From NCBI GenBank assembly GCA_017505525.1, contig JAFVPB010000044.1, positions 12,662-76,661 on the forward strand: 64,000 bases of DNA, in the 5' to 3' direction. Below the pieces are notes generated by a model that saw nothing but the letters and a program-made list of their open reading frames with translations, was not told the DNA's origin and ran no database searches. How positions within the stretch are numbered: the stretch's first letter is position 1; the number at the start of each line of letters is the position of its first letter. Source of the stretch: Clostridia bacterium (lineage in GTDB: Bacteria > Bacillota > Clostridia > UMGS1883). Positions 1 through 64,000 of the stretch are shown piece by piece. The translations under genes and the position numbers were made by a program.

Positions 1-839
1 GCATGGTCAATAAGAAGTTCTGCATTTACTCCAAAGAGCTTATATAGCTTATCCTCTCCGTATTCGGTAAGAGAAGCTCTTGCGATATCTCCCATTGTGC
101 AGAAGTTATTATCTTCCAGTTTTTTAGCATATCCCTTTCCCACTCGCCAGAAATCTGTAAGCGGAGTGTGATTCCAAAGTTCATTTCTGTAGGAAGCTTC
201 ATCAAGCTCTGCTATTCTCACTCCGTTTTCGTCTTCTTTTTTATGTTTTGCTACTATGTCCATAGCAATTTTTGCAAGATACATATTTGTTCCGATTCCT
301 GCCGTTGCAGTTACTCCCGTTTCATCCAGTATATTTTTTATTATTGTCATAGCAAGTTCGTGAGGTGTTTGTTTATACAGTTTTAAATAGCTTGTTATAT
401 CTATAAAAACCTCATCTATGGAATATACGTGTATATCTTCAGGGGCAATATATTTCAAATAAATATTATAGATTTTTGTGCTGTATTCTATATAATAAGC
501 CATTCTTGGCGGAGCAACAATATAGGATACTGCAAGACTTTTTGATTTAGTAAGTTCTTTAAAATCGTAGCTTTCTCCCTCAAGTTTTTTATTCGGAGTA
601 TTATATTCGCGTCTTTCATTTATTTCGTTAACTTTTTGTATCACTTCAAAAAGCCTTGGTCTTCCCGGTATCCCCATAGATTTAAGTGCCGGAGATACTG
701 CAAGGCATATTGTTTTCTCTGTGCGTGAGCTATCTGCAACAACAAGATTGGTGCTAAGAGGATCAAGGCCGCGTTCTATGCATTCTACCGAGGCATAAAA
801 AGATTTTAAATCTATGCAAAGATACATTCTGTTTTCCAT
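1..839 (-). CDS. Y-family (DinB/UmuC-like) DNA polymerase, N-terminal ~279 codons; C-terminus lies beyond window start
   Basis: Not in the ORF track because it runs off the window edge. Minus-strand translation from ATG at 837-839 reads MENRMYLCIDLKSFYASVEC...YSIDEVFIDITSY..., the Y-family N-terminal signature (D-x-x-SFYASVE, catalytic DE). RBS AAGAGGAGG lies 6-8 nt upstream. Confidence 0.75.
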   Translation of the reverse strand, partial: MENRMYLCIDLKSFYASVECIERGLDPLSTNLVVADSSRTEKTICLAVSPALKSMGIPGRPRLFEVIQKVNEINERREYNTPNKKLEGESYDFKELTKSKSLAVSYIVAPPRMAYYIEYSTKIYNIYLKYIAPEDIHVYSIDEVFIDITSYLKLYKQTPHELAMTIIKNILDETGVTATAGIGTNMYLAKIAMDIVAKHKKEDENGVRIAELDEASYRNELWNHTPLTDFWRVGKGYAKKLEDNNFCTMGDIARASLTEYGEDKLYKLFGVNAELLIDH

Positions 840-961
840 TTTACGCCTCCTCTTAATTTCTGTTTGCGATAGTGTATGCAAATGTTAAAATTGGCAAACA
901 AATCTTTTTTATTCTGGATCTTGAAATGAGTATACACAACATGAGCATACCCTGTATTTCT

Positions 962-1879
962 TTAAAAAATACTGAGTTCTAACTCTCTACTCAATATTTC
1001 TAACGCCTTAATTCCTGCACAACTATTCCCTTTGCTGTCTAATGCAGGCGAATAGATTCCTATTCCCATTCTATTTGGCACAACAGCCATTATTCCACCG
1101 CAAACACCGCTTTTCGCAGGTACACCCACAGTAATAGCAAATTCTCCGGAACCGTCATACATTCCGCAAGTCATTAACACTGCATTGATGTATGTTGCAT
1201 GCTTTTTGTCGAATAACTGCTCTCCCGTAATTGGATTCTCTCCTTTATTGGCCAAAATAAATGCTATTCTTGCCAAATCAACACATGTAACTTTTATGGA
1301 GCAAGCTCGAAAATAGCAATCAAGCACCTCCTCAGCGTCTTCATTGATAATCCCATAAGCCTTGAGCATATACGTAAGAGCCCTATTTTTGTTACCAGTA
1401 GCCTTTTCAGACATATAAACATCTTCGTCAAGATTAATATTGGAATTGCCTGCAAGTTTTCGGGTTAAATCCAATAGTCTTTGGAATTTTTCCCGATATG
1501 TTTCTCCGTCTATAAGCGTGCACAAAGCAATTGCTCCTGCATTTATCATTGGGTTGATATGCTCGCTCTTTAAATCCTGATCACTATAATTGAAAGCATC
1601 GAATGGTTTTCCCGTAGCTTCTACTCCAACAAGATTTCGAACTTCTGCTTCTCCTTTGTCTTCAAGTGCTCTAAGCAATATAATGGCCTTTACAATACTT
1701 TGCATTGTAAAACTCTTTTCATAATCTCCCACGCCATTTGTACCTTGATCAATAGAGATAGTACATATTCCAAACTCATTTGGATTAGCCTTTGCAAGTT
1801 CAGGAATATATGTAGCTACTTTGCCATTTTGTATATAAGGATAACATTCTCTTATGATGTTTTTTAATAATTTATCCAT
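962..1879 (-). CDS. glsA: glutaminase A
   Basis: 305 aa. Length and motifs (KVATYIPELA, serine-beta-lactamase-like fold motifs) are typical of GlsA. Confidence 0.85.
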   Translation of the reverse strand: MDKLLKNIIRECYPYIQNGKVATYIPELAKANPNEFGICTISIDQGTNGVGDYEKSFTMQSIVKAIILLRALEDKGEAEVRNLVGVEATGKPFDAFNYSDQDLKSEHINPMINAGAIALCTLIDGETYREKFQRLLDLTRKLAGNSNINLDEDVYMSEKATGNKNRALTYMLKAYGIINEDAEEVLDCYFRACSIKVTCVDLARIAFILANKGENPITGEQLFDKKHATYINAVLMTCGMYDGSGEFAITVGVPAKSGVCGGIMAVVPNRMGIGIYSPALDSKGNSCAGIKALEILSRELELSIF

Positions 1880-1920
1880 ATATGCTCCTCCCGTTTAGAT
1901 ATTATTCTATATGTTATTGC

Positions 1921-2100
1921 GACACATAAGGTTTAGATGCAAACCTTTCAAAGGCTTCTCCTCGAGGAGAGGCTCCGCCGCAGGCGGTGGTGAGGTGTAG
2001 ATTGCAAAAGTAATCATTATCTTTTCCACCTCATCCGAGTTGCTTCGCAACCCACCTTCCCCTCAAGGGGAAGGCTTTCTATTTTCGACATCTTTCAACA
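1921..2100. other. GC-rich run of short perfect palindromes (candidate structured RNA/leader between promoter module A and glsA)
   Basis: About 55% GC in a roughly 30% GC context. Consecutive perfect palindromes are ctcctcgaggag, ccgccgcaggcgg, ttgcttcgcaa, ccttcccctcaaggggaagg, cctttgaaagg and gtttgcatctaaac. On the plus strand the last hairpin is followed by ctttctatttt, which is terminator-like. On the minus strand the region lies between a TTGACA promoter module and the glsA start. Confidence 0.4.
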
Positions 2101-2124
2101 TATCCATATTACTCGTGTCAAGTC
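2084..2124 (-). promoter_or_regulatory. promoter/leader module copy A (TTGACA-N17-TGTTGAAAGATGTCGAAAAT), facing glsA
   Basis: The minus strand reads gacTTGACAcgagtaatatggatatgTTGAAaGaTGTCGAAaatag. It aligns with copies B and C (below) over the -35 hexamer and a direct repeat GTYGAA...GTCGAA spaced 10-11 nt. Confidence 0.45.
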
Positions 2125-2373
2125 AGGAGAACAGTGAATAATAAGAACCGTCACGAAATATAACGAAATCAAAGATTTCTATATTTCGGAGAACCTTGAT
2201 ACTCGCAAGCTCGTATTAGGACCTACTATTTCCCCCTTAATTTTTCACTGCATTTTTTCTAAACAAAATTCTTTAGAACCCGCGAGAATACTAGATTTTC
2301 TCGCTTCCGATGATATATGTAAATATAATAAATCGGCAAACTAATCTTTTAAATTGTGTGGACTTGACACGAG
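2112..2373. repeat. MITE-like element copy A (262 bp, 13-bp terminal inverted repeats CTCGTGTCAAGTC/GACTTGACACGAG) with ~74-bp internal hairpin insertion (2144-2217)
   Basis: Left end 2112-2124 and right end 2361-2373 are exact reverse complements. The interior is >90% identical to copy B except for an inserted segment (agaaccgtcacgaaatata...ctcgtatt) carrying its own 9-bp stem (cgaaatata/tatatttcg). Confidence 0.7.
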
Positions 2374-2413
2374 TTGAAACTTAACAAAAACAATCCTTGT
2401 GTCATGTCAACAA

Positions 2414-3370
2414 TTATTCACCTGCAATAACTTTCAAAATCTTACCATCTGATTTTCTAATAATTACAGACAAATCCCCGCCCGGAACAAGTTCTTTATA
2501 TCTGCTTACTATAAAACATTTCTCATCATATGTTTCATCAACTACAACAGTTGTTTTATCAATAAAATCAGCACCTTCAATTTGTAAAAAAACATCATCA
2601 GCTATAGCAATAGCCACCGCTTCACCTAACTGAAAATCTACACTTTCTCCTACCCAGCCTTCTTTTCCATAGTATCCTAATTCAAACGCATTATTTTGCA
2701 CACCTTTTTTCTGATCAGCAGTTGAATTATTTAAAGCATTATAAACTCTTAATATGGTTACAATCGCTTCTTCTACCGTGTAAGTATCTTTAGGTGCAAA
2801 CTTATTATTTCCTACGCCCTGCATAAACCCCAAATTACTTATTATCTGTATGGATGGTAAAGACCACTCTGCCATTTCATCAACATCATCATAGGAATAG
2901 TACATTTCCGTTGTAGGTAGCGGATGAACAATATTTATCATACGAACGATAATCGTTGCAGCTTCTTCTCGTGTTAGAGTTTCGTTTGGCGCAAATTCGG
3001 TTATAGATTTCCCCGCAACGATATTATGATTGTATAAATCATACACCGCATTATTAGTACAGTCATCAAAAGGTCGTTTTGCAAATGGTGCTATCGGTTG
3101 TGTTCCGCCTTTTGTCTCTTCATCATACCAATTTTCAAAATAATCAGTGGTTAATATTAAATTATATATCAATTCACAAAAAGTCTCACGCGAAATCGGT
3201 GCACTGTACAGATATGTTTCATCAACACTAATAAGACCTATTGCATCAGCAATTGAAATGCTGTTCACAGCCCAATCACTACAATCGTGCTCACTATTTG
3301 TATCTGCATAAACTACAAACGATGAGCAAATAAATGCTAAAGTGATAACCATTGCTAATATTTTTTTCAT
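2414..3370 (-). CDS. secreted protein with three N-terminal SLH (S-layer homology) repeats and a ~100-aa C-terminal domain of unknown function
   Basis: Signal peptide MKKILAMVITLAFICSSFVVYA. Three SLH-like repeats carry the W/F...G...(F)AP...I(T/S)REE(A/F) pattern (PISRETFCELIYN, TLTREEAATIIVRMIN, TYTVEEAIVTILRVYN). Confidence 0.7.
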   Translation of the reverse strand: MKKILAMVITLAFICSSFVVYADTNSEHDCSDWAVNSISIADAIGLISVDETYLYSAPISRETFCELIYNLILTTDYFENWYDEETKGGTQPIAPFAKRPFDDCTNNAVYDLYNHNIVAGKSITEFAPNETLTREEAATIIVRMINIVHPLPTTEMYYSYDDVDEMAEWSLPSIQIISNLGFMQGVGNNKFAPKDTYTVEEAIVTILRVYNALNNSTADQKKGVQNNAFELGYYGKEGWVGESVDFQLGEAVAIAIADDVFLQIEGADFIDKTTVVVDETYDEKCFIVSRYKELVPGGDLSVIIRKSDGKILKVIAGE

Positions 3371-3390
3371 AAAATATACCTTCTTTCTGC

Positions 3391-3433
3391 AGTATTCAGC
3401 ACCATTCGACAGGATTTTTACTCATGTCAAGTC
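3391..3433 (-). promoter_or_regulatory. promoter/leader module copy B facing the SLH gene
   Basis: The minus strand reads gacTTGACAtgagtaaaaatccTGTCGAATGGTGCTGAATACTgcagaaagaaggtatattttATG. The TTGACA lies inside the element-B terminal inverted repeat. The leader is homologous to copy C. Confidence 0.5.
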
Positions 3434-3606
3434 AGGAGAACAGTGAATAATAGGACCTACTATTTTTTTCCTTAATTTTTCACTGCTTTTTTCTGAACAA
3501 ATTTCTTTAGAACCCGCGAGAATACTGGATTTTCTCGCATCCGATAGTATATGTAAATATCAAAATCGGCAAACTAATCTTTTAAATTGTATTGACTTGA
3601 CACGAG
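3421..3606. repeat. MITE-like element copy B (186 bp, same 13-bp TIRs; CTCATGTCAAGTC ... GACTTGACACGAG)
   Basis: Near-identical to copy A minus the insertion. Internal 7-bp hairpin gcgagaa-N9-ttctcgc. No obvious target-site duplication. It lies between the SLH gene and the NDT-like gene. Confidence 0.7.
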
Positions 3607-3665
3607 AAAAACATATGAACTTGTAATCTTAGGATTTACCATGTTAATACAGCTTTTATAATCCA

Positions 3666-4574
3666 TTAGTTGTTTTCTGATACGCATCGTTCTGCAATTA
3701 TCGGTTCTATATCCTTAAACCCATTTTCAGATAACACATTTAGAAAATAGTTATAAATTCCTGGCACATCAAGTAGCCCTGACATTTTTATGTATATGTC
3801 AATCGTTTTTTCGATGAAATCAAATTTAACACTATCAACTGTTGCATCCGAATCAACCACTTCATGAACTTTTGAAAGCTGGCGTTGTAAAAATGGTCTA
3901 TTAGGTTTCTTTTCCGGTAATTCTGTAAATTTAAATGCCATCCGAGTAATTCGTGGTAACTCCTCTCGACTTTCCATAAACTGATGGTGAAAACGACGAT
4001 TTGAAATTGTTATTGCATCCTCAATGCGATTAAGTCTTTTTAAGATATATTCTAGTGGTTCTATACTTGACTCTGAATCTCTCTGCGCCTGTTGCAAAAT
4101 TGATGTGTCATGATTTAATTCTCCTAACACCTCATATATAGGTCCACTTTTTTTATCAAACGCTATTTCTTCTTCAGCCTTTTTAATGTCATCTCTTAAT
4201 TCTAGAACCCCTTTAGCATCGTTACAATAAAAAATAGTTCTTTGCATAATAATATCAGCAGGTAACGATGTCCCCTTTTCTGCGATCATAATTACTGGCA
4301 AACCAAGTGTATGACGAAAAGCTAGTTCGTACATAACATTAGGGTTTTTGTTAGTTAAGTTAGCTATAACCAACTCGTCTTGCGCTATCTCTGATATAAT
4401 TTGTTTTGTAATGGAACCAGGTTCGCTAATCTTATGCGATACAGAAATCTCATATTTAGATCCTAATGCTGGTACAATTGCAGCATCAATTATACCATCT
4501 ATATGCCTTCTTATTGGGTCTGCTTCATCTCCAATTGGCGTAATAATAAAACATCTTTTTTTATTTTCGCTCAT
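3666..4574 (-). CDS. cytoplasmic protein with N-terminal nucleoside 2-deoxyribosyltransferase-like (NDT/SLOG-type Rossmann) domain and ~170-aa helical C-terminal domain of unknown function
   Basis: 302 aa. The N-terminus CFIITPIGDE...DELVIANLT..NPNVMYELAFRHTLGLPVIMIAE matches the NDT-family pattern (beta1 with Gly, hydrophobic strand ending in (A/D)N, then the E-hGhA..hGhPVIhI catalytic-Glu segment). No signal peptide or TM segment. Product assignment is tentative. Confidence 0.45.
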   Translation of the reverse strand: MSENKKRCFIITPIGDEADPIRRHIDGIIDAAIVPALGSKYEISVSHKISEPGSITKQIISEIAQDELVIANLTNKNPNVMYELAFRHTLGLPVIMIAEKGTSLPADIIMQRTIFYCNDAKGVLELRDDIKKAEEEIAFDKKSGPIYEVLGELNHDTSILQQAQRDSESSIEPLEYILKRLNRIEDAITISNRRFHHQFMESREELPRITRMAFKFTELPEKKPNRPFLQRQLSKVHEVVDSDATVDSVKFDFIEKTIDIYIKMSGLLDVPGIYNYFLNVLSENGFKDIEPIIAERCVSENN

Positions 4575-4596
4575 GAAAATCTCCTCTTTTCTTTAG

Positions 4597-4640
4597 TAAT
4601 TCGACACCATTCAACATAATTCGACTTTTGTCAAGACAGG
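4597..4640 (-). promoter_or_regulatory. promoter/leader module copy C (solo TIR-like TTGACA + conserved leader) facing the NDT-like gene
   Basis: The minus strand reads cTTGACAaaagtcgaattaTGTTGAATGGTGTCGAATTACTaaagaaaagaggagattttcATG. The tgtcaagacagga segment resembles the element TIR tgtcaagtcagga. Confidence 0.5.
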
Positions 4641-4666
4641 ATTAAAAAATATTCTCTTTGCATATA

Positions 4667-5038
4667 TTACAATTTATTTCCGCATTTGGGGCAATAGTCG
4701 AACTCTTGTGTAGTTTGATATCCGCAAGTTTTACAAATTTTTACTGTTTCATATTCATTAACTATTGTTAAATCTGCATCGATAATAATAACGTCTTCCC
4801 CATTCTTTATCATTTTTCCTTTTTCTTTATCAAGAATAAAAATACTTTTGCAACAAGAAGACTGAGCATAATATTTTATATTCCATTTAAATATTGGTAT
4901 AAAAAATATACTCAGATACATATACGTCATAAAAACATTATATGTAGTATAGCTTCCGCAGTTTTTACAGATATTCATTCTTCCTGCATTTTGAATTAAT
5001 TCTTTATTTCCTTGTGATATTCCCATTATAAAAAACAT
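4667..5038 (-). CDS. small membrane-associated zinc-ribbon protein
   Basis: Two Cys pairs (CKNCGS...; CKTCG...CPKCGNKL) flank a hydrophobic segment. Last gene of the long minus-strand operon. Start may be an internal Met. Confidence 0.5.
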   Translation of the reverse strand: MFFIMGISQGNKELIQNAGRMNICKNCGSYTTYNVFMTYMYLSIFFIPIFKWNIKYYAQSSCCKSIFILDKEKGKMIKNGEDVIIIDADLTIVNEYETVKICKTCGYQTTQEFDYCPKCGNKL

Positions 5039-5040
5039 AA

Positions 5041-5265
5041 TTACTGCCTTTCAAATCTATATTCCTGCACAACATCAGGATACTTTTCTTTATCAACTTT
5101 TTCTAAAAACATATCAAGCGGTCTTATCCATAAGGATTCTTCCCCATACATTTGCCTGTAGACCACATAATCTTCGCCGGTTTCAGAATGTTTTGCAATA
5201 TTTTCGACTCTGTATAGATTACCTTTAAAGTGCTTATATATGGCGCCAATTTCAATTTTTCGCAT
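5041..5265 (-). CDS. DUF1653-like small protein
   Basis: 74 aa. GAIYKHFKGNLYRV...AKHSETGEDYVVYRQMYG...WIRPLDMF matches the DUF1653 pattern as I remember it. It lies 3 nt from the upstream gene. Confidence 0.55.
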   Translation of the reverse strand: MRKIEIGAIYKHFKGNLYRVENIAKHSETGEDYVVYRQMYGEESLWIRPLDMFLEKVDKEKYPDVVQEYRFERQ

Positions 5266-5281
5266 ATTAAAATACTCCTTA

Positions 5282-5968
5282 TTATTTAAAAAAACTTATT
5301 AAATATAAAACTCCCAGATGAAGAGGGTAGTAACTATAGAAAAAATATTTAAGATTGTATTTTCCTCTTGTTCCGTTGTATAAAAACAGTATTGGTAATG
5401 ACAATAGAGAAAAATACTGGACAAAGCTTCCCTGTGTGTTTAACGATAACAGAATGAGCATTATAGCTGTATTAACAATCTTTTTTTCTTTAGTTGGAGC
5501 AATATAAATTATAAATGGCATTATTATTCCTATAAATCCGTAATCAAAATAAATTTGATATATATCTAAAACATACACCATTATAAAAATAAGCAGCAAT
5601 ATTATAAAAAACTTAGGTTTTTCTTTTTTCTCTTCGTAAAATCTGGTGTAGGCACTGATAATTAATATTGAAAGAGAAAATGTTAAAAAGATATTTAAAT
5701 ACCAATCCCCTGTTGCAATTAAATAAACTGTCTGGCTTACAACTCCTACAAGAAAAACCTTCATAAAATATTTTTTTATATTTTTAGTGAAAAAACACCC
5801 TTCTGATATAGAATAGGCAAATATAGGAAAAGCAAGTCTTCCTATAATCCTGAAGGGTGTAAAATCGTTTAAAAGTATCAGACCAATATGGTCGATTGTC
5901 ATTGATATTATTGCTATGAGCTTAATTAAATTGTTGCTTAATCCTGATTTAAATGCATTCATAATCAT
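5282..5968 (-). CDS. TraX-family membrane protein
   Basis: NNLIKLIAIISMTIDHIGLIL is the TraX signature, and the protein is multi-pass hydrophobic. The start is taken at MIMNAF (5966-5968), which gives a TGATG overlap with the stop of the upstream J-domain gene; the longer track ORF (to 6013) is judged an artefact. Confidence 0.75.
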   Translation of the reverse strand: MIMNAFKSGLSNNLIKLIAIISMTIDHIGLILLNDFTPFRIIGRLAFPIFAYSISEGCFFTKNIKKYFMKVFLVGVVSQTVYLIATGDWYLNIFLTFSLSILIISAYTRFYEEKKEKPKFFIILLLIFIMVYVLDIYQIYFDYGFIGIIMPFIIYIAPTKEKKIVNTAIMLILLSLNTQGSFVQYFSLLSLPILFLYNGTRGKYNLKYFFYSYYPLHLGVLYLISFFK

Positions 5969-6639
5969 CAGCAGAACGGACAGCAAAGCCTGAAAAGACA
6001 AATTCCCCAGCAAAGCTTTTCAAGACCACTAATATCCATTCCATAACTTCTCCCTGTTTGAGTGTAGGTTTGGCCTGTTCGTGCCAAGAACATATAAACT
6101 TTTTGATATTCAGCATTGTTTGGCTCTATTCGTAAGGCTTGTTGAATCTGATTCAAAGCTGCTATAGTATTTCTTGTCCCATAGTTTGAAAGAGCGCTTA
6201 AATAGTACCATCGTGCATTTCTTTTAACACTATCTATGCGATTAAGTAAAATAAGAGCGTTCTGATAATTTTTCATATTAATTTCAGAAATAATCTTTAT
6301 TATTTCGGGGCTATCGTCTGGTAAAATATGCGGTGTTGACGGTATTTCCTGATAGAAATTCCCGAATATATCGTTGAAATCAAAACCACCATAAGAATAC
6401 CCCCTGTATCCCCCATACTGGCTGCTTTGCTGCTGTTGATATTGCTGCCTTGAATGTTTTTCAGGATTCATCAGCATATCATATGCTTCATTAACCTCGC
6501 TCATTTTTTCAGCTATACCGGGTTCATCAGGGTGCAAATCAGGATGATATTCTTTTGCTTTTTTTCTGTATGCTTTTTTTATTTCATCGGGTGTAGCTCC
6601 CGGAGAAATTCCAAGAACTTTATAAGGATCTGTTACCAT
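5968..6639 (-). CDS. J-domain (DnaJ-like) co-chaperone with Q/G/Y-rich linker and TPR-like C-terminal region
   Basis: DPYKVLGISPGATPDEIKKAYRKKAKEYHPDLHPDE...MSEVNEAYDML is a canonical J domain with an HPD motif. Start taken at MVTDPY (6639) with RBS AAAGGAAAG; the track ORF is extended upstream to 6693. Confidence 0.8.
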   Translation of the reverse strand: MVTDPYKVLGISPGATPDEIKKAYRKKAKEYHPDLHPDEPGIAEKMSEVNEAYDMLMNPEKHSRQQYQQQQSSQYGGYRGYSYGGFDFNDIFGNFYQEIPSTPHILPDDSPEIIKIISEINMKNYQNALILLNRIDSVKRNARWYYLSALSNYGTRNTIAALNQIQQALRIEPNNAEYQKVYMFLARTGQTYTQTGRSYGMDISGLEKLCWGICLFRLCCPFC

Positions 6640-7459
6640 TAATGGCTTTCCTTTCTTTTTTTGCTTTTGCTGAATTGTATTTTTGCCAAACACCAGAATA
6701 AATTGTATTTCTTAATATATTTTCATTTTGAACAAGCGGAAGCTTTTCAAATATTTCAGCGGCTTCACCTATTAGAACCTTTAATATATTTTCAATTTCA
6801 CTTTCAGATATATCTAAAGTAAGAAACGGATTATAGTTTCTTTTTTTTTGGTCTTTTTCTATATCAGCGGCTGCATCAATTAAATATATAAATTTTCCTA
6901 ACGAGTAACCAAAATTATAAACATCATTTTCCCAATTATCGCTTTTGCATCTGAATATTTCCCCAAGGATTTTGCCGAAACAATCGGAAGATTCATCGGG
7001 GGTACCATTTCTGTTTTCTATTGCCGACAAATCAGATATAAGACTTTCTATTTTAGATATTTTATCGGGATATTTTTCTTTCAGTAATTTAATTCTTGAC
7101 TTAATAAGCGATGAAAAAGAAAACATTAAAATATTTTTATCATCATGCCAGTCGTCAATACTTTTATAGTATGCTAAAACAATATTCATATCTGCAGCAT
7201 ATTCTATAAATTCGTTTTTTATATAAGATTGCGATTTTTTAGGATGAATAAGACATTTTTTATTTATTTGTTTCTGTTGTGGTTCGTAAAGCGAAGAGAG
7301 AAACAGCGCAAGAAACGTCATATCATAGTTTAAAGTTAATCTTGATAATCCACCGTTTGCTTCTCCGAGTGCTCGGCATATACCGCAATAAAACTGATTA
7401 TATGTGCTTTTATCTTCCGCACTTAATACATGAGGGTTAATTAAAACGTTTCCGAACAT
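6620..7459 (-). CDS. conserved hypothetical protein with N-terminal Y-C-G-I-C motif (possibly a DUF family co-occurring with J-domain proteins)
   Basis: 279 aa, no TM segment, and I recognise no catalytic motif. It is tightly packed between the zinc-ribbon gene and the J-domain gene. Confidence 0.55.
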   Translation of the reverse strand: MFGNVLINPHVLSAEDKSTYNQFYCGICRALGEANGGLSRLTLNYDMTFLALFLSSLYEPQQKQINKKCLIHPKKSQSYIKNEFIEYAADMNIVLAYYKSIDDWHDDKNILMFSFSSLIKSRIKLLKEKYPDKISKIESLISDLSAIENRNGTPDESSDCFGKILGEIFRCKSDNWENDVYNFGYSLGKFIYLIDAAADIEKDQKKRNYNPFLTLDISESEIENILKVLIGEAAEIFEKLPLVQNENILRNTIYSGVWQKYNSAKAKKERKAINGNRSL

Positions 7460-7473
7460 AACATCTTTCCTTT

Positions 7474-7887
7474 TCAGCTTTTACGGATTAAAACCTTTCC
7501 ACAAGCATTACAGGTTATGTTAATTTTGCCTTTTCCTTTCGGCACTCTGAGATATGCTCCGCACGAGCATCTGAAATACTTGTGTGTTTTTCTGTCGTGC
7601 CATTTTCTTTTTTGAACATTAATAAACTGCTTTGGTTTTTTTATAAATTTTTGAAAAGCCCAAAGCTCTTTTTGTCTTTTATATATTTTTTTTGAAAAAG
7701 TTCTGAAAAGAGCCCATATAATACAAAAATAATACAAGTACAACAGAATACGAAGATTGATAAATAAAGCAAGAACCCAAAAAAGAATACCTGTCCACAA
7801 TAAAAATTTATTTAAATCATCATATCCGTATCGGCCTACCATAAAATTTCGGAATTTCCAAGCCAATCGATTTAAAAACGAACGCAT
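7474..7887 (-). CDS. membrane protein with C-terminal zinc ribbon
   Basis: Two hydrophobic helices followed by CSCGAYLRVPKGKGKINITCNACGKV. Its start abuts the stop of the AI-2E transporter gene (7887/7888). Confidence 0.55.
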   Translation of the reverse strand: MRSFLNRLAWKFRNFMVGRYGYDDLNKFLLWTGILFWVLALFINLRILLYLYYFCIIWALFRTFSKKIYKRQKELWAFQKFIKKPKQFINVQKRKWHDRKTHKYFRCSCGAYLRVPKGKGKINITCNACGKVLIRKS

Positions 7888-9024
7888 TTATTCTGCACTC
7901 TCCTCCAAAATTTCTGCAATCTTTTCTTTATTATAAACATCTTCTTTAACAATAGTAAATATTACTGCAATTAAAGGAATAAAGAAAAGAATACCTATAA
8001 CTCCAAATAATTTACCACCTATCATGGCAGCAATAAGTACATAAATAGGATTAACACCAACCTTACTTCCTACAACTCTTGGATATATAAACTGGTTTTC
8101 AATGAACTGTACAACCCCGTAAACTATCATACATTTCAGTGCTGTTGCCGGGCTTATTAAAAGTATTAAAAGAGTGCTTACCGAAAACGATATAAATGCA
8201 CCAACATAAGGAATAATAGCACAAACGGCCGTAAGCACAGCAACGAGAGCTGCATAAGGTATTCTGAATATTAAGAATGCAATAAACATAAGCATACCCA
8301 GAATGAGCGCTTCAGCACACTGTCCTGTTAAAAACTTTGAAAAAGATTTATTGAAAAGTCGACAAAAACGAATTGAATTATTGGCAAAACTGGGTTTGCA
8401 ATATGTTGTTACCACCATTTTGCAGTGCCTTGACAGGTGTTCTTTACCAAGTATAGTATAGATGGATACAATTATTGAAAAGATTGCTGTAAGTGTAAAG
8501 CTTATTGTTGATGAAACTGCGCTGACAACTCCCCCAAGGAAATTAAATGCCCCGTTTGAAATGTTTTGAATCATCTTTTCTACATTCATTTCAGCAAAAA
8601 GATTTTCAATCCAAGTATAATCAATATTATGGCTTGTCAAATATTCAGCCCAAACTGGAATTCTTTGTTGAATTTTATAATACAAGTCTTTTATAGAAAC
8701 CGTAATCTGAGGAATAATCCATATAAATACAAGCGCTATAATCAGAAGGATACAAATAACAGTAATCAGATAACTTATACCGTGATACATTTTATCCGAC
8801 ATTTGCTTTTTATTTTTCCTGAATATCTTTCTCAATATTCTTTCAACGCCTGTAACGGGAACATTAATGAAGATAGATAATATTCCTCCGATAATTATAG
8901 GCATTATTAGAGAAATTATTTTTTCAAGAAAAGTGCCTGCTGCTTCTAAATTCATTAGGATTGCAAACAAAACCACGCCGCTTACTGTAATCCAAAAAGC
9001 TTGTTTCATTTTTTTATCCATCAC
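7888..9024 (-). CDS. AI-2E family transporter (UPF0118/PerM-like)
   Basis: 378 aa, 8 TM segments, C-terminal FIENQFIYPRVVGSKVGVNPIYVLIA signature of the AI-2E family. Confidence 0.8.
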   Translation of the reverse strand: MMDKKMKQAFWITVSGVVLFAILMNLEAAGTFLEKIISLIMPIIIGGILSIFINVPVTGVERILRKIFRKNKKQMSDKMYHGISYLITVICILLIIALVFIWIIPQITVSIKDLYYKIQQRIPVWAEYLTSHNIDYTWIENLFAEMNVEKMIQNISNGAFNFLGGVVSAVSSTISFTLTAIFSIIVSIYTILGKEHLSRHCKMVVTTYCKPSFANNSIRFCRLFNKSFSKFLTGQCAEALILGMLMFIAFLIFRIPYAALVAVLTAVCAIIPYVGAFISFSVSTLLILLISPATALKCMIVYGVVQFIENQFIYPRVVGSKVGVNPIYVLIAAMIGGKLFGVIGILFFIPLIAVIFTIVKEDVYNKEKIAEILEESAE

Positions 9025-9038
9025 TGTTTCCTCCTTTT

Positions 9039-10388
9039 TTATTTCAACAAATCACAGATTGCATCAATATTTTTCTTTAGTGTAAGACAACCAATTCCAT
9101 TGTCGGCCTTTACATAGTAATTTCTTTCATTGTAATTATAATATTTGAAGGTTTTCTTTTGATTGTTATTTAAATCAAAGGTTATTGTACATTGCTCTTT
9201 TCCTGTAGGAACAAAATCATCATCTATATCTGTTGCAATGACGCCTATAATTGCCTGATACAATTTCTTAAAGTTTTCTTCGCTTATATCTTTGTTGTTT
9301 ACATAGTATTTAGCTTTATCATTTTGAATATCGCCCTTAACGCTGATAACGTCAGTTTGACTTTGGAATGAAAATTCAACTGAATTAACATCTGATAAGT
9401 TTACTAAATGTATAAATCTATCGATATATTCATCAGAGTTTGCGTTAACAACTTTTTCATAAAAAGGACAATCAGCTAAATATACGACCTTTCTATCGTT
9501 ATACATAATATAGACCAATCCATCATCATTCTTATTGCCTAAGGAAATTGTATGAGTTCCATTACCATCTGTTACTGTTAATTTATAAGGATTATTAAAT
9601 CCGTAAGAAGTAATCTCATTCATATTTTCTGTAACAATTTCCTGCGCAGTTATACTACTGATAGTTTCAAGAAGAGCATTCGTTCTGTCGGTTGATGCTA
9701 CTACACCTTTATAAGGATAGAGAATTTTATAGTTTCTAATAGAATTTGAAGGATCTTTTTTTTCTTTTTCAAATTCTATATCTATAATTTTATTATTGCC
9801 CCTGCTTATAGCAACTCTTTCTATTGTTTCTGGCGCAATACTACATACATCAAGACTGCGGTATTGGCTTGGGTCAACTTTAAAGAATTCTGCAGAACTT
9901 TTGCTAATTGAGGATAATCGACCTGTGGCTTCATTATAAGCATAATACTCGCCTTCTACACCGGTGCTGTTACCCAAAATAATTTTTGTTGATTTTCCGT
10001 CTTTCTCTTTAATAACAACATAAGTACTACTGTCTTTAATACCATATTCCAGAAGACTGGTATCTTCAACTTTTATATTTTGGTTTTCTATTATGTATGA
10101 AAAACTGTGTATTGCTCTTGTAAGAAGTTCGGGGTCAATAATTTTACTTTCGTACCCTGATATTGTTTTATTTTCCCCATTGCGAACAGTATAGCTATTG
10201 CCATCATAATAGAATTCTATACTTGCGATGTTATCTGTTTCGGTTTTAAACAAATAATATGTTTCATCATCGGTCTCAGTTGTGATGATTTCTGTTTCGG
10301 GAGTCCATTTAACAGCAAAAAAGTATAAACCAAATAATACAACAAGAACAATAAAACCTGAAACTAATCCTTTAACTCTTTTTTTCAT
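9039..10388 (-). CDS. DUF4340-domain protein (partner of GldG-like ABC auxiliary component)
   Basis: 449 aa with an N-terminal TM anchor and a beta-rich exported body. It is positioned directly after the GldG-like gene, with the stop and start sharing nt 10388. Confidence 0.65.
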   Translation of the reverse strand: MKKRVKGLVSGFIVLVVLFGLYFFAVKWTPETEIITTETDDETYYLFKTETDNIASIEFYYDGNSYTVRNGENKTISGYESKIIDPELLTRAIHSFSYIIENQNIKVEDTSLLEYGIKDSSTYVVIKEKDGKSTKIILGNSTGVEGEYYAYNEATGRLSSISKSSAEFFKVDPSQYRSLDVCSIAPETIERVAISRGNNKIIDIEFEKEKKDPSNSIRNYKILYPYKGVVASTDRTNALLETISSITAQEIVTENMNEITSYGFNNPYKLTVTDGNGTHTISLGNKNDDGLVYIMYNDRKVVYLADCPFYEKVVNANSDEYIDRFIHLVNLSDVNSVEFSFQSQTDVISVKGDIQNDKAKYYVNNKDISEENFKKLYQAIIGVIATDIDDDFVPTGKEQCTITFDLNNNQKKTFKYYNYNERNYYVKADNGIGCLTLKKNIDAICDLLK

Positions 10389-11797
10389 TATTTATGTCTC
10401 CTTATAAGCCAGATAACCAATCCGCCGATGAGTATTACTAATGGAATTATATATTGAAGTAAAATTGCATATCCGATAACCTGTTGCTGAGTCATAACCA
10501 TTCTTTCAGGACTTATCTGTTTTGCCCTGATGCCTGTGTCGGTTGTTGCTCCTCCAAGATAATTTATAACATTAAGAACAAAGTCTCCGTTAAGATATGC
10601 TCCCTCTGTCAACACTCCTGATGTTTCTAACGCAGCAAGAGAACCTATAAATACTATAGCTGAATCTTCAGGCTGATATTTTTCTGATATAGCGGCAATT
10701 GTCAACGGACCTTCTATATCAGTGCTTTCTTTTTCAAGAGTAACTGACTTTAAATTTTTCTTTCCGTAAGAAGCTTCGCTTGTAAACAAAAGCTTTTTCG
10801 CTTCGGAATTATTTTTTGTTGTAACTAAAGATACGCTTGTAGAATCAGGCATAGCTAAAAGAGAGCTTGAATCCTTTATTTTTTCAGTAATTGCATGCTC
10901 TGCAAGTTCAGGAATTGGTATAGGAACGTTATTACCTGCTCCCATTGCTCTTTCACTATCAGATTCAATAACATAATCATAGTTCAGCTCAAATCCCCAC
11001 TCGCTGAGAAAACTGCTGATTCTATCTAAATTGTCTGCTTCCGGGACAGGTACAAAAATGTACTTTCCGCCGTTATCCAAGTAGGTATCAAGAGCTTTAA
11101 TTTCATCTTCTGTAAAATCAACATCGGGAGCTAAAGTGATAAGCATAGATGCATCTTCAGGTATTGTATTATTTGAAAGATTTATGTTGTCGCACTTATT
11201 TCCTTCATCGCGAAGAAAATTTTTAAAGTTTGTACCATCGTATTCGTTATGCCCTTGTGTAAAATAAATATTTGATTGTGAAACTTTTCCTGTAACAATC
11301 ATTATTGCATCTGTAACCTTTTTCTCCATATCGATCTGCACTGTACCAGAATAGCTGTTTTGCTGATAAAGTTGTTCAAAAGGTATAACCTTATAATTAT
11401 CCCCGCATTCAATAATAATTGACCCTATTGCAGCCTGATTATCACCATCGTTGTATTTTTGCATAAAAGCAGGATTTTCATATGGATTAATATATTCCAC
11501 GAAAAATTCATCACTTAAAGCAATATATTTATCTAAATATTCTTTGATATAGTCAATATATTCACTCTGAGTGTTTTCATCAATTAAAGCATATGCCTTA
11601 ACCTCTTTTTCAAGATTTTTCATAATCTCGTTTGTTTGTTCTGAAAATTTATAAACTTTATCCCTCGTTAAATCTATGCTAAGGGAAGATTTGTCTGCAA
11701 TTATAGATACAAACAAATTTAAAACAAGAACACAAACAATAACAACACAAATTGTTATAATGGATGTTAATCCGAATTTTAATTTTCTCTTATTCAT
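10388..11797 (-). CDS. GldG-like ABC-transporter auxiliary component (ABC_transp_aux family)
   Basis: 469 aa with an N-terminal and a C-terminal TM anchor and a large extracytoplasmic domain. It follows an ABC-2 permease, as is typical of the family. Confidence 0.75.
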   Translation of the reverse strand: MNKRKLKFGLTSIITICVVIVCVLVLNLFVSIIADKSSLSIDLTRDKVYKFSEQTNEIMKNLEKEVKAYALIDENTQSEYIDYIKEYLDKYIALSDEFFVEYINPYENPAFMQKYNDGDNQAAIGSIIIECGDNYKVIPFEQLYQQNSYSGTVQIDMEKKVTDAIMIVTGKVSQSNIYFTQGHNEYDGTNFKNFLRDEGNKCDNINLSNNTIPEDASMLITLAPDVDFTEDEIKALDTYLDNGGKYIFVPVPEADNLDRISSFLSEWGFELNYDYVIESDSERAMGAGNNVPIPIPELAEHAITEKIKDSSSLLAMPDSTSVSLVTTKNNSEAKKLLFTSEASYGKKNLKSVTLEKESTDIEGPLTIAAISEKYQPEDSAIVFIGSLAALETSGVLTEGAYLNGDFVLNVINYLGGATTDTGIRAKQISPERMVMTQQQVIGYAILLQYIIPLVILIGGLVIWLIRRHK

Positions 11798-11808
11798 ATT
11801 ATCTCTCC

Positions 11809-12513
11809 TTAGCTGAATCTACGCTTATCTATTACTGAAACAGTAAGAAATAAAAACACAAATATAAAACTTAAATAATAAATAATGTTTTCTATGTTTA
11901 AAACACCATTCTGGAAATCGCCGTAACGAGCAAGCAAAGCAAACCAACCGATAACTTTTTGTGCCACGGGATTTTGAACACTTGATTGGAACCAGTTTAT
12001 AAAATAAATAAGTAATAAACTTGCAAAGGTAAGCACGCCTGCAATCATTTGACTTTCAGTAAGAGCTGAAATAAATATGCCAACTGAAATGAAAGCTCCC
12101 CATAAAAGTATAAACCCGATATACGAACTGATTACCTCGCTTAATGCAGGGTTGCCATATATAAACATTATTGCAGGGAATATAAAACTGACAAGGATTG
12201 TAATTCCAAATACAGCCATAGCTGCAAGATACTTTCCAAGAACTATTTCTGTTATGCTTACAGGAGCTGACATTAGAAGCTGGTCGGTTTTCTTCCCGCG
12301 CTCTTCAGCTAAAAGTCGCATTGTTAGAAGAGATACCAGGAACAGATAAATAACATTTATATTTGAAAACATAATAGAAATATCTGCTTGCTGAGAGAAT
12401 AAAATTCCACTTGCAAAAAACATCGAAGCCAGAGCCATGAAAACTCCTACAAATATGTATCCTATCGGTGAGAGAAAATAGCTTTTAAATTCTTTTTTAA
12501 ATATTGCTATCAT
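11809..12513 (-). CDS. ABC-2 family permease (GldF-like)
   Basis: 234 aa, 6 TM segments. Overlaps the ATPase gene by 17 nt. Confidence 0.8.
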   Translation of the reverse strand: MIAIFKKEFKSYFLSPIGYIFVGVFMALASMFFASGILFSQQADISIMFSNINVIYLFLVSLLTMRLLAEERGKKTDQLLMSAPVSITEIVLGKYLAAMAVFGITILVSFIFPAIMFIYGNPALSEVISSYIGFILLWGAFISVGIFISALTESQMIAGVLTFASLLLIYFINWFQSSVQNPVAQKVIGWFALLARYGDFQNGVLNIENIIYYLSFIFVFLFLTVSVIDKRRFS

Positions 12514-13498
12514 TTTCTGTTACCTCCTGTTCTTCTTTTTCTTCTTCATAAATCTTGCTATTGGTAAGTTTTATAAATATTTCTTCAAGCGTGAGAAGTG
12601 CACTTTTAAATTCAGTAATCGCAATACCATTTTTACCAAAGGCTTCTGTTAGTTGCATCGATATATCGCTTTCCGGCTTTCTTTCCAAGAGTATTTCTGC
12701 TTCGCTGTCGTTAATAAAAGTGGTATTAATATTTACGATTTCATCAATTGAAGACAATATATCAAGCGCTTTTTGGGTATCTCCTTTAAGTTTGAGAATA
12801 TATTTGTCTTTTCCACCCGTTGCTTCTTCAAGACCCTTTAACGTGTTTTGTGCAACAATTTTTCCGTGAGATATAATAGTAACCCTGTCGCACACGGCAC
12901 TTACTTCCTGAAGAATATGAGTGCTGAGAATGATGGTTCTTTCTTTTCCTATTTCCTTTATTACGTTTCTTATTTCAATTATTTGCTTTGGATCAAGCCC
13001 AACAGTGGGTTCGTCAAGAATGAGAACCTCTGGATCACCTATAAGAGCTTGAGCAAGCCCAACTCTTTGTTTATATCCCTTTGAAAGGTTTTTAATCATA
13101 CGATTCTTCATGTCGCTTATTTTTACAAGCTCCATAATTTTTTCTATATGTTCTTTTTTATTGTTTTTAACTTTTTTTAAGTCATAAACAAAGCTTAAAT
13201 ATTCCCAGACCTTCATATCGAAATACAACGGAGGATTTTCCGGAAGATATCCTATTTTGCTTTTTACTATTTTTGGATTTTCCAAAACATCACAGCCACA
13301 AACATTAACAGTACCTCCGCTTGCACTTATGCATCCGCAGATTATATTCATAGTAGTGCTTTTCCCTGCGCCGTTGGGTCCTAAAAAGCCCATAATTTCT
13401 CCGTGTTTGACATTAAAAGAAATATTATCTACTGCTTTATTTGCACCATAATTTTTAGATAGATTAATAATTTCTAATGCATTGTTTACAGTTTCCAT
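12497..13498 (-). CDS. ABC transporter ATP-binding protein (GldA-like)
   Basis: Walker A GPNGAGKST, signature LSKGYKQRV, Walker B ILILDEP. Confidence 0.9.
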   Translation of the reverse strand: METVNNALEIINLSKNYGANKAVDNISFNVKHGEIMGFLGPNGAGKSTTMNIICGCISASGGTVNVCGCDVLENPKIVKSKIGYLPENPPLYFDMKVWEYLSFVYDLKKVKNNKKEHIEKIMELVKISDMKNRMIKNLSKGYKQRVGLAQALIGDPEVLILDEPTVGLDPKQIIEIRNVIKEIGKERTIILSTHILQEVSAVCDRVTIISHGKIVAQNTLKGLEEATGGKDKYILKLKGDTQKALDILSSIDEIVNINTTFINDSEAEILLERKPESDISMQLTEAFGKNGIAITEFKSALLTLEEIFIKLTNSKIYEEEKEEQEVTENDSNI

Positions 13499-13533
13499 AC
13501 TTAACCTCCTGAGTGCAATAATATATTATTTTA

Positions 13534-13561
13534 ATTATACTACAAATGTATCTTGTTGTCA
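13534..13561 (-). promoter_or_regulatory. sigma-A-type promoter for the long minus-strand operon (TGACAA-N16-TATAAT)
   Basis: Minus strand reads aaTGACAAcaagatacatttgtagTATAATtaaaa, about 40 nt upstream of the ABC ATPase start, which carries RBS GGAGG. Confidence 0.5.
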
Positions 13562-13592
13562 TTAGCTATTTGTAAATTTTTTTAAAATAAAA

Positions 13593-13609
13593 ACGAGGGA
13601 TTCCCTCGT
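13593..13609. terminator. bidirectional intrinsic terminator (acgagggattccctcgt + flanking A/T runs)
   Basis: Perfect 7-bp stem directly after the SBP gene stop, flanked by aaaa on one side and tttttatttt on the other. Confidence 0.8.
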
Positions 13610-13611
13610 TT

Positions 13612-14514
13612 TTATTTTAAACCTTCTTTAAGACTTTGATAATTGTTTTCCATTAATTCTAAATACGTTATTCCTTTTTTCAACTGTTCATCCGTAACAC
13701 TGTGGCACGAATGCAGCATGAGCTTTTTAGCTCCAGTTTCTCCCGATATAGTATCAGCAAGTTTTTGATTTGACGTTTCAGTATAAAATACGACATTTAT
13801 ATTTTCATTTTTAATTGTTTCTATAAGCTGTGATATCGTGGCTGCACTCGGTTCACTTTCTGAAGAACACCCAGGAAAAGCGGAAAAGTATTCCAAATTA
13901 TATTCCTCAGCTAAATATTTAAAAGGAAATCTGTCAGCAAAAACTATTTTCTTATTATTATTTTTTGTTAATCTTTCAAATTTTTCATCAAGTTTATCTA
14001 ATTTATTAGAATAGATTTCTTCGTTTTTTTCATAAAAATCTTTGTTTTTGGGATCCATTTGTGCGAGCAAGTTTGCAATTGCTTCAATAATATCTTCTGC
14101 ATTTTCAGGAGATGTCCATATATGTTCGTCCACAGAATATATATCATGATGGTTTTCTTTTATTGTATCAACAACATTTATTGCAGACATAATGCGTGTA
14201 TTGCTTTTATTTTCATCTTTAGATATAGCTTCAACCCACGGATCGGCACTTCCGCCAATATTTATAAATAAATCGCTTTCGTTTATTTTTATAATATCCT
14301 GAACTGTAGGCTCATAAGAATGAGCTTCTCTGCCGGTAGGTAAAAGCATATCTACTTCTGCCCTGTCTCCTGCAATTTGTTTGGCAAAATCATAAAGCGG
14401 AAAAATAGTTGTAACAATTTTCAGTTTATTATTTTGAGTTGTTTCATCGTTTCCAGCACAGCCTGGAATAACTAAAATAATAATTGAAAGTATAAAAGAT
14501 AAAATTTTGCGCAT
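13612..14514 (-). CDS. metal (Zn/Mn-type) ABC transporter substrate-binding lipoprotein (ZnuA/AdcA/TroA family)
   Basis: Lipobox LVIPGCAG and family-typical His/Asp ligand positions. No cognate permease or ATPase is adjacent, so it is an orphan SBP. Confidence 0.8.
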   Translation of the reverse strand: MRKILSFILSIIILVIPGCAGNDETTQNNKLKIVTTIFPLYDFAKQIAGDRAEVDMLLPTGREAHSYEPTVQDIIKINESDLFINIGGSADPWVEAISKDENKSNTRIMSAINVVDTIKENHHDIYSVDEHIWTSPENAEDIIEAIANLLAQMDPKNKDFYEKNEEIYSNKLDKLDEKFERLTKNNNKKIVFADRFPFKYLAEEYNLEYFSAFPGCSSESEPSAATISQLIETIKNENINVVFYTETSNQKLADTISGETGAKKLMLHSCHSVTDEQLKKGITYLELMENNYQSLKEGLK

Positions 14515-14537
14515 ATTTTCACCTCACAAATTTAATT

Positions 14538-14552
14538 TGATAATCATTCTCA
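14538..14552. promoter_or_regulatory. Fur-family (candidate Zur) operator, 7-1-7 inverted repeat TGATAATcATTcTCA
   Basis: One mismatch to the Fur 7-1-7 consensus TGATAAT-N-ATTATCA. It lies 24 nt upstream of the SBP start and in the divergent region shared with the COG0523 gene. Confidence 0.5.
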
Positions 14553-14599
14553 TATTTATATTACATTTACTTGATCTGATTGTCAAGTTGTTTTTATTA

Positions 14600-14628
14600 T
14601 TGACTAAAAGCTATAAAAGTATTATAAT
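14600..14628 (+). promoter_or_regulatory. sigma-A promoter TTGACT-N17-TATAAT for the COG0523 gene
   Basis: Near-consensus hexamers with 17-nt spacing, 25 nt upstream of the start codon. Confidence 0.6.
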
Positions 14629-14652
14629 CTCATAAGTAAGGAAGTGTTATAT

Positions 14653-15702
14653 ATGACGAAAATCGATATTTTTTCAGGGTTTCTTGGAGCAGGAAAAACA
14701 ACTTTGATAAAAAAGCTTATTAAAGAAGCCTATAATGGAGAAAAAATTGTTCTTATTGAGAACGAGTTTGGAGAAATCGGTATAGACGGTGGGTTTATGG
14801 AAGATGCCGGAATAGAAGTTACTGAAATGAATTCAGGATGTATATGCTGCAGTCTTGTGGGGGATTTTGGCAAAGCCCTTACCAAAGTTCTTGAAGAATA
14901 TAATCCTGACCGTATTTTAATAGAGCCTTCCGGTGTTGGTAAGCTCAGTGATGTTATTCGCGCTGTGAAAGATGCCGAGTGTAAAGGTGCCTCGCTTAAC
15001 AGCTACTGTGCAGTTGCAGACGCAAAAAAATGTAAGATGTATATGAAAAATTTTGGTGAATTTTTTAATGACCAGATTGAAAGCGCTTCTTGCATTGTTT
15101 TAAGCCATACAGATGATCTTAATGAAGAAAAAATCGAAGAATGTATTAAATTACTTCGCACAAAGAATGATAAAGCACAAATCGTTGCTTCTCCCTGGGA
15201 TTCGCTATGTGGAAAAGCAATCCTCGAGGCTATAGAAAACACCCACACACTTGAAGACGAAATTAATTCGCTTAAAGAAGAACATCTTGAACATCATCAT
15301 CATGAGCACTGTAAATGTCATGAACATGAACATCACCATAATCATGAGTGCCATTGTCATGAGCATCACCACGACCATGATTGTGGTTGCCATGACCACA
15401 ATCATGAACATGAGCATCATCACCATGCAGACGAGGTATTTACAAGTTGGGGTGTTGAAACAGCAAAATCTTTTACAGAAGCTGAATTAAAGAACATTCT
15501 TTCCGCGTTTGAAGACAGTGAAAAATTTGGTACAGTTTTGCGTGCAAAAGGAATTATTAAAGGAGAAACTGACTGGTTGTATTTTGATTATATTCCATCA
15601 GAAATTGATATCCGCCATGGAAGCAGCGCACCAATAGGTAGAATTTGCGTTATCGGCGCTCAATTAAATAAAAATATTTTAAACGAGACTTTTGGAGTTT
15701 AA
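14653..15702 (+). CDS. COG0523-family GTPase zinc metallochaperone (CobW/YciC/ZigA-like) with His/Cys-rich insert
   Basis: Walker A GFLGAGKTT, ENEFG, metal-binding GCICC, and a His-rich stretch EHHHHEHCKCHEHEHHHNHECHCHEHHHDHDCGCHDHNHEHEHHHH (15286-15440). Start taken at MTKIDIF. Confidence 0.85.
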   Translation: MTKIDIFSGFLGAGKTTLIKKLIKEAYNGEKIVLIENEFGEIGIDGGFMEDAGIEVTEMNSGCICCSLVGDFGKALTKVLEEYNPDRILIEPSGVGKLSDVIRAVKDAECKGASLNSYCAVADAKKCKMYMKNFGEFFNDQIESASCIVLSHTDDLNEEKIEECIKLLRTKNDKAQIVASPWDSLCGKAILEAIENTHTLEDEINSLKEEHLEHHHHEHCKCHEHEHHHNHECHCHEHHHDHDCGCHDHNHEHEHHHHADEVFTSWGVETAKSFTEAELKNILSAFEDSEKFGTVLRAKGIIKGETDWLYFDYIPSEIDIRHGSSAPIGRICVIGAQLNKNILNETFGV

Positions 15703-15718
15703 TCTGGAGGAATTGACA

Positions 15719-16663
15719 ATGAAAAATATTCCCATCTATCTATTCGTAGGTTTTCTTGAATCAGGAAAAACACGTTTTATTCAGGATACACTGTGCGATA
15801 TTCGTTTTAATAACGGAGAAAAAACATTATTACTTGTTTGCGAAGAAGGTATCGATGAATATGAACCAAGCTTATTTTCAGGAGATAATGTTTATATAGA
15901 AACAATCGATAGTATTGATTTTCTTACGCCAAAGCACCTTTCATCCTTACAGGAAAAAAGTAATGCAGAGCGTGTTATAATTGAATATAATGGTATGTGG
16001 CTTCTCACAGAATTGCTCAACAATCTTCCTAAGAAGTGGCAGGTGGTACAAACAATGATGTTTGCAGATGCCAATACTTTTATAAATTATAATGCAAATA
16101 TGCGTAATCAAACAGTTGATAAACTCAGAGTTTCTGAACTTGTTGTGTTTAACAGAATGGATAAATCTATTGACAAAATGGAACTTCACAAAATTGTTAG
16201 AGGCGTAAACCGCAGGGCTGATATTGCATATGAGTATGCTGATTCCTCCGTGGAATATGATGATATAATAGATCCACTTCCCTTTGACATTGAAGCAGCG
16301 CTTATAGAAATTAAAGATACAGATTATGCTATATGGTACAGAGATTTACTTGAGGAAAGCGATAAATATGATGGTAAATCTGTTAAATTCAGAGCAATAG
16401 TCGCTTCAGACAATCGTCTTCCCGATAATGTTTTTGCAGCCGGTCGCCACGTTATGACTTGTTGCGTAGATGACATTGAATATATGCCTATAATTTGCAT
16501 TTCTAAAAGCAACCATAATCTTAAAAGCCGCGACTGGGTGATGTTGCGCGGTAAAATAAAGGTTGAGTATTCTAAGTTTTATAGAGGAAAAGGTCCTGTA
16601 ATATATCTTGAAGATGTTATTCTCACATCACCACCTCAAGAGGAGTTAGCCACTTTTTATTGA
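15719..16663 (+). CDS. second COG0523-like GTPase paralog (divergent; CxCC replaced, C-terminal TCC motif)
   Basis: Walker A GFLESGKT is present but ENEFG is changed to CEEG. It lacks the His-rich segment and has C-terminal MTCCVDD. Start taken at MKNIPIY with RBS TGGAGG; the track ORF is extended to 15692. Confidence 0.65.
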   Translation: MKNIPIYLFVGFLESGKTRFIQDTLCDIRFNNGEKTLLLVCEEGIDEYEPSLFSGDNVYIETIDSIDFLTPKHLSSLQEKSNAERVIIEYNGMWLLTELLNNLPKKWQVVQTMMFADANTFINYNANMRNQTVDKLRVSELVVFNRMDKSIDKMELHKIVRGVNRRADIAYEYADSSVEYDDIIDPLPFDIEAALIEIKDTDYAIWYRDLLEESDKYDGKSVKFRAIVASDNRLPDNVFAAGRHVMTCCVDDIEYMPIICISKSNHNLKSRDWVMLRGKIKVEYSKFYRGKGPVIYLEDVILTSPPQEELATFY

Positions 16664-16707
16664 TAAAACAGTTGACAAATAATCTCTTTAATGCTATCAT
16701 ATAATAA

Positions 16708-16982
16708 ATTAATAATTAAATCCTGTGATGAGAAATAGTAGCTGTGAAGCTTTTTGGAAAGCGAGCCGTCGTTGGTGTGAGGTACGGTGCAAAAAGGCAT
16801 AGTGAATGGGTCTTTGAGGAGCGAGGGCGAAAAGAGTTTCTTAGTAGTTTTCGACGTGTGTATCACGTAACAGATACAGAATATATCCATATGGAGTATT
16901 CGTTAAGAGTAAGCTTTGCTTAAACGTAGGGTGGCACCGCGATTAAAAATCGTCCCGACAGATAGTTCTGTCGGGATTTTTT
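16708..16982 (+). promoter_or_regulatory. T-box riboswitch leader (probable Trp specifier UGG) controlling trpB
   Basis: Promoter TTGACA (16672-16677)-N17-TATCAT. Stem-I elements (tgatgagaaatagta) and a candidate specifier loop ttttUGGAaag. The conserved T-box AACGTAGGGTGGCACCGCG lies at 16923-16941, and the terminator hairpin tcccgacagatagttctgtcggga plus U-run at 16953-16982. Confidence 0.8.
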
Positions 16983-17018
16983 AAATAAAATTTAAATATT
17001 TTTTGGAGGATTAATAAT

Positions 17019-18236
17019 ATGAAATTAGGAAATGTTGATTTTGATAACTACGCAAAAAATTATCCGTCTCCCGATGGCTTTTTCGGGAAATACGGCGGAT
17101 GCTATGTATCTGATGAATTAAAAAATGCAATGGCAGAGATTACAAAAGCTTATTATGAAATATGCAAATCACGAAAATTTATTGATGAATTGAGAAGAAT
17201 CAGAAAGGAATTTCAGGGTCGTCCCACTCCCATCACACATCTTGAAAGACTTTCAAATCAACTTGGTGGAGTGCAGATTTATGCAAAGCGCGAAGACCTT
17301 AACCACACAGGAGCGCATAAGCTTAACCACTGCATGGGCGAAGGACTTCTTGCCAAGTATATGGGAAAGAAAAAAATTATTGCAGAGACAGGCGCAGGTC
17401 AGCACGGAGTTGCTTTGGCAACAGCAGCTGCATATTTTGGCCTTGAATGCGATATTTATATGGGAAGTGTTGATATTGCAAAACAAGCTCCAAACGTTGC
17501 GCGCATGAAAATACTTGGCGCAAACGTTGTTGAAGTTAAGGAAGGACTTCAAACTCTTAAAGAAGCAGTAGATGCTGCATTTTCAGCTTATGCTAATGAA
17601 TATAAAGATGCTATTTATTGTATAGGTTCTGTTCTTGGTCCGCATCCTTTCCCTATGATGGTACGTGATTTCCAGAGTGTTGTTGGTATAGAGGCGCGCG
17701 AACAGTTTATAGAAATGACAGGCGAACTTCCTGACTCAATTGTTGCCTGTGTTGGTGGCGGCTCTAATGCAGCAGGTCTTTTTGCTGGATTTTTAAACGA
17801 CCCTGTTGATATTTATGGTGTTGAGCCTCTTGGTCTTGGAGAAAAGCTTGGGGATCATGCTGCAAGTCTTTCATTTGGTACAGAAGGTATCATGCATGGA
17901 TTTAACAGTATAATGCTTAAGGATGAAAATGGCGAGCCAGCTCCCGTATATTCTGTTGCAAGCGGACTTGACTATCCTTCGTCAGGACCCGAACATGCAT
18001 TTTTACGCGATATCGGCCGAGTTAAATATGGTTATATCGGCGACGATGAAACTATAGATGCATTCTTCCGTCTTTCACGTACAGAGGGCATAATTCCTGC
18101 TCTTGAAAGCTCACATGCGGTTGCTTATGCAATTAAACTCGCTCAGCAAATGGAACATGGTTCAATTCTTGTAAATCTCTCGGGACGCGGAGATAAAGAT
18201 ATGGACTATATTATTGAAAAATACGGTATCAGATAA
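17019..18236 (+). CDS. trpB: tryptophan synthase beta chain (stand-alone)
   Basis: 405 aa. [13 protein letters not shown], the PLP-lysine motif [11 protein letters not shown] and GGGSNA are TrpB hallmarks. No trpA or other trp genes are adjacent. Confidence 0.85.
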
Positions 18237-18249
18237 ACAATAAAAACTC

Positions 18250-18290
18250 ATAAGAAAAGAAGCTGTAAATTTTACAGCTTCTTTTCTTAT
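18250..18290 (+). terminator. intrinsic terminator after trpB
   Basis: ataagaaaagaagctgtaaattttacagcttcttttcttat is a 17-bp stem with a U-rich 3' arm. Confidence 0.6.
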
Positions 18291-18328
18291 GCACTAAAAG
18301 TATTTTGAATGAATAATATATACTTGAG

Positions 18329-18988
18329 GTGATTAATTTGAATTGCAACTATAATTGGAATTGCAAACCGGGAAGTTTTCCCTATAAGATACAAAAAGGT
18401 GATACTCTTTATGCTTTATCGAAAAGGTATAAAACTACGGTAGAAAGGCTTTTGGAGGTTAATCCGGGAATAGATCCTTCAAACTTACAAATAGATAGCC
18501 AGATTTGTATTCCTCTGCCTTTAGAAAAATACCCAACGTGTATGACAACAAATTATTATGTGGTTAAGGAAAATGATACAATTTTTTCTATATCAAAATA
18601 TTTTGGTGTAACAGTTAAACAAATTTTGTATTCCAATATGGGGATTGAACCTGAAAACATTTATGAGGGGATGATTTTATGTATACCTATTGCCCCTCCT
18701 CCACTTTGCATTGAATTATGTAATAATATTTTTAAACTTAAATATACAAACGGCGTAGAAGAAAGTTTCAGGTGCATTAATCCTAACAAAAAATTATCGT
18801 CTGCTGTTGTTCAAAAAGAACTTGACTCTTCTACAGGTGGTAAAAAAAGATTGAATTTATTGCTGCCTAATGTTTCTATCGTTTCTGAAGATGCTAGGAA
18901 AAATCAAAACGATATCATATTATCAAACGAAGTTATGGACTATATTTTTAATAAAACACCTGTTGGAACGGGGGTTGTTTCCTGTTGA
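18329..18988 (+). CDS. LysM-repeat protein (two LysM domains; spore-coat/cortex-associated type)
   Basis: Two YxVxxGDTLxxIxxxYxxTVxxLxxxN repeats, each ending in a CIP motif. Confidence 0.7.
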   Translation: MINLNCNYNWNCKPGSFPYKIQKGDTLYALSKRYKTTVERLLEVNPGIDPSNLQIDSQICIPLPLEKYPTCMTTNYYVVKENDTIFSISKYFGVTVKQILYSNMGIEPENIYEGMILCIPIAPPPLCIELCNNIFKLKYTNGVEESFRCINPNKKLSSAVVQKELDSSTGGKKRLNLLLPNVSIVSEDARKNQNDIILSNEVMDYIFNKTPVGTGVVSC

Positions 18989-19833
18989 ATGGTTGCGGAG
19001 AATATTATATTGTAAGACCGGGTGATACTTTGAATGATATTGCTCAGTTGTTTAATACAACTGTAGAAAACATCTTGTTGCTTAATGATGATATAGATGA
19101 GAATAATCTTCAGGTTGGAAGACGAATCTGTGTTGTTTCTCAAACTGTTCAACCCGTTACTTGTCCTTTTGGTACTCTACCCTACAATATAAACAGCGGA
19201 GATACTCTTTTAAGCATAGCAAACAGATTTAACACAACAGTATCATCGTTAATTGAAACAAACCCAGGCTTAAATCCTTATAATTTAACAGTTGGTCAAA
19301 GAATATGTATTTCAGAGCCTATAGAGGAATACCCCGAATGTGAGTCAGGTAATTTTTATATTATACGCTCCGGAGATAATTTATCTGTTATTTCCGATAC
19401 ATTTAATGTAAAAATTTCAGAAATTCTGGAAATAAATCCGGGGTTGAATCCAAATAATCTTCAAATAGGGCAAATTATTTGTATACCACTCGCCCCTTCT
19501 CCGATTGAAATTGTGATTAATATTTCTGCAAAAAGATTAACGGTATATAGAAATGGTTCTATATACCGCGAATATATTGTGGCAACTGGGAAGCCTACAA
19601 CGCCAACACCAACAGGATCTTTTACTGTTATAAACAAGCAAATAGACCCAGGCGGACCTTACGGCACCAGATGGTTGGGGTTATCTAAAAGAGGATATGG
19701 AATCCATGGGACAAATAATCCTTCATCAATAGGTACGGCTGCGTCGAACGGATGTATAAGAATGTATAACGAAGATATTGAATCTTTATTTAATATAACT
19801 TCTGTTGGAACTCCTGTTCTTATATTACCGTAA
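18985..19833 (+). CDS. LysM-repeat L,D-transpeptidase (YkuD family)
   Basis: Three LysM repeats followed by the YkuD catalytic region ...GIHGTNNPSSIGTAASNGCIRM. The start overlaps the upstream stop, consistent with an operon with the preceding LysM gene. Confidence 0.85.
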   Translation: MNGCGEYYIVRPGDTLNDIAQLFNTTVENILLLNDDIDENNLQVGRRICVVSQTVQPVTCPFGTLPYNINSGDTLLSIANRFNTTVSSLIETNPGLNPYNLTVGQRICISEPIEEYPECESGNFYIIRSGDNLSVISDTFNVKISEILEINPGLNPNNLQIGQIICIPLAPSPIEIVINISAKRLTVYRNGSIYREYIVATGKPTTPTPTGSFTVINKQIDPGGPYGTRWLGLSKRGYGIHGTNNPSSIGTAASNGCIRMYNEDIESLFNITSVGTPVLILP

Positions 19834-20791
19834 TTGAATAGTCGTTAATCTCAGCTTTTATTATCTGTATTTCAATTCCTTTTTCCTTAAAGTAATTTAT
19901 ATTACATTTTCTGTTTCCAACAATTTTCGATATTAACTTTGGATTAGCCCTTATTTCTATACACTTAGTAGTATTTTTAATGTTTTTTTCTATTTTATTT
20001 CTTATTATTCTTGAAAAAACAAGTTCTCCCAAAGCAGGATGATATGCTCCTGCAATATAATTTTCTTTAAGTGTTTCACTTTCAGGAAGACCGATTCTTA
20101 AAACAGAAATTGAATTTTCATCAAAAAACTCCTTAAGTCCAGCTCCAGTTTCTACTGCTTCTTCAACTGATTGTGGAATGTATTCTCCACTATAGTACAT
20201 TTTTTCGAGTAACGTTCCTTTAAGTACAACCGTAGGATAAATCCTTGTTTCTTTTGCGCCTAGTTCAAGAAATTTTTTTGCTGTTTTCATACATTTATCG
20301 TATGAATCTTTTGGAAGTCCTGTCATCATTTGAAGTCCTAAAACAGCCCCGTTTTTAAGAATAATTTCTGAGGCTTTTTCCACGCAATTAGAATTATGTC
20401 CTCTTTTTGAATACAAAAGCACTTCTTCGTCCATTGATTGCGCTCCAAGCTCAATATTTTTTACTCCATAACTGATAAGACGTTTTACAGTATCTTCATC
20501 GATGTAATCAGGCCTTGTGGATATACGAATGCTCTCGACAGCTCCCTTTTTAATAAAAGAATTAGCAAGTGAAAGATATTCGTTTTGTTCAAAAGTATTA
20601 ATGCCTGTAAAGCTTCCGCCAAAAAAAGCGATCTGGTTTTTAGTGGTTTTAGCTGTTTTTAAATATTCGTTTATAACTTTTTCTGCCTCAGTAACAGTAG
20701 GAGCTTTTTCTTTTCCGCTGATAGTTCGCTGATTACAAAAGGCACAGTCGTTTGGGCAACCCTTATGTGGTACAAAAATGGGTATAATCAT
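19820..20791 (-). CDS. radical SAM protein (ELP3/HemN-like subfamily, function unknown)
   Basis: N-terminal IPIFVPHKGCPNDCAFCNQ contains the CxxxCxxC 4Fe-4S motif. Confidence 0.7.
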   Translation of the reverse strand: MIIPIFVPHKGCPNDCAFCNQRTISGKEKAPTVTEAEKVINEYLKTAKTTKNQIAFFGGSFTGINTFEQNEYLSLANSFIKKGAVESIRISTRPDYIDEDTVKRLISYGVKNIELGAQSMDEEVLLYSKRGHNSNCVEKASEIILKNGAVLGLQMMTGLPKDSYDKCMKTAKKFLELGAKETRIYPTVVLKGTLLEKMYYSGEYIPQSVEEAVETGAGLKEFFDENSISVLRIGLPESETLKENYIAGAYHPALGELVFSRIIRNKIEKNIKNTTKCIEIRANPKLISKIVGNRKCNINYFKEKGIEIQIIKAEINDYSITVI

Positions 20792-20866
20792 AGGTTATTT
20801 TCCTTTATCTATTGAAATGATATGTTTAAAAAGTCAAGAGGAAAACCTCTTGACTTTTTATTTACC

Positions 20867-22138
20867 TTATTCAGTTATTGAATCCTCGTCAAATTCTTCA
20901 TCATGTTCATATTCATATTCATATTCATCTTCATCATATTCATCTTCATCTTCATCAAGATCTTCTAAATCATAGTCGTCATAATCCTCTTCATACTCAT
21001 ACTCATCTTTCATTGCTCTGCCAATAAGCATTACGATTATACCAACTAAGATTACAATACCTCCGTAAATTAATGCACTGGTATGGAAGCTTTTTATCAG
21101 AGCAGTGTATACAGATCTGATAAATAAATTTGATGTTGAAAATCCGGGGTTAAAGAAGAAGCCTGCAACTCCTACAATTATACCGGCTACTATAGAGCAC
21201 CACCCTATTAATGTATGAGCATAACCCTGACAAGATGAAATTATTATAATTAATAAAATCATTAAAATTACTGCAAGAGCTGCTAATGTAATAATTGAGA
21301 AAATAATTGACAACTCATCAGTATACTGTGCAGCCTTATTCTCTTTTAATGCTTCGGGAGAAATATCTTTTAAAGCAGAAGATTTATTTACATATGCTTT
21401 AAAATCATTACATGCACTTTGTCCCAGTTCTTTTCCTGTTACAAGCTTTATATGCGAAGCATTATCACTTATTACATTTGCGATATCATCGCCCGATATG
21501 CCATCATAATGAGTTCCATAGAGATAAAATGAAATAATACCATGAGCATTTTTTGCAATAAAATCAGAATATGAAGATTCGTCAATTTTACTTACTATAT
21601 ATGAATAAGTTACAGAATTTATTGCATTATCGCGAAGTATATCAGTAAGCGTTGCCTTCGATGCACTTTTATTGAGATTTAAATCTTTAACATTTTTAAT
21701 TTTTCCAATAACAAATGTTTCAGGATTGTGCGTGCGAATAGCGCTTGAAATTGAATATTCAGATGTATTCATTCTTACAAGAAGCGATGAAAGGGTTGCA
21801 GAAAGAACTGTTGTAAGAAGCAATACAAGCAAAACAGTACGAGTGATAATTAAAGCTTTTTTTAGTGCTCTACGTCTTTTTTTACTCTTTTTAGACATAC
21901 GTTTTAAATTTTTTTCTTTTACTTTTTCATGTTTCGCCTGTTCCTTTTCCACATTATACTTAGGGATTTTAATGGGTTCGGGTATGAAATCTTCAATTAT
22001 ATCACTATCAACGTTTATTTTAGATTCTATTGAAGCTTCTTCTCCTGCTACATCTTGAGTAAGCTCATTTTCTGTATTATCAATATTACTATTGTTTTTT
22101 GTGTTTTCATTTGGCACAAATTCATTTTCCTGATTCAT
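20867..22138 (-). CDS. membrane protein with basic N-terminal cytoplasmic region, extracytoplasmic domain, 3 C-terminal TM helices and poly-acidic D/E/Y tail
   Basis: Start taken at MNQENEF (RBS GGAAGTG). The tail YEYEEDYDDYDLEDLDEDEDEYDEDEYEYEYEHDEEFDED is encoded by imperfect hexamer repeats at 20880-21000. The gene is divergent from lexA and shares its LexA box region. Confidence 0.5.
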   Translation of the reverse strand: MNQENEFVPNENTKNNSNIDNTENELTQDVAGEEASIESKINVDSDIIEDFIPEPIKIPKYNVEKEQAKHEKVKEKNLKRMSKKSKKRRRALKKALIITRTVLLVLLLTTVLSATLSSLLVRMNTSEYSISSAIRTHNPETFVIGKIKNVKDLNLNKSASKATLTDILRDNAINSVTYSYIVSKIDESSYSDFIAKNAHGIISFYLYGTHYDGISGDDIANVISDNASHIKLVTGKELGQSACNDFKAYVNKSSALKDISPEALKENKAAQYTDELSIIFSIITLAALAVILMILLIIIISSCQGYAHTLIGWCSIVAGIIVGVAGFFFNPGFSTSNLFIRSVYTALIKSFHTSALIYGGIVILVGIIVMLIGRAMKDEYEYEEDYDDYDLEDLDEDEDEYDEDEYEYEYEHDEEFDEDSITE

Positions 22139-22262
22139 ATATACACTTCCTTTGTAATTAAATAGGCTCTTATATAATATCAATTTCTACGAAATAAGTC
22201 AAGCAAAAGATAACTTTGTCGATTTAATTAACAAACAATTTACAAATAAAAATTATATTTTA

Positions 22263-22276
22263 CGAACAAATGTTTG
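22263..22276. promoter_or_regulatory. LexA (Cheo) box CGAACAAATGTTTG overlapping the lexA -35
   Basis: Matches CGAACRNRYGTTYC at 12/14 positions. It is followed by TTGACT-N17-TTATAAT. It is shared with the divergent membrane-protein gene about 125 nt away. Confidence 0.75.
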
Positions 22277-22332
22277 ACTTTTTGATATAATATGTGTTAT
22301 AATAAAATCAAACAAATATTTGGAGGTAAAAT

Positions 22333-22956
22333 ATGGCTGCAAATATAGATAAACAACAACAAATTTTAAATTTTATACAAAGGCAGATAAACGAAATGGG
22401 GTTTCCGCCTACAGTTCGCGAAATATGCGAAGCAGTCGGGCTTAACTCCCCTGCTACTGTTCACGGATATTTAAACAGACTCGAAAAAAACGGATTAATA
22501 GAAAAAACCCATGGAAGTTCCCGAGGAATAAGACTTACTTCCACATCTAACATTCCAACTAATATAACTTCTATAGAAAAGGAATATTTAGAAGTTCCTG
22601 TTATAGGCAGAATAAGTGCGGGCTTACCTATTCTTGCAGAAGAAAATCTTGAAAGAACTTTTCCTCTTCCTATGGATTTTGCAAAAAAGAATGAAATATA
22701 TATGCTTCACGTTCACGGAGAAAGTATGATAAATGCAGGGATATTTGATGGAGATTATGTTATCGTTGAAAAATGTTCCGTTGCTAACAACGGTGAAATT
22801 GTTGTGGCTCTTGTAGAAGACAGTGCAACTGTAAAAACATTTTACAAAGAAAACGGACATTTCCGTCTGCAACCAGAAAATGATTTTATGGAGCCTATCA
22901 TAGTTGATTCCGTTGTAATTTTAGGCAAAGTTGTGGGTGTATATCGATTGTTTTAA
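22333..22956 (+). CDS. lexA: LexA repressor
   Basis: 207 aa. N-terminal wHTH (REICEAVGLNSPATVHGYL), an Ala-Gly cleavage site in VIGRISAGLP and the S24 peptidase Ser/Lys (GESM...K) catalytic motifs. Confidence 0.95.
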   Translation: MAANIDKQQQILNFIQRQINEMGFPPTVREICEAVGLNSPATVHGYLNRLEKNGLIEKTHGSSRGIRLTSTSNIPTNITSIEKEYLEVPVIGRISAGLPILAEENLERTFPLPMDFAKKNEIYMLHVHGESMINAGIFDGDYVIVEKCSVANNGEIVVALVEDSATVKTFYKENGHFRLQPENDFMEPIIVDSVVILGKVVGVYRLF

Positions 22957-22973
22957 TTAAGATTATAAAATAA

Positions 22974-23012
22974 AAATGTGCGACAAAATATATTGTCGCA
23001 CATTTTTATTTT
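22974..23012. terminator. bidirectional intrinsic terminator
   Basis: aaatgtgcgacaaaatatattgtcgcacattt is a 12-bp stem followed by tttattt. Confidence 0.85.
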
Positions 23013-23173
23013 GAGCTTAAATATCCTTCTATCATATATCCAACATTTTTCATTGTTCTGTTTGCCTTCTTACGGAATTTTTTAATTTTATGTGCAGTAC
23101 ATGGTTCCATCATAAAAGCAATTGAACCTCCAATGATTGCACCTGTAAATAGTCCTTTTGTAAAACCTCGCAT
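23006..23173 (-). CDS. unannotated small protein (55 aa, one predicted TM/GxxxG segment)
   Basis: Below the track's 60-aa cutoff. Translation is MRGFTKGLFTGAIIGGSIAFMMEPCTAHKIKKFRKKANRTMKNVGYMIEGYLSSK. RBS AAAGGGAAAT lies 5-8 nt upstream of the ATG at 23171-23173. Confidence 0.35.
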   Translation of the reverse strand: MRGFTKGLFTGAIIGGSIAFMMEPCTAHKIKKFRKKANRTMKNVGYMIEGYLSSK

Positions 23174-23237
23174 AATATTTCCCTTTCTTTAATGTTTCTT
23201 TTCTATAAATATTATTTGAAGCTTTATGTTTAAATAT

Positions 23238-23765
23238 TCAATTTGATTTTTGGAATTTTTTATATAAAAAGAGGCTTAGATTTGCAATTACTACACCTAA
23301 AATTCCACCAAACAATACGTCAGTTGGGAAATGTACATATAAGTATAATCTTGAAAATGCAATAAGAAACGCCAGAACAAAAAGCCACATCCCCGCTTTT
23401 TTATGATTTATAAAAACTATTGTAGCTGATATAAAGCTTGCTAAAGTGTGTCCCGATGGAAAAGATGGATCTTTAGGAGCTTTGATTAATAGATTAATTC
23501 CCTCTGCCACCTCAAAAGGACGTAATCTGCCAAACAAATTTTTCAAAATTATATTACCAATAATTAAGCCTAAAACGAGTCCTATCGCCATTGCAACACC
23601 TGTTTTACGGTAGTTTTTGAAAAACATTAAAGAAACCGCTATTAATATCCACACAAATCCTGCATCTCCAAGATGTGTTATAATTGGAAATAAAAAATCC
23701 AGGAAATCGCATTTAATATAATCCTGTATGAAATTCAATATTGAAAAATCAATTTGTTGTATCAT
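23238..23765 (-). CDS. PAP2-family phosphatase (undecaprenyl-diphosphatase/PgpB-like)
   Basis: PAP2 motifs KxxxxxxRP, PSGH and SRxxxxxHxxxD (SFPSGHTLAS; SRLYLYVHFPTD) in a 5-TM protein. Confidence 0.8.
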   Translation of the reverse strand: MIQQIDFSILNFIQDYIKCDFLDFLFPIITHLGDAGFVWILIAVSLMFFKNYRKTGVAMAIGLVLGLIIGNIILKNLFGRLRPFEVAEGINLLIKAPKDPSFPSGHTLASFISATIVFINHKKAGMWLFVLAFLIAFSRLYLYVHFPTDVLFGGILGVVIANLSLFLYKKFQKSN

Positions 23766-23813
23766 ATATATTATCCTTTTCTTAAAGCCGCATAAAAGTT
23801 TATGCGGCTTTAG

Positions 23814-25523
23814 TTATTTATTTTCTATTGTTTTTTTTATGCCTCTGAAAATTGCTTCTGCGATTGTTTGTTGTCCCTCAGAACTTAAAAGATAATTTCT
23901 GTCGCTTTCATTGCTTATAAAAGCGGTTTCAACAATAACAGCGGGGCAAACGGTTTCCCTTATAACATACAGATGAGCTCCGTTTTGTGTTTTTTTCGGT
24001 GCTAAATTCGTTAATTCTACTATAGACTCATAAATATTTTTTGCAAGAACTGCTCCCTTTTCAGACGATGCATGATAATAAACCTGTGTTCCGTTTATTT
24101 CTGATTTGTCTATAGAGTTGCAATGAATACTTACAAACATATCGGCATTATGACTTTTTTCTATTGCTACTCTATCTGATAAAGAAATATAATCATCACC
24201 ACTACGTGTAAGAATAACGTTATACCCCTGTTTTATAACCTTTTCTTTAACAAGATTTGTTATTGCCATATTAATCTTGCTTTCTCTTGCAACAATTTCA
24301 TTTTTAGAATTATATCCAACAGCACCGGGGTCTGTTCCTCCATGGCCTGCATCTAAAATAATAAGAGGCTTTGAATTGTCAACTGATGGTTTCGTATTTT
24401 CCTCTTTGTCGGGCGGAACGACTTCTTCTTTTACGATAATACCTTTATCCTGGGTATAGCTGAATCTTTTATTTCCGTTTACTGTAATGCTACTGCCTGT
24501 GCCCTCGCTCTTAATAACAATATTGTTAACTATACTATCATTAATATTAATAATCTGTTCTTCCATTTTTAAATTGGAGAATGTAACTTTATATCCTCCC
24601 GCATCATCTTTTCCACTTCCCGCATATGCTGCGTTAAAATAAATTTTTTCGGCAAACGCGTCATAAATAATCTGAGTATTTAAGCTTCTTTCTACTCGGA
24701 TTACAATTCCGTTTTCGTTTGAAAGCACCATAACCTGTGCGTTTTTCTCAGTTAAGTCTAGAACCAATCTTGCCGAACCTTCGTGATTAGCATATCTGAC
24801 TTTTGAAAAACAGTTGCCATCAATATTTACCGAGCCGGTAGGAAGAGTAAATTTAGCATCTTTAAAGTCGAACACCAATCTGTCGGGCTCCACATATCTT
24901 GAAACTTTAGGAGAAATACCATACTTTGTTTTTATATACACATAATCATATTCGTAATCTGAATTAACTGTTACCTTGGAAAACTCTCCATACCCTTCTT
25001 CTATCACTTCTTGATCGGGATTGTTGTTTGATGTGCTTTTATTTGATATATATATTCTTCTTGTATCCGATTTCCACTCCACGTTATATTTAAGACTTTC
25101 GGCTATAAATCTGATCGGCACCATGGTTTTTACTACAGCTTGACTATAACCGATAAGCATCGGGTAAGGTTGATCATTTTTAATTTTAATTAAATTACCA
25201 TTTAAATAGGCATTTCTTGATCCTATCTTTACAAGTATAGAATCTCCACCCCGCACAATTTCAGCCTGTTTACTCTCGCTATGCCACTTTACTGTGCATC
25301 CCATTGCTTCAAAAACTTCTCTTACAGGAACAAGTGTAGTTCCATCAATAATAACTGGATCCATAGGAAGAGATGTAAGCTTAACATTATTAACATATAA
25401 TTCAATTGGTTTTGCATCGTACACGTGATAGGAATTATTATAATATATATCCTTTGCATATGCACTGATACTTGAAATTATAAAAATAAGGATTAGTCCA
25501 ATTATGAATCTGGCTTTTTTCAC
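23814..25523 (-). CDS. N-acetylmuramoyl-L-alanine amidase (Amidase_3) with N-terminal copper-amine-oxidase-like wall-binding domains
   Basis: GTG start. Signal peptide. C-terminal ILDAGHGGTDPGAV...SIHCNS...GTQVYY is the Amidase_3 zinc-site motif set. Confidence 0.8.
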   Translation of the reverse strand: MKKARFIIGLILIFIISSISAYAKDIYYNNSYHVYDAKPIELYVNNVKLTSLPMDPVIIDGTTLVPVREVFEAMGCTVKWHSESKQAEIVRGGDSILVKIGSRNAYLNGNLIKIKNDQPYPMLIGYSQAVVKTMVPIRFIAESLKYNVEWKSDTRRIYISNKSTSNNNPDQEVIEEGYGEFSKVTVNSDYEYDYVYIKTKYGISPKVSRYVEPDRLVFDFKDAKFTLPTGSVNIDGNCFSKVRYANHEGSARLVLDLTEKNAQVMVLSNENGIVIRVERSLNTQIIYDAFAEKIYFNAAYAGSGKDDAGGYKVTFSNLKMEEQIININDSIVNNIVIKSEGTGSSITVNGNKRFSYTQDKGIIVKEEVVPPDKEENTKPSVDNSKPLIILDAGHGGTDPGAVGYNSKNEIVARESKINMAITNLVKEKVIKQGYNVILTRSGDDYISLSDRVAIEKSHNADMFVSIHCNSIDKSEINGTQVYYHASSEKGAVLAKNIYESIVELTNLAPKKTQNGAHLYVIRETVCPAVIVETAFISNESDRNYLLSSEGQQTIAEAIFRGIKKTIENK

Positions 25524-25628
25524 TAAAACACCCCTTTCTGCATCATCTCCGGTCTTTCTGTAATCATATTCGACAAAAAGTTGCTTTTATCCTCTATAAA
25601 TTCAGTGCTTGTAATAAAAATGTAATAT

Positions 25629-26660
25629 TTAATCCCACTTTATTTGATCATTGTCTTTTACGTCAAAAGGAATTTTGTAATGATCATAGGCTAGTTTAGT
25701 AACACATCTTCCACGAGGGGTTCTGTTTATAAAGCCAAGTTGAAGTAAATACGGCTCGTATACTTCTTCAATAGCAGATGTATCTTCTCCTATTGTAGCT
25801 GCTAATGTATCAAGTCCAACGGGGCCTCCCGAAAAGTTATAAATAATCGATGAAATCATTTTCTTATCAGTAGCATCTAAACCAAGAGAATCAATTTCAA
25901 GCATTTTTAGCGCTTCATCTGCTACATTTTTGGTTATTTTACCGTTTGCACGAACTTGAGCATAATCGCGAACTCTCCTCAACAATCTGTTTGCAATACG
26001 TGGGGTTCCTCGTGATCTTGATGCAATTTCCATCGCGCCCAAAGGATCTATATCCATATTAAGTATTTTTGCATTTCTTGATACAATAGTCATCAGATCT
26101 TCTTTAGAATATAATTCAAGCCTTGAAATAACACCAAAACGATCTCGAAGCGGTGCTGATAAAAGGCCAGCTCTGGTTGTGGCACCTATTAAAGTAAATG
26201 GTGGCAGACTAAGACGTACTGATTGAGCACTCGGACCTTTACCAATAATTATATCGAGAGAAAAGTCTTCCATCGCAGGATATAGGATTTCCTCAACCGT
26301 TCTTGAAAGACGATGTATTTCGTCAATGAAAAGCACATCCTGAGGACCTAAATTTGTTAAAATAGCAGCCAAATCCATCGGCTTCTCTATTGCAGGACCA
26401 CTTGTAACTCTTATGTTTACTCCCATTTCATTTGCAATAATAGATGCAAGCGTTGTTTTTCCCAATCCCGGAGGTCCGTAAAGTAAACAATGGTCAAGTG
26501 CTTCTTTACGCCCGAGTGCCGCATCTATATATATTTTCAGGCTTTCCTTAACCTTGTCCTGACCAATATATTCCTCCATAGTTTTTGGTCTTATACTATG
26601 TTCTAAATCACTGTCGCCTTCAAGTTGTCTGGTAGAGATAATTCTTTCATCAAATTCCAT
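25629..26660 (-). CDS. ruvB: Holliday junction branch migration helicase RuvB
   Basis: Walker [12 protein letters not shown], Walker [10 protein letters not shown] and sensor motifs. Confidence 0.95.
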
Positions 26661-27258
26661 TCGACATTCTCCTTAAAGCTTCTTTAATAATATCTTCTGT
26701 TTCCATACCTTCTTTTGCTATCTGCATTACAGTCTTTTGTGCAACAGAAGGAGATGCTCCAAGTGCAATAAGAGCATTTACCGCTTCTGTTTCAGGTTTA
26801 AAGACATTTTTAGCAGTAATATTAATTGAAGAATTTTCACCAGGGAAAACAGCTTCCTGCGTATCAATCTTGCCCTTTAATTCAAGTATAATTCTTTGTG
26901 CCATTTTAGTACCGACACCTTGTGCTCTCGTTATTGCTTTAACATCCTCTGATATAATAGCAAGCGCAAGATCCTGCGGTGCAAGGGCGCTTAAAACCGA
27001 TATTGCAGCTTTAGGCCCAACACCTGAAATCTGTATAAGCTTATTAAAATAATTGAGGCTTTCTTTAATTAAAAACCCATAAAGCTCCGGCTGACCGTCT
27101 CTCACATAAAAATATGTATTGACTTTAACTGTTTCTCCGTTTGTAAGTTGTGCCACATCACCCGAAGGCATAGAAACATTGTAGCCAATATCATTAACAT
27201 CTATTACTGCAGAGCTTTCGTGCTTTTCAACAACTTTTCCAAAAAGATACGAAATCAT
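26650..27258 (-). CDS. ruvA: Holliday junction DNA-binding protein RuvA
   Basis: 202 aa with tandem HhH motifs (GVGPKAA...). Overlaps ruvB by 11 nt. Confidence 0.9.
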
Positions 27259-27281
27259 ATTTATTCTCCCTCACTATTAAT

Positions 27282-27776
27282 TTAATGCCAATTTAATATA
27301 GAATTAAATTTCATACTGTTCCCATGACAAATTGCAATAGCAAGTGCGTCGGCAACATCATCAGGTTTAGGAATCTCTTTAAGACCAAGCATGCTTTTCA
27401 TCATTTGTTGTATTTGCATCTTACTTGCTCTTCCATAGCCTGTAAGCGCTTGTTTAACCTGAAGAGGCGTATATTCATAAATTGGAATATTATGTTCTAC
27501 CGCTGAAAGTAAAACAACACCTCTCGCCTGCCCCACAGCAAGAGCAGTTTTTGCATTGTTGTTAAAAAACAATTCTTCTATGCTTAAAACATCAGGTTTG
27601 AATTTCTCTATTATAAGATTTATCTCATCGTATATAATTTTAATTCTGTTTTCAATAGGTGTGTGTGCCTGTGTGGTGATAGCATCATAATAAATTGTTT
27701 TATAAGCATTCCCCTCTTTATCCACAACACCGTAACCAACAATTGCAAGACCTGGGTCAATACCTAAAATCCGCAT
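27282..27776 (-). CDS. ruvC: crossover junction endodeoxyribonuclease RuvC
   Basis: MRILGIDPGLAIVGYGV and the catalytic acidic residues in conserved positions. Confidence 0.9.
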   Translation of the reverse strand: MRILGIDPGLAIVGYGVVDKEGNAYKTIYYDAITTQAHTPIENRIKIIYDEINLIIEKFKPDVLSIEELFFNNNAKTALAVGQARGVVLLSAVEHNIPIYEYTPLQVKQALTGYGRASKMQIQQMMKSMLGLKEIPKPDDVADALAIAICHGNSMKFNSILNWH

Positions 27777-29002
27777 TATTCTGCCTTCTTTCTGATCATT
27801 GCATCTTTAGCTATTGGAATATCGCTTTCGATATAAGCTGTCATTGCAGCATGATTAGCAACATCAATATCATTCATATTCTCGTCTTTAAGTACCGTTA
27901 TTTTCATTTTAGTATTTTCTTTCATCGGCTGAATGATTTCTACTTCATCACCTTTAAAGAAACGATTGCGCTGCGTAAGTTTGCACAACTTGGTTTTTTC
28001 GTCGTAATCTAAAACAATTCCAACTATATCGTAATTTCTTATATAGGAGCTTGTCCCGTAAATTTGAGCTCCTGTATCGGGAATACCAAAGAAAAAGCCT
28101 GTGTAATAATCTCTATGGCTTACTTTTTTAACTTCTTCAAGCCATTCAGGATTAAATTTATAATTTACGGGGTCAGCATAGTATGCATCAATTGCTTTTC
28201 TGTATGCCGCAACAATTGTTGCAACATAGTATTCACTTTTTACTCTTCCCTCAATTTTTAAGGAGCTTATACCACTTCCAATAAGCTCGGGAATGTGCTC
28301 AATCATACATAAATCTTTAGAGTTCATTATAAATGTTCCGCGTTCGTTTTCGAATACATTCATATATTCGCCGGGGCGTTTTTCTTCAACTAAAGAGTAT
28401 TGCCATCTGCAGGGATGGCTGCAAGCACCGTAGTTGCTGTCGCGAGCCGTCATATAATTACTTAAAAGGCATCTTCCTGAATAGGAAACACACATTGCAC
28501 CATGCACAAAAGCTTCAATTTCACATTTTGGTGAAATATTATCGCGAATTTCACGCACTTCGTTAAGCGTCATTTCGCGCGCAAGAACAACACGGGCGGC
28601 ACCCATTTCATGCCAGGACTGTACTGTTGCGTAATTTGTATTGTTAGCTTGTGTGCTAATATGAATTTCTAAATCAGGTGCTGCCTTACGGCATATGTTA
28701 AATGCACCTAAATCCGAAATTAGTACCGCATCTGCGCCAAGCTCATATATTTCTTTAAAATATTCTTCCATTTGTGCTAAATCGCGGTTGTGCGGAATAA
28801 TATTTGCAGTAATATAAACTTTTTTCCCAAGTGAATGAGCATAGTCTATTCCCTCAGCCATTTCTTCTTTTGTGAAATTATCCGCTGCAACACGCAAAGA
28901 AAAAGCTTCTCCGCCTATGTAGACTGCATCTGCGCCATATTTTAATGCTATTTTTAATTTATATAAATTACCTGCAGGTGCTAAAAGTTCCACCTTATTC
29001 AT
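27776..29002 (-). CDS. U32-family peptidase-like protein (tRNA U34 hydroxylation factor TrhP-type)
   Basis: N-terminal ELLAPAGN...GADAVYIGG...SLR matches the U32 consensus. It is adjacent to an O-methyltransferase, as in B. subtilis yrrMNO. Confidence 0.8.
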   Translation of the reverse strand: MNKVELLAPAGNLYKLKIALKYGADAVYIGGEAFSLRVAADNFTKEEMAEGIDYAHSLGKKVYITANIIPHNRDLAQMEEYFKEIYELGADAVLISDLGAFNICRKAAPDLEIHISTQANNTNYATVQSWHEMGAARVVLAREMTLNEVREIRDNISPKCEIEAFVHGAMCVSYSGRCLLSNYMTARDSNYGACSHPCRWQYSLVEEKRPGEYMNVFENERGTFIMNSKDLCMIEHIPELIGSGISSLKIEGRVKSEYYVATIVAAYRKAIDAYYADPVNYKFNPEWLEEVKKVSHRDYYTGFFFGIPDTGAQIYGTSSYIRNYDIVGIVLDYDEKTKLCKLTQRNRFFKGDEVEIIQPMKENTKMKITVLKDENMNDIDVANHAAMTAYIESDIPIAKDAMIRKKAE

Positions 29003-29012
29003 ATTATCCCCC

Positions 29013-29642
29013 TTATTTCTTCACAGATATTGCAACTCCATCTCCTATTGGAATAATCGAAGTAGTTAGATTTTCATTACTCATTATTTCTTCAAGATAC
29101 ATTTTAAGTCGCTTTACTATGGTAATTTTGCGCCTGATAACCTTGTCTTCATCTTCAAGCATTCCTTTAAAAAGAATATTATCGGAAAAGAGTACTCCTC
29201 CGTTTTCAAGAAGCCTTAAAATATCAGGCAAAAATTCTATGTATTGCCCCTTTGCTGCATCAAGAAAAACAAAGTCAAATGTGCCATCAAGCCAGTGCAG
29301 GACTTCTGCAGCCTCTCCTTCTATCAGGCGTATTTTCCCCTCGTACCCTGCTTTAAAAATGTTATCTACAGCAATGTCAGCGTGTTTTTTATAGCGTTCT
29401 ACTGTAATGATGCTGCTTTCTTCCGGCAGATTATCTGCCATTAAAATAGCACTGTAGCCCACAGCAGTCCCAATTTCAAGCACTCTGCGAGGTTTTTTTA
29501 ATCTAAGCATTGTAATTAAAAGCTGTTCTGTCTGCTTTTGTACAATAGGAGCATAGCTTTCTTCCAAAGCAGATACTCTTCTTAATTCGGTTAGAAATTC
29601 ACCTTTTTGAGGCACAAGCGAATCTAAATATTCCTGTTCCAT
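29013..29642 (-). CDS. class I SAM-dependent O-methyltransferase (TrmR/YrrM-like, caffeoyl-CoA OMT fold)
   Basis: VLEIGTAVGYS motif I and a D-A-K metal/SAM site. It is paired with the U32 gene. Confidence 0.8.
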   Translation of the reverse strand: MEQEYLDSLVPQKGEFLTELRRVSALEESYAPIVQKQTEQLLITMLRLKKPRRVLEIGTAVGYSAILMADNLPEESSIITVERYKKHADIAVDNIFKAGYEGKIRLIEGEAAEVLHWLDGTFDFVFLDAAKGQYIEFLPDILRLLENGGVLFSDNILFKGMLEDEDKVIRRKITIVKRLKMYLEEIMSNENLTTSIIPIGDGVAISVKK

Positions 29643-29650
29643 AACTCACC

Positions 29651-30187
29651 TTAATACTGAATCTCTTTTTTTATTTTATCGGCAATTTCTTTGCCTTTAA
29701 TAGAAGCAACTATTTCAAATGCAAATTTGAAAGCTGAACCCATGCCATTAGATGTGATTACATTGCCATCTTTAACCACAGCTTCTTTAATATATTCTGC
29801 ATTATCAAAATACTCTTCAAATCCCGGATAGCAAGTAGCTTTTTTATTTTTTAATACACCCATTTTTCCAAGAATCATAGGTGCTGCACATATCGCGCAT
29901 ATGATTTTACCGTCGTTAAATGCTTTATTAACAGAGCTTTTAACAAAATCTGAAGAATCAAGATTTTGTGTACCTTTAAGTCCGCCAGGCAGAATGATTG
30001 CCTCTACCTCTTTTTCATTGAAATCTTCAATATTCTTATCTGCTTCAACACAAATACTATGCGCTCCACAAACTTTCTTTCCTGTTATACCAATGCTTTG
30101 CACATCAATATCGGCACGTCTGAGCACATCTATAGGAGTTAATGCCTCTATTTCTTCAAATCCATCTGCTAAAAATACGTAAACCAT
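29651..30187 (-). CDS. DJ-1/PfpI (ThiJ) family protein
   Basis: Nucleophile elbow AICAAP and the ILPGG motif. Confidence 0.8.
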   Translation of the reverse strand: MVYVFLADGFEEIEALTPIDVLRRADIDVQSIGITGKKVCGAHSICVEADKNIEDFNEKEVEAIILPGGLKGTQNLDSSDFVKSSVNKAFNDGKIICAICAAPMILGKMGVLKNKKATCYPGFEEYFDNAEYIKEAVVKDGNVITSNGMGSAFKFAFEIVASIKGKEIADKIKKEIQY

Positions 30188-30199
30188 AACAATTCCTTT

Positions 30200-31084
30200 C
30201 TATTTTTCTTCAATTATAAATTTTTCAACAAGCATCTCGGGTTTATAGCTAAGTTTTGCTTTTCTTAATCCCTCGATACCCATATCTTCTTCACGATTAA
30301 CATACTTCAAATCTGCCCATTCTTTTTCGCAAAACAGTTTATTTATAGCTTGATATGCTCCACGGAAATTATCATCAGCAAGCTCTATTTGAATAAGGGC
30401 CATATTATCATTAAGTTTTTCCCCAAAAGTCATTGCAGCAATCTCATTATCAATCATTAACACTGCACCTTTTTGAGATAAATCAAAATAATTATTAAAA
30501 TAGCGCTTCATTGCACCAAGCTCGAATGAATTGGTGTTTTTTTCTTTTTTATTTACAAGTTCGTATGCTTTATCAGCGCACATATAAAGAAGCTCTTTTG
30601 TTTCAACAGGTTTATACTCAAAATTATAATTCTGCAAAAAATAATTCAAATGATTTTTCTTAGAGTGAAGTTTTTTTCCTGAAAGACTAATCATTTTTTC
30701 AGTAAGATAAACATAGTCAGCACAGTTTCTGTTGCTTGTAAAAGAAAATTTATCAGGAAAAAGTTCATTAAGTTTATTTTTATTTTCCTCGCTGACAAGC
30801 ATAAATTTCAGCTTTTCATTTCTTGCCCGGGAATACTCTTCAAGCTTTTCAATTGCAATTTTTAAATTTCCATTTCCTATAGGAAAAAAATATGCAGGCG
30901 CTTTTCCTTTTATATTAAATCGTATATAGAAAAATTCTTCATCTTGTGCAGTTTCGAGATGATAATATTCATTCCATATAAACATAGTAGCAAAAACGCC
31001 CTCCGACCCATTTGTAGGGTCGAGCACTCTGAAGCGATCGTATGAACTTTTATCACTTATACTTATACTCTTAAAATCAAGCAT
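30200..31084 (-). CDS. DUF2156-domain protein (MprF C-terminal lysyl-PG synthase-like fold)
   Basis: 294 aa. The C-terminal REEDMGIEGLRKAKLSYKPEMLVEKF resembles the family's conserved end. Assignment is from memory and tentative. Confidence 0.45.
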   Translation of the reverse strand: MLDFKSISISDKSSYDRFRVLDPTNGSEGVFATMFIWNEYYHLETAQDEEFFYIRFNIKGKAPAYFFPIGNGNLKIAIEKLEEYSRARNEKLKFMLVSEENKNKLNELFPDKFSFTSNRNCADYVYLTEKMISLSGKKLHSKKNHLNYFLQNYNFEYKPVETKELLYMCADKAYELVNKKEKNTNSFELGAMKRYFNNYFDLSQKGAVLMIDNEIAAMTFGEKLNDNMALIQIELADDNFRGAYQAINKLFCEKEWADLKYVNREEDMGIEGLRKAKLSYKPEMLVEKFIIEEK

Positions 31085-31104
31085 AAAAACGAAACATCCT
31101 TTTT

Positions 31105-31839
31105 TTAATCTTTATAGCTTCTGCCTTTAAAAAGAACTTTAAGACCAAACTTGGGAAGTGCAAGCATTCTTACAAAGCGCGATGGTTGCTTCATAAGTCT
31201 GTAAAACCATTCAAGACCATGCTTACAGTAAAATTCTGGGGCACGCATAACATTTCCTGCAAAAACATCAATGCAACCTCCTGCCCCAATCATAAGTTTT
31301 GCATTTAGCACATCTTTATACTTGTAGATCCACTTTTCCTGCTTGGGAAAGCCTAAACATACCATAAGAAAATCAGGTGCCGCTTCGTTAATTTTTGCGA
31401 TAATTTTCTCATCATCTTCATCTTTAAAATAGCCATCGTTGGTTCCGGCAATAACAAGGCCATTGTATTTTTCTTTAAGCTTTTCTGCAGCAGTGTCTGC
31501 TACGCCAGGCTTTGCACCAAATAAGAAAACGCTTTTCCCTGCTTGCGCCATTTTTTCAAAAAGTAAACACACAAGGTCAAACCCGGCAACTCTTTCAGGA
31601 AGAGGTTGTCCTAAAATTTTAGAGCCGTAAACAACTCCTATTCCATCAGGAATGATTAAATCAGCACTATTTATAATCTCTGTAAATTCGCTATCATTTG
31701 ATGCCGCAAGTATTATTTCTGAATTGGGGGTATATATTACGTTTTTATTATCATCACATAGATAGTTAAATGCAGTTTCCACAGCTTCGTTCATTGTAAT
31801 GTTATTAACCTTTACACCCAGAATATTAATTGATTTCAT
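31105..31839 (-). CDS. tagA: WecB/TagA/CpsF family glycosyltransferase (N-acetylmannosaminyltransferase-like)
   Basis: 244 aa with the conserved ...IIPDGIGVV..., GFPKQE and WFYRL motifs. Confidence 0.8.
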   Translation of the reverse strand: MKSINILGVKVNNITMNEAVETAFNYLCDDNKNVIYTPNSEIILAASNDSEFTEIINSADLIIPDGIGVVYGSKILGQPLPERVAGFDLVCLLFEKMAQAGKSVFLFGAKPGVADTAAEKLKEKYNGLVIAGTNDGYFKDEDDEKIIAKINEAAPDFLMVCLGFPKQEKWIYKYKDVLNAKLMIGAGGCIDVFAGNVMRAPEFYCKHGLEWFYRLMKQPSRFVRMLALPKFGLKVLFKGRSYKD

Positions 31840-31849
31840 ATCCTTCTCC

Positions 31850-32737
31850 TTATTCTATCTCTAATCTTTTATCGTTTAAAATCATATAACTGTTAAGCGG
31901 AACTTCTAATATTTTACAAAACTTCATACACTTACACATAAACAAATAGAAAATGTTCTTCTTACAACCAATAAGTGTTTCAAAATTCCCCATTCCTTTT
32001 GAAATAATCAAATCAGCACTTTCTATTGCTTCGAGGCATTGTTTGCTTATACGGTTAAGATTAGTTCCTGCAATAGCAGTTCCGTTATCTATTACTTTAA
32101 CAATATCGCAAAGATTTACTTCCTTTGCATCTTCAAGGGTAACATCATTTAAAACATCTTCCCCACGGACAATAACAGTAATCTCTATGTGTGGATATAA
32201 CTCTTTAATGCATTTAATCAGAATCTTATCAAAAACAATCTCTCCGCAGTTGTCTGCTAAATATGTAATTTTTTTGGCTTGTTTTAATTCGTTTTTCAAA
32301 CTATTAAATTCCGCCATATCAAAATTAACATTATCAACATTATCGATTAACTTTTTCAGTTCATCATCTTTTAAATTGGAATTTGCGCCAAAATCGATAA
32401 AGTTTCCTATTAATGCATAGCGAACTGCAGTATATAATTTATCGGTACTACAATTAATTTTTTGTTGAATTTCTGCTTCATATTCTAATATCATTCTATT
32501 ATAATAAGATTTGATTTTCTTGCAGTCGAAAGTAAATATATTAAAATCTTTTTGAAGCTTGTTAATTTTTTCAACAACATCAGGTGCTGAGGATGATTTT
32601 GGGGATTCTGTTATAATTTTTAAAAGCTCTCTTACATATAAGGTTTTATCTTCGTCAGTTGCTTCTGCTTCGTCGATTTTCAAATTTCTTGTTATCAAAC
32701 ATCTTATACACTGATAATCTAAGTATGGTTTTTTCAT
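31850..32737 (-). CDS. DUF89/ARMT1-like damage-control phosphatase family protein (tentative)
   Basis: 295 aa. N-terminal CIRC...C and a C-terminal KGMGNFE-like motif. Tentative, from memory. Confidence 0.4.
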   Translation of the reverse strand: MKKPYLDYQCIRCLITRNLKIDEAEATDEDKTLYVRELLKIITESPKSSSAPDVVEKINKLQKDFNIFTFDCKKIKSYYNRMILEYEAEIQQKINCSTDKLYTAVRYALIGNFIDFGANSNLKDDELKKLIDNVDNVNFDMAEFNSLKNELKQAKKITYLADNCGEIVFDKILIKCIKELYPHIEITVIVRGEDVLNDVTLEDAKEVNLCDIVKVIDNGTAIAGTNLNRISKQCLEAIESADLIISKGMGNFETLIGCKKNIFYLFMCKCMKFCKILEVPLNSYMILNDKRLEIE

Positions 32738-32754
32738 ATAAACCCCTGTCTTTA

Positions 32755-34029
32755 TTATAAAATAAGTGTTGCTCTGTTATTCTTTATTTTAAATTTGCTT
32801 CCATAAGGTTTAGACATTTCTACGTATCTTTCTAATATTGCGCTGTTTCCTTCTCTGGGAAGACCTATTTTAGAATGACTCATCCCAAGACCTAACTCGA
32901 TAGGCATAAGCTCAAGACTTTTAAGCTTTCCGTCTTCCATTTCAAAACACGGAATAACAGCTTCCATCATAATCTGCTGCCTTTGAAGCCCACAAGTAAA
33001 GTTACGCGTTCTCGCTTTAAAAAGTTCATACATCGAACTGTCGCTTGTTAAATCAAATTTAGAATAAAAATCTTCAGGTGCAAGCTCGCAGTTTTCAAGC
33101 TGAAGAAGGAAATCACCCAACGAATAAAATATCGGACGTTCCTTATAAAGCTCAAAAGGTCTGATAAGATGCGGTCCGTGACCAATTACAGCATGAGCAC
33201 CGCAATCAATACATTTTCTTGCAAAGTCCTCAACATATTTTGCAGGCAAATCAATATTTTCAAAGTGCCTGTCATGGCTATGAAATGAAATTATAACATA
33301 ATCAGCAAAAAAGGCTGCTTCTTCAATAGCTCTTTCAATTCTTGCCATATCTGATTTATTAATTTCTCCCTTTAAGCCCGGCGTATTTCCCACCTCAAAA
33401 TGCATCTTTTCTAAATCAAATTTTCCATCTTCCAAAGGAGGAAGGTATCCTGATTTAATATCGGCATCTCTTGAAATATTTATCCCTGTTTTTGCAGCAA
33501 TCTTTTCAAGTGCTTTAATATCTTCATCCTCGACAACAAGAGTTGTTTCAATTCTTAATCCGTTAACACCGGGTCTGCCCGGAAGAAGTCTTGATTGTTC
33601 TCCCGCAAGTGCACCGGGAGCAAAATTCATACTGCAAGCAATTAAGGCAACTCTGCCCTCTTTTAAATCAAGATATTTGGGAGAAGAGGCCTCTCTTAAG
33701 TTTCTTCCAACCCCAGCATGAACATACTCTGTATTATCAAGATTTTCAAGTGTTTGTAAAAGGCCGTTATGACCGTAATCAAGGCAATGGTTGTTTGCAA
33801 AGGATGTTAAATTAAATCCGAAACGACAAAGGGAATCAAGAACTTTTTTATCAGTTCTGAGCCATGTGCCTCCGCTGAAAAATCCGGCATAACAATCTTT
33901 ATTCACTGTAACCTCAAGGTTAAAGAACTTTGCATCTCCCTGTGATATAAATTCTCTGACAGGTTCCATGCCATTATATTCTGTGAGAACTCTCTGTATA
34001 GCGGTATCTCCTACTGCAGTAAATTTCAT
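32755..34029 (-). CDS. CapA-family metallophosphoesterase (poly-gamma-glutamate metabolism type)
   Basis: 424 aa. NLEVTV, ANNHCLDYG and GHGPH calcineurin-like motifs. Confidence 0.75.
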   Translation of the reverse strand: MKFTAVGDTAIQRVLTEYNGMEPVREFISQGDAKFFNLEVTVNKDCYAGFFSGGTWLRTDKKVLDSLCRFGFNLTSFANNHCLDYGHNGLLQTLENLDNTEYVHAGVGRNLREASSPKYLDLKEGRVALIACSMNFAPGALAGEQSRLLPGRPGVNGLRIETTLVVEDEDIKALEKIAAKTGINISRDADIKSGYLPPLEDGKFDLEKMHFEVGNTPGLKGEINKSDMARIERAIEEAAFFADYVIISFHSHDRHFENIDLPAKYVEDFARKCIDCGAHAVIGHGPHLIRPFELYKERPIFYSLGDFLLQLENCELAPEDFYSKFDLTSDSSMYELFKARTRNFTCGLQRQQIMMEAVIPCFEMEDGKLKSLELMPIELGLGMSHSKIGLPREGNSAILERYVEMSKPYGSKFKIKNNRATLIL

Positions 34030-35159
34030 AATAATCCACCCTCTTCAAGTATAAGTTCCATTGTAATTTTAAGCCCTGTTTTAAGGCTACTTTTTTCAAT
34101 CCATTCCCCTGTGGTATGAATTCCTCCCCAATTACAGTTCGAAAGAGCAACCGCCGGAATCCCTAGTGAATGAGGAATATTACAATCAGTTGAGCCTGAA
34201 TCTAATTCAACTGCGCAGTTTGTGTGTTTTGATTGTATTCTGATGGCCTTTTTCGTGATTTTTTCAAGTGTATCCATATCCATCGAATTACTCATACACG
34301 GGCGGTCCCCAACAAGTTCAACCTTTAATTCAATACATAGTTGTTCTGCATTTTTAAATATATTTTCAAATTTATTTTTCATTTCAGCAAGACAATCAAC
34401 ATTATCTGAACGATATTCACAAAGCATTGATGCAGATTGCGCTATAGTGTTAACACTTGTACCGCCGCTGATAATTCCAACATTGTATGTAGTTTTTGAA
34501 TTTCCGATTTTTGGAACTTCGATTGAATAAATATCATTAATAATTCTTGCAAGAACAGATATAGCATTTCTGTTTCCAAACATACCAAATGAATGTCCGC
34601 CCTCTGTAATTGCGGTTACTTCGTAACGATGCGACCCAACACTCTTGTTAACTATCTTTTTAAAAGAAGAATCAAAACTATACATACGGTCTATTCTGTT
34701 GCCATAATCTTTGAATATTTTTCTTGTTCCTTTAAGGTTGCCAAGTCCTTCTTCACAGGAATTTGCAACAAACATTATCTTTTTCTTAGGAACAATATTA
34801 TTTTGTGCCATATATTTTACACAACAAAGCATAACCGCAAGGCTTCCTGTATCATCGCCTGCCCCGGGGCATTTTATAATATCGTCTTCAACTATGTAAT
34901 TCAGCGGAGTTTCCATTGGGAAAACCGTATCAGAGTGCGCTTCAAACAGTGCGATTTTTTCGCTTTCTTCTCCAAGTGTGCACACAACATTCTTCGCTTT
35001 ATCTATATAGGCATTGTTTATTCCGGCATCTTTTAAATAATTTAAAATATATTCCGCTCTTTTGTCTTCAAAGTGTGATGGTGCAGGTATCACACATAAT
35101 TCCTTGTGAAGTAAGCACACCTCATCAAATAAGCTGTTTGAAAATTCCTCTAAATTCAT
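34026..35159 (-). CDS. M20-family metallopeptidase/deacylase (ArgE/DapE/PepT-like)
   Basis: HSDTV, GAGDD and E-E metal-site motifs. Overlaps the CapA gene by 4 nt. Confidence 0.8.
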   Translation of the reverse strand: MNLEEFSNSLFDEVCLLHKELCVIPAPSHFEDKRAEYILNYLKDAGINNAYIDKAKNVVCTLGEESEKIALFEAHSDTVFPMETPLNYIVEDDIIKCPGAGDDTGSLAVMLCCVKYMAQNNIVPKKKIMFVANSCEEGLGNLKGTRKIFKDYGNRIDRMYSFDSSFKKIVNKSVGSHRYEVTAITEGGHSFGMFGNRNAISVLARIINDIYSIEVPKIGNSKTTYNVGIISGGTSVNTIAQSASMLCEYRSDNVDCLAEMKNKFENIFKNAEQLCIELKVELVGDRPCMSNSMDMDTLEKITKKAIRIQSKHTNCAVELDSGSTDCNIPHSLGIPAVALSNCNWGGIHTTGEWIEKSSLKTGLKITMELILEEGGLL

Positions 35160-35192
35160 AATAAAGCATCTCCTTAATCTCTTTTTTCTGTT

Positions 35193-35984
35193 CTATAAGC
35201 CAAGAAGCTTAATTGCATTCTTTGAATAAATATTTGCGAGCTCTGTTTCACTAAGTTCCAAAGTCTCCAACAGTCTTCTTTCCCTGTTTGCAGTACTCCA
35301 CGGTGCATCAGTGCCAAAAAGAATTTTATCTGTTCCGTGTTTATCTATTATTCTTTGTGCAACACTTTTAGGCATATGGCTGTAACCAAATGAGGTATCG
35401 AAATAAATATCTTTGCCGCATAATTTTTCAATAACCTCTTCTCCGCATCCCGATGCGCCCCAATGCGCCGCAACAACAGGAGTATCGAGCCATTTTAATG
35501 CATTTAAAAGATTATCGGGCATACAGTGAAACGGCATTTGATATGCACAATCGAAACCCGAATGAAAAACAAGTATTAGACCTAACTGTGATATTTTTTT
35601 ATATATTGGCTTCATCATCTCGTCGTCAACGAAAAAGTTCTGATACTCAGGATGAAGCTTTATTCCTTTTAATCCGAGTGATTTGATGCGCTCAATCTCG
35701 TAAATAGCATTTTCTGCTTTTGGATAAATAGAGCCAAAAGCTATGATATTCTCACGTTTATTTATTTCTGCTGCAAAATTATTAACGTTTTTCTGTTGTT
35801 TTTCATTTGTCGCAATATTTAATACAACACATTTATCTGTACCTTGCTTTTCAGATACTGAAATCAGGCTATCAACTGTACCATCTGTATAGTATTTAAG
35901 CCCTCCCGATACGAAAGATAAATTATCCAAAGCTCTGCTTGCAATTTTTTCAGGGAAACAATGGGTGTGAAAATCGATGGTCAT
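35193..35984 (-). CDS. amidohydrolase-2 (TIM-barrel metal hydrolase) family protein
   Basis: N-terminal IDFHTHCFP, then later His and Asp ligands. Confidence 0.7.
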   Translation of the reverse strand: MTIDFHTHCFPEKIASRALDNLSFVSGGLKYYTDGTVDSLISVSEKQGTDKCVVLNIATNEKQQKNVNNFAAEINKRENIIAFGSIYPKAENAIYEIERIKSLGLKGIKLHPEYQNFFVDDEMMKPIYKKISQLGLILVFHSGFDCAYQMPFHCMPDNLLNALKWLDTPVVAAHWGASGCGEEVIEKLCGKDIYFDTSFGYSHMPKSVAQRIIDKHGTDKILFGTDAPWSTANRERRLLETLELSETELANIYSKNAIKLLGL

Positions 35985-36173
35985 ATAATATACTCTCCAG
36001 TGTAGTTAATTTGATATGATTTATTATAAAACCAATATATTTTTATATACTGATTTCAACTGACATTCTATGCCTATTCTAATCCAATCTAATTTATTAT
36101 ACCACAAATTGTAGAGTAAATCAACAAAAAAGAGACAATATATTGCCTCTTTAATGATTTTTTTTATGTTAAT

Positions 36174-37145
36174 TCAATTTTGAAAAGATATTTCCTTGTC
36201 TTTTATCAATTCGTACGTAATAAGCTCTTTTGAATCAAGGTTTTCTTTATAAATGTTTACCGCATTGATTGCGCTGTTATTATACGTTGTATAATAATAT
36301 ATTCCTCTTTTTGTGTTGCAACATGAAGAATAATGCGTCATTTCACACTTATCTCCTACCATCGCTCCGCCTTTTATCTGATAAACTGAATATAGCAGAC
36401 GGAAAAATTGCGACACTATCTCTTCTTCTTTATTCCCCCACTGTGAATTGAGTTTGAAAAAGCTTGCTCTAACAAAGCGCGACATTGATGATAAGTCGCC
36501 AGGAAGACCGATCGCTCCCATTCCCCTACTATACTTTATAAGCTCAACATTATTAGAAAATAAGTTTTCAGGCTCTTTTTGACTTACAGACATATAGTTA
36601 TTCAGATTAAATAATTGATAATCAAATTCAGGATTATTTGTTAAAACACCTATTTCGTTTTTATGCACTTTAACACCGTCTGCCGTTTGTTCCAGAACAA
36701 TGCTTGAAACATTATCTGAAATAATCCAGTGTAGCGGTGTAGGTTTCAACTTATCACTAAATGCATCATCTGTTATATTTATTTCTGAAAAGACGGCTTC
36801 CGCCTCTATCACATTGGCACATTTTGATAAAATATATGGTATAAGTTCAAATGAAGCGATATTCTGCTTTCCTTTAATCGGCTTATTATAAAAAGCATTT
36901 CCCGGGAAATTTAAGCCTGCCATTGCCAATCCTTTTTCGTTAAATGCGTCAAAATATAAAGGATAATCTTTTTCGACAAGCGACATACCGATTATGGTAA
37001 AGTGATTTGTAAGGCTTTCTCCGTTTTTAAACGAAAAAACATAATTTCGTGGAGTTATTGTGATTCTCTCTCCGAAATCATATTCAAAATCAAGATTCCT
37101 ACCAAAATACAAGCCATTAACATTTGCTGCAATTGCTGTACACAT
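36174..37145 (-). CDS. choloylglycine hydrolase / linear amide C-N hydrolase (Ntn hydrolase, bile-salt-hydrolase family)
   Basis: MCTAIA with catalytic Cys2, and family-typical R, D, N and R positions. Confidence 0.85.
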   Translation of the reverse strand: MCTAIAANVNGLYFGRNLDFEYDFGERITITPRNYVFSFKNGESLTNHFTIIGMSLVEKDYPLYFDAFNEKGLAMAGLNFPGNAFYNKPIKGKQNIASFELIPYILSKCANVIEAEAVFSEINITDDAFSDKLKPTPLHWIISDNVSSIVLEQTADGVKVHKNEIGVLTNNPEFDYQLFNLNNYMSVSQKEPENLFSNNVELIKYSRGMGAIGLPGDLSSMSRFVRASFFKLNSQWGNKEEEIVSQFFRLLYSVYQIKGGAMVGDKCEMTHYSSCCNTKRGIYYYTTYNNSAINAVNIYKENLDSKELITYELIKDKEISFQN

Positions 37146-37204
37146 ATATTTTCTCCTTTTTTGTTAATTTGTGCAATTAGTAATATTTTATCCAAACAAA
37201 AAAA

Positions 37205-37224
37205 CTAAGCAAAAAATTGCTTAG
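37205..37224. terminator. bidirectional terminator hairpin ctaagcaaaaaattgcttag flanked by A6/T6
   Basis: Perfect 6-bp stem flanked by aaaaaa at 37199-37204 and tttttt at 37225-37230. Confidence 0.7.
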
Positions 37225-37388
37225 TTTTTTAAGATAATATCATCTATTTGAATTGCACGGCTATCTGCATTTAGTCCAATACATTTACCGCAGTTATCAC
37301 ATATTTTATTATCATCAACGTCGCAACGATTACATTCTCCGCAATCGTTACAAAGCTTTTTAACATCGAGCACACACATTTTATTCAT
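37221..37388 (-). CDS. unannotated small Cys-rich protein (55 aa, 9 Cys; CxxCxxC...CxxCxxC)
   Basis: MNKMCVLDVKKLCNDCGECNRCDVDDNKICDNCGKCIGLNADSRAIQIDDIILKN. RBS TAGGAGATG upstream. The stop lies inside the terminator hairpin. Confidence 0.35.
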   Translation of the reverse strand: MNKMCVLDVKKLCNDCGECNRCDVDDNKICDNCGKCIGLNADSRAIQIDDIILKN

Positions 37389-37414
37389 AATAACATCTCC
37401 TATAAAAGCAGCTT

Positions 37415-38440
37415 TTATATAAATTTATACGATGTAACAGAATTGAATTTTTCGCCTTTTTTCAGAATTGATGATGGAAAATGAGAAAATTTAAGATTCC
37501 CCGGGAAAGCCTGTGTTTCAAAACAAACACCGCTGTATCTTTTGTAAAGCGCATTTCCTTTACACACTCTATTTCCCAGAATTTCGTTTGCTGTATATAC
37601 CTGTATTCCATCTCTATCGGTATAGATTTCCATCGCTATGCCTGATTTATCACCTTTTACAAACCCAACTTTTCTGTATCCTGAGCCGTTAAGAATAAAA
37701 TTATGGTCAATTCCAGAGGAAGCTATTATTTGCTTATCTGAACTTAGAATTCGATTTTTAAAGGAAGATTCTTCGTTGAAATCAAATACGGTTCCTTTGA
37801 CGCTTAATATTTCTCCATTTGTTGTTTCGTTATCACCATTTGGTGTGTAAAAATCACTATAAAGAAAAAGAGAATGATTTAAAATATCGCCTTTTTCATG
37901 CCCGTTTAAATTAAAATAGGTATGATTGGTTAGGTTCACCACAGTATCAGCATCGCTTTCAGCCTCATAATGAATTTTTATACCGTTATCTTCCGTTAAA
38001 GTATATGTTACTTTAACAGTAAGATTACCGGGAAACCCCTCTTCTCCATCCTCGCTTGTTGTTTTTAAGATAAGTGATGCTTCCTCATCTTCAACGAGTT
38101 CCGCTTCCCAAATCTTTTTATCAAAACCGTTTATTCCACCATGATGATTATCTTTACCACTGTTGCTTGTTAATTTATATTTTTTACCATTAATATTAAA
38201 TTCTGAATTAACAATTCTATTAGCATTTCGTCCGATTATTGCACCAAAATAGTCATCATTAGTTAAATAATCTTCAAACGTGTCAAATCCAAGACATATA
38301 TCAGTATTTTTATAAATTAAGCGCTTTATAATTCCACCATAGTTCAATATTTCAGCAGATAATCCTTTGCCATTTGAGAGAAAAAAGGAATATATTTTTT
38401 TACCATTATACTCTGCAATCAATTCTTTTTTAATTCTCAT
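37415..38440 (-). CDS. aldose 1-epimerase (galactose mutarotase family)
   Basis: Start taken at MRIKKELI; the track ORF is extended to 38527. The family's conserved His/Glu catalytic residues are present. Confidence 0.8.
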   Translation of the reverse strand: MRIKKELIAEYNGKKIYSFFLSNGKGLSAEILNYGGIIKRLIYKNTDICLGFDTFEDYLTNDDYFGAIIGRNANRIVNSEFNINGKKYKLTSNSGKDNHHGGINGFDKKIWEAELVEDEEASLILKTTSEDGEEGFPGNLTVKVTYTLTEDNGIKIHYEAESDADTVVNLTNHTYFNLNGHEKGDILNHSLFLYSDFYTPNGDNETTNGEILSVKGTVFDFNEESSFKNRILSSDKQIIASSGIDHNFILNGSGYRKVGFVKGDKSGIAMEIYTDRDGIQVYTANEILGNRVCKGNALYKRYSGVCFETQAFPGNLKFSHFPSSILKKGEKFNSVTSYKFI

Positions 38441-38450
38441 ATTAAATCCT

Positions 38451-38840
38451 TTATAAGCTAACAGGTCTATAAATAAAGTGGAGAAGATTTCCTTCGGGAT
38501 CTCTGAAAAAGAACGTTTTAACACCATTTGGGGCTTCGCTTACATCTGCTTCAATCTTGAGCCCCATACTCTTTATTCTGTTAACTTCATAGTCAAAATC
38601 ATCTTTTGAAACAGAAAGAGCAATATGCCTTAACCCAATAGCTGATGTATCCCAAGGCTGAACTCCGCTTTTAAATTTCATTATTTCAAAAACTGTACCA
38701 TCATTCGCCCTAATAAAGTATACACCTTCACCGTTATCAAAAACAACTGAAAAATTAAAGGTTTCTACATACCATTTACAAAGTGCAGATGTATCCTTAG
38801 CACAAATTGCAATATGTTCAATTCCGTTAATCATTAGCAA
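38451..38840 (-). CDS. VOC/glyoxalase-family protein
   Basis: 129 aa. The paired beta-alpha-beta-beta-beta modules with H/E metal ligands (IEHIAI...; LRHIAL...FRDPEGN) are typical of the family. Confidence 0.7.
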   Translation of the reverse strand: MLMINGIEHIAICAKDTSALCKWYVETFNFSVVFDNGEGVYFIRANDGTVFEIMKFKSGVQPWDTSAIGLRHIALSVSKDDFDYEVNRIKSMGLKIEADVSEAPNGVKTFFFRDPEGNLLHFIYRPVSL

Positions 38841-38846
38841 TCTCCC

Positions 38847-39779
38847 TTAGCCGATTATATTCTCTTTTCTTAAAACAGAACCTACAAGCAATTTACAAAG
38901 ATGCTCTTTCATTTCTTCGGCGAGTTTTATATACGAGTCCTGTCCAAGTTCGTGAACAATCTGCTTTTGTCCCATTTTAAAGCCGCGCATTTCCATAATA
39001 AGCTTATAACCTGCAGGGAAAGCAATACTATCTGCCAGTCTTATAAGCGAAAGATAAGAACTATTTAATTCCTGTGCGCCTTTAATATCACCACTGTTAA
39101 ATCTTTTATAGATTTCAGCGTTAATTTCTGGAAGAATAGTGGAAAATGCTGTCATACTTCCAACACAACCTGCTGTAAGAGCAGGAACAAGGCAATCATC
39201 AGTACCCGAAAGAACAGAAAACTCGGGACGTCTCTGCTTTTTAATATCAATAAGATGTGCAATTCTCTTCATATGGGCACTTGAATCTTTAATTCCAATA
39301 ATTCTTTCTTCCTCTAAAAGCTTTGTAAATGATTTTATTGAAATCTCGCCTGTAAACATTGGAATATTATAAAGAATAATATCGATAATATTTTCACGTG
39401 CAAGCCTTTTGAAATACTCGTAAACATCTTCCTGGGGCATAGTGATATAGTAAGGAACGCAAATAACCGCTGCATCATACCCCGCATCTGCCGCTGCTTT
39501 CATATAGGAAACGGTGGTATCAAAATTTGAACTGCAGGCACCTGCTGCCATTTGTTTTCTTTTGTTAGCAACTTTAGCCGTTCTTTTTAAAATCTCGATA
39601 TTTTCCTCTGGTGAAAGATGAATAAATTCACCCGTTGTAGCTGCTGGAAACAATCCGTCTATATCACTTTGACAAAGGAACTCGATTTCTCTTTCAAAAA
39701 CTTCAAAATTAACTTTTCCGTCTGCACCAAATGGAGTTAAAAGAACTCCGAACGCACCTGTTGGTCTGTAGTTACCCAT
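38847..39779 (-). CDS. DapA-family class I aldolase (2-keto-3-deoxy-sugar-acid aldolase / DHDPS-like)
   Basis: The GTTGE-type motif ATTGEF, a Schiff-base Lys and Y residues in family positions. Confidence 0.8.
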   Translation of the reverse strand: MGNYRPTGAFGVLLTPFGADGKVNFEVFEREIEFLCQSDIDGLFPAATTGEFIHLSPEENIEILKRTAKVANKRKQMAAGACSSNFDTTVSYMKAAADAGYDAAVICVPYYITMPQEDVYEYFKRLARENIIDIILYNIPMFTGEISIKSFTKLLEEERIIGIKDSSAHMKRIAHLIDIKKQRRPEFSVLSGTDDCLVPALTAGCVGSMTAFSTILPEINAEIYKRFNSGDIKGAQELNSSYLSLIRLADSIAFPAGYKLIMEMRGFKMGQKQIVHELGQDSYIKLAEEMKEHLCKLLVGSVLRKENIIG

Positions 39780-39794
39780 AAATATTCACTCCGT

Positions 39795-40820
39795 TTACTC
39801 AAAAACTATTACTGCCTTTATAAGACTCCTGTCGGTATTTTTTATTTGTTCAACTGCTTTTGGCAGTTCTTCTAAACTGTATTCATGCGTAACCATATCA
39901 CGCACATTAATCTGTCCACTTGATATAAGATTAACAAGTGGCTCCCATGCAAGATAATTTCCGCATACACCGTGAAGATTTAAATGCCTGAGAACAATTT
40001 CTGTTACGGGGAAATTAATTTTTTTATCTTCTCCCGGTATTCCGTAGAAGAATATATCTCCGCCATTTGCGCAAGCGCGAACTGCCATCTCTACAGAAGA
40101 TACTGAACCCGCCGCATCAATTGAATATCGTGCTCCAATACCGTTTGTTTCTTCCATAACTCTTTTATACACATCTTCATTCTGTGCATCAATAACAATA
40201 TCTGCTCCGAATTTCTTTGCATATTCTATTCTTTCACTTCCGCGCGCCGAAACAATTACTTTGGCAGCGCCACAACTTTTTGCAAGCTGAAGATATGCAA
40301 TTCCCGCAGGACCTGCTCCCTGTATGAATACAGTAGAGCCCATTTCGATTCCAAACCTGAGAATTGAACCTGAAGGACAAACTACGCTTTCGATAATTGC
40401 CCCCTCTTTATAAGAAATATTATCAGGTATTCTTACTAAGGCGTATTCCGGCACGACAACATATTCAGCATATCCTCCATTATGGGGATTAAAGCCAATT
40501 TCACTTCCGTTGGGGCACATTTCGTTTCTGCCCGATTTACACCACTCACATTTTCCACAGGAAATAACAGTATTTATAATAACTCTTTCCCCGATTTTAG
40601 CACTTGTTCTTTCGCCGCATTCTGCAATAACTCCACATATTTCATGGCCTAAAATGTGAGGAGGTGTTGCATGTTTAAATGCGCCTATAATAATATGCAC
40701 GTCTGTTGCACACACTCCTGCAGCTTTTACCTGCACTAAAACCTCTCCCTCTTTGGGAACGGGTTTTGGAACATCCTTTATTTCTATTTTATTATAATCA
40801 GTCCATACTGCTGCCTTCAA
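39795..40820 (-). CDS. zinc-dependent medium-chain dehydrogenase (sugar/polyol or threonine dehydrogenase-like)
   Basis: GHEICGV catalytic zinc site, a structural Zn Cys cluster CGKCEWCKSGRNEMC, and GAGPAG as the NAD site. Confidence 0.85.
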   Translation of the reverse strand: MKAAVWTDYNKIEIKDVPKPVPKEGEVLVQVKAAGVCATDVHIIIGAFKHATPPHILGHEICGVIAECGERTSAKIGERVIINTVISCGKCEWCKSGRNEMCPNGSEIGFNPHNGGYAEYVVVPEYALVRIPDNISYKEGAIIESVVCPSGSILRFGIEMGSTVFIQGAGPAGIAYLQLAKSCGAAKVIVSARGSERIEYAKKFGADIVIDAQNEDVYKRVMEETNGIGARYSIDAAGSVSSVEMAVRACANGGDIFFYGIPGEDKKINFPVTEIVLRHLNLHGVCGNYLAWEPLVNLISSGQINVRDMVTHEYSLEELPKAVEQIKNTDRSLIKAVIVFE

Positions 40821-40832
40821 AAAACCACCTCA

Positions 40833-41492
40833 TTAAATAACAAAATATTCAAGTTCAAGAGGATACAAAAATAAATTTTGAGCCCCGTTTTCAGCAACTA
40901 TATAATTATCTTCAACTCTGATACCGAATTTATCTTTAAAATAAATTCCCGGCTCAAGAGTTACAAAATCATTTAAAGATATTATTTCGTTTCTTTCAGG
41001 AAGAAACTGAGGTTGCATAACTCTTTCTATACCAAACAAATGACCTGCATGGTGCGGGAAATTTTCCTCAAAAGGTGCAAAAGCATTTCTTACAACAGAA
41101 TAAACGTCGTTTGCACACACGCCATCTTTTAATACATTCTCTCCTGTATTTTTTGCACAAAGACAAAGCTCATATGCCTTTGAAACCTCAGGAGCAGGCG
41201 TTCCAACAAAAAATGTTCGAGTAGTGTCGGTCCACACTCCTTGATATTTAAACTGCAAATCTAAAATAAGAGTGTCTCCGTCTTTTAAAACATAGTCTGT
41301 TGCATCGCCCTCAATTTCAGCAGTTCTCACTCCGCCCACTATATCTCCTGAAAAGTCTTCTGCACCAGCACAAGCCGAAAGTATAATATCTTTTATGTTT
41401 TTTTCACTCATACCGCGCTTGAAATTGTTTTTAACACTTTCATATGCCAAAGCATTAAATTCCAAAGCTTTTATTATTTTTTTCTTCATCAC
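40833..41492 (-). CDS. short M24-family (creatinase/prolidase-fold) protein, catalytic domain only
   Basis: 219 aa with the pita-bread metal ligands D, D, H, E and E (HHAGHLFG...E...E). Confidence 0.65.
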   Translation of the reverse strand: MMKKKIIKALEFNALAYESVKNNFKRGMSEKNIKDIILSACAGAEDFSGDIVGGVRTAEIEGDATDYVLKDGDTLILDLQFKYQGVWTDTTRTFFVGTPAPEVSKAYELCLCAKNTGENVLKDGVCANDVYSVVRNAFAPFEENFPHHAGHLFGIERVMQPQFLPERNEIISLNDFVTLEPGIYFKDKFGIRVEDNYIVAENGAQNLFLYPLELEYFVI

Positions 41493-42613
41493 GCATCAAC
41501 TCTATAGAAGTTAAGAACTTCTTCATCAAGTTCAATTCCAAGACCGGGCTTGTTAGGAATATTTACAACACCATTTTCATCGATTGTGAAGTGCTTTTTA
41601 ACAAGAGTTTTACTAAGCACTGTTTCCTGATTTACGTATTCAAGCCAAAGAGCATTTGGAGTATTGGCAATAATATGAAGAGATGCACTCATAAGAATAC
41701 CAGTTTTAAATGCATGAGGAATTAAAGTAATTCCCTTCTTATATGCCATATCAATAATTTTCTTAGCAATTGTAATACCACCACAACGGCTGATATCAGG
41801 CTGAATTATATCAATATTACAGTTGTTTATAAGTTCATCAAATTCAAATAAGGTTCCGATTTCTTCTCCGGCAGAAATTCTCATATCAGTGCTTTCGCAA
41901 AGTCTTTTATAATGATCAAGATAGTCGGGCTTGAATGGTTCTTCTACCCAGTAAACGCCATAATCCTTAAAAGCATTACAAAGATTTACTGCACCCTTTA
42001 AATCCTTCCATACCATACCGATATCAATCATTAATTCAGGCTTGTCGCCCATTGCTTTTCTTGCAGTCTTAACAAGGTGCAGATCTTTTTCAGGCGACTG
42101 ACCAAGAGCACCCCAACCAAATTTAATACCCTTGTATCCCTGAGGAAGATATGTATCTGCTATTCTTTTAATCTCATCTTCTGATTCAGGCATCAAAACG
42201 CTGCAGTATGCCTGAATGCTATCGCGGAAAGAACCACCAAGAAGCTTATGAACAGGAAGACCTGTAGCCTTGCCCATAATATCCCATATAGCCATATCAA
42301 TACCGCTCATAGCATGGATAACAACGCTTCTTCTACCGTGGTAGTAAGCAAGGTCATACATCTTATGCCAGATCTTTTCAACATCAAATGGGTCTTCTCC
42401 GATTACTGCATGTTTAAGACCCATGCATACCATATGTGATGCTGGAGCCTCTATAACGCTTTTCACAACATAAGGAGATGAATCAACTTCACCCACACCA
42501 ACAATACCTTCGTCGGTATAAACTTTTATAACTACAGTATCCTGACTTCCGTCGCCAATCAATTCTATTTCTTTCTGCTTTACAATTATTGCCTCAACAT
42601 TTGTAATTTTCAT
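41489..42613 (-). CDS. enolase-superfamily acid-sugar dehydratase (mandelate racemase/D-galactonate dehydratase-like)
   Basis: The N-terminal YTDEGIVGVGE capping domain and barrel ligands D(IDIGM), E(EEP) and E(AGEE). Confidence 0.85.
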   Translation of the reverse strand: MKITNVEAIIVKQKEIELIGDGSQDTVVIKVYTDEGIVGVGEVDSSPYVVKSVIEAPASHMVCMGLKHAVIGEDPFDVEKIWHKMYDLAYYHGRRSVVIHAMSGIDMAIWDIMGKATGLPVHKLLGGSFRDSIQAYCSVLMPESEDEIKRIADTYLPQGYKGIKFGWGALGQSPEKDLHLVKTARKAMGDKPELMIDIGMVWKDLKGAVNLCNAFKDYGVYWVEEPFKPDYLDHYKRLCESTDMRISAGEEIGTLFEFDELINNCNIDIIQPDISRCGGITIAKKIIDMAYKKGITLIPHAFKTGILMSASLHIIANTPNALWLEYVNQETVLSKTLVKKHFTIDENGVVNIPNKPGLGIELDEEVLNFYRVDA

Positions 42614-42731
42614 AATATTTCCTCCAAATTAAAATTTATAAAACACCATTAAAATTGTAACACAACAATATAGTTCAGTCAAGAAAATAAAACAATTATA
42701 CCAAATGTTAAAACATATATACCAAAAAAAT

Positions 42732-42760
42732 ATCGTGAGAGATGATTAATCCCTCACGAT
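42732..42760 (-). terminator. intrinsic terminator downstream of the yneA-like gene
   Basis: atcgtgagagatgattaatccctcacgat hairpin, followed by a U-run (ttttttt) on the minus strand. Confidence 0.75.
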
Positions 42761-42765
42761 ATGAA

Positions 42766-43083
42766 TTAAATATCAGGCACATAAACGGTTTGGCCTACAT
42801 AGATATGAGAATTATCTATACCATTATTTTTTGATATTTCATAAACGTATTCAGCGATATCAATACCCTCAGGTTTATGTTCTTTTGCGATGCTCCAGAG
42901 AGTGTCTCCTGCTTTAACGGTGATAGCCTTAACCCCTTTCTTATCAGCTGAATTTGCACTAAGAGAAAACACAACTGTAGAAATTATAAACATTAAAACA
43001 AACATTAATAAAAGTGCTTTGCTACGCTGTGCTTTAAGCTTTTGCTGTCTTCTTAATTTTCTTAATTTACTGCTTGTATTCAT
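42766..43083 (-). CDS. YneA-like SOS cell-division inhibitor (N-terminal TM anchor + C-terminal LysM)
   Basis: 105 aa from MNTSSKL with RBS GGAGG. LysM is ITVKAGDTLWSIAKEH...YVGQTVYVP. Two LexA boxes lie upstream. The longer track ORF (to 43101) is judged to read through the RBS. Confidence 0.7.
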   Translation of the reverse strand: MNTSSKLRKLRRQQKLKAQRSKALLLMFVLMFIISTVVFSLSANSADKKGVKAITVKAGDTLWSIAKEHKPEGIDIAEYVYEISKNNGIDNSHIYVGQTVYVPDI

Positions 43084-43097
43084 AATACAACCTCCAA

Positions 43098-43142
43098 ACA
43101 TCTGTTCGCTTTATGTTTATATAATAACAGAACATTTGTTCG
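43098..43142. promoter_or_regulatory. tandem LexA (Cheo) boxes: AGAACATTTGTTCG (43129-43142) and weaker AAACATCTGTTCG (43098-43110)
   Basis: The distal box is GAAC-N4-GTTC with flanks matching CGAACRNRYGTTYC. The proximal box overlaps the RBS and start of the LysM gene. Confidence 0.7.
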
Positions 43143-43178
43143 GTGTCAATACTTTATTTTAAAATTTTTAAAAAAATT

Positions 43179-43209
43179 GAGATGCTTAAAAACTACATTT
43201 AAGCATCTC
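43179..43209 (-). terminator. intrinsic terminator after SASP gene
   Basis: gagatgcttaaa-N7-tttaagcatctc is a 12-bp stem followed by a U-run on the minus strand. Confidence 0.8.
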
Positions 43210-43224
43210 AATATCCACTTTAAA

Positions 43225-43419
43225 TTATTTCATTGAGTTTTCGTAAGCGCTGATCATCTTCTTAACCATCTGTCCGCCTACTGAACCGTTTTCTCTGCTT
43301 GTCTTGTCTCCGTTGTAGCCCTGATTAAGAGTTACACCAACTTCACTTGCTGCTTCCATCTTGAAGCGGTTAAGTGCTTCTCTTGCTTCAGGTACTAATG
43401 TTTTTGAATTTCTGCTCAT
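43225..43419 (-). CDS. alpha/beta-type small acid-soluble spore protein
   Basis: 64 aa from MSRNSK. Both conserved SASP blocks are present (EAREALNRFKMEAASE and GSVGGQMVKKMI). Confidence 0.9.
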   Translation of the reverse strand: MSRNSKTLVPEAREALNRFKMEAASEVGVTLNQGYNGDKTSRENGSVGGQMVKKMISAYENSMK

Positions 43420-43537
43420 TTTATTTTTCTCCTTATAAATTATGTTAAGCAAAGTTAAACTTCAAGTTCAAATGTTTAACAATTAAGCTTACGTTCTTAT
43501 TTTTAAACAAGGAGAAAAATATATTCAGGTAATTTTT

Positions 43538-44461
43538 TCAATTTTCAAACAATGCGGCCGCAAAATCTTGTGGGTTAAACACCTGGAGGTCATCTATACC
43601 CTCTCCCACGCCCACAAACTTAACAGGAATTTCAAGTTTCTTGCAGATATTAATTACAATTCCGCCTTTTGCAGTTCCATCTAACTTAGTTAAAATAACT
43701 CCATCGAGTTCAGCCACCTTATTAAACTCTTCTGCCTGGTTAACTGCATTTTGCCCCGTAGTTGCATCAAGGACCAGAAGAACCTCTTTTCTTGATTCTG
43801 GGAGTTCTCGTTCAATCACTCTGTAAATTTTTTTAAGTTCTTCCATAAGATTCTTCTTATTATGAAGTCGTCCTGCCGTATCACAAATTAATACATCTGC
43901 CTCGCGTTTCTTCGAAGCATTACAAGCATCAAAAATAACGGCAGCAGGATCTGCACCCTCGGTAAGTCGAATAATATCAACATCATTTCTTTCTGCCCAG
44001 ATTTCAAGCTGATCTGCTGCTGCAGCACGAAAAGTGTCTGCGGCTGCAAGAACAACTTTTTTTCCTTCATTTTTGAACTTGTTGGTAAGTTTACCTATTG
44101 TTGTTGTTTTGCCAACTCCGTTAACTCCGATAACAAGAATTACTGTTGGTTTTGTATCAATATAAAGTTTTGTATCCTGTGATGAAAGTATTTCAGCGAT
44201 AATTAACTTAAGCTCACCTTTAACTTCCTCAGAATCAGTAATGTGTTTTTTCTTCACTCGTTCACGTAATTCTTCAGTAATTTCAGCAGAAACAATTCCA
44301 CCAAGATCTGCCATAATAAGAGCTTCTTCAAGTTCTTCAAAAAGCTCTTCATCTACTTTTTTAAACACAGAAAAAACATTATCTATCTTTTCCGTAAATG
44401 AGTTCCTTGTTTTTCCCAATCCATCTTTTAATCGAGCAAAAAGGCCTTTTTTTTCTTCCAT
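43538..44461 (-). CDS. ftsY: signal recognition particle receptor FtsY
   Basis: G-domain motifs GVNGVGKTT, DTAGR and TKLD. Confidence 0.95.
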   Translation of the reverse strand: MEEKKGLFARLKDGLGKTRNSFTEKIDNVFSVFKKVDEELFEELEEALIMADLGGIVSAEITEELRERVKKKHITDSEEVKGELKLIIAEILSSQDTKLYIDTKPTVILVIGVNGVGKTTTIGKLTNKFKNEGKKVVLAAADTFRAAAADQLEIWAERNDVDIIRLTEGADPAAVIFDACNASKKREADVLICDTAGRLHNKKNLMEELKKIYRVIERELPESRKEVLLVLDATTGQNAVNQAEEFNKVAELDGVILTKLDGTAKGGIVINICKKLEIPVKFVGVGEGIDDLQVFNPQDFAAALFEN

Positions 44462-44472
44462 AAAATCCTCCG

Positions 44473-47400
44473 TTATTCTTCAAATGCCACTTCGTCAAGT
44501 TTCATTGATAAAAGTCGGCTAACGCCACGTTCCTGCATTGTTACACCATATAATACATCGGCCGCTTCCATCGTACCTCTTCTGTGAGTAATTATAACAA
44601 ACTGTGTATTTGTGCCATAATTTCTTATATAATCGCCAAATCTATATACGTTTTCATCATCAAGAGCTGCTTCAATTTCGTCAAGCACAAGGAATGGTGC
44701 AGGTGAAACCTGAAGCAATGCAAAGAGAAGCGCAATTGCAGTAAGAGCATGTTCTCCACCTGAAAGCAATGATATGTTCTGAAGTTTCTTTCCGGGAGGC
44801 TGAACCTCTATTTCTATCGGACTTTCAAGCGTATCAAGGGGATTTAAAAGCTTAACCTCAGCTTTACCGCCACCAAAAAGGTCTGTAAAGCTCTTTTGGA
44901 AAAGTTTATTGATTATCTCAAATTTTTCGGCAAACTGTTCCCTCATTATTCCCATCATTTCGCCTATAAGCTTTTCAAGGTCTGCTTTTGCCTTTTCCAT
45001 ATCTGCTACCTGGGTTGTAAGGAACTCGTATCTTTCTTTAACTTCCTTATACTCTTCTATTGCATCAATATTAATATTTCCTAAAGAACGTATAATATTT
45101 TTAAGCTGGACTATACGCTTTTGCGCCTCAGGAAGAGAACCAATATCTTTTTTCTGTTCTAATGCATTATTATATGTAAGTTCGTAATCGTCCCACAATC
45201 TGTTTGATGCACTTTCAAGATCCTCTTCTATTTTAAGCTTTTTATTTTCAACTCGAACAACCTCGCCCTGAAGAACAAGAATGCGTTCGTTAAGGTCTTT
45301 TATGGCTTCACGAAGTTTTTCAAGTTCAACATCACTGCCACTGTTTTGTTCAACATACGCTTTTATCTCTTCTTTTGCAGTTTTAATTTTTTCAACAAAT
45401 TCAAGAGACAACTTTTCATTTTCTTCAAGACGTATATTCAGTTTTTCTATTGCTTCTTCCTCAGATTTACGAAGTAACAGCTTATCATTATAATCCGATT
45501 TTGAATTATGAAGATTCAAAATAACATCGTTAATACGCTCGTTCATAACATCTATGTCTTTTTGAGCATTATTAATTTCCATGCGTTTGTCTACTATTAA
45601 AACCGAATGCTTTTCTCTGTTTAAAATAGCTTTTCTTACTTCTTCTTGCTTCTGAGAAACAAAAGCATCTGCTTTTTCTATAAGAGCATCAGAACCCGAT
45701 ATAACTTCTAAAAGTTGTTTCTTGGAATTTGCTGTATCTGATTGTTGCGTTGAAATATTTGCTTTTTCTGTTTCAAGTTTTGAAAATCTTTCTTTTGCTA
45801 TACAAAGCAGATTTTCATTCATTTCTGATTCTGCCTTAAGTTTAAGAAGGTAGTTTTCTTTCTCGGCTAATTTTTCGCGTAAGATTTTTTCCTCTTCATA
45901 ATATTTTGAAGCCTTCTCCTCTGCTTCATCAATTTCATCCTCAAGCCTTTCAGATTTTTCATTAAGCTTATCACATTCAACTTTTAACGCATCAATTTCA
46001 TCTTTTCTTCCCAAAAGAGCCTGAGCTTTGTTTATACTTCCTCCCGTTACACTTCCACCCGGCTGTAAAAGCTCACCCGAAAGAGTAACAATTTTAAATT
46101 TATAATGAGTTGCTCTTGCTAGTTTCACAGCATTATCTATATTATCCATTATTACTGTGCGGCCTAACAGAGCTTCAATAACATCTTTAATATTATCATC
46201 ACAAGCAACAACATCACTTGCTATTTCCAAAGCACCGATGTTTTCCATCACACGTTTCTCATTGTCAAGACGTTTACCTTCTTGTGATGAAATCGGAAGA
46301 AACGTAACTCTTCCAAGGTGTTTTGCCTTTAAATATTCTATAGCTTCTTTAGCATCTTCTTCATTATTTACCACAATATTTTGCATTGTGTTTCCAAGGG
46401 CAGTTTCAATAGCAGTAATATACTTTTTATCTACAGCTATGAGGCTGCTTAAAACACCAATAAGATTTCCTGTGTATCTGTTTTCTGCTTTCGCTTTAAT
46501 AAGTTCTTTAACACCTCTTGAATAGCCGTCGAGTGCTTTTTCCATTTCTTCAAGCATTTTTAACCGACCCTGTTTCTCACCTAACGACTGTACAAGATTG
46601 TTGTATGAGGTTTTAAGTTCTGTTGACTTTTGAGCCTGTGCAAGATAATGTTTGTTGCAATCAAATACTTTATTATCATATTCTTCAGTTTCTTTTTCTG
46701 CCAACTGAATATCTTCACTAAGTTTTTCGCATTTTTTTGAAAGCTGATTTATATCATCCGAAGCAGAAGCTATATCAACCTCTATGGAAAATCTACGTGA
46801 TTCAATATTTTGAGTTATTAAATCAATGCTATCAATTCTTGTTTGGGCTTCACTTTTTTTGCGACGAAGATTTAATGCTTCATCTTTTGCGCTTTCAAGA
46901 GATGAATTGCGCTTATTAAGCTCTTCAAATAGTTCTTTATCAATAACTTCAAGCTTTTCAAGCTCTTCATTTAACATATTTTCTTTCTCAATAAGCTTTA
47001 ATTTTTCTTCCTCATAATTTGATTTCATCTTATGTAGACTGTCATCTTTTTGAGTCCAGCCTGAAATTTCAGCATCAATTCTCGAAATATTACTCTTGTG
47101 ATTTTCTATGCTGTTCTTAATAATAATTTTTTCGTTTCCAACGTTAACCGATGCAGCTTCAACCTCTGACAAGTGTTCTCGCTTTACATCTATTTCGCTG
47201 TTATGTTCTTTTATATCGTTATATAACTTATCGCTTTTTTCATTGTACTCATCAAGTTTTGATTTTGCTTCATTAAATTCTGTTTGTGCATTTTTATAAA
47301 GTTCGTCTGTTTTTTGTGCATCAATTCTTTTAGCATCAATTATTTCAAGAAGAGCACTAACTTCTATTCCCTTTAATTCTTCACGCAAGTCAAGATATTT

Positions 47401-48048
47401 TAGTGCTTTTTCACTTTGCTTTCTGAGAGGCTCTACTCTATCTGAAATTTCGGATAAAATATCACGAACCCTTACTAAATTATCTTCTGTATGTGAAAGT
47501 TTTCTTTCCGCCTCGTTCTTTCTGTACCTGTATTTTGATATTCCTGCAGCTTCTTCAAAAATTTGCCTTCTTTCATCCCCTTTTGAAGAAACGATTTCTG
47601 CGATTTTACCCTGTCCAACAATAGAATAACCATCTCTTCCAAGACCTGTGTCCATAAACATTTCGTTTATGTCTTTAAGCCTGCATGGAGTACGGTTTAT
47701 CATATATTCGCTTTCCCCGCTCCTGAAAACTCTTCTTGTTACCTCAACTTCATTATATTCACAAGAAAGAAAGTGAGTTGAGTTATCAAGAACAAGTGAA
47801 ACTTCGGCATAACCAAGAGGTTTTCTTTTTTGTGTCCCTGCAAAAATAACATCTTCCATTTTTCCGCCTCGAAGAGTTTTTGCACTCTGTTCACCCATAA
47901 CCCAGCGTACAGCATCAGAAATATTGCTCTTACCGCTTCCGTTTGGTCCGACTATAGCAGTAATACCTTGATGGACTTCTATCACCGTCTTATCGGCAAA
48001 AGATTTAAACCCCTGCAATTCTATTCTTTTCAGGTACATTTTAATCAC
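44473..48048 (-). CDS. smc: chromosome segregation protein SMC
   Basis: 1191 aa. N-terminal Walker [10 protein letters not shown], long coiled coils, a hinge, and the C-terminal LSGGE signature plus Walker [10 protein letters not shown]. Confidence 0.95.
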
Positions 48049-48202
48049 CTTGCTTTATCATTCATATTTAGTTATTATAACATATTTTCTGTTTCTAATC
48101 AAGTATTTTCCCTTTGATTATTATACGTAATTTTTATTAACCATATAGACATTTTACAAAGTTTGTTGTATAATTAAACAAGATTATATTAGGGGTATTA
48201 TT

Positions 48203-51118
48203 ATGAAAAACAAATACGTCTTATTAATCAGTTTAATATTTTTAATTCTATTTTCTCAAAGCATATATGCCTATGAAGAAAAGCTTTACTGTTCTTTTGA
48301 ATCAGAAAGTGAAGCTTCGGAATGGCCAGGCACATATTTTGACGATGGCAATGTTTACAGCGGTGTTGGTGCAGGTTTTGTTTCAAATCCTTTTGGCGAA
48401 GAAACAAACTCTCTTATAACCCATGTGCTAGAATATTCTGGGCAGATTTATCTTGAAGCAGGAAAAACATATACATTAAGCGGAGCTGTAATGAACCCTC
48501 TCTCGGGATATTCACCTTCTATAGAAGCCCATGCTACGCTTGAGCCATATGCCAACACAGTAATTGTAGATGTATATGGTATCGGAGATGAATGGTCAGA
48601 ATTTTCTACCAACTTTTATGCATCTGAAACTGGATACTATAATCTTGCCTTGCATTTAAAAGATGGAAATGTTGATTTTGGATTTTATGTTGATGAAATC
48701 TTATTAGCTGAAAGAGATTTAAAAATAACATCTCTTAATCTGATTGGTCCTGATTCAATCAATATACCCGCTGAGGGCGTTTCCAGAACAAGATATCTTC
48801 CTGTTTTTAAATCGTCAGACGGAACAATAATAAACATACTTACAAATGATACAATACATTTTTCAACAACAACTGCACAGGGAGTGTATTTTGAAAGTAG
48901 CGATATGTGTCTTGAAGTTTACCATAATGCTATTCCCGATACAATCATAACTATCGACTGCACATTAAAAAACTTTGAAAATCTTACGGTTTCTTCTATT
49001 AACGTTATCTTAACAAACAACTTACTTGAAAACTCTTCTTTCGATAAAGGTAATACAAACTGGATTAGCCTATCTACAATTGATTTAAATGAGGGAGAAA
49101 ATAATTTTATCAGCGTACCAACAAACGATTACAGTACGTTTGGTTACTATACAACATTAATGTATGATAAATCTCTTGTGCTTGTAGAAGATGCTTTATA
49201 TGTGCTTCACGCACGAGTGAAAAGCGACTCTTATGATAAAGGGTACTCACTATACGCTAAAAACACCTCATTTATTGATGGTGATACAGTTGTATTTAAT
49301 ATAACCGATATTTCAGGAAATGAATGGACCGATGTGTTTGCAGCATTTATTCCTGAAAACACAGGTATATATAATCTTGCAGTTAACTTTTCTTCCACTT
49401 ATGACTGCACTCTTTTTATAGATGATATACGTATGTGTGTTGAAGAGCTTCAGCCAACGTATTTAACTCTTCACGCACCCGGAAACATTCTGGTGCCAGA
49501 CAACCAGACATCATTCACCCTCTCTGCCCTTATGCGAGATCAGCTGGGAAACATAATAGAAGGAGAAGAAATTGTTTTATCTCTTGATAATACAAATCCC
49601 TCTGTACAGTTCGATTCATCATCTAATACCCTTACGGTTTCTCCTGATGCACCGGTTGGAGAATATACTCTACGAGCATCATCTCAAAACTATCCCGAAA
49701 TCACATCAGAACTTCCGATTACCATCAGTTTTGATTTTATAGGAGACGGTTCGTTTGAAAGAAAGAGCGTAAATGAATGGTGGGTTGTTACCTCTCCATA
49801 TAATACCAACTTTACAATCAGGGATGACGGAAGTACTAAAAAAGCTCATATCAATTGTGATGGAGAGTACTTTATTCTGCTTAATAATTCATACGTTCTT
49901 TTAACTGCAAACACTCCGTATGTATTCAATATAGAAGCAGTTACAAGTCAGAACGCTACAATAACAGCCTTTATTGAAGATATGGACGGAAATTCACATC
50001 CTCTTGTTCAGTTTAACTGTTCTGATTCCACAGAAAATCTTTCTCCTGAATTGTTTTTGTCCGAGAAGAATATAGTAGGCAGATTGTTTTTCTATGTGCA
50101 GACTACAGACAGTTCTTATATCCAACTAGCCTTAGATAATATATCACTGAGAAAATCTATCATTAAGGCTACAAATCCACATGTAAGCGGTCAGATTTAT
50201 GTGAATGGCTATGCACATGCCGAGTTTAATTATTACAACAGTATCACAAACTCAACACAAGCTGTTTCACCTGTGATAAACTGGTATATAGGAGACTCTC
50301 CAAACGGTGAATTCACACAGCTTGATGAAAGTAGCCGCTATATTTACTTTGATACTAATTATGATAATAAGTATGTATATTTTGATATTACTCCCGTTTG
50401 TAACATTACAGGATTTTCCGGTGAAACAGTTAAATGCACTCCTTTCAAGGTAATATATTCCGAAGACCAGGAATATACTCCTCCAAAAGAAATTGAAGAT
50501 GTATCCTCTATCCCTGTAGATTCTGAACCCAATACTACTCCTCCCCCTGTTACGGAGGGAGTAAAAACACCTTTTAAAGATGTTGGAGAACATTGGGCTG
50601 CCGAATACATTAAATTTTTAAGCGACAGAGGAATTGTCAGCGGCAATGGTGATGGAATGTTTTTTCCTAACTCTTATATTACACGAGCCGAAGCTGCTAA
50701 GTTAATTTCATTAGCATTTTCAATAAAAACAAAAAATCAGACAAACAAGTTTTCAGATGTTTCTGTTGATTCATGGTATAATCAATATGTAACAGCTTTA
50801 TATGACAAAAGAATAGCAAGCGGAACTTCTGACAATTTATTTTCACCTAACAAGAATATAACGCGCGAAGAATTTGCCGTTTTTGCAATAAGAATATATA
50901 ATCTGCTGCACGACAAAGAAAAACCCTCGCCTCCCATCTACAGCATTTTTATCAACGATGGTGTAATGATAAGCGACTGGGCAGTAGATTCTGTGAATTT
51001 AGCAGTATCTCTTCGAATTATTGAAGGAAATTCAGAAAGTTGTTTTTTGCCAAAAAACTTTACCACACGAGGAGAAGCAGCGGCAATAATTTACAGATTG
51101 TATAATTTAATAAAGTAG
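48203..51118 (+). CDS. large S-layer/S-layer-associated protein: signal peptide, three galactose-binding-like (CBM4/9/22-type) modules, Big_2-like Ig domains, Pro/Thr linker, three C-terminal SLH domains
   Basis: Signal MKNKYVLLISLIFLILFSQSIYA. There is a three-fold internal repeat (each unit starts CSFESE.., ENSSFDKGNTNW.., GDGSFERKSVNEW..). The C-terminal SLH triplet reads FKDVGEHWAAEYIKFL...ITRAEAA, FSDVSVDSWYNQYV...ITREEFA and DWAVDSVNLAV...TTRGEAA. Confidence 0.8.
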   Translation: MKNKYVLLISLIFLILFSQSIYAYEEKLYCSFESESEASEWPGTYFDDGNVYSGVGAGFVSNPFGEETNSLITHVLEYSGQIYLEAGKTYTLSGAVMNPLSGYSPSIEAHATLEPYANTVIVDVYGIGDEWSEFSTNFYASETGYYNLALHLKDGNVDFGFYVDEILLAERDLKITSLNLIGPDSINIPAEGVSRTRYLPVFKSSDGTIINILTNDTIHFSTTTAQGVYFESSDMCLEVYHNAIPDTIITIDCTLKNFENLTVSSINVILTNNLLENSSFDKGNTNWISLSTIDLNEGENNFISVPTNDYSTFGYYTTLMYDKSLVLVEDALYVLHARVKSDSYDKGYSLYAKNTSFIDGDTVVFNITDISGNEWTDVFAAFIPENTGIYNLAVNFSSTYDCTLFIDDIRMCVEELQPTYLTLHAPGNILVPDNQTSFTLSALMRDQLGNIIEGEEIVLSLDNTNPSVQFDSSSNTLTVSPDAPVGEYTLRASSQNYPEITSELPITISFDFIGDGSFERKSVNEWWVVTSPYNTNFTIRDDGSTKKAHINCDGEYFILLNNSYVLLTANTPYVFNIEAVTSQNATITAFIEDMDGNSHPLVQFNCSDSTENLSPELFLSEKNIVGRLFFYVQTTDSSYIQLALDNISLRKSIIKATNPHVSGQIYVNGYAHAEFNYYNSITNSTQAVSPVINWYIGDSPNGEFTQLDESSRYIYFDTNYDNKYVYFDITPVCNITGFSGETVKCTPFKVIYSEDQEYTPPKEIEDVSSIPVDSEPNTTPPPVTEGVKTPFKDVGEHWAAEYIKFLSDRGIVSGNGDGMFFPNSYITRAEAAKLISLAFSIKTKNQTNKFSDVSVDSWYNQYVTALYDKRIASGTSDNLFSPNKNITREEFAVFAIRIYNLLHDKEKPSPPIYSIFINDGVMISDWAVDSVNLAVSLRIIEGNSESCFLPKNFTTRGEAAAIIYRLYNLIK

Positions 51119-51146
51119 CGTTAACCTAATAACGGTTAACACTACT
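51114..51146 (+). terminator. terminator hairpin after S-layer gene (agtagcgttaacc-taata-acggttaacactact)
   Basis: 13-bp stem with one mismatch, overlapping the TAG stop, followed by ttaatccttatttcttt. Confidence 0.6.
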
Positions 51147-51360
51147 TTAATCCTTATTTCTTTATATCTTCAGAAAGTGCACTATCTTTTTTAGCCATTT
51201 CAATAATTTCCTTTTCGATTTCTGTAGATTTATCTTTTTTATCATTGTCATTCATAATTATTCTCCTTTATTTTTTTATTATTATCTCCACAAATATAAA
51301 TATTATAATTTAAGTTGATTTGAAACAATAAAAGATGTATAATACTCTTGAGGTGATTGT

Positions 51361-52257
51361 ATGGAAAAGAAAATGCTCCTTATTTATAATCCCGTAAGTG
51401 GCAAGGCGCAAATCAAAACGTATCTTGCCGAGATTATAGCAGTTTTCACACTCAAAGGCTATCAGGTTACAGTTCATCCTACAAGCCAGGCAAAAGACGG
51501 ATACAATTATATATTAACCAATGCAGCAAATTTTGATGTAGTGTCTGTTTGCGGAGGCGACGGAATGCTTAATGAATGTTTAAATGCACTAATGCTCTTA
51601 GATGAAAACAAACGTCCCCCCATCGCTTTTTTGCCATCAGGAAGCACCAATGATTTTGCAAGTACTGTTGGAATTCCACTCGATGTAAGAAATGCCGCAA
51701 AAATGGTTGTGGAAGGGAAACCATTTTTCTGTGATGCAGGAAAATTTAATGAAAACTATTTTGCTTATGTAGCAGCTTTTGGTGCTTTCACCTCGGTTGC
51801 TTATGATACAGCGCAGGAGTTCAAAAATGTTTTCGGACATTTAGCATATATTTTAGAAGGGATACGTCAACTCCCTACAATTAAAGCTCATCATATGAAA
51901 ATCACGTTTGATTCAAACGTGATTGAAGGAGACTTTATTTTAGGTATGGTAACAAACTCACTTCAAATTGGTGGTATGAAAAACACAATTGGAACTGCCA
52001 TTTCTTTAAATGATGGTTTGTTTGAAGTTTTACTCGTTAAAAAACCACCGAATGCCCTTGCACTTCAATCGATGCTTACCGAACTAGTTGCACCAAATCT
52101 TTCCATTAACAATGATGAAATAATAAAATTTAAAGCCTCTGAAATTCTTTTTGAATCTGAAAACGAAATTCCATGGACTCTTGACGGAGAATTTGGAGGA
52201 AATGTGAACTCAGTAACTATAAAAAACATACACAGGGCTTTTGCCGTTATGGTTTAA
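51361..52257 (+). CDS. diacylglycerol/lipid kinase family protein (YegS/DagK/BmrU)
   Basis: N-terminal LLIYNPVSGK and the GGDGMLNE catalytic motif. Confidence 0.85.
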   Translation: MEKKMLLIYNPVSGKAQIKTYLAEIIAVFTLKGYQVTVHPTSQAKDGYNYILTNAANFDVVSVCGGDGMLNECLNALMLLDENKRPPIAFLPSGSTNDFASTVGIPLDVRNAAKMVVEGKPFFCDAGKFNENYFAYVAAFGAFTSVAYDTAQEFKNVFGHLAYILEGIRQLPTIKAHHMKITFDSNVIEGDFILGMVTNSLQIGGMKNTIGTAISLNDGLFEVLLVKKPPNALALQSMLTELVAPNLSINNDEIIKFKASEILFESENEIPWTLDGEFGGNVNSVTIKNIHRAFAVMV

Positions 52258-52274
52258 AAATTAATATAATAAAA

Positions 52275-52316
52275 AAGAGGATGTTTAAAAACAAAAGTTT
52301 TTAAACATCCTCTTTT
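52275..52316. terminator. bidirectional intrinsic terminator
   Basis: aaagaggatgtttaaaaac-aaaa-gtttttaaacatcctcttt is a 19-bp stem flanked by A and T runs. Confidence 0.85.
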
Positions 52317-52343
52317 TCAGGGGATACGAGAAATTTTTCAGAA

Positions 52344-52432
52344 CGAACAAACTGAGCTGAGAAAGCCTAATATAGGCTTTCTCAGGTTCCCCGAAGGCGT
52401 ACGATGGTACGTCGAGAGGCGAAGTTTGTTCG
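52344..52432. other. 89-nt nested-palindrome element (outer 10-bp stem enclosing a 12-bp hairpin and a 5-bp hairpin) of unknown function
   Basis: Outer stem cgaacaaact...agtttgttcg. Inner hairpin 1 ctgagaaagcc-taata-ggctttctcag (52357-52385). Inner hairpin 2 cgtac-gatg-gtacg (52398-52411). Locally GC-rich, and located between convergent genes. Confidence 0.4.
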
Positions 52433-52584
52433 TAGCAAAAAGGCTTATTTAAAAGGGAAAATTGAATGAAATGAGATTTTTCAACCCAAAATCACAAATA
52501 TTCATTATTTACATCTTTTTAATCAGTATAACTTTCGCCTTTTTGCGTTCTGGAGAATTTAAACATCCCCTTTTATTTATTTTA

Positions 52585-54609
52585 TTATTCTTCTACAGGA
52601 GCTTCAGCAACTTCTTCCTGATTTACTTCAACATCTGCAGGAGCATCTTCTGTTGATGTTTCTTCATCTTTCTTAGCCTCTTCAATAAGAACTCTTATTG
52701 AAAGACCAATTTTCTTTTCATCCCAGTTAATTTCTGTGATTTTAGCATCAACAAAATCTCCAACGTTTAACACATCGCTAACCTTTCCGATACGCTTATC
52801 AGCAATCTGAGAAATGTGGATAAGACCATCAACACCGTTAATAAGTTCAACGAATGCGCCAAAAGGAACAAGTCTTACAACTTTAACGTTTACAATATCT
52901 CCTTCGTTAAACTTACTCTTTGCGATTTCCCAGGGGTTGTCCTCTGCGCGCTTAAATCCAAGAGAAACTTTTCCAGTTTCTTTATTTACTTCGAGGATAT
53001 ATACTTCAACGCTGTCGCCAACATTTAATACTTCTGAAGGATGCTTGATTCTCTGCCAGCTAAGCTGAGAAATATGAATAAGGCCATCAACTCCGCCAAT
53101 ATCAACAAATGCTCCAAAGTTTGTAAGAGTTTTAACAGTACCTGTGTACGTCTTGCCAACTTCAACCTCGCTCATAAATGCAGCAACTTTTTCTTCACGT
53201 TCCTTAGATGCAACTACTTTGATAGAACCAATTGCTTTCTTTCCGCGTCTGTCTTCACGGATGTTTACAATCTTAAACTTTGCTTCTGTTCCAACTAAAG
53301 GAGCAAGGTCGCTGATAAATCTTTCAGCAGCATGCGAAGCAGGAATAAATATTCTGCAGCCGTTAACTGTAGCGATAACGCCCTTGTTTACATTTTCAAT
53401 GATGCGGCCAGTAAGAATCTCGCCTGATTCGTAAGCATCTTCGATTGACTTCCAACCCTTCATTGCATCAATCTTCTTTTTGGAAAGCTTAACATAGCCT
53501 TCAACATCGTTAACTCTTACAACGAATACTTCTACTTCCTGACCGATTGATACAACATCAGCAGGAGTAGCAGTTGGATCGTCTGTGAGTTCGTCTGCAG
53601 GAATAATACCATCAGCTTTGTAACCAAGATCAACATATACTTCAGTTGGTGTAATGCTGATAACTGTGCCGTTTACAACCTGTCCTGTATTTAAAGTGAC
53701 GAGGGATTCTTCAAATGCCTCGGCAAACGTTGGCTCTCCATTTCCTTGAATATTAGTGTTTTTTTCTTCTACCATGGTTTGTAAAACCTCCTTAATTATC
53801 CGCTCCGGTGTCGATGCACCGGCGGTTATACCGATTGAATTCCCGTATTCTGTAATATTTTCGGGAAGCTCGCTTGCATCTTCTATAAGAAAAGTATGTT
53901 TACATAGTCTTGAAGCAATATCAAAAAGTTTTTTTGTATTGGAACTGTGCTTTCCTCCTACAACTATAAAAACATCACTTATATTTGCAAGCTCAGCAGC
54001 ATATTTCTGCCTTTCATTCGTAGCAGAACATATTGTATCAAAAAACATAGCACTTTGGCAAGTGTTTTTTAAAATTTTCGTGATTTTTTTCCATATTTCT
54101 CGCTCAAAAGTTGTTTGTGCAACAATGCACACATCTTTTTTGTCAAAAAAAGGTAATTTTTCGGCTTCTTCCTCGTTTTTTACAATAAATGCAGAATTAT
54201 CACACCATCCATTTATACCTATTACCTCAGGATGATTTTTATCACCGATAATAATTATAACACTACCTTTTTCGTGAGCTTCGCTGACTATATTATGAAT
54301 TTTTTTAACAAATGGACATGTTGCATCAATAAAATCGATTTTTCTTTCTTCAAGCTGACTTTGTTCTTGTTTTGTTACACCATGACTACGGATAACAACT
54401 GTTTCATCCTCATTTGCCTCAAGCGGAGAATTTATTATTCTGACGCCCTGCTTCGCAAATTCGTCAACAACAAATTTATTATGTATAATAGGGCCTAAAG
54501 TAGCTATTTTTTTTCCTGAGTTAATACCTTCCTGTGTGATTGTTACCGCACGGTTAACTCCGAAACAAAAGCCCGCACACTTTGCAACAGTAACATTTAA
54601 ATCCGACAC
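52585..54609 (-). CDS. ispH: bifunctional 4-hydroxy-3-methylbut-2-enyl diphosphate reductase (IspH/LytB) fused to ribosomal protein S1-like repeats
   Basis: 674 aa. The N-terminal 280 aa is IspH, with three conserved Cys (CAGFCFG..., ATCP, TICSAT). The C-terminal region carries four S1 domains (GxV..G.V..v..fGaFV). This fusion is common in Clostridia. Confidence 0.9.
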   Translation of the reverse strand: MSDLNVTVAKCAGFCFGVNRAVTITQEGINSGKKIATLGPIIHNKFVVDEFAKQGVRIINSPLEANEDETVVIRSHGVTKQEQSQLEERKIDFIDATCPFVKKIHNIVSEAHEKGSVIIIIGDKNHPEVIGINGWCDNSAFIVKNEEEAEKLPFFDKKDVCIVAQTTFEREIWKKITKILKNTCQSAMFFDTICSATNERQKYAAELANISDVFIVVGGKHSSNTKKLFDIASRLCKHTFLIEDASELPENITEYGNSIGITAGASTPERIIKEVLQTMVEEKNTNIQGNGEPTFAEAFEESLVTLNTGQVVNGTVISITPTEVYVDLGYKADGIIPADELTDDPTATPADVVSIGQEVEVFVVRVNDVEGYVKLSKKKIDAMKGWKSIEDAYESGEILTGRIIENVNKGVIATVNGCRIFIPASHAAERFISDLAPLVGTEAKFKIVNIREDRRGKKAIGSIKVVASKEREEKVAAFMSEVEVGKTYTGTVKTLTNFGAFVDIGGVDGLIHISQLSWQRIKHPSEVLNVGDSVEVYILEVNKETGKVSLGFKRAEDNPWEIAKSKFNEGDIVNVKVVRLVPFGAFVELINGVDGLIHISQIADKRIGKVSDVLNVGDFVDAKITEINWDEKKIGLSIRVLIEEAKKDEETSTEDAPADVEVNQEEVAEAPVEE

Positions 54610-54620
54610 CTTTGCACCAC

Positions 54621-55175
54621 CTATGAGTTATATATTGTATCCATTAATTCATCTGTTAATTTTTTAATTAACTCACTATCTTCCTGAGAATCAGCATATT
54701 TACTGTAGTCAATAGGTTCGAGGAACGTAACGGTCCTTCTACCTACGTTTGCAGGTAAAATTGGAACTCCCGATCGCATTGCAAGTTTAACAATTCCGGG
54801 GTTAACATCTATACGAGTGCCTCTTTTTATTCTTTTACCCTCGGGGAAAATAAGTGTGGCTCCACCGCGATTAAGAATCTTAAGCGTCGCCATTACTGCA
54901 CCGGCATCGCCTTTTCCACGTCTTATAGGAAAAGCTCCAAAAGCTTTAACAAAGCTTCCTAAAACGGGCACCTTAAAAAGTTCTTCTTTCGCCATAAATG
55001 TAAGTTTTCTTTTGCAACCTGCTGCAATCAGCACAGGATCCATATTACTGTGATGATTAGCGCAGAGTAAAAATGCTCCATCGATTGGGATATTCTGTGT
55101 TCCTTTAACCTTAAAAATCATAAAAACAGAAAATATACCCTTCAAGGTTTTAGTTAAAACTCCGTATAAATTCAT
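54621..55175 (-). CDS. plsC: 1-acyl-sn-glycerol-3-phosphate acyltransferase
   Basis: The HX4D motif NHHSNMDP and the FPEG(K/T)R motif (FPEGKR). Confidence 0.85.
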   Translation of the reverse strand: MNLYGVLTKTLKGIFSVFMIFKVKGTQNIPIDGAFLLCANHHSNMDPVLIAAGCKRKLTFMAKEELFKVPVLGSFVKAFGAFPIRRGKGDAGAVMATLKILNRGGATLIFPEGKRIKRGTRIDVNPGIVKLAMRSGVPILPANVGRRTVTFLEPIDYSKYADSQEDSELIKKLTDELMDTIYNS

Positions 55176-55846
55176 TTTAAATTATTCCTCACATGTTCTG
55201 TTATTTTATTTATAGAATCTTCAAGCGACAAATCGCTTGTATCTATAACTGTGGCATCTTTATCAATTTTAAGAGGAGAAACCTCTCTTGTTGAATCATT
55301 ATGGTCCCTTTGAATCATCTCGTTTTTAACATCATCAAAATTAACCTCTTTGCCACTTGCAATTAATTCATCATATCTTCTTTTAGCGCGTGCATCAACC
55401 GATGCCGTCAGAAATATTTTTATCTCTGCATCGGGAAGAATACACGTTGCAACATCGCGTCCATCCATAACAACATCTTTATCATTTGCCAGTGAGCGCT
55501 GAATTTTTAAAAGAGCCTGTCTCACTTCAGGGATTTTTGAAACATTACTTGCCGCCATAGAGATCTCCGGAGTTCTGATTAACGAAGAAACATCTTCCCC
55601 GTCAAGCATTATTTTTTGTTCTCCGCTTGAGGCAACGATATCAATATCAAGTGAATCAAGAAGAGAAATAACACCTTTAGTATCAAGAGTATCTATACCC
55701 TCTCTGCAAGCTTTTAATCCCACGGTTCTGTACATAGCACCTGTATCAATATACACATACCCAAGCTCTTTTGCTATTTTTTTTGATATTGTACTCTTTC
55801 CTGCTCCTGCAGGTCCGTCTATAGCAACTTTAGTCATTATTATCAT
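55172..55846 (-). CDS. cmk: cytidylate kinase
   Basis: P-loop IDGPAGAGKST followed by DTGAMYR. Confidence 0.9.
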   Translation of the reverse strand: MIIMTKVAIDGPAGAGKSTISKKIAKELGYVYIDTGAMYRTVGLKACREGIDTLDTKGVISLLDSLDIDIVASSGEQKIMLDGEDVSSLIRTPEISMAASNVSKIPEVRQALLKIQRSLANDKDVVMDGRDVATCILPDAEIKIFLTASVDARAKRRYDELIASGKEVNFDDVKNEMIQRDHNDSTREVSPLKIDKDATVIDTSDLSLEDSINKITEHVRNNLK

Positions 55847-57068
55847 CCCTTTCCGTTATGGCAGCCTTTTCACCTGCTAAATGGCCTGTTGAAAAGGCTA
55901 TCTGCAGATTAAACCCACCTGTATATGCATCAACATCAATAATCTCTCCCGCAAAAAATAACCCTTTTACAAGTTTGCTTTCCATAGTTGAAGAATTAAT
56001 TTCTTTCACATTAATTCCACCCGATGTTACAATTGCTTCATCTATTGGTCTGTATTTTTTCACTGTAAACCTCAAATGCTTTACAGTGTTTAAAAGCTTT
56101 TTTCTTTCTTCTTTTGTTATACTGTTTACTTTCTTGAATGGGTCGATTTCGGAAAGCTTAATTATGTGATCTATAAGCTTTATAGGAAGCAGCTCCCCAA
56201 GGGAATTTCTGAAATCCTTATTGGCAAACTTTGAAAAATCCCTTAATATTCTTTCGTCAAGTTCTTTTTCAGTTAATGCCGGTTTTAAGTCAATTTCTAT
56301 AATTTTTCCACTCGGTTCACTTCCCATATGGCTGCTTGAAGAAAGCACAATGGGACCTGATAAACCAAAGTGAGTGAAAAGCATTTCTCCAAAATCTGTA
56401 TATATAGTTTTTCCATTTTCATTAAGAACCGTCAGCGAAACATTTTTTAGCGACAACCCCATTAAGTGTGCGGTTTTTTCTTTAGTTTCAACTGCTGTAA
56501 GCGTTGGCTTCGGTTCAACAATCGAATGCCCGCATTTTTGTGCTAAGATATATCCGTTTCCATCTGAACCTGTTTTCGGGTAGCTCATTCCGCCCGTAGC
56601 TACAATAACTCTATCTGTATTTATTAAGCTATTTCGGGTTTTTATAGCCTTAACAGTGTTTTTCTCCACAACAATATCTGTTATCTTGTCATATATAATC
56701 TTAATTCCAAGCTGGCGCATTTTATCTTTAAGAGCGTTATTAACATCGCTTGATTTATCACTCACAGGGAAAACTCTTTCTCCTCTTTCAATCTTGGTTT
56801 TCACACCGAGATTTTCAAAAAAATCGATAGTGTCATAATTTGTGAAAGAATATATTGCACTATATAAAAACGACGGATTTGTTGGAATATTTAAAAACAA
56901 ATCCTCCGTAGGGCATGCATTAGTTATATTGCAACGTCCTTTACCCGTAATCAGCAGTTTTTTTCCAACTCTATCATTTTTTTCTATTAAAATAACTTTT
57001 GCTCCGTTTTCCGCAGCAGATATTGCCGCCATCATTCCCGCAGGACCGCCACCGATAACTGTAACCAT
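55830..57068 (-). CDS. HI0933/YhiN(BaiN)-family NAD(P)/FAD-dependent oxidoreductase
   Basis: The N-terminal GGGPAGMMAA dinucleotide fold and the family's TGKGRCN motif. Confidence 0.85.
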   Translation of the reverse strand: MVTVIGGGPAGMMAAISAAENGAKVILIEKNDRVGKKLLITGKGRCNITNACPTEDLFLNIPTNPSFLYSAIYSFTNYDTIDFFENLGVKTKIERGERVFPVSDKSSDVNNALKDKMRQLGIKIIYDKITDIVVEKNTVKAIKTRNSLINTDRVIVATGGMSYPKTGSDGNGYILAQKCGHSIVEPKPTLTAVETKEKTAHLMGLSLKNVSLTVLNENGKTIYTDFGEMLFTHFGLSGPIVLSSSSHMGSEPSGKIIEIDLKPALTEKELDERILRDFSKFANKDFRNSLGELLPIKLIDHIIKLSEIDPFKKVNSITKEERKKLLNTVKHLRFTVKKYRPIDEAIVTSGGINVKEINSSTMESKLVKGLFFAGEIIDVDAYTGGFNLQIAFSTGHLAGEKAAITERDDNND

Positions 57069-57070
57069 AA

Positions 57071-57817
57071 TTATTTCCCCTGCTCCTGTACTACAAAGAA
57101 AACACGCTCCGAATCTTTTTTGGGAGAATTAAAGGTTAAGGAATCATAAACCTTTAAAAGCTTCATTCCCGCTTTTTCAAGCAGACACGATATTTCTTCT
57201 ATAGAATATGCTCTTTCTGTGTGTTCTTCATCAAAACGAGTGTAATTTTCACCATTTTTATTAAAGAATGTAAGATAAAAATCGCAAACTTTTCTTTTCT
57301 TATCAAATTCATTCTGCCATGCACAAAATGAATTTTCATTTTCAATAATAAATGTATTATCTCCTAAAATACACTCAAGCTTATAGTCTGTATTTATATC
57401 AAAAATAAATAATCCGCCCGGATCAAGATAGTTATTAACAAGCTTAAATACCTTTAATAAATCACGTTTATCAGTGATATAGTTAATGCAATCGAGACTT
57501 GAAACAACAAAGCTTACAGTACCGTAAAGCTCGAATTCCGTCATATCCTGATTAAGATACAATATATTTTCATCCTCTGATTTTGAACGCGCTACCATAA
57601 GCATATCTTCGGAAATATCAACGCCTGTCATATCTACTCCACGTTTTGATAACTCAATTGTCATATTCCCTGTTCCGCAACCAAGGTCTAAACCGAGCTG
57701 TGGTTTCAGACCGTATCGCTCAAATATTTTAAAATAATAATCTGCCCATTTTTTGTAATCAACATCATTTATTAAATCGTCGTATAAAGAAGCAAATTTA
57801 TTATACATAAATATCAT
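57071..57817 (-). CDS. class I SAM-dependent methyltransferase
   Basis: Motif I LDLGCGTGN and an acidic residue after beta2 (GVDIS). Confidence 0.75.
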   Translation of the reverse strand: MIFMYNKFASLYDDLINDVDYKKWADYYFKIFERYGLKPQLGLDLGCGTGNMTIELSKRGVDMTGVDISEDMLMVARSKSEDENILYLNQDMTEFELYGTVSFVVSSLDCINYITDKRDLLKVFKLVNNYLDPGGLFIFDINTDYKLECILGDNTFIIENENSFCAWQNEFDKKRKVCDFYLTFFNKNGENYTRFDEEHTERAYSIEEISCLLEKAGMKLLKVYDSLTFNSPKKDSERVFFVVQEQGK

Positions 57818-59994
57818 TCATCCTTAGTTAATTTAGCATACAATCCCAGAAGATTTTTTGTTCCTACAGATTCAAAAGCAATCTCATAATGAACATCGTT
57901 TCCTACGGGAGAAGCGGAAATAATAATTCCACGTCCGAATTTTTTGTGAATTACACTATCCCCTGTTTTAAACACCTCTCCACTAGTCTTTGGTGGTGAG
58001 GGTTGCGAAGAAAATCCAAACAAAGAACTTTCCGGAGTATATGTGCTTGCCTTTGCTTGCGGAATGGTATATTCAGTCACATTTTTACGCGAGTCTGTTA
58101 CATCAAGGATACTTGCAGGAATTTCATCAAGAAATCTTGATGGATTATATGGTGATGTTTTCCCGTAAACCATTCTGCGGTATGCGCAAGTGATATAAAG
58201 AAGCTGACGCGCTCTTGTTATACTTACATAACAAAGTCTTCTTTCCTCTTCAACCTCTTCAGGGTTAAACATACTCATCGAACTAGGAAAAAGTCCCTCA
58301 TCAAATCCGCAGATAAAAACAACGGGAAACTCAAGACCTTTTGAAGAGTGCATCGTCATAAGCACTGCAGCATCAATTTCCTCATCGTAATTATCTATAT
58401 CACTTACAAGAGCCAGATTATCCATATACTCTTCAAAGCTTGGATTTTCCGAGGTTTCAACATAGCTTGCGGCGCCACTTATAAGCTCGCCAACGTTTTC
58501 CATACGCTCCTGAGCTTTCTCGTCAGTTTCAAGGAATGCTCTGTAGCGCGTTTTTTCATAAATTGATTCAACTAAATTATCAATAGATAATTTTTCAGCA
58601 TCTTCTATAAGTTCAGCTATAAGATTATAAAACTGGCATAAATTATCACTGAATTCACCAAGATGATTTTTTATAGTTTCAAGAAGTGATGTATTCTCGC
58701 GAGTTGCAACCGCACTCAAGTTATCAAGCGTTACTTTTCCTATTTTTCTTGATGGAGTGTTTATAATACGCCTGAAGCTTAAATCATCGTGAGGATTTTT
58801 TACAAGCCTTAGGTAAGCAATCATATCGCGGATTTCCTTGCGGTCGTAGAATCTTAAGCCTGAAAGAACGCGATACGGAAGTGCCTTACGCATAAAAACA
58901 TCTTCTAGGCTGCGCGATGACGCATTTGCTCTGTATAAAACTGCCATATCGCTATATTTATATCCATCACGACTAAGTTGATTCATTTTATCTGCAATAA
59001 ATTCTGCTTCGTCGTAATCGCCTTCAGCTTTATACACGTTAATTTTTTGCCCGCTTCCCTGGTCTGTCCAAAGGCGCTTTCCTTTTCTTCCGCTGTTATT
59101 TTTAATAACATTGTTTGCAGCATCAAGAATATTCTGTGTTGAACGGTAATTCTGCTCAAGCCTTATAACGCATGCATCACTGAATGCCTTTTCAAAATCA
59201 AGAATATTTGTTATATCTGCACCGCGGAATTTATAAATACTTTGGTCGTCATCGCCAACAACGCACAGATTTCTGTGCTCTTTAGCAAGCATTATAATTA
59301 ACTCATTCTGTGCCTTATTTGTATCCTGATATTCGTCTACAAGTATATAGCGGAATTTATTCTGATAATAGGTTAAAACATCGGGGGCTTCTTTAAAAAG
59401 TCTTACAGTGAGCATAATCAAATCATCAAAATCGAGGTCGTTTGATACTTCAAGTTTCTTTTGATAAAGCTCGTAAATACGGGCAATTTGCCCTTTTCTG
59501 AAATCGGTATAAAACTCCGCTTTATACTCTGCGGGCGTTAAAAGCTTGTCCTTAGCAGAGGAAATTTCACTCATTATTGCTTTTGGTGGAAATTCCTTTT
59601 CTTCAAAACGAAGCTCTTTAAGACACTCTTTTACAAGGCTTTTCTGGTCGTCCGCATCAATTATATTAAAGCTGCGATTATATCCTATTCTATCGATATC
59701 GCGCCTGAGTATTTTTACGCATGCCGAATGGAACGTGCGCACCCACATATCCTGCGCTGCCTCACCAATAAGTGATTCCACACGTTCTGCCATTTCCTTC
59801 GCCGCTTTATTTGTAAATGTAATCGCAAGAATATTCCACGGCGCTACATTATTCTTTTCAATAAGATATGCAATTCTGTGAGTAAGAACGCGCGTCTTTC
59901 CACTGCCTGCACCCGCAAGGACTAACAAAGGGCCGTCAGTTGTGGTAACGGCCTTTTGTTGCATATCATTTAGTTTTTCTAAAAGATTATTCAT
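57814..59994 (-). CDS. pcrA: ATP-dependent DNA helicase PcrA/UvrD
   Basis: Helicase motif I AGAGSGKTRVLTHR, motif II DEYQDT and the rest of the SF1 motif set. Confidence 0.9.
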   Translation of the reverse strand: MNNLLEKLNDMQQKAVTTTDGPLLVLAGAGSGKTRVLTHRIAYLIEKNNVAPWNILAITFTNKAAKEMAERVESLIGEAAQDMWVRTFHSACVKILRRDIDRIGYNRSFNIIDADDQKSLVKECLKELRFEEKEFPPKAIMSEISSAKDKLLTPAEYKAEFYTDFRKGQIARIYELYQKKLEVSNDLDFDDLIMLTVRLFKEAPDVLTYYQNKFRYILVDEYQDTNKAQNELIIMLAKEHRNLCVVGDDDQSIYKFRGADITNILDFEKAFSDACVIRLEQNYRSTQNILDAANNVIKNNSGRKGKRLWTDQGSGQKINVYKAEGDYDEAEFIADKMNQLSRDGYKYSDMAVLYRANASSRSLEDVFMRKALPYRVLSGLRFYDRKEIRDMIAYLRLVKNPHDDLSFRRIINTPSRKIGKVTLDNLSAVATRENTSLLETIKNHLGEFSDNLCQFYNLIAELIEDAEKLSIDNLVESIYEKTRYRAFLETDEKAQERMENVGELISGAASYVETSENPSFEEYMDNLALVSDIDNYDEEIDAAVLMTMHSSKGLEFPVVFICGFDEGLFPSSMSMFNPEEVEEERRLCYVSITRARQLLYITCAYRRMVYGKTSPYNPSRFLDEIPASILDVTDSRKNVTEYTIPQAKASTYTPESSLFGFSSQPSPPKTSGEVFKTGDSVIHKKFGRGIIISASPVGNDVHYEIAFESVGTKNLLGLYAKLTKDE

Positions 59995-59995
59995 T

Positions 59996-60940
59996 TTATT
60001 TTAACTCAATTGCTTTCTTCACATTTTCTGCAATGTTTTCAGCTGAAAGTCCGTATTCCTTTAATAAGTCGTACGGATTACCACTCTTACCGAAAACATC
60101 CTGTGTGCCCACTCTGAGAACGGGAACAGGGCAATTTTCAGCTACAACTTCAGCCACAGCACTACCAAGTCCGCAATATACATTGTGTTCTTCAGCAGTA
60201 ACAATAGCACCTGTATTCTTAGCAGCCTTAACAATAATATCCTTATCGATAGGCTTAATTGTATGTATGTTAACAACAGCAGCATCAATACCTTCTGCTT
60301 TAAGAAGTTCTCTTGCTTCAAGTGCATAAGGAACCATAAGGCCTGTTGCAACAATTGTTGCATCTTTTCCTTCTGCAAGCTGAACGCCCTTGCCTATTTC
60401 AAACTTATAATCGTTTTCATCAAATATCTGCGGTACGGGAAGACGACCAAATCTGAGATATACAGGTCCGTTATACTTAACCGCTGCTTCAACTGCTGCC
60501 ATAGCTTCAACGTGATCTGCAGGGTTAATGATTACCATACCGGGGATAGTTCTCATAATACCGATATCTTCAAGGCACTGATGTGTTGCACCATCTTCAC
60601 CAACAGAAATACCTGCATGAGTTGCACCGATTTTCACATTAAGCTTAGGATAACCAACAGAGTTTCTGATTTGTTCGAAAGCACGTCCTGCAGCAAACAT
60701 CGCAAACGAGCTTGCAAAAACAACCTTGCCTGTTGAAGCTATACCTGCAGCTGTAGAAATCATATTTCCTTCAGCAATACCTGTGTTGATAAATCTTTCG
60801 GGAAACTTCTTTTTAAAAGTATCTGTTTTTGTAGACTTTGATAAGTCTGCATCCATTACAACAATATCATATTTTCCTCCAAGCTCAGCAAGAGCCATAC
60901 CGTAGCTTTCACGAGTTGCTTTTTTATCTCCAATAGCCAT
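59996..60940 (-). CDS. transketolase, C-terminal (pyrimidine-binding/C-terminal domain) subunit
   Basis: 314 aa, homologous to the second half of Tkt. It is paired with the N-terminal subunit gene upstream. Confidence 0.85.
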   Translation of the reverse strand: MAIGDKKATRESYGMALAELGGKYDIVVMDADLSKSTKTDTFKKKFPERFINTGIAEGNMISTAAGIASTGKVVFASSFAMFAAGRAFEQIRNSVGYPKLNVKIGATHAGISVGEDGATHQCLEDIGIMRTIPGMVIINPADHVEAMAAVEAAVKYNGPVYLRFGRLPVPQIFDENDYKFEIGKGVQLAEGKDATIVATGLMVPYALEARELLKAEGIDAAVVNIHTIKPIDKDIIVKAAKNTGAIVTAEEHNVYCGLGSAVAEVVAENCPVPVLRVGTQDVFGKSGNPYDLLKEYGLSAENIAENVKKAIELK

Positions 60941-60960
60941 AGTTACACATTCCTTTCAAA

Positions 60961-61794
60961 TTATTCTGCTTCATCTTCTGCAATTGCTGCATCAAGTTCA
61001 GCCATTGCCTGATTATACTGTTCTTCATTAGGAGCACTTCCATGCCATGAAGCCTGATTTTCCATAAATGAAACGCCCTTACCTTTAATGCTCTTGGCAA
61101 TAATTATAGTAGGCTTACCCTTTGTTTTCTGAGCTTCATCAATAGCGTTTCTTATTTCATCGTAGTTGTGAGCATCAATAGTGATAACATTCCAGTTAAA
61201 CGCCTTAAACTTTTCATCGATAGGATTTGAGTCCATAACGTCTGTGATGTTACCATCAATCTGTAAACCATTGAAATCAAGGAATGCCGTAATATTGTCA
61301 AGCTTGTAGTGAGCGGCAAACATAGCTGCTTCCCAAACCTGGCCTTCTTCAATTTCACCATCGCCTAAAATAGCATATACGCGATAGTCTTTTTTATCAA
61401 GCTTTGCGCTAAGCGCCATACCGTTTGCAGCTGAAATACCCTGACCCAAAGAACCTGTCGACATATCTACGCCGGGGATTGCTTTCATATCGGGATGACC
61501 CTGCATAATGCTGTCGATCTGGCGAAGAGTTTCACACTGTTCAATCGGGAAATATCCTCTTTCACCAAGTATAGCATAAAGAATGGGCGCGCAATGACCC
61601 TTTGAAAGAACAAATCTGTCGCGATTTGGGTCTTTAGGGTCTGCGGGGTTAATATTCATCTTTTCGAAATAAAGAACAGATAAAATATCAGCTATTGATA
61701 AGCTTCCGCCCGGATGACCAGATTTTGCATTGTAGATGCCCTTTATTGCATATTTTCTTGCTCTGTCGGCATGCAATTTTGTTACGTTTGACAT
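60961..61794 (-). CDS. transketolase, N-terminal (TPP-binding) subunit
   Basis: GHPGGSLS and the TPP motif GDG..EG...E. Confidence 0.85.
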   Translation of the reverse strand: MSNVTKLHADRARKYAIKGIYNAKSGHPGGSLSIADILSVLYFEKMNINPADPKDPNRDRFVLSKGHCAPILYAILGERGYFPIEQCETLRQIDSIMQGHPDMKAIPGVDMSTGSLGQGISAANGMALSAKLDKKDYRVYAILGDGEIEEGQVWEAAMFAAHYKLDNITAFLDFNGLQIDGNITDVMDSNPIDEKFKAFNWNVITIDAHNYDEIRNAIDEAQKTKGKPTIIIAKSIKGKGVSFMENQASWHGSAPNEEQYNQAMAELDAAIAEDEAE

Positions 61795-61806
61795 AAAAAT
61801 TCACTC

Positions 61807-62238
61807 CTATAATATATTTAACATTTTTTCATAAGCAATATTTAAAATTTCATTCAACCGTTGCGTTTGATTAGATATATATAAGCTTCCAATCAAAACC
61901 TCAAAGCCGGTAGCAGTATGGTAATCTTTAACGTTTGCATTTTTGGGTACCGAAACACTTTTTGCATTTTTGCCCCATTTTATCAAATAAACCTCTTTTT
62001 CAGTTAAAAATGGTTCAATCATCGTTACACACTTTGCCTGTGCCGATGCGTTAACAAACTTTACCGCTTCCTTGTGCATATTGGTTACTTGTTTATTCCC
62101 TTTTTCAAGTATCTTTGTTCTTATAAAAAGGTCGTAAACAGTATCACCAATATATGCAACCGCTAAAGGATTATACTCTGCCGAAGAAAGTGTTTTATCA
62201 CTAAAAAGCATTTTTATCCCTACTTTTCTATTTTCCAT
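61807..62238 (-). CDS. mrnC: mini-ribonuclease III
   Basis: The AYIGDTVYDLFIRT RNase-III signature, a length of about 140 aa, and the conserved cysS-mrnC adjacency. The start may instead be Met10 (62211) just after the cysS stop. Confidence 0.8.
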   Translation of the reverse strand: MENRKVGIKMLFSDKTLSSAEYNPLAVAYIGDTVYDLFIRTKILEKGNKQVTNMHKEAVKFVNASAQAKCVTMIEPFLTEKEVYLIKWGKNAKSVSVPKNANVKDYHTATGFEVLIGSLYISNQTQRLNEILNIAYEKMLNIL

Positions 62239-63608
62239 TTAACTCCATCTGGAGTGTCTTCAAGCACAATTCCGCGCGCCTTAAGATCATCACGGATTTT
62301 ATCTGCAAGTGCCCAGTCCTTATTTTTGCGAGCCTCTGTGCGCTGTGCTATAAGAGCTTCAATTTCTTCATCAAGGGATTGCTTCTTTGTGTTTTTAAGA
62401 AGGCCCAAAACTCCGCCAAGCTCAAGTATCATATTCTTCATATATTCAATATCTTCTTGTGAAGGTTTTTCGGTACTGTTTGCAAATCTTACAGCTTCGA
62501 ATATTGAAGAAATTGCATCGGCAGTATTTAAATCGTCTTCCATTGCAGCTATAAACTTATCACGCATTGAATCCATATACGCCTTAATTTCATCATTAAG
62601 ACCTGCGCTTTCTGCTTTATCATATATGAATTCAAGATTATCAATACAGTTGTATATTCTGTCAAGTCCGTTCTTTGCTGCATCCATAAGTTCATCACAG
62701 AAGTTTATAGGGCTTCTGTAGTGAGCTGAAAGCATAAAGAATCTGATAACCTCGTAATCATATTTTTCAGCAATATCACGAACTGTAAAGAAATTTCCAA
62801 GAGATTTCGACATTTTCTCGTTATTTACATTAATAAAGCCATTGTGCATCCAGTAGTTAGCAAACGGTGCATCGTTTGCACACACGCTCTGTGCTATTTC
62901 GTTTTCGTGATGCGGGAAAATCAAATCAAATCCGCCACTGTGAATATCGATTGTATGCCCGAGATAACGGTTAACCATAGCGGTACATTCAATATGCCAA
63001 CCGGGTCTGCCAATTCCCCAAGGGCTTTCCCAACCGATTTCGTCTTCTGTTTTGCGCTTTTTCCACAATGCAAAATCCATTGGATGATGCTTTTTATCGT
63101 CAAGCTCTTTTCTTACTCCTGTTTCAAGGTCGTCAAGCTTTTGCTGGCTGAGTTTACCATAATCCTTATAGCTTTCAACAGAGAAATAAACATCTCCGTC
63201 CACCTCGTAGGCGTGTCCCTTATCAATAAGCGTCTGAACTGTTTCTATAATTGCATCAATATTTTCTGTTGCCTTTGGATGAACCGTTGCTTTCTTTATT
63301 CCAAGAGCCTCAGCATCTATAAAATATTCTTTTATATATTTTTCAGCTATTTCAGGAACAGTTGAGTTTTCCTCACGCGCTTTATTTATGAGTTTATCAT
63401 CAACATCTGTGAAATTCTGAACAAATTTCACTTCATATCCTCTGTATTCAAAAAACTGACGAAGGCAATCAAATACTATAAAAGGACGGGCATTGCCCAA
63501 ATGAAAATAATTGTATACGGTAGGTCCACATGAATACATTTTCACCTCACCCGGAGTTATAGGTTTGAATTCTTCTTTCTGGCGTGTAAGCGTATTATAA
63601 AGCTTCAT
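62220..63608 (-). CDS. cysS: cysteine--tRNA ligase
   Basis: HIGH motif (HLGNAR), KMSKS, and a zinc-binding Cys. Confidence 0.95.
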   Translation of the reverse strand: MKLYNTLTRQKEEFKPITPGEVKMYSCGPTVYNYFHLGNARPFIVFDCLRQFFEYRGYEVKFVQNFTDVDDKLINKAREENSTVPEIAEKYIKEYFIDAEALGIKKATVHPKATENIDAIIETVQTLIDKGHAYEVDGDVYFSVESYKDYGKLSQQKLDDLETGVRKELDDKKHHPMDFALWKKRKTEDEIGWESPWGIGRPGWHIECTAMVNRYLGHTIDIHSGGFDLIFPHHENEIAQSVCANDAPFANYWMHNGFINVNNEKMSKSLGNFFTVRDIAEKYDYEVIRFFMLSAHYRSPINFCDELMDAAKNGLDRIYNCIDNLEFIYDKAESAGLNDEIKAYMDSMRDKFIAAMEDDLNTADAISSIFEAVRFANSTEKPSQEDIEYMKNMILELGGVLGLLKNTKKQSLDEEIEALIAQRTEARKNKDWALADKIRDDLKARGIVLEDTPDGVKWKIEK

Positions 63609-63612
63609 AACA

Positions 63613-64000
63613 TCAATCCTTTCTTCCGTCTGTCTTTAATGCTTCTATCTCTTTTGTTAGTTTATCAATTTTAGCCTGAAGCCTGCAAAATTCCTGACTT
63701 ACAGGGTCGGGAATGTGAACCTGGTCAAGGTCGTTAACTCTCTTAGAGCCGCGTTTTACCACTCTTGCAGGAACGCCAACACAAGTGCTGTCGGTTTCTA
63801 TTTCTGTAAGAACAACGGCATTTGCAGCCACCTTTGAGTTGTCGCCAACTTTGAACGGCCCAAGTATTTTTGCACCTGCCCCCACCATTACATTGTTTCC
63901 CAATGTTGGATGACGCTTTCCGGTATCCTTTCCTGTACCGCCAAGTGTAACTCCCTGATATATTGTGCAGTCATCTCCTATAACTGTAGTTTCTCCGATT
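63613..64000 (-). CDS. cysE: serine O-acetyltransferase, C-terminal part (N-terminus beyond window end)
   Basis: Left-handed beta-helix hexapeptide repeats (GDDCTIYQGVTLGGTGK..., GNNVMVGAGAKILG) continue in frame to the window edge. Confidence 0.85.
   Translation of the reverse strand, partial: IGETTVIGDDCTIYQGVTLGGTGKDTGKRHPTLGNNVMVGAGAKILGPFKVGDNSKVAANAVVLTEIETDSTCVGVPARVVKRGSKRVNDLDQVHIPDPVSQEFCRLQAKIDKLTKEIEALKTDGRKD

Follow-up and report, generated by a model that had tools for sequence, protein, structure and literature searches.

A small gene in the 64 kb stretch of DNA from an uncultured Clostridia bacterium analysed here (the whole of which we call the window) probably encodes an SOS checkpoint protein of the YneA family that is repressed by LexA from two operators. 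Both the assignment to YneA and the control by LexA are well supported by the sequence, and division inhibition is, by homology, the most probable function of the product. Public records label the gene only as "LysM peptidoglycan-binding domain-containing protein"; our analysis allows it to be labelled with confidence as an SOS-controlled, YneA-type division inhibitor.

Architecture and family of the protein

The coding sequence (42766–43083, minus strand), defined from the list of open reading frames and the sequence itself, encodes 105 residues from an ATG at 43083. A ribosome-binding site, GGAGG (43095–43091, minus strand), read from the sequence and unchanged in four taxa, precedes it with a spacing of 7 nt to the ATG. 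We also considered a 111-residue version starting from the ATG at 43101 and rejected it: it has no ribosome-binding site, its ATG lies inside the second of the LexA boxes described below, and an in-frame TAA follows the equivalent ATG in one of the relatives (L084).

The protein has a basic, predicted cytoplasmic N-terminus (residues 1–22), a transmembrane helix (roughly 23–41), a linker and a LysM domain (54–103), the last matched by Pfam with an E-value of 1.1e-11. The most hydrophobic window of 19 residues begins at residue 23 (mean Kyte–Doolittle value 2.75), and because the strongly basic N-terminal 22 residues (KLRKLRRQQKLKAQRSK) precede it, the positive-inside rule implies a single-pass, N-in/C-out topology. 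An AlphaFold2 model built on 59 homologues (mean pLDDT 84.9) has helix at residues 3–44, a strand at 51–55, helices at 62–69 and 76–87, and a strand at 99–103. When this model was compared to solved structures with Foldseek (PDB), the top matches were all LysM domains, superimposing with an rmsd of 1.5–2.4 Å over about 55 columns.

More specific evidence for the family comes from the NCBIfam equivalog NF010723, "cell division suppressor protein YneA", which the protein matches with 68.5 bits against a cutoff of 60, the runner-up family model scoring 32 bits. The match places residues 25–103 on positions 8–85 of the 87 in the model, and so spans both the transmembrane and the LysM parts. Homologues score 50–73 bits overall, those linked to lexA giving 50–64 and the unlinked gene of Anaerovorax odorimutans (L010) giving 72.6. 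Together with the Pfam match, the hydropathy and the AlphaFold2 model, this score bears out the earlier note, which had described a 105-residue protein with a transmembrane helix, a LysM domain and the architecture of YneA. For comparison with YneA of B. subtilis, which we take to be 105 residues long like the protein in the window, the NCBIfam model and the lexA-linked homologues from Paenibacillus (L006 and L030) served as stand-ins for its sequence. Alignment of the protein to two lexA-linked homologues, one from a Paenibacillus (L006) and one from a Clostridiales MAG (L005), extends over about 100 residues with 34–38% identity.

An exhaustive HMMER search found 3617 proteins at E≤0.001; among the 150 top-ranking cluster representatives, about half are 85–140 residues long and have the same layout. 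Across 59 family members the GDTLW motif is nearly invariant; within it lie D60 (Asp in 56 of 59) and T61 (Thr in 54 of 59), the counterparts of the peptidoglycan-binding D46 and T47 of B. subtilis YneA, where D46, T47 and I81 are needed for peptidoglycan binding (PMC13396833). Positions 12 and 20 are basic in 92–93% of the same 59 proteins. The transmembrane helix is hydrophobic, with basic juxtamembrane residues and a family-conserved F39 at its outer end (the commonest residue there, in 32 of 55 members), but a residue-level match to the B. subtilis helix is unreliable, and the FtsW-contacting residues K5, E6, F10, V11 and F14 cannot be mapped onto it.

The overall likeness to B. subtilis YneA is thus a protein of about 100 residues that combines a single N-terminal transmembrane helix with a single extracellular LysM domain bearing GDTLW, passes NF010723 and is encoded behind a promoter with LexA operators. 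Two differences lie in the protein itself. It has the 22-residue basic N-terminal segment, whereas the critical K5 and E6 of B. subtilis YneA stand almost at the N-terminus, and it lacks the C-terminal tail that follows the LysM domain in B. subtilis and is implicated in turnover. The protein stops two residues past the Pfam LysM match, and the family consensus likewise stops near the conserved P103.

The N-terminal segment (residues 1–22, 43018–43083; TSSKLRKLRRQQKLKAQR) is nearly unchanged in relatives down to 47% overall identity, a degree of conservation that exceeds the needs of a positive-inside signal. AlphaFold2 models it as an extension of the transmembrane helix. It falls outside the NCBIfam YneA model, the match to which starts at residue 25.

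The promoter and its LexA boxes

A consensus scan finds a sigma-70-type promoter directly upstream of the gene (43121–43149, minus strand), consisting of TTGACA (43149–43144), a 17-nt spacer and TATTAT (43126–43121). It agrees with the consensus at 11 of 12 positions and has a TG ahead of the −10 hexamer. The first LexA box, CGAACAAATGTTCT on the coding strand (AGAACATTTGTTCG in the orientation of the window), occupies 43129–43142 (minus strand), takes up 14 bases of the 17-nt spacer, and is invariant in four taxa. The second box, CGAACAGATGTTTG on the coding strand (CAAACATCTGTTCG in the orientation of the window), lies at 43095–43108 (minus strand). It follows the −10 hexamer at a distance of 13–26 bp and shares its final base with the Shine–Dalgarno sequence GGAGG, as the first G of the latter. 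The two boxes, both found by sequence scan, are 34 bp apart, centre to centre, in one promoter.

A near-consensus Cheo box at 43129–43142 had been claimed in the earlier note, and box 1 was found at exactly these coordinates, with a single mismatch. The note had also claimed a weaker box overlapping the ribosome-binding site. The overlap is real, though box 2 likewise has only one mismatch and has its half-sites (CGAAC...GTTTG) in common with the operator of lexA itself; it is therefore not the weaker site.

When no more than one mismatch is allowed, CGAACN4GTTCG occurs just three times in the 64 kb, against 0.52 expected, a count reached in 2 of 100 shuffles; the three are box 1, box 2 and the operator of lexA. 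With two mismatches allowed there are 12 sites in the window against 11.1 expected, and thus no excess. Given such operators in a strong promoter, the gene is very probably repressed by LexA. We also looked at a perfect GAACN4GTTC, GAACTCCTGTTC, at 19808–19819, which has neither the C/G flanks nor a promoter and lies at the 3′ end of a radical-SAM gene (19820–20791, minus strand); we judged it to be a chance match.

The gene is found in three other taxa, where the protein is 82%, 75% and 47% identical to that of the window. In all three the −35 hexamer, box 1 and the ribosome-binding site are invariant and box 2 and the −10 hexamer nearly so, and the surrounding intergenic DNA diverges. Two of these relatives (L087 and L084) have CGAACAAATGTTTG at the position of box 2, identical to the operator of lexA, and L084 has an additional third box farther upstream. 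For the closest relative (L088) the YneA-type protein is 82% identical to that of the window, compared to 95.8% for FtsY, 98.5% for the neighbouring small acid-soluble protein (SASP) and 99.3% for the enolase-family protein. By this comparison the control region is more tightly constrained than the coding sequence, since the promoter and operators are kept while the protein diverges faster than its neighbours.

A hairpin scan finds intrinsic terminators on both sides. That of the upstream SASP gene (43176–43212, minus strand) has a 15-pair stem and a T run, and that directly after the YneA-type gene (42730–42762, minus strand) has a 14-pair stem and a T run. With these terminators, its own promoter and a separate promoter-like site for the enolase-family gene downstream, the gene is, on the predicted signals, an insulated monocistronic unit. 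This differs from B. subtilis, where yneA heads the yneA-yneB-ynzC operon.

The upstream SASP gene is of the alpha/beta type (Pfam SASP, E 6e-30). Downstream, a cluster on the minus strand (39795–42613) encodes an enolase-superfamily protein (MR_MLE), an M24-family protein, a Zn-dependent dehydrogenase (Zn-ADH), a DHDPS-family aldolase, a glyoxalase and an aldose epimerase, and resembles an operon for sugar-acid catabolism; a promoter-like site of its own lies at 42682–42654. The same description covers 10471–15669 of locus L001. The smc-ftsY-SASP neighbours are kept in the close relatives L087 and L088, and L088 is the only relative in which synteny extends to the enolase cluster; in L087 the next called gene, within about 400 bp of sequence, is a 55-residue open reading frame in place of the enolase gene. 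In L084 the SASP neighbour is absent, with a methylase gene upstream and a YpsA-family gene downstream, and the more distant unlinked genes have no context in common with the window. The reading of the locus as an insertion into a metabolic context, put forward earlier, is right about the SASP and sugar-acid flanks, but the flanks carry no functional weight given terminators on both sides and separate promoters. Functional coupling of the gene to the sugar-acid genes or to the SASP gene was accordingly rejected, the neighbours in L084 also being unrelated.

In L084 (5802–6759) the YneA-type gene, with its three LexA boxes, is followed directly by the YpsA-family (PF06908) gene, which may be a coincidence. 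Overexpression of YpsA perturbs division in B. subtilis.

Position relative to lexA

The predicted repressor is encoded by lexA at 22333–22956 (plus strand), identified by its translation and by TIGR00498 (219 bits against a cutoff of 111). The protein keeps the Ala-Gly cleavage site (ISAGLP) and the catalytic pair of serine (GESM) and lysine (VKTF). Its operator, CGAACAAATGTTTG (22263–22276, plus strand), lies 57 bp upstream of lexA, overlaps the −35 hexamer of the lexA promoter, is invariant in two related loci (L089 and L091), and provides an internal reference for the local LexA motif. As claimed in the earlier note, which had put lexA (22333) 20 kb away beside a different gene, it lies 19.8 kb from the YneA-type gene and is divergent from a gene for a 424-residue membrane protein.

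In this the gene differs from yneA of B. subtilis, which is divergent from lexA, and lexA adjacency is reported for every Gram-positive inhibitor characterised (those of B. subtilis, B. megaterium, Listeria, M. tuberculosis, C. glutamicum and S. aureus; PMC6851548). A scan of a single genome for each GTDB species yielded 80 related loci, all of them relatives of this query protein. Of these, 57 have the YneA architecture. An upstream, divergently oriented lexA accompanies the gene in 38 of them, at a median gap of 261 bp; in 16 the flanks are free of lexA for at least 2 kb each way, and in most of these for about 6 kb; in the remaining three the flanks are too short for a decision. The gene is thus unlinked from lexA in 16 of 54 informative species-level relatives, or about 30%, a figure that is indicative only because the sampling favours relatives of the query.

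Of the 16 unlinked loci, 15 still have LexA-like boxes, with a density of 9.4 per kb over the 220 bp that precede the gene, compared to 0.57 per kb in the remainder. Across all homologues the corresponding densities are 9–14 per kb and 0.3–0.6 per kb elsewhere in the loci, and the enrichment is seen upstream of 51 of 54. A rough neighbour-joining tree divides the unlinked genes among at least six groups, of which two are nested among lexA-linked genes of Lachnospiraceae; this points to repeated separation of yneA and lexA. Both arrangements are common in this family and, as LexA acts in trans, no particular reason is required for the gene to stand apart from lexA. The separation noted earlier as a relocation is thus confirmed, but it has no special status, 16 of the 54 relatives being arranged likewise.

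The unlinked genes of Anaerovorax odorimutans (L010), a Peptostreptococcaceae MAG (L012), a Family XIII MAG (L004) and a Gaiellales MAG (L053) similarly encode small proteins with a transmembrane helix and a LysM domain that match the YneA model, and have no lexA within about 6 kb. They differ in having other neighbours, no common synteny, and only 29–41% identity to the protein in the window. Within the class Clostridia, the closest described case is Clo1313_1450 of C. thermocellum, a YneA-like LexA target with the YneA domain structure and a conserved LexA site, which, unlike the gene in the window, adjoins lexA (PMC8457756). ChiZ of M. tuberculosis and SosA of S. aureus are comparable, by description, as SOS-induced, small, single-pass membrane division inhibitors, ChiZ also having a LysM domain; both, however, adjoin lexA, and SosA lacks the LysM domain (PMC6851548). 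The literature that could be searched yielded neither a description of an unlinked yneA nor a study of this protein specific to Clostridia.

The gene divergent from lexA (20867–22141, minus strand) encodes a polytopic membrane protein of 424 residues, basic in a juxtamembrane stretch and very acidic in its C-terminal tail, for which neither Pfam nor NCBIfam has a matching family. Its homologues keep both the position divergent from lexA and the downstream radical-SAM gene down to 41% identity (L089–L092). We considered whether LexA controls this gene as well: it has a conserved promoter, TTGACT-17-TATTAT (22202–22174), about 60 bp from the LexA box and with no operator over it, and LexA probably does not repress it.

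Predicted function and its alternatives

Taking these data together with what is known of YneA, a plausible course of events can be outlined. In an undamaged cell, a LexA dimer bound to box 1, within the promoter spacer, would exclude RNA polymerase, and a second dimer on box 2, against the Shine–Dalgarno sequence, would block any polymerase that escaped; both roles are suggested by the anatomy of the promoter. By the established SOS pathway, DNA damage would lead to RecA filaments and self-cleavage of LexA, and the TTGACA-17-TATTAT promoter would then fire. The 105-residue product would insert N-in/C-out and, by homology to B. subtilis YneA, its transmembrane helix would dock on TM7 of FtsW, the septal peptidoglycan polymerase (PMC13396833). 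The LysM domain, facing outward, would likewise bind peptidoglycan and stall septal wall synthesis, so that division pauses until repair is done. LexA would then repress the gene again and the protein would be removed by CtpA/DdcP-type extracellular proteases, as is known for YneA in B. subtilis (bioRxiv 10.1101/391730). In B. subtilis the transmembrane helix of YneA binds TM7 of FtsW and the LysM domain binds peptidoglycan, both domains being required (PMC13396833), and in C. difficile a lexA mutant is filamentous (PMC4689574).

Several points count against the YneA-type reading, namely that the FtsW-contact residues are unmapped, that there is no C-terminal tail, that the protein has a basic N-terminus of 22 residues, and that the gene is not adjacent to lexA. 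The first three also bear on an alternative that keeps the regulation by LexA but not the division inhibition, in which the product is an SOS-induced peptidoglycan-binding membrane protein with some other envelope role, for example protection or remodelling of the wall during damage-induced elongation. YneA of B. subtilis loses its activity when its transmembrane or LysM part is swapped for that of SpoIIIM, which is also a TM-LysM protein (PMC13396833), so the architecture alone is no guarantee of division inhibition, a further point against the YneA-type reading; specific transmembrane and LysM sequences are needed, and the critical transmembrane residues cannot be mapped here. The rapid divergence of the coding sequence and the extra, conserved basic N-terminal helix fit this alternative too. 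We nevertheless consider it unlikely, as the protein passes a curated YneA equivalog and aligns over its whole length with homologues divergent from lexA. No function other than division inhibition is known for the YneA family. Moreover, small LexA-controlled TM-LysM proteins (YneA and ChiZ) are division inhibitors in every case characterised (PMC6851548).

A bolder proposal is that the SOS division checkpoint has been rewired in this lineage of Clostridia, with a conserved polytopic membrane protein of roughly 370–440 residues in the slot beside lexA and the YneA-type gene placed elsewhere and carrying a basic cytoplasmic helix. That helix (TSSKLRKLRRxQKLKxQR) is conserved and absent from the Bacillus YneA model. 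We regard such rewiring as distinctly improbable. If it were true, the lexA-adjacent membrane protein would be a second, undescribed SOS-linked envelope factor or, alternatively, the N-terminal helix would add cytoplasmic control or targeting absent in B. subtilis.

The neighbouring SASP gene raises the further possibility of a sporulation TM-LysM protein of the SpoIIIM/SafA type, with the LexA-like boxes incidental. The YneA-type gene does lie directly downstream of the alpha/beta-type SASP gene, a pairing kept in close relatives, and SpoIIIM has the same topology. However, a strong terminator separates the two genes, the promoter is near-consensus and of the sigma-70 (vegetative) type, and the match to the SafA/ExsA model, at 18.9 bits, falls far below the cutoff of 67.85. 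The boxes, conserved across taxa (box 1 invariant, box 2 nearly so), also match the operator of lexA, and L084 keeps them without a SASP neighbour, making a sporulation role very hard to sustain. Least credible of all is an ordinary constitutive LysM protein with LexA-like sites arising by chance in AT-rich intergenic DNA, which the absence of an excess at two mismatches might suggest, but which is at odds with an excess at one mismatch confined to the lexA and YneA-type promoters, the 34 bp spacing of two sites in one promoter, their retention in four taxa (nearly so for box 2) amid diverging flanks, and the same enrichment upstream of most homologues.

On the YneA-family reading, the gene reveals no new mechanism. 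What it does affect is how such genes are sought. Adjacency to lexA, a common shortcut to the SOS division inhibitors of Gram-positive bacteria, misses about 30% of the relatives sampled here, and a search that combines LexA operators with the TM-LysM architecture is more reliable.
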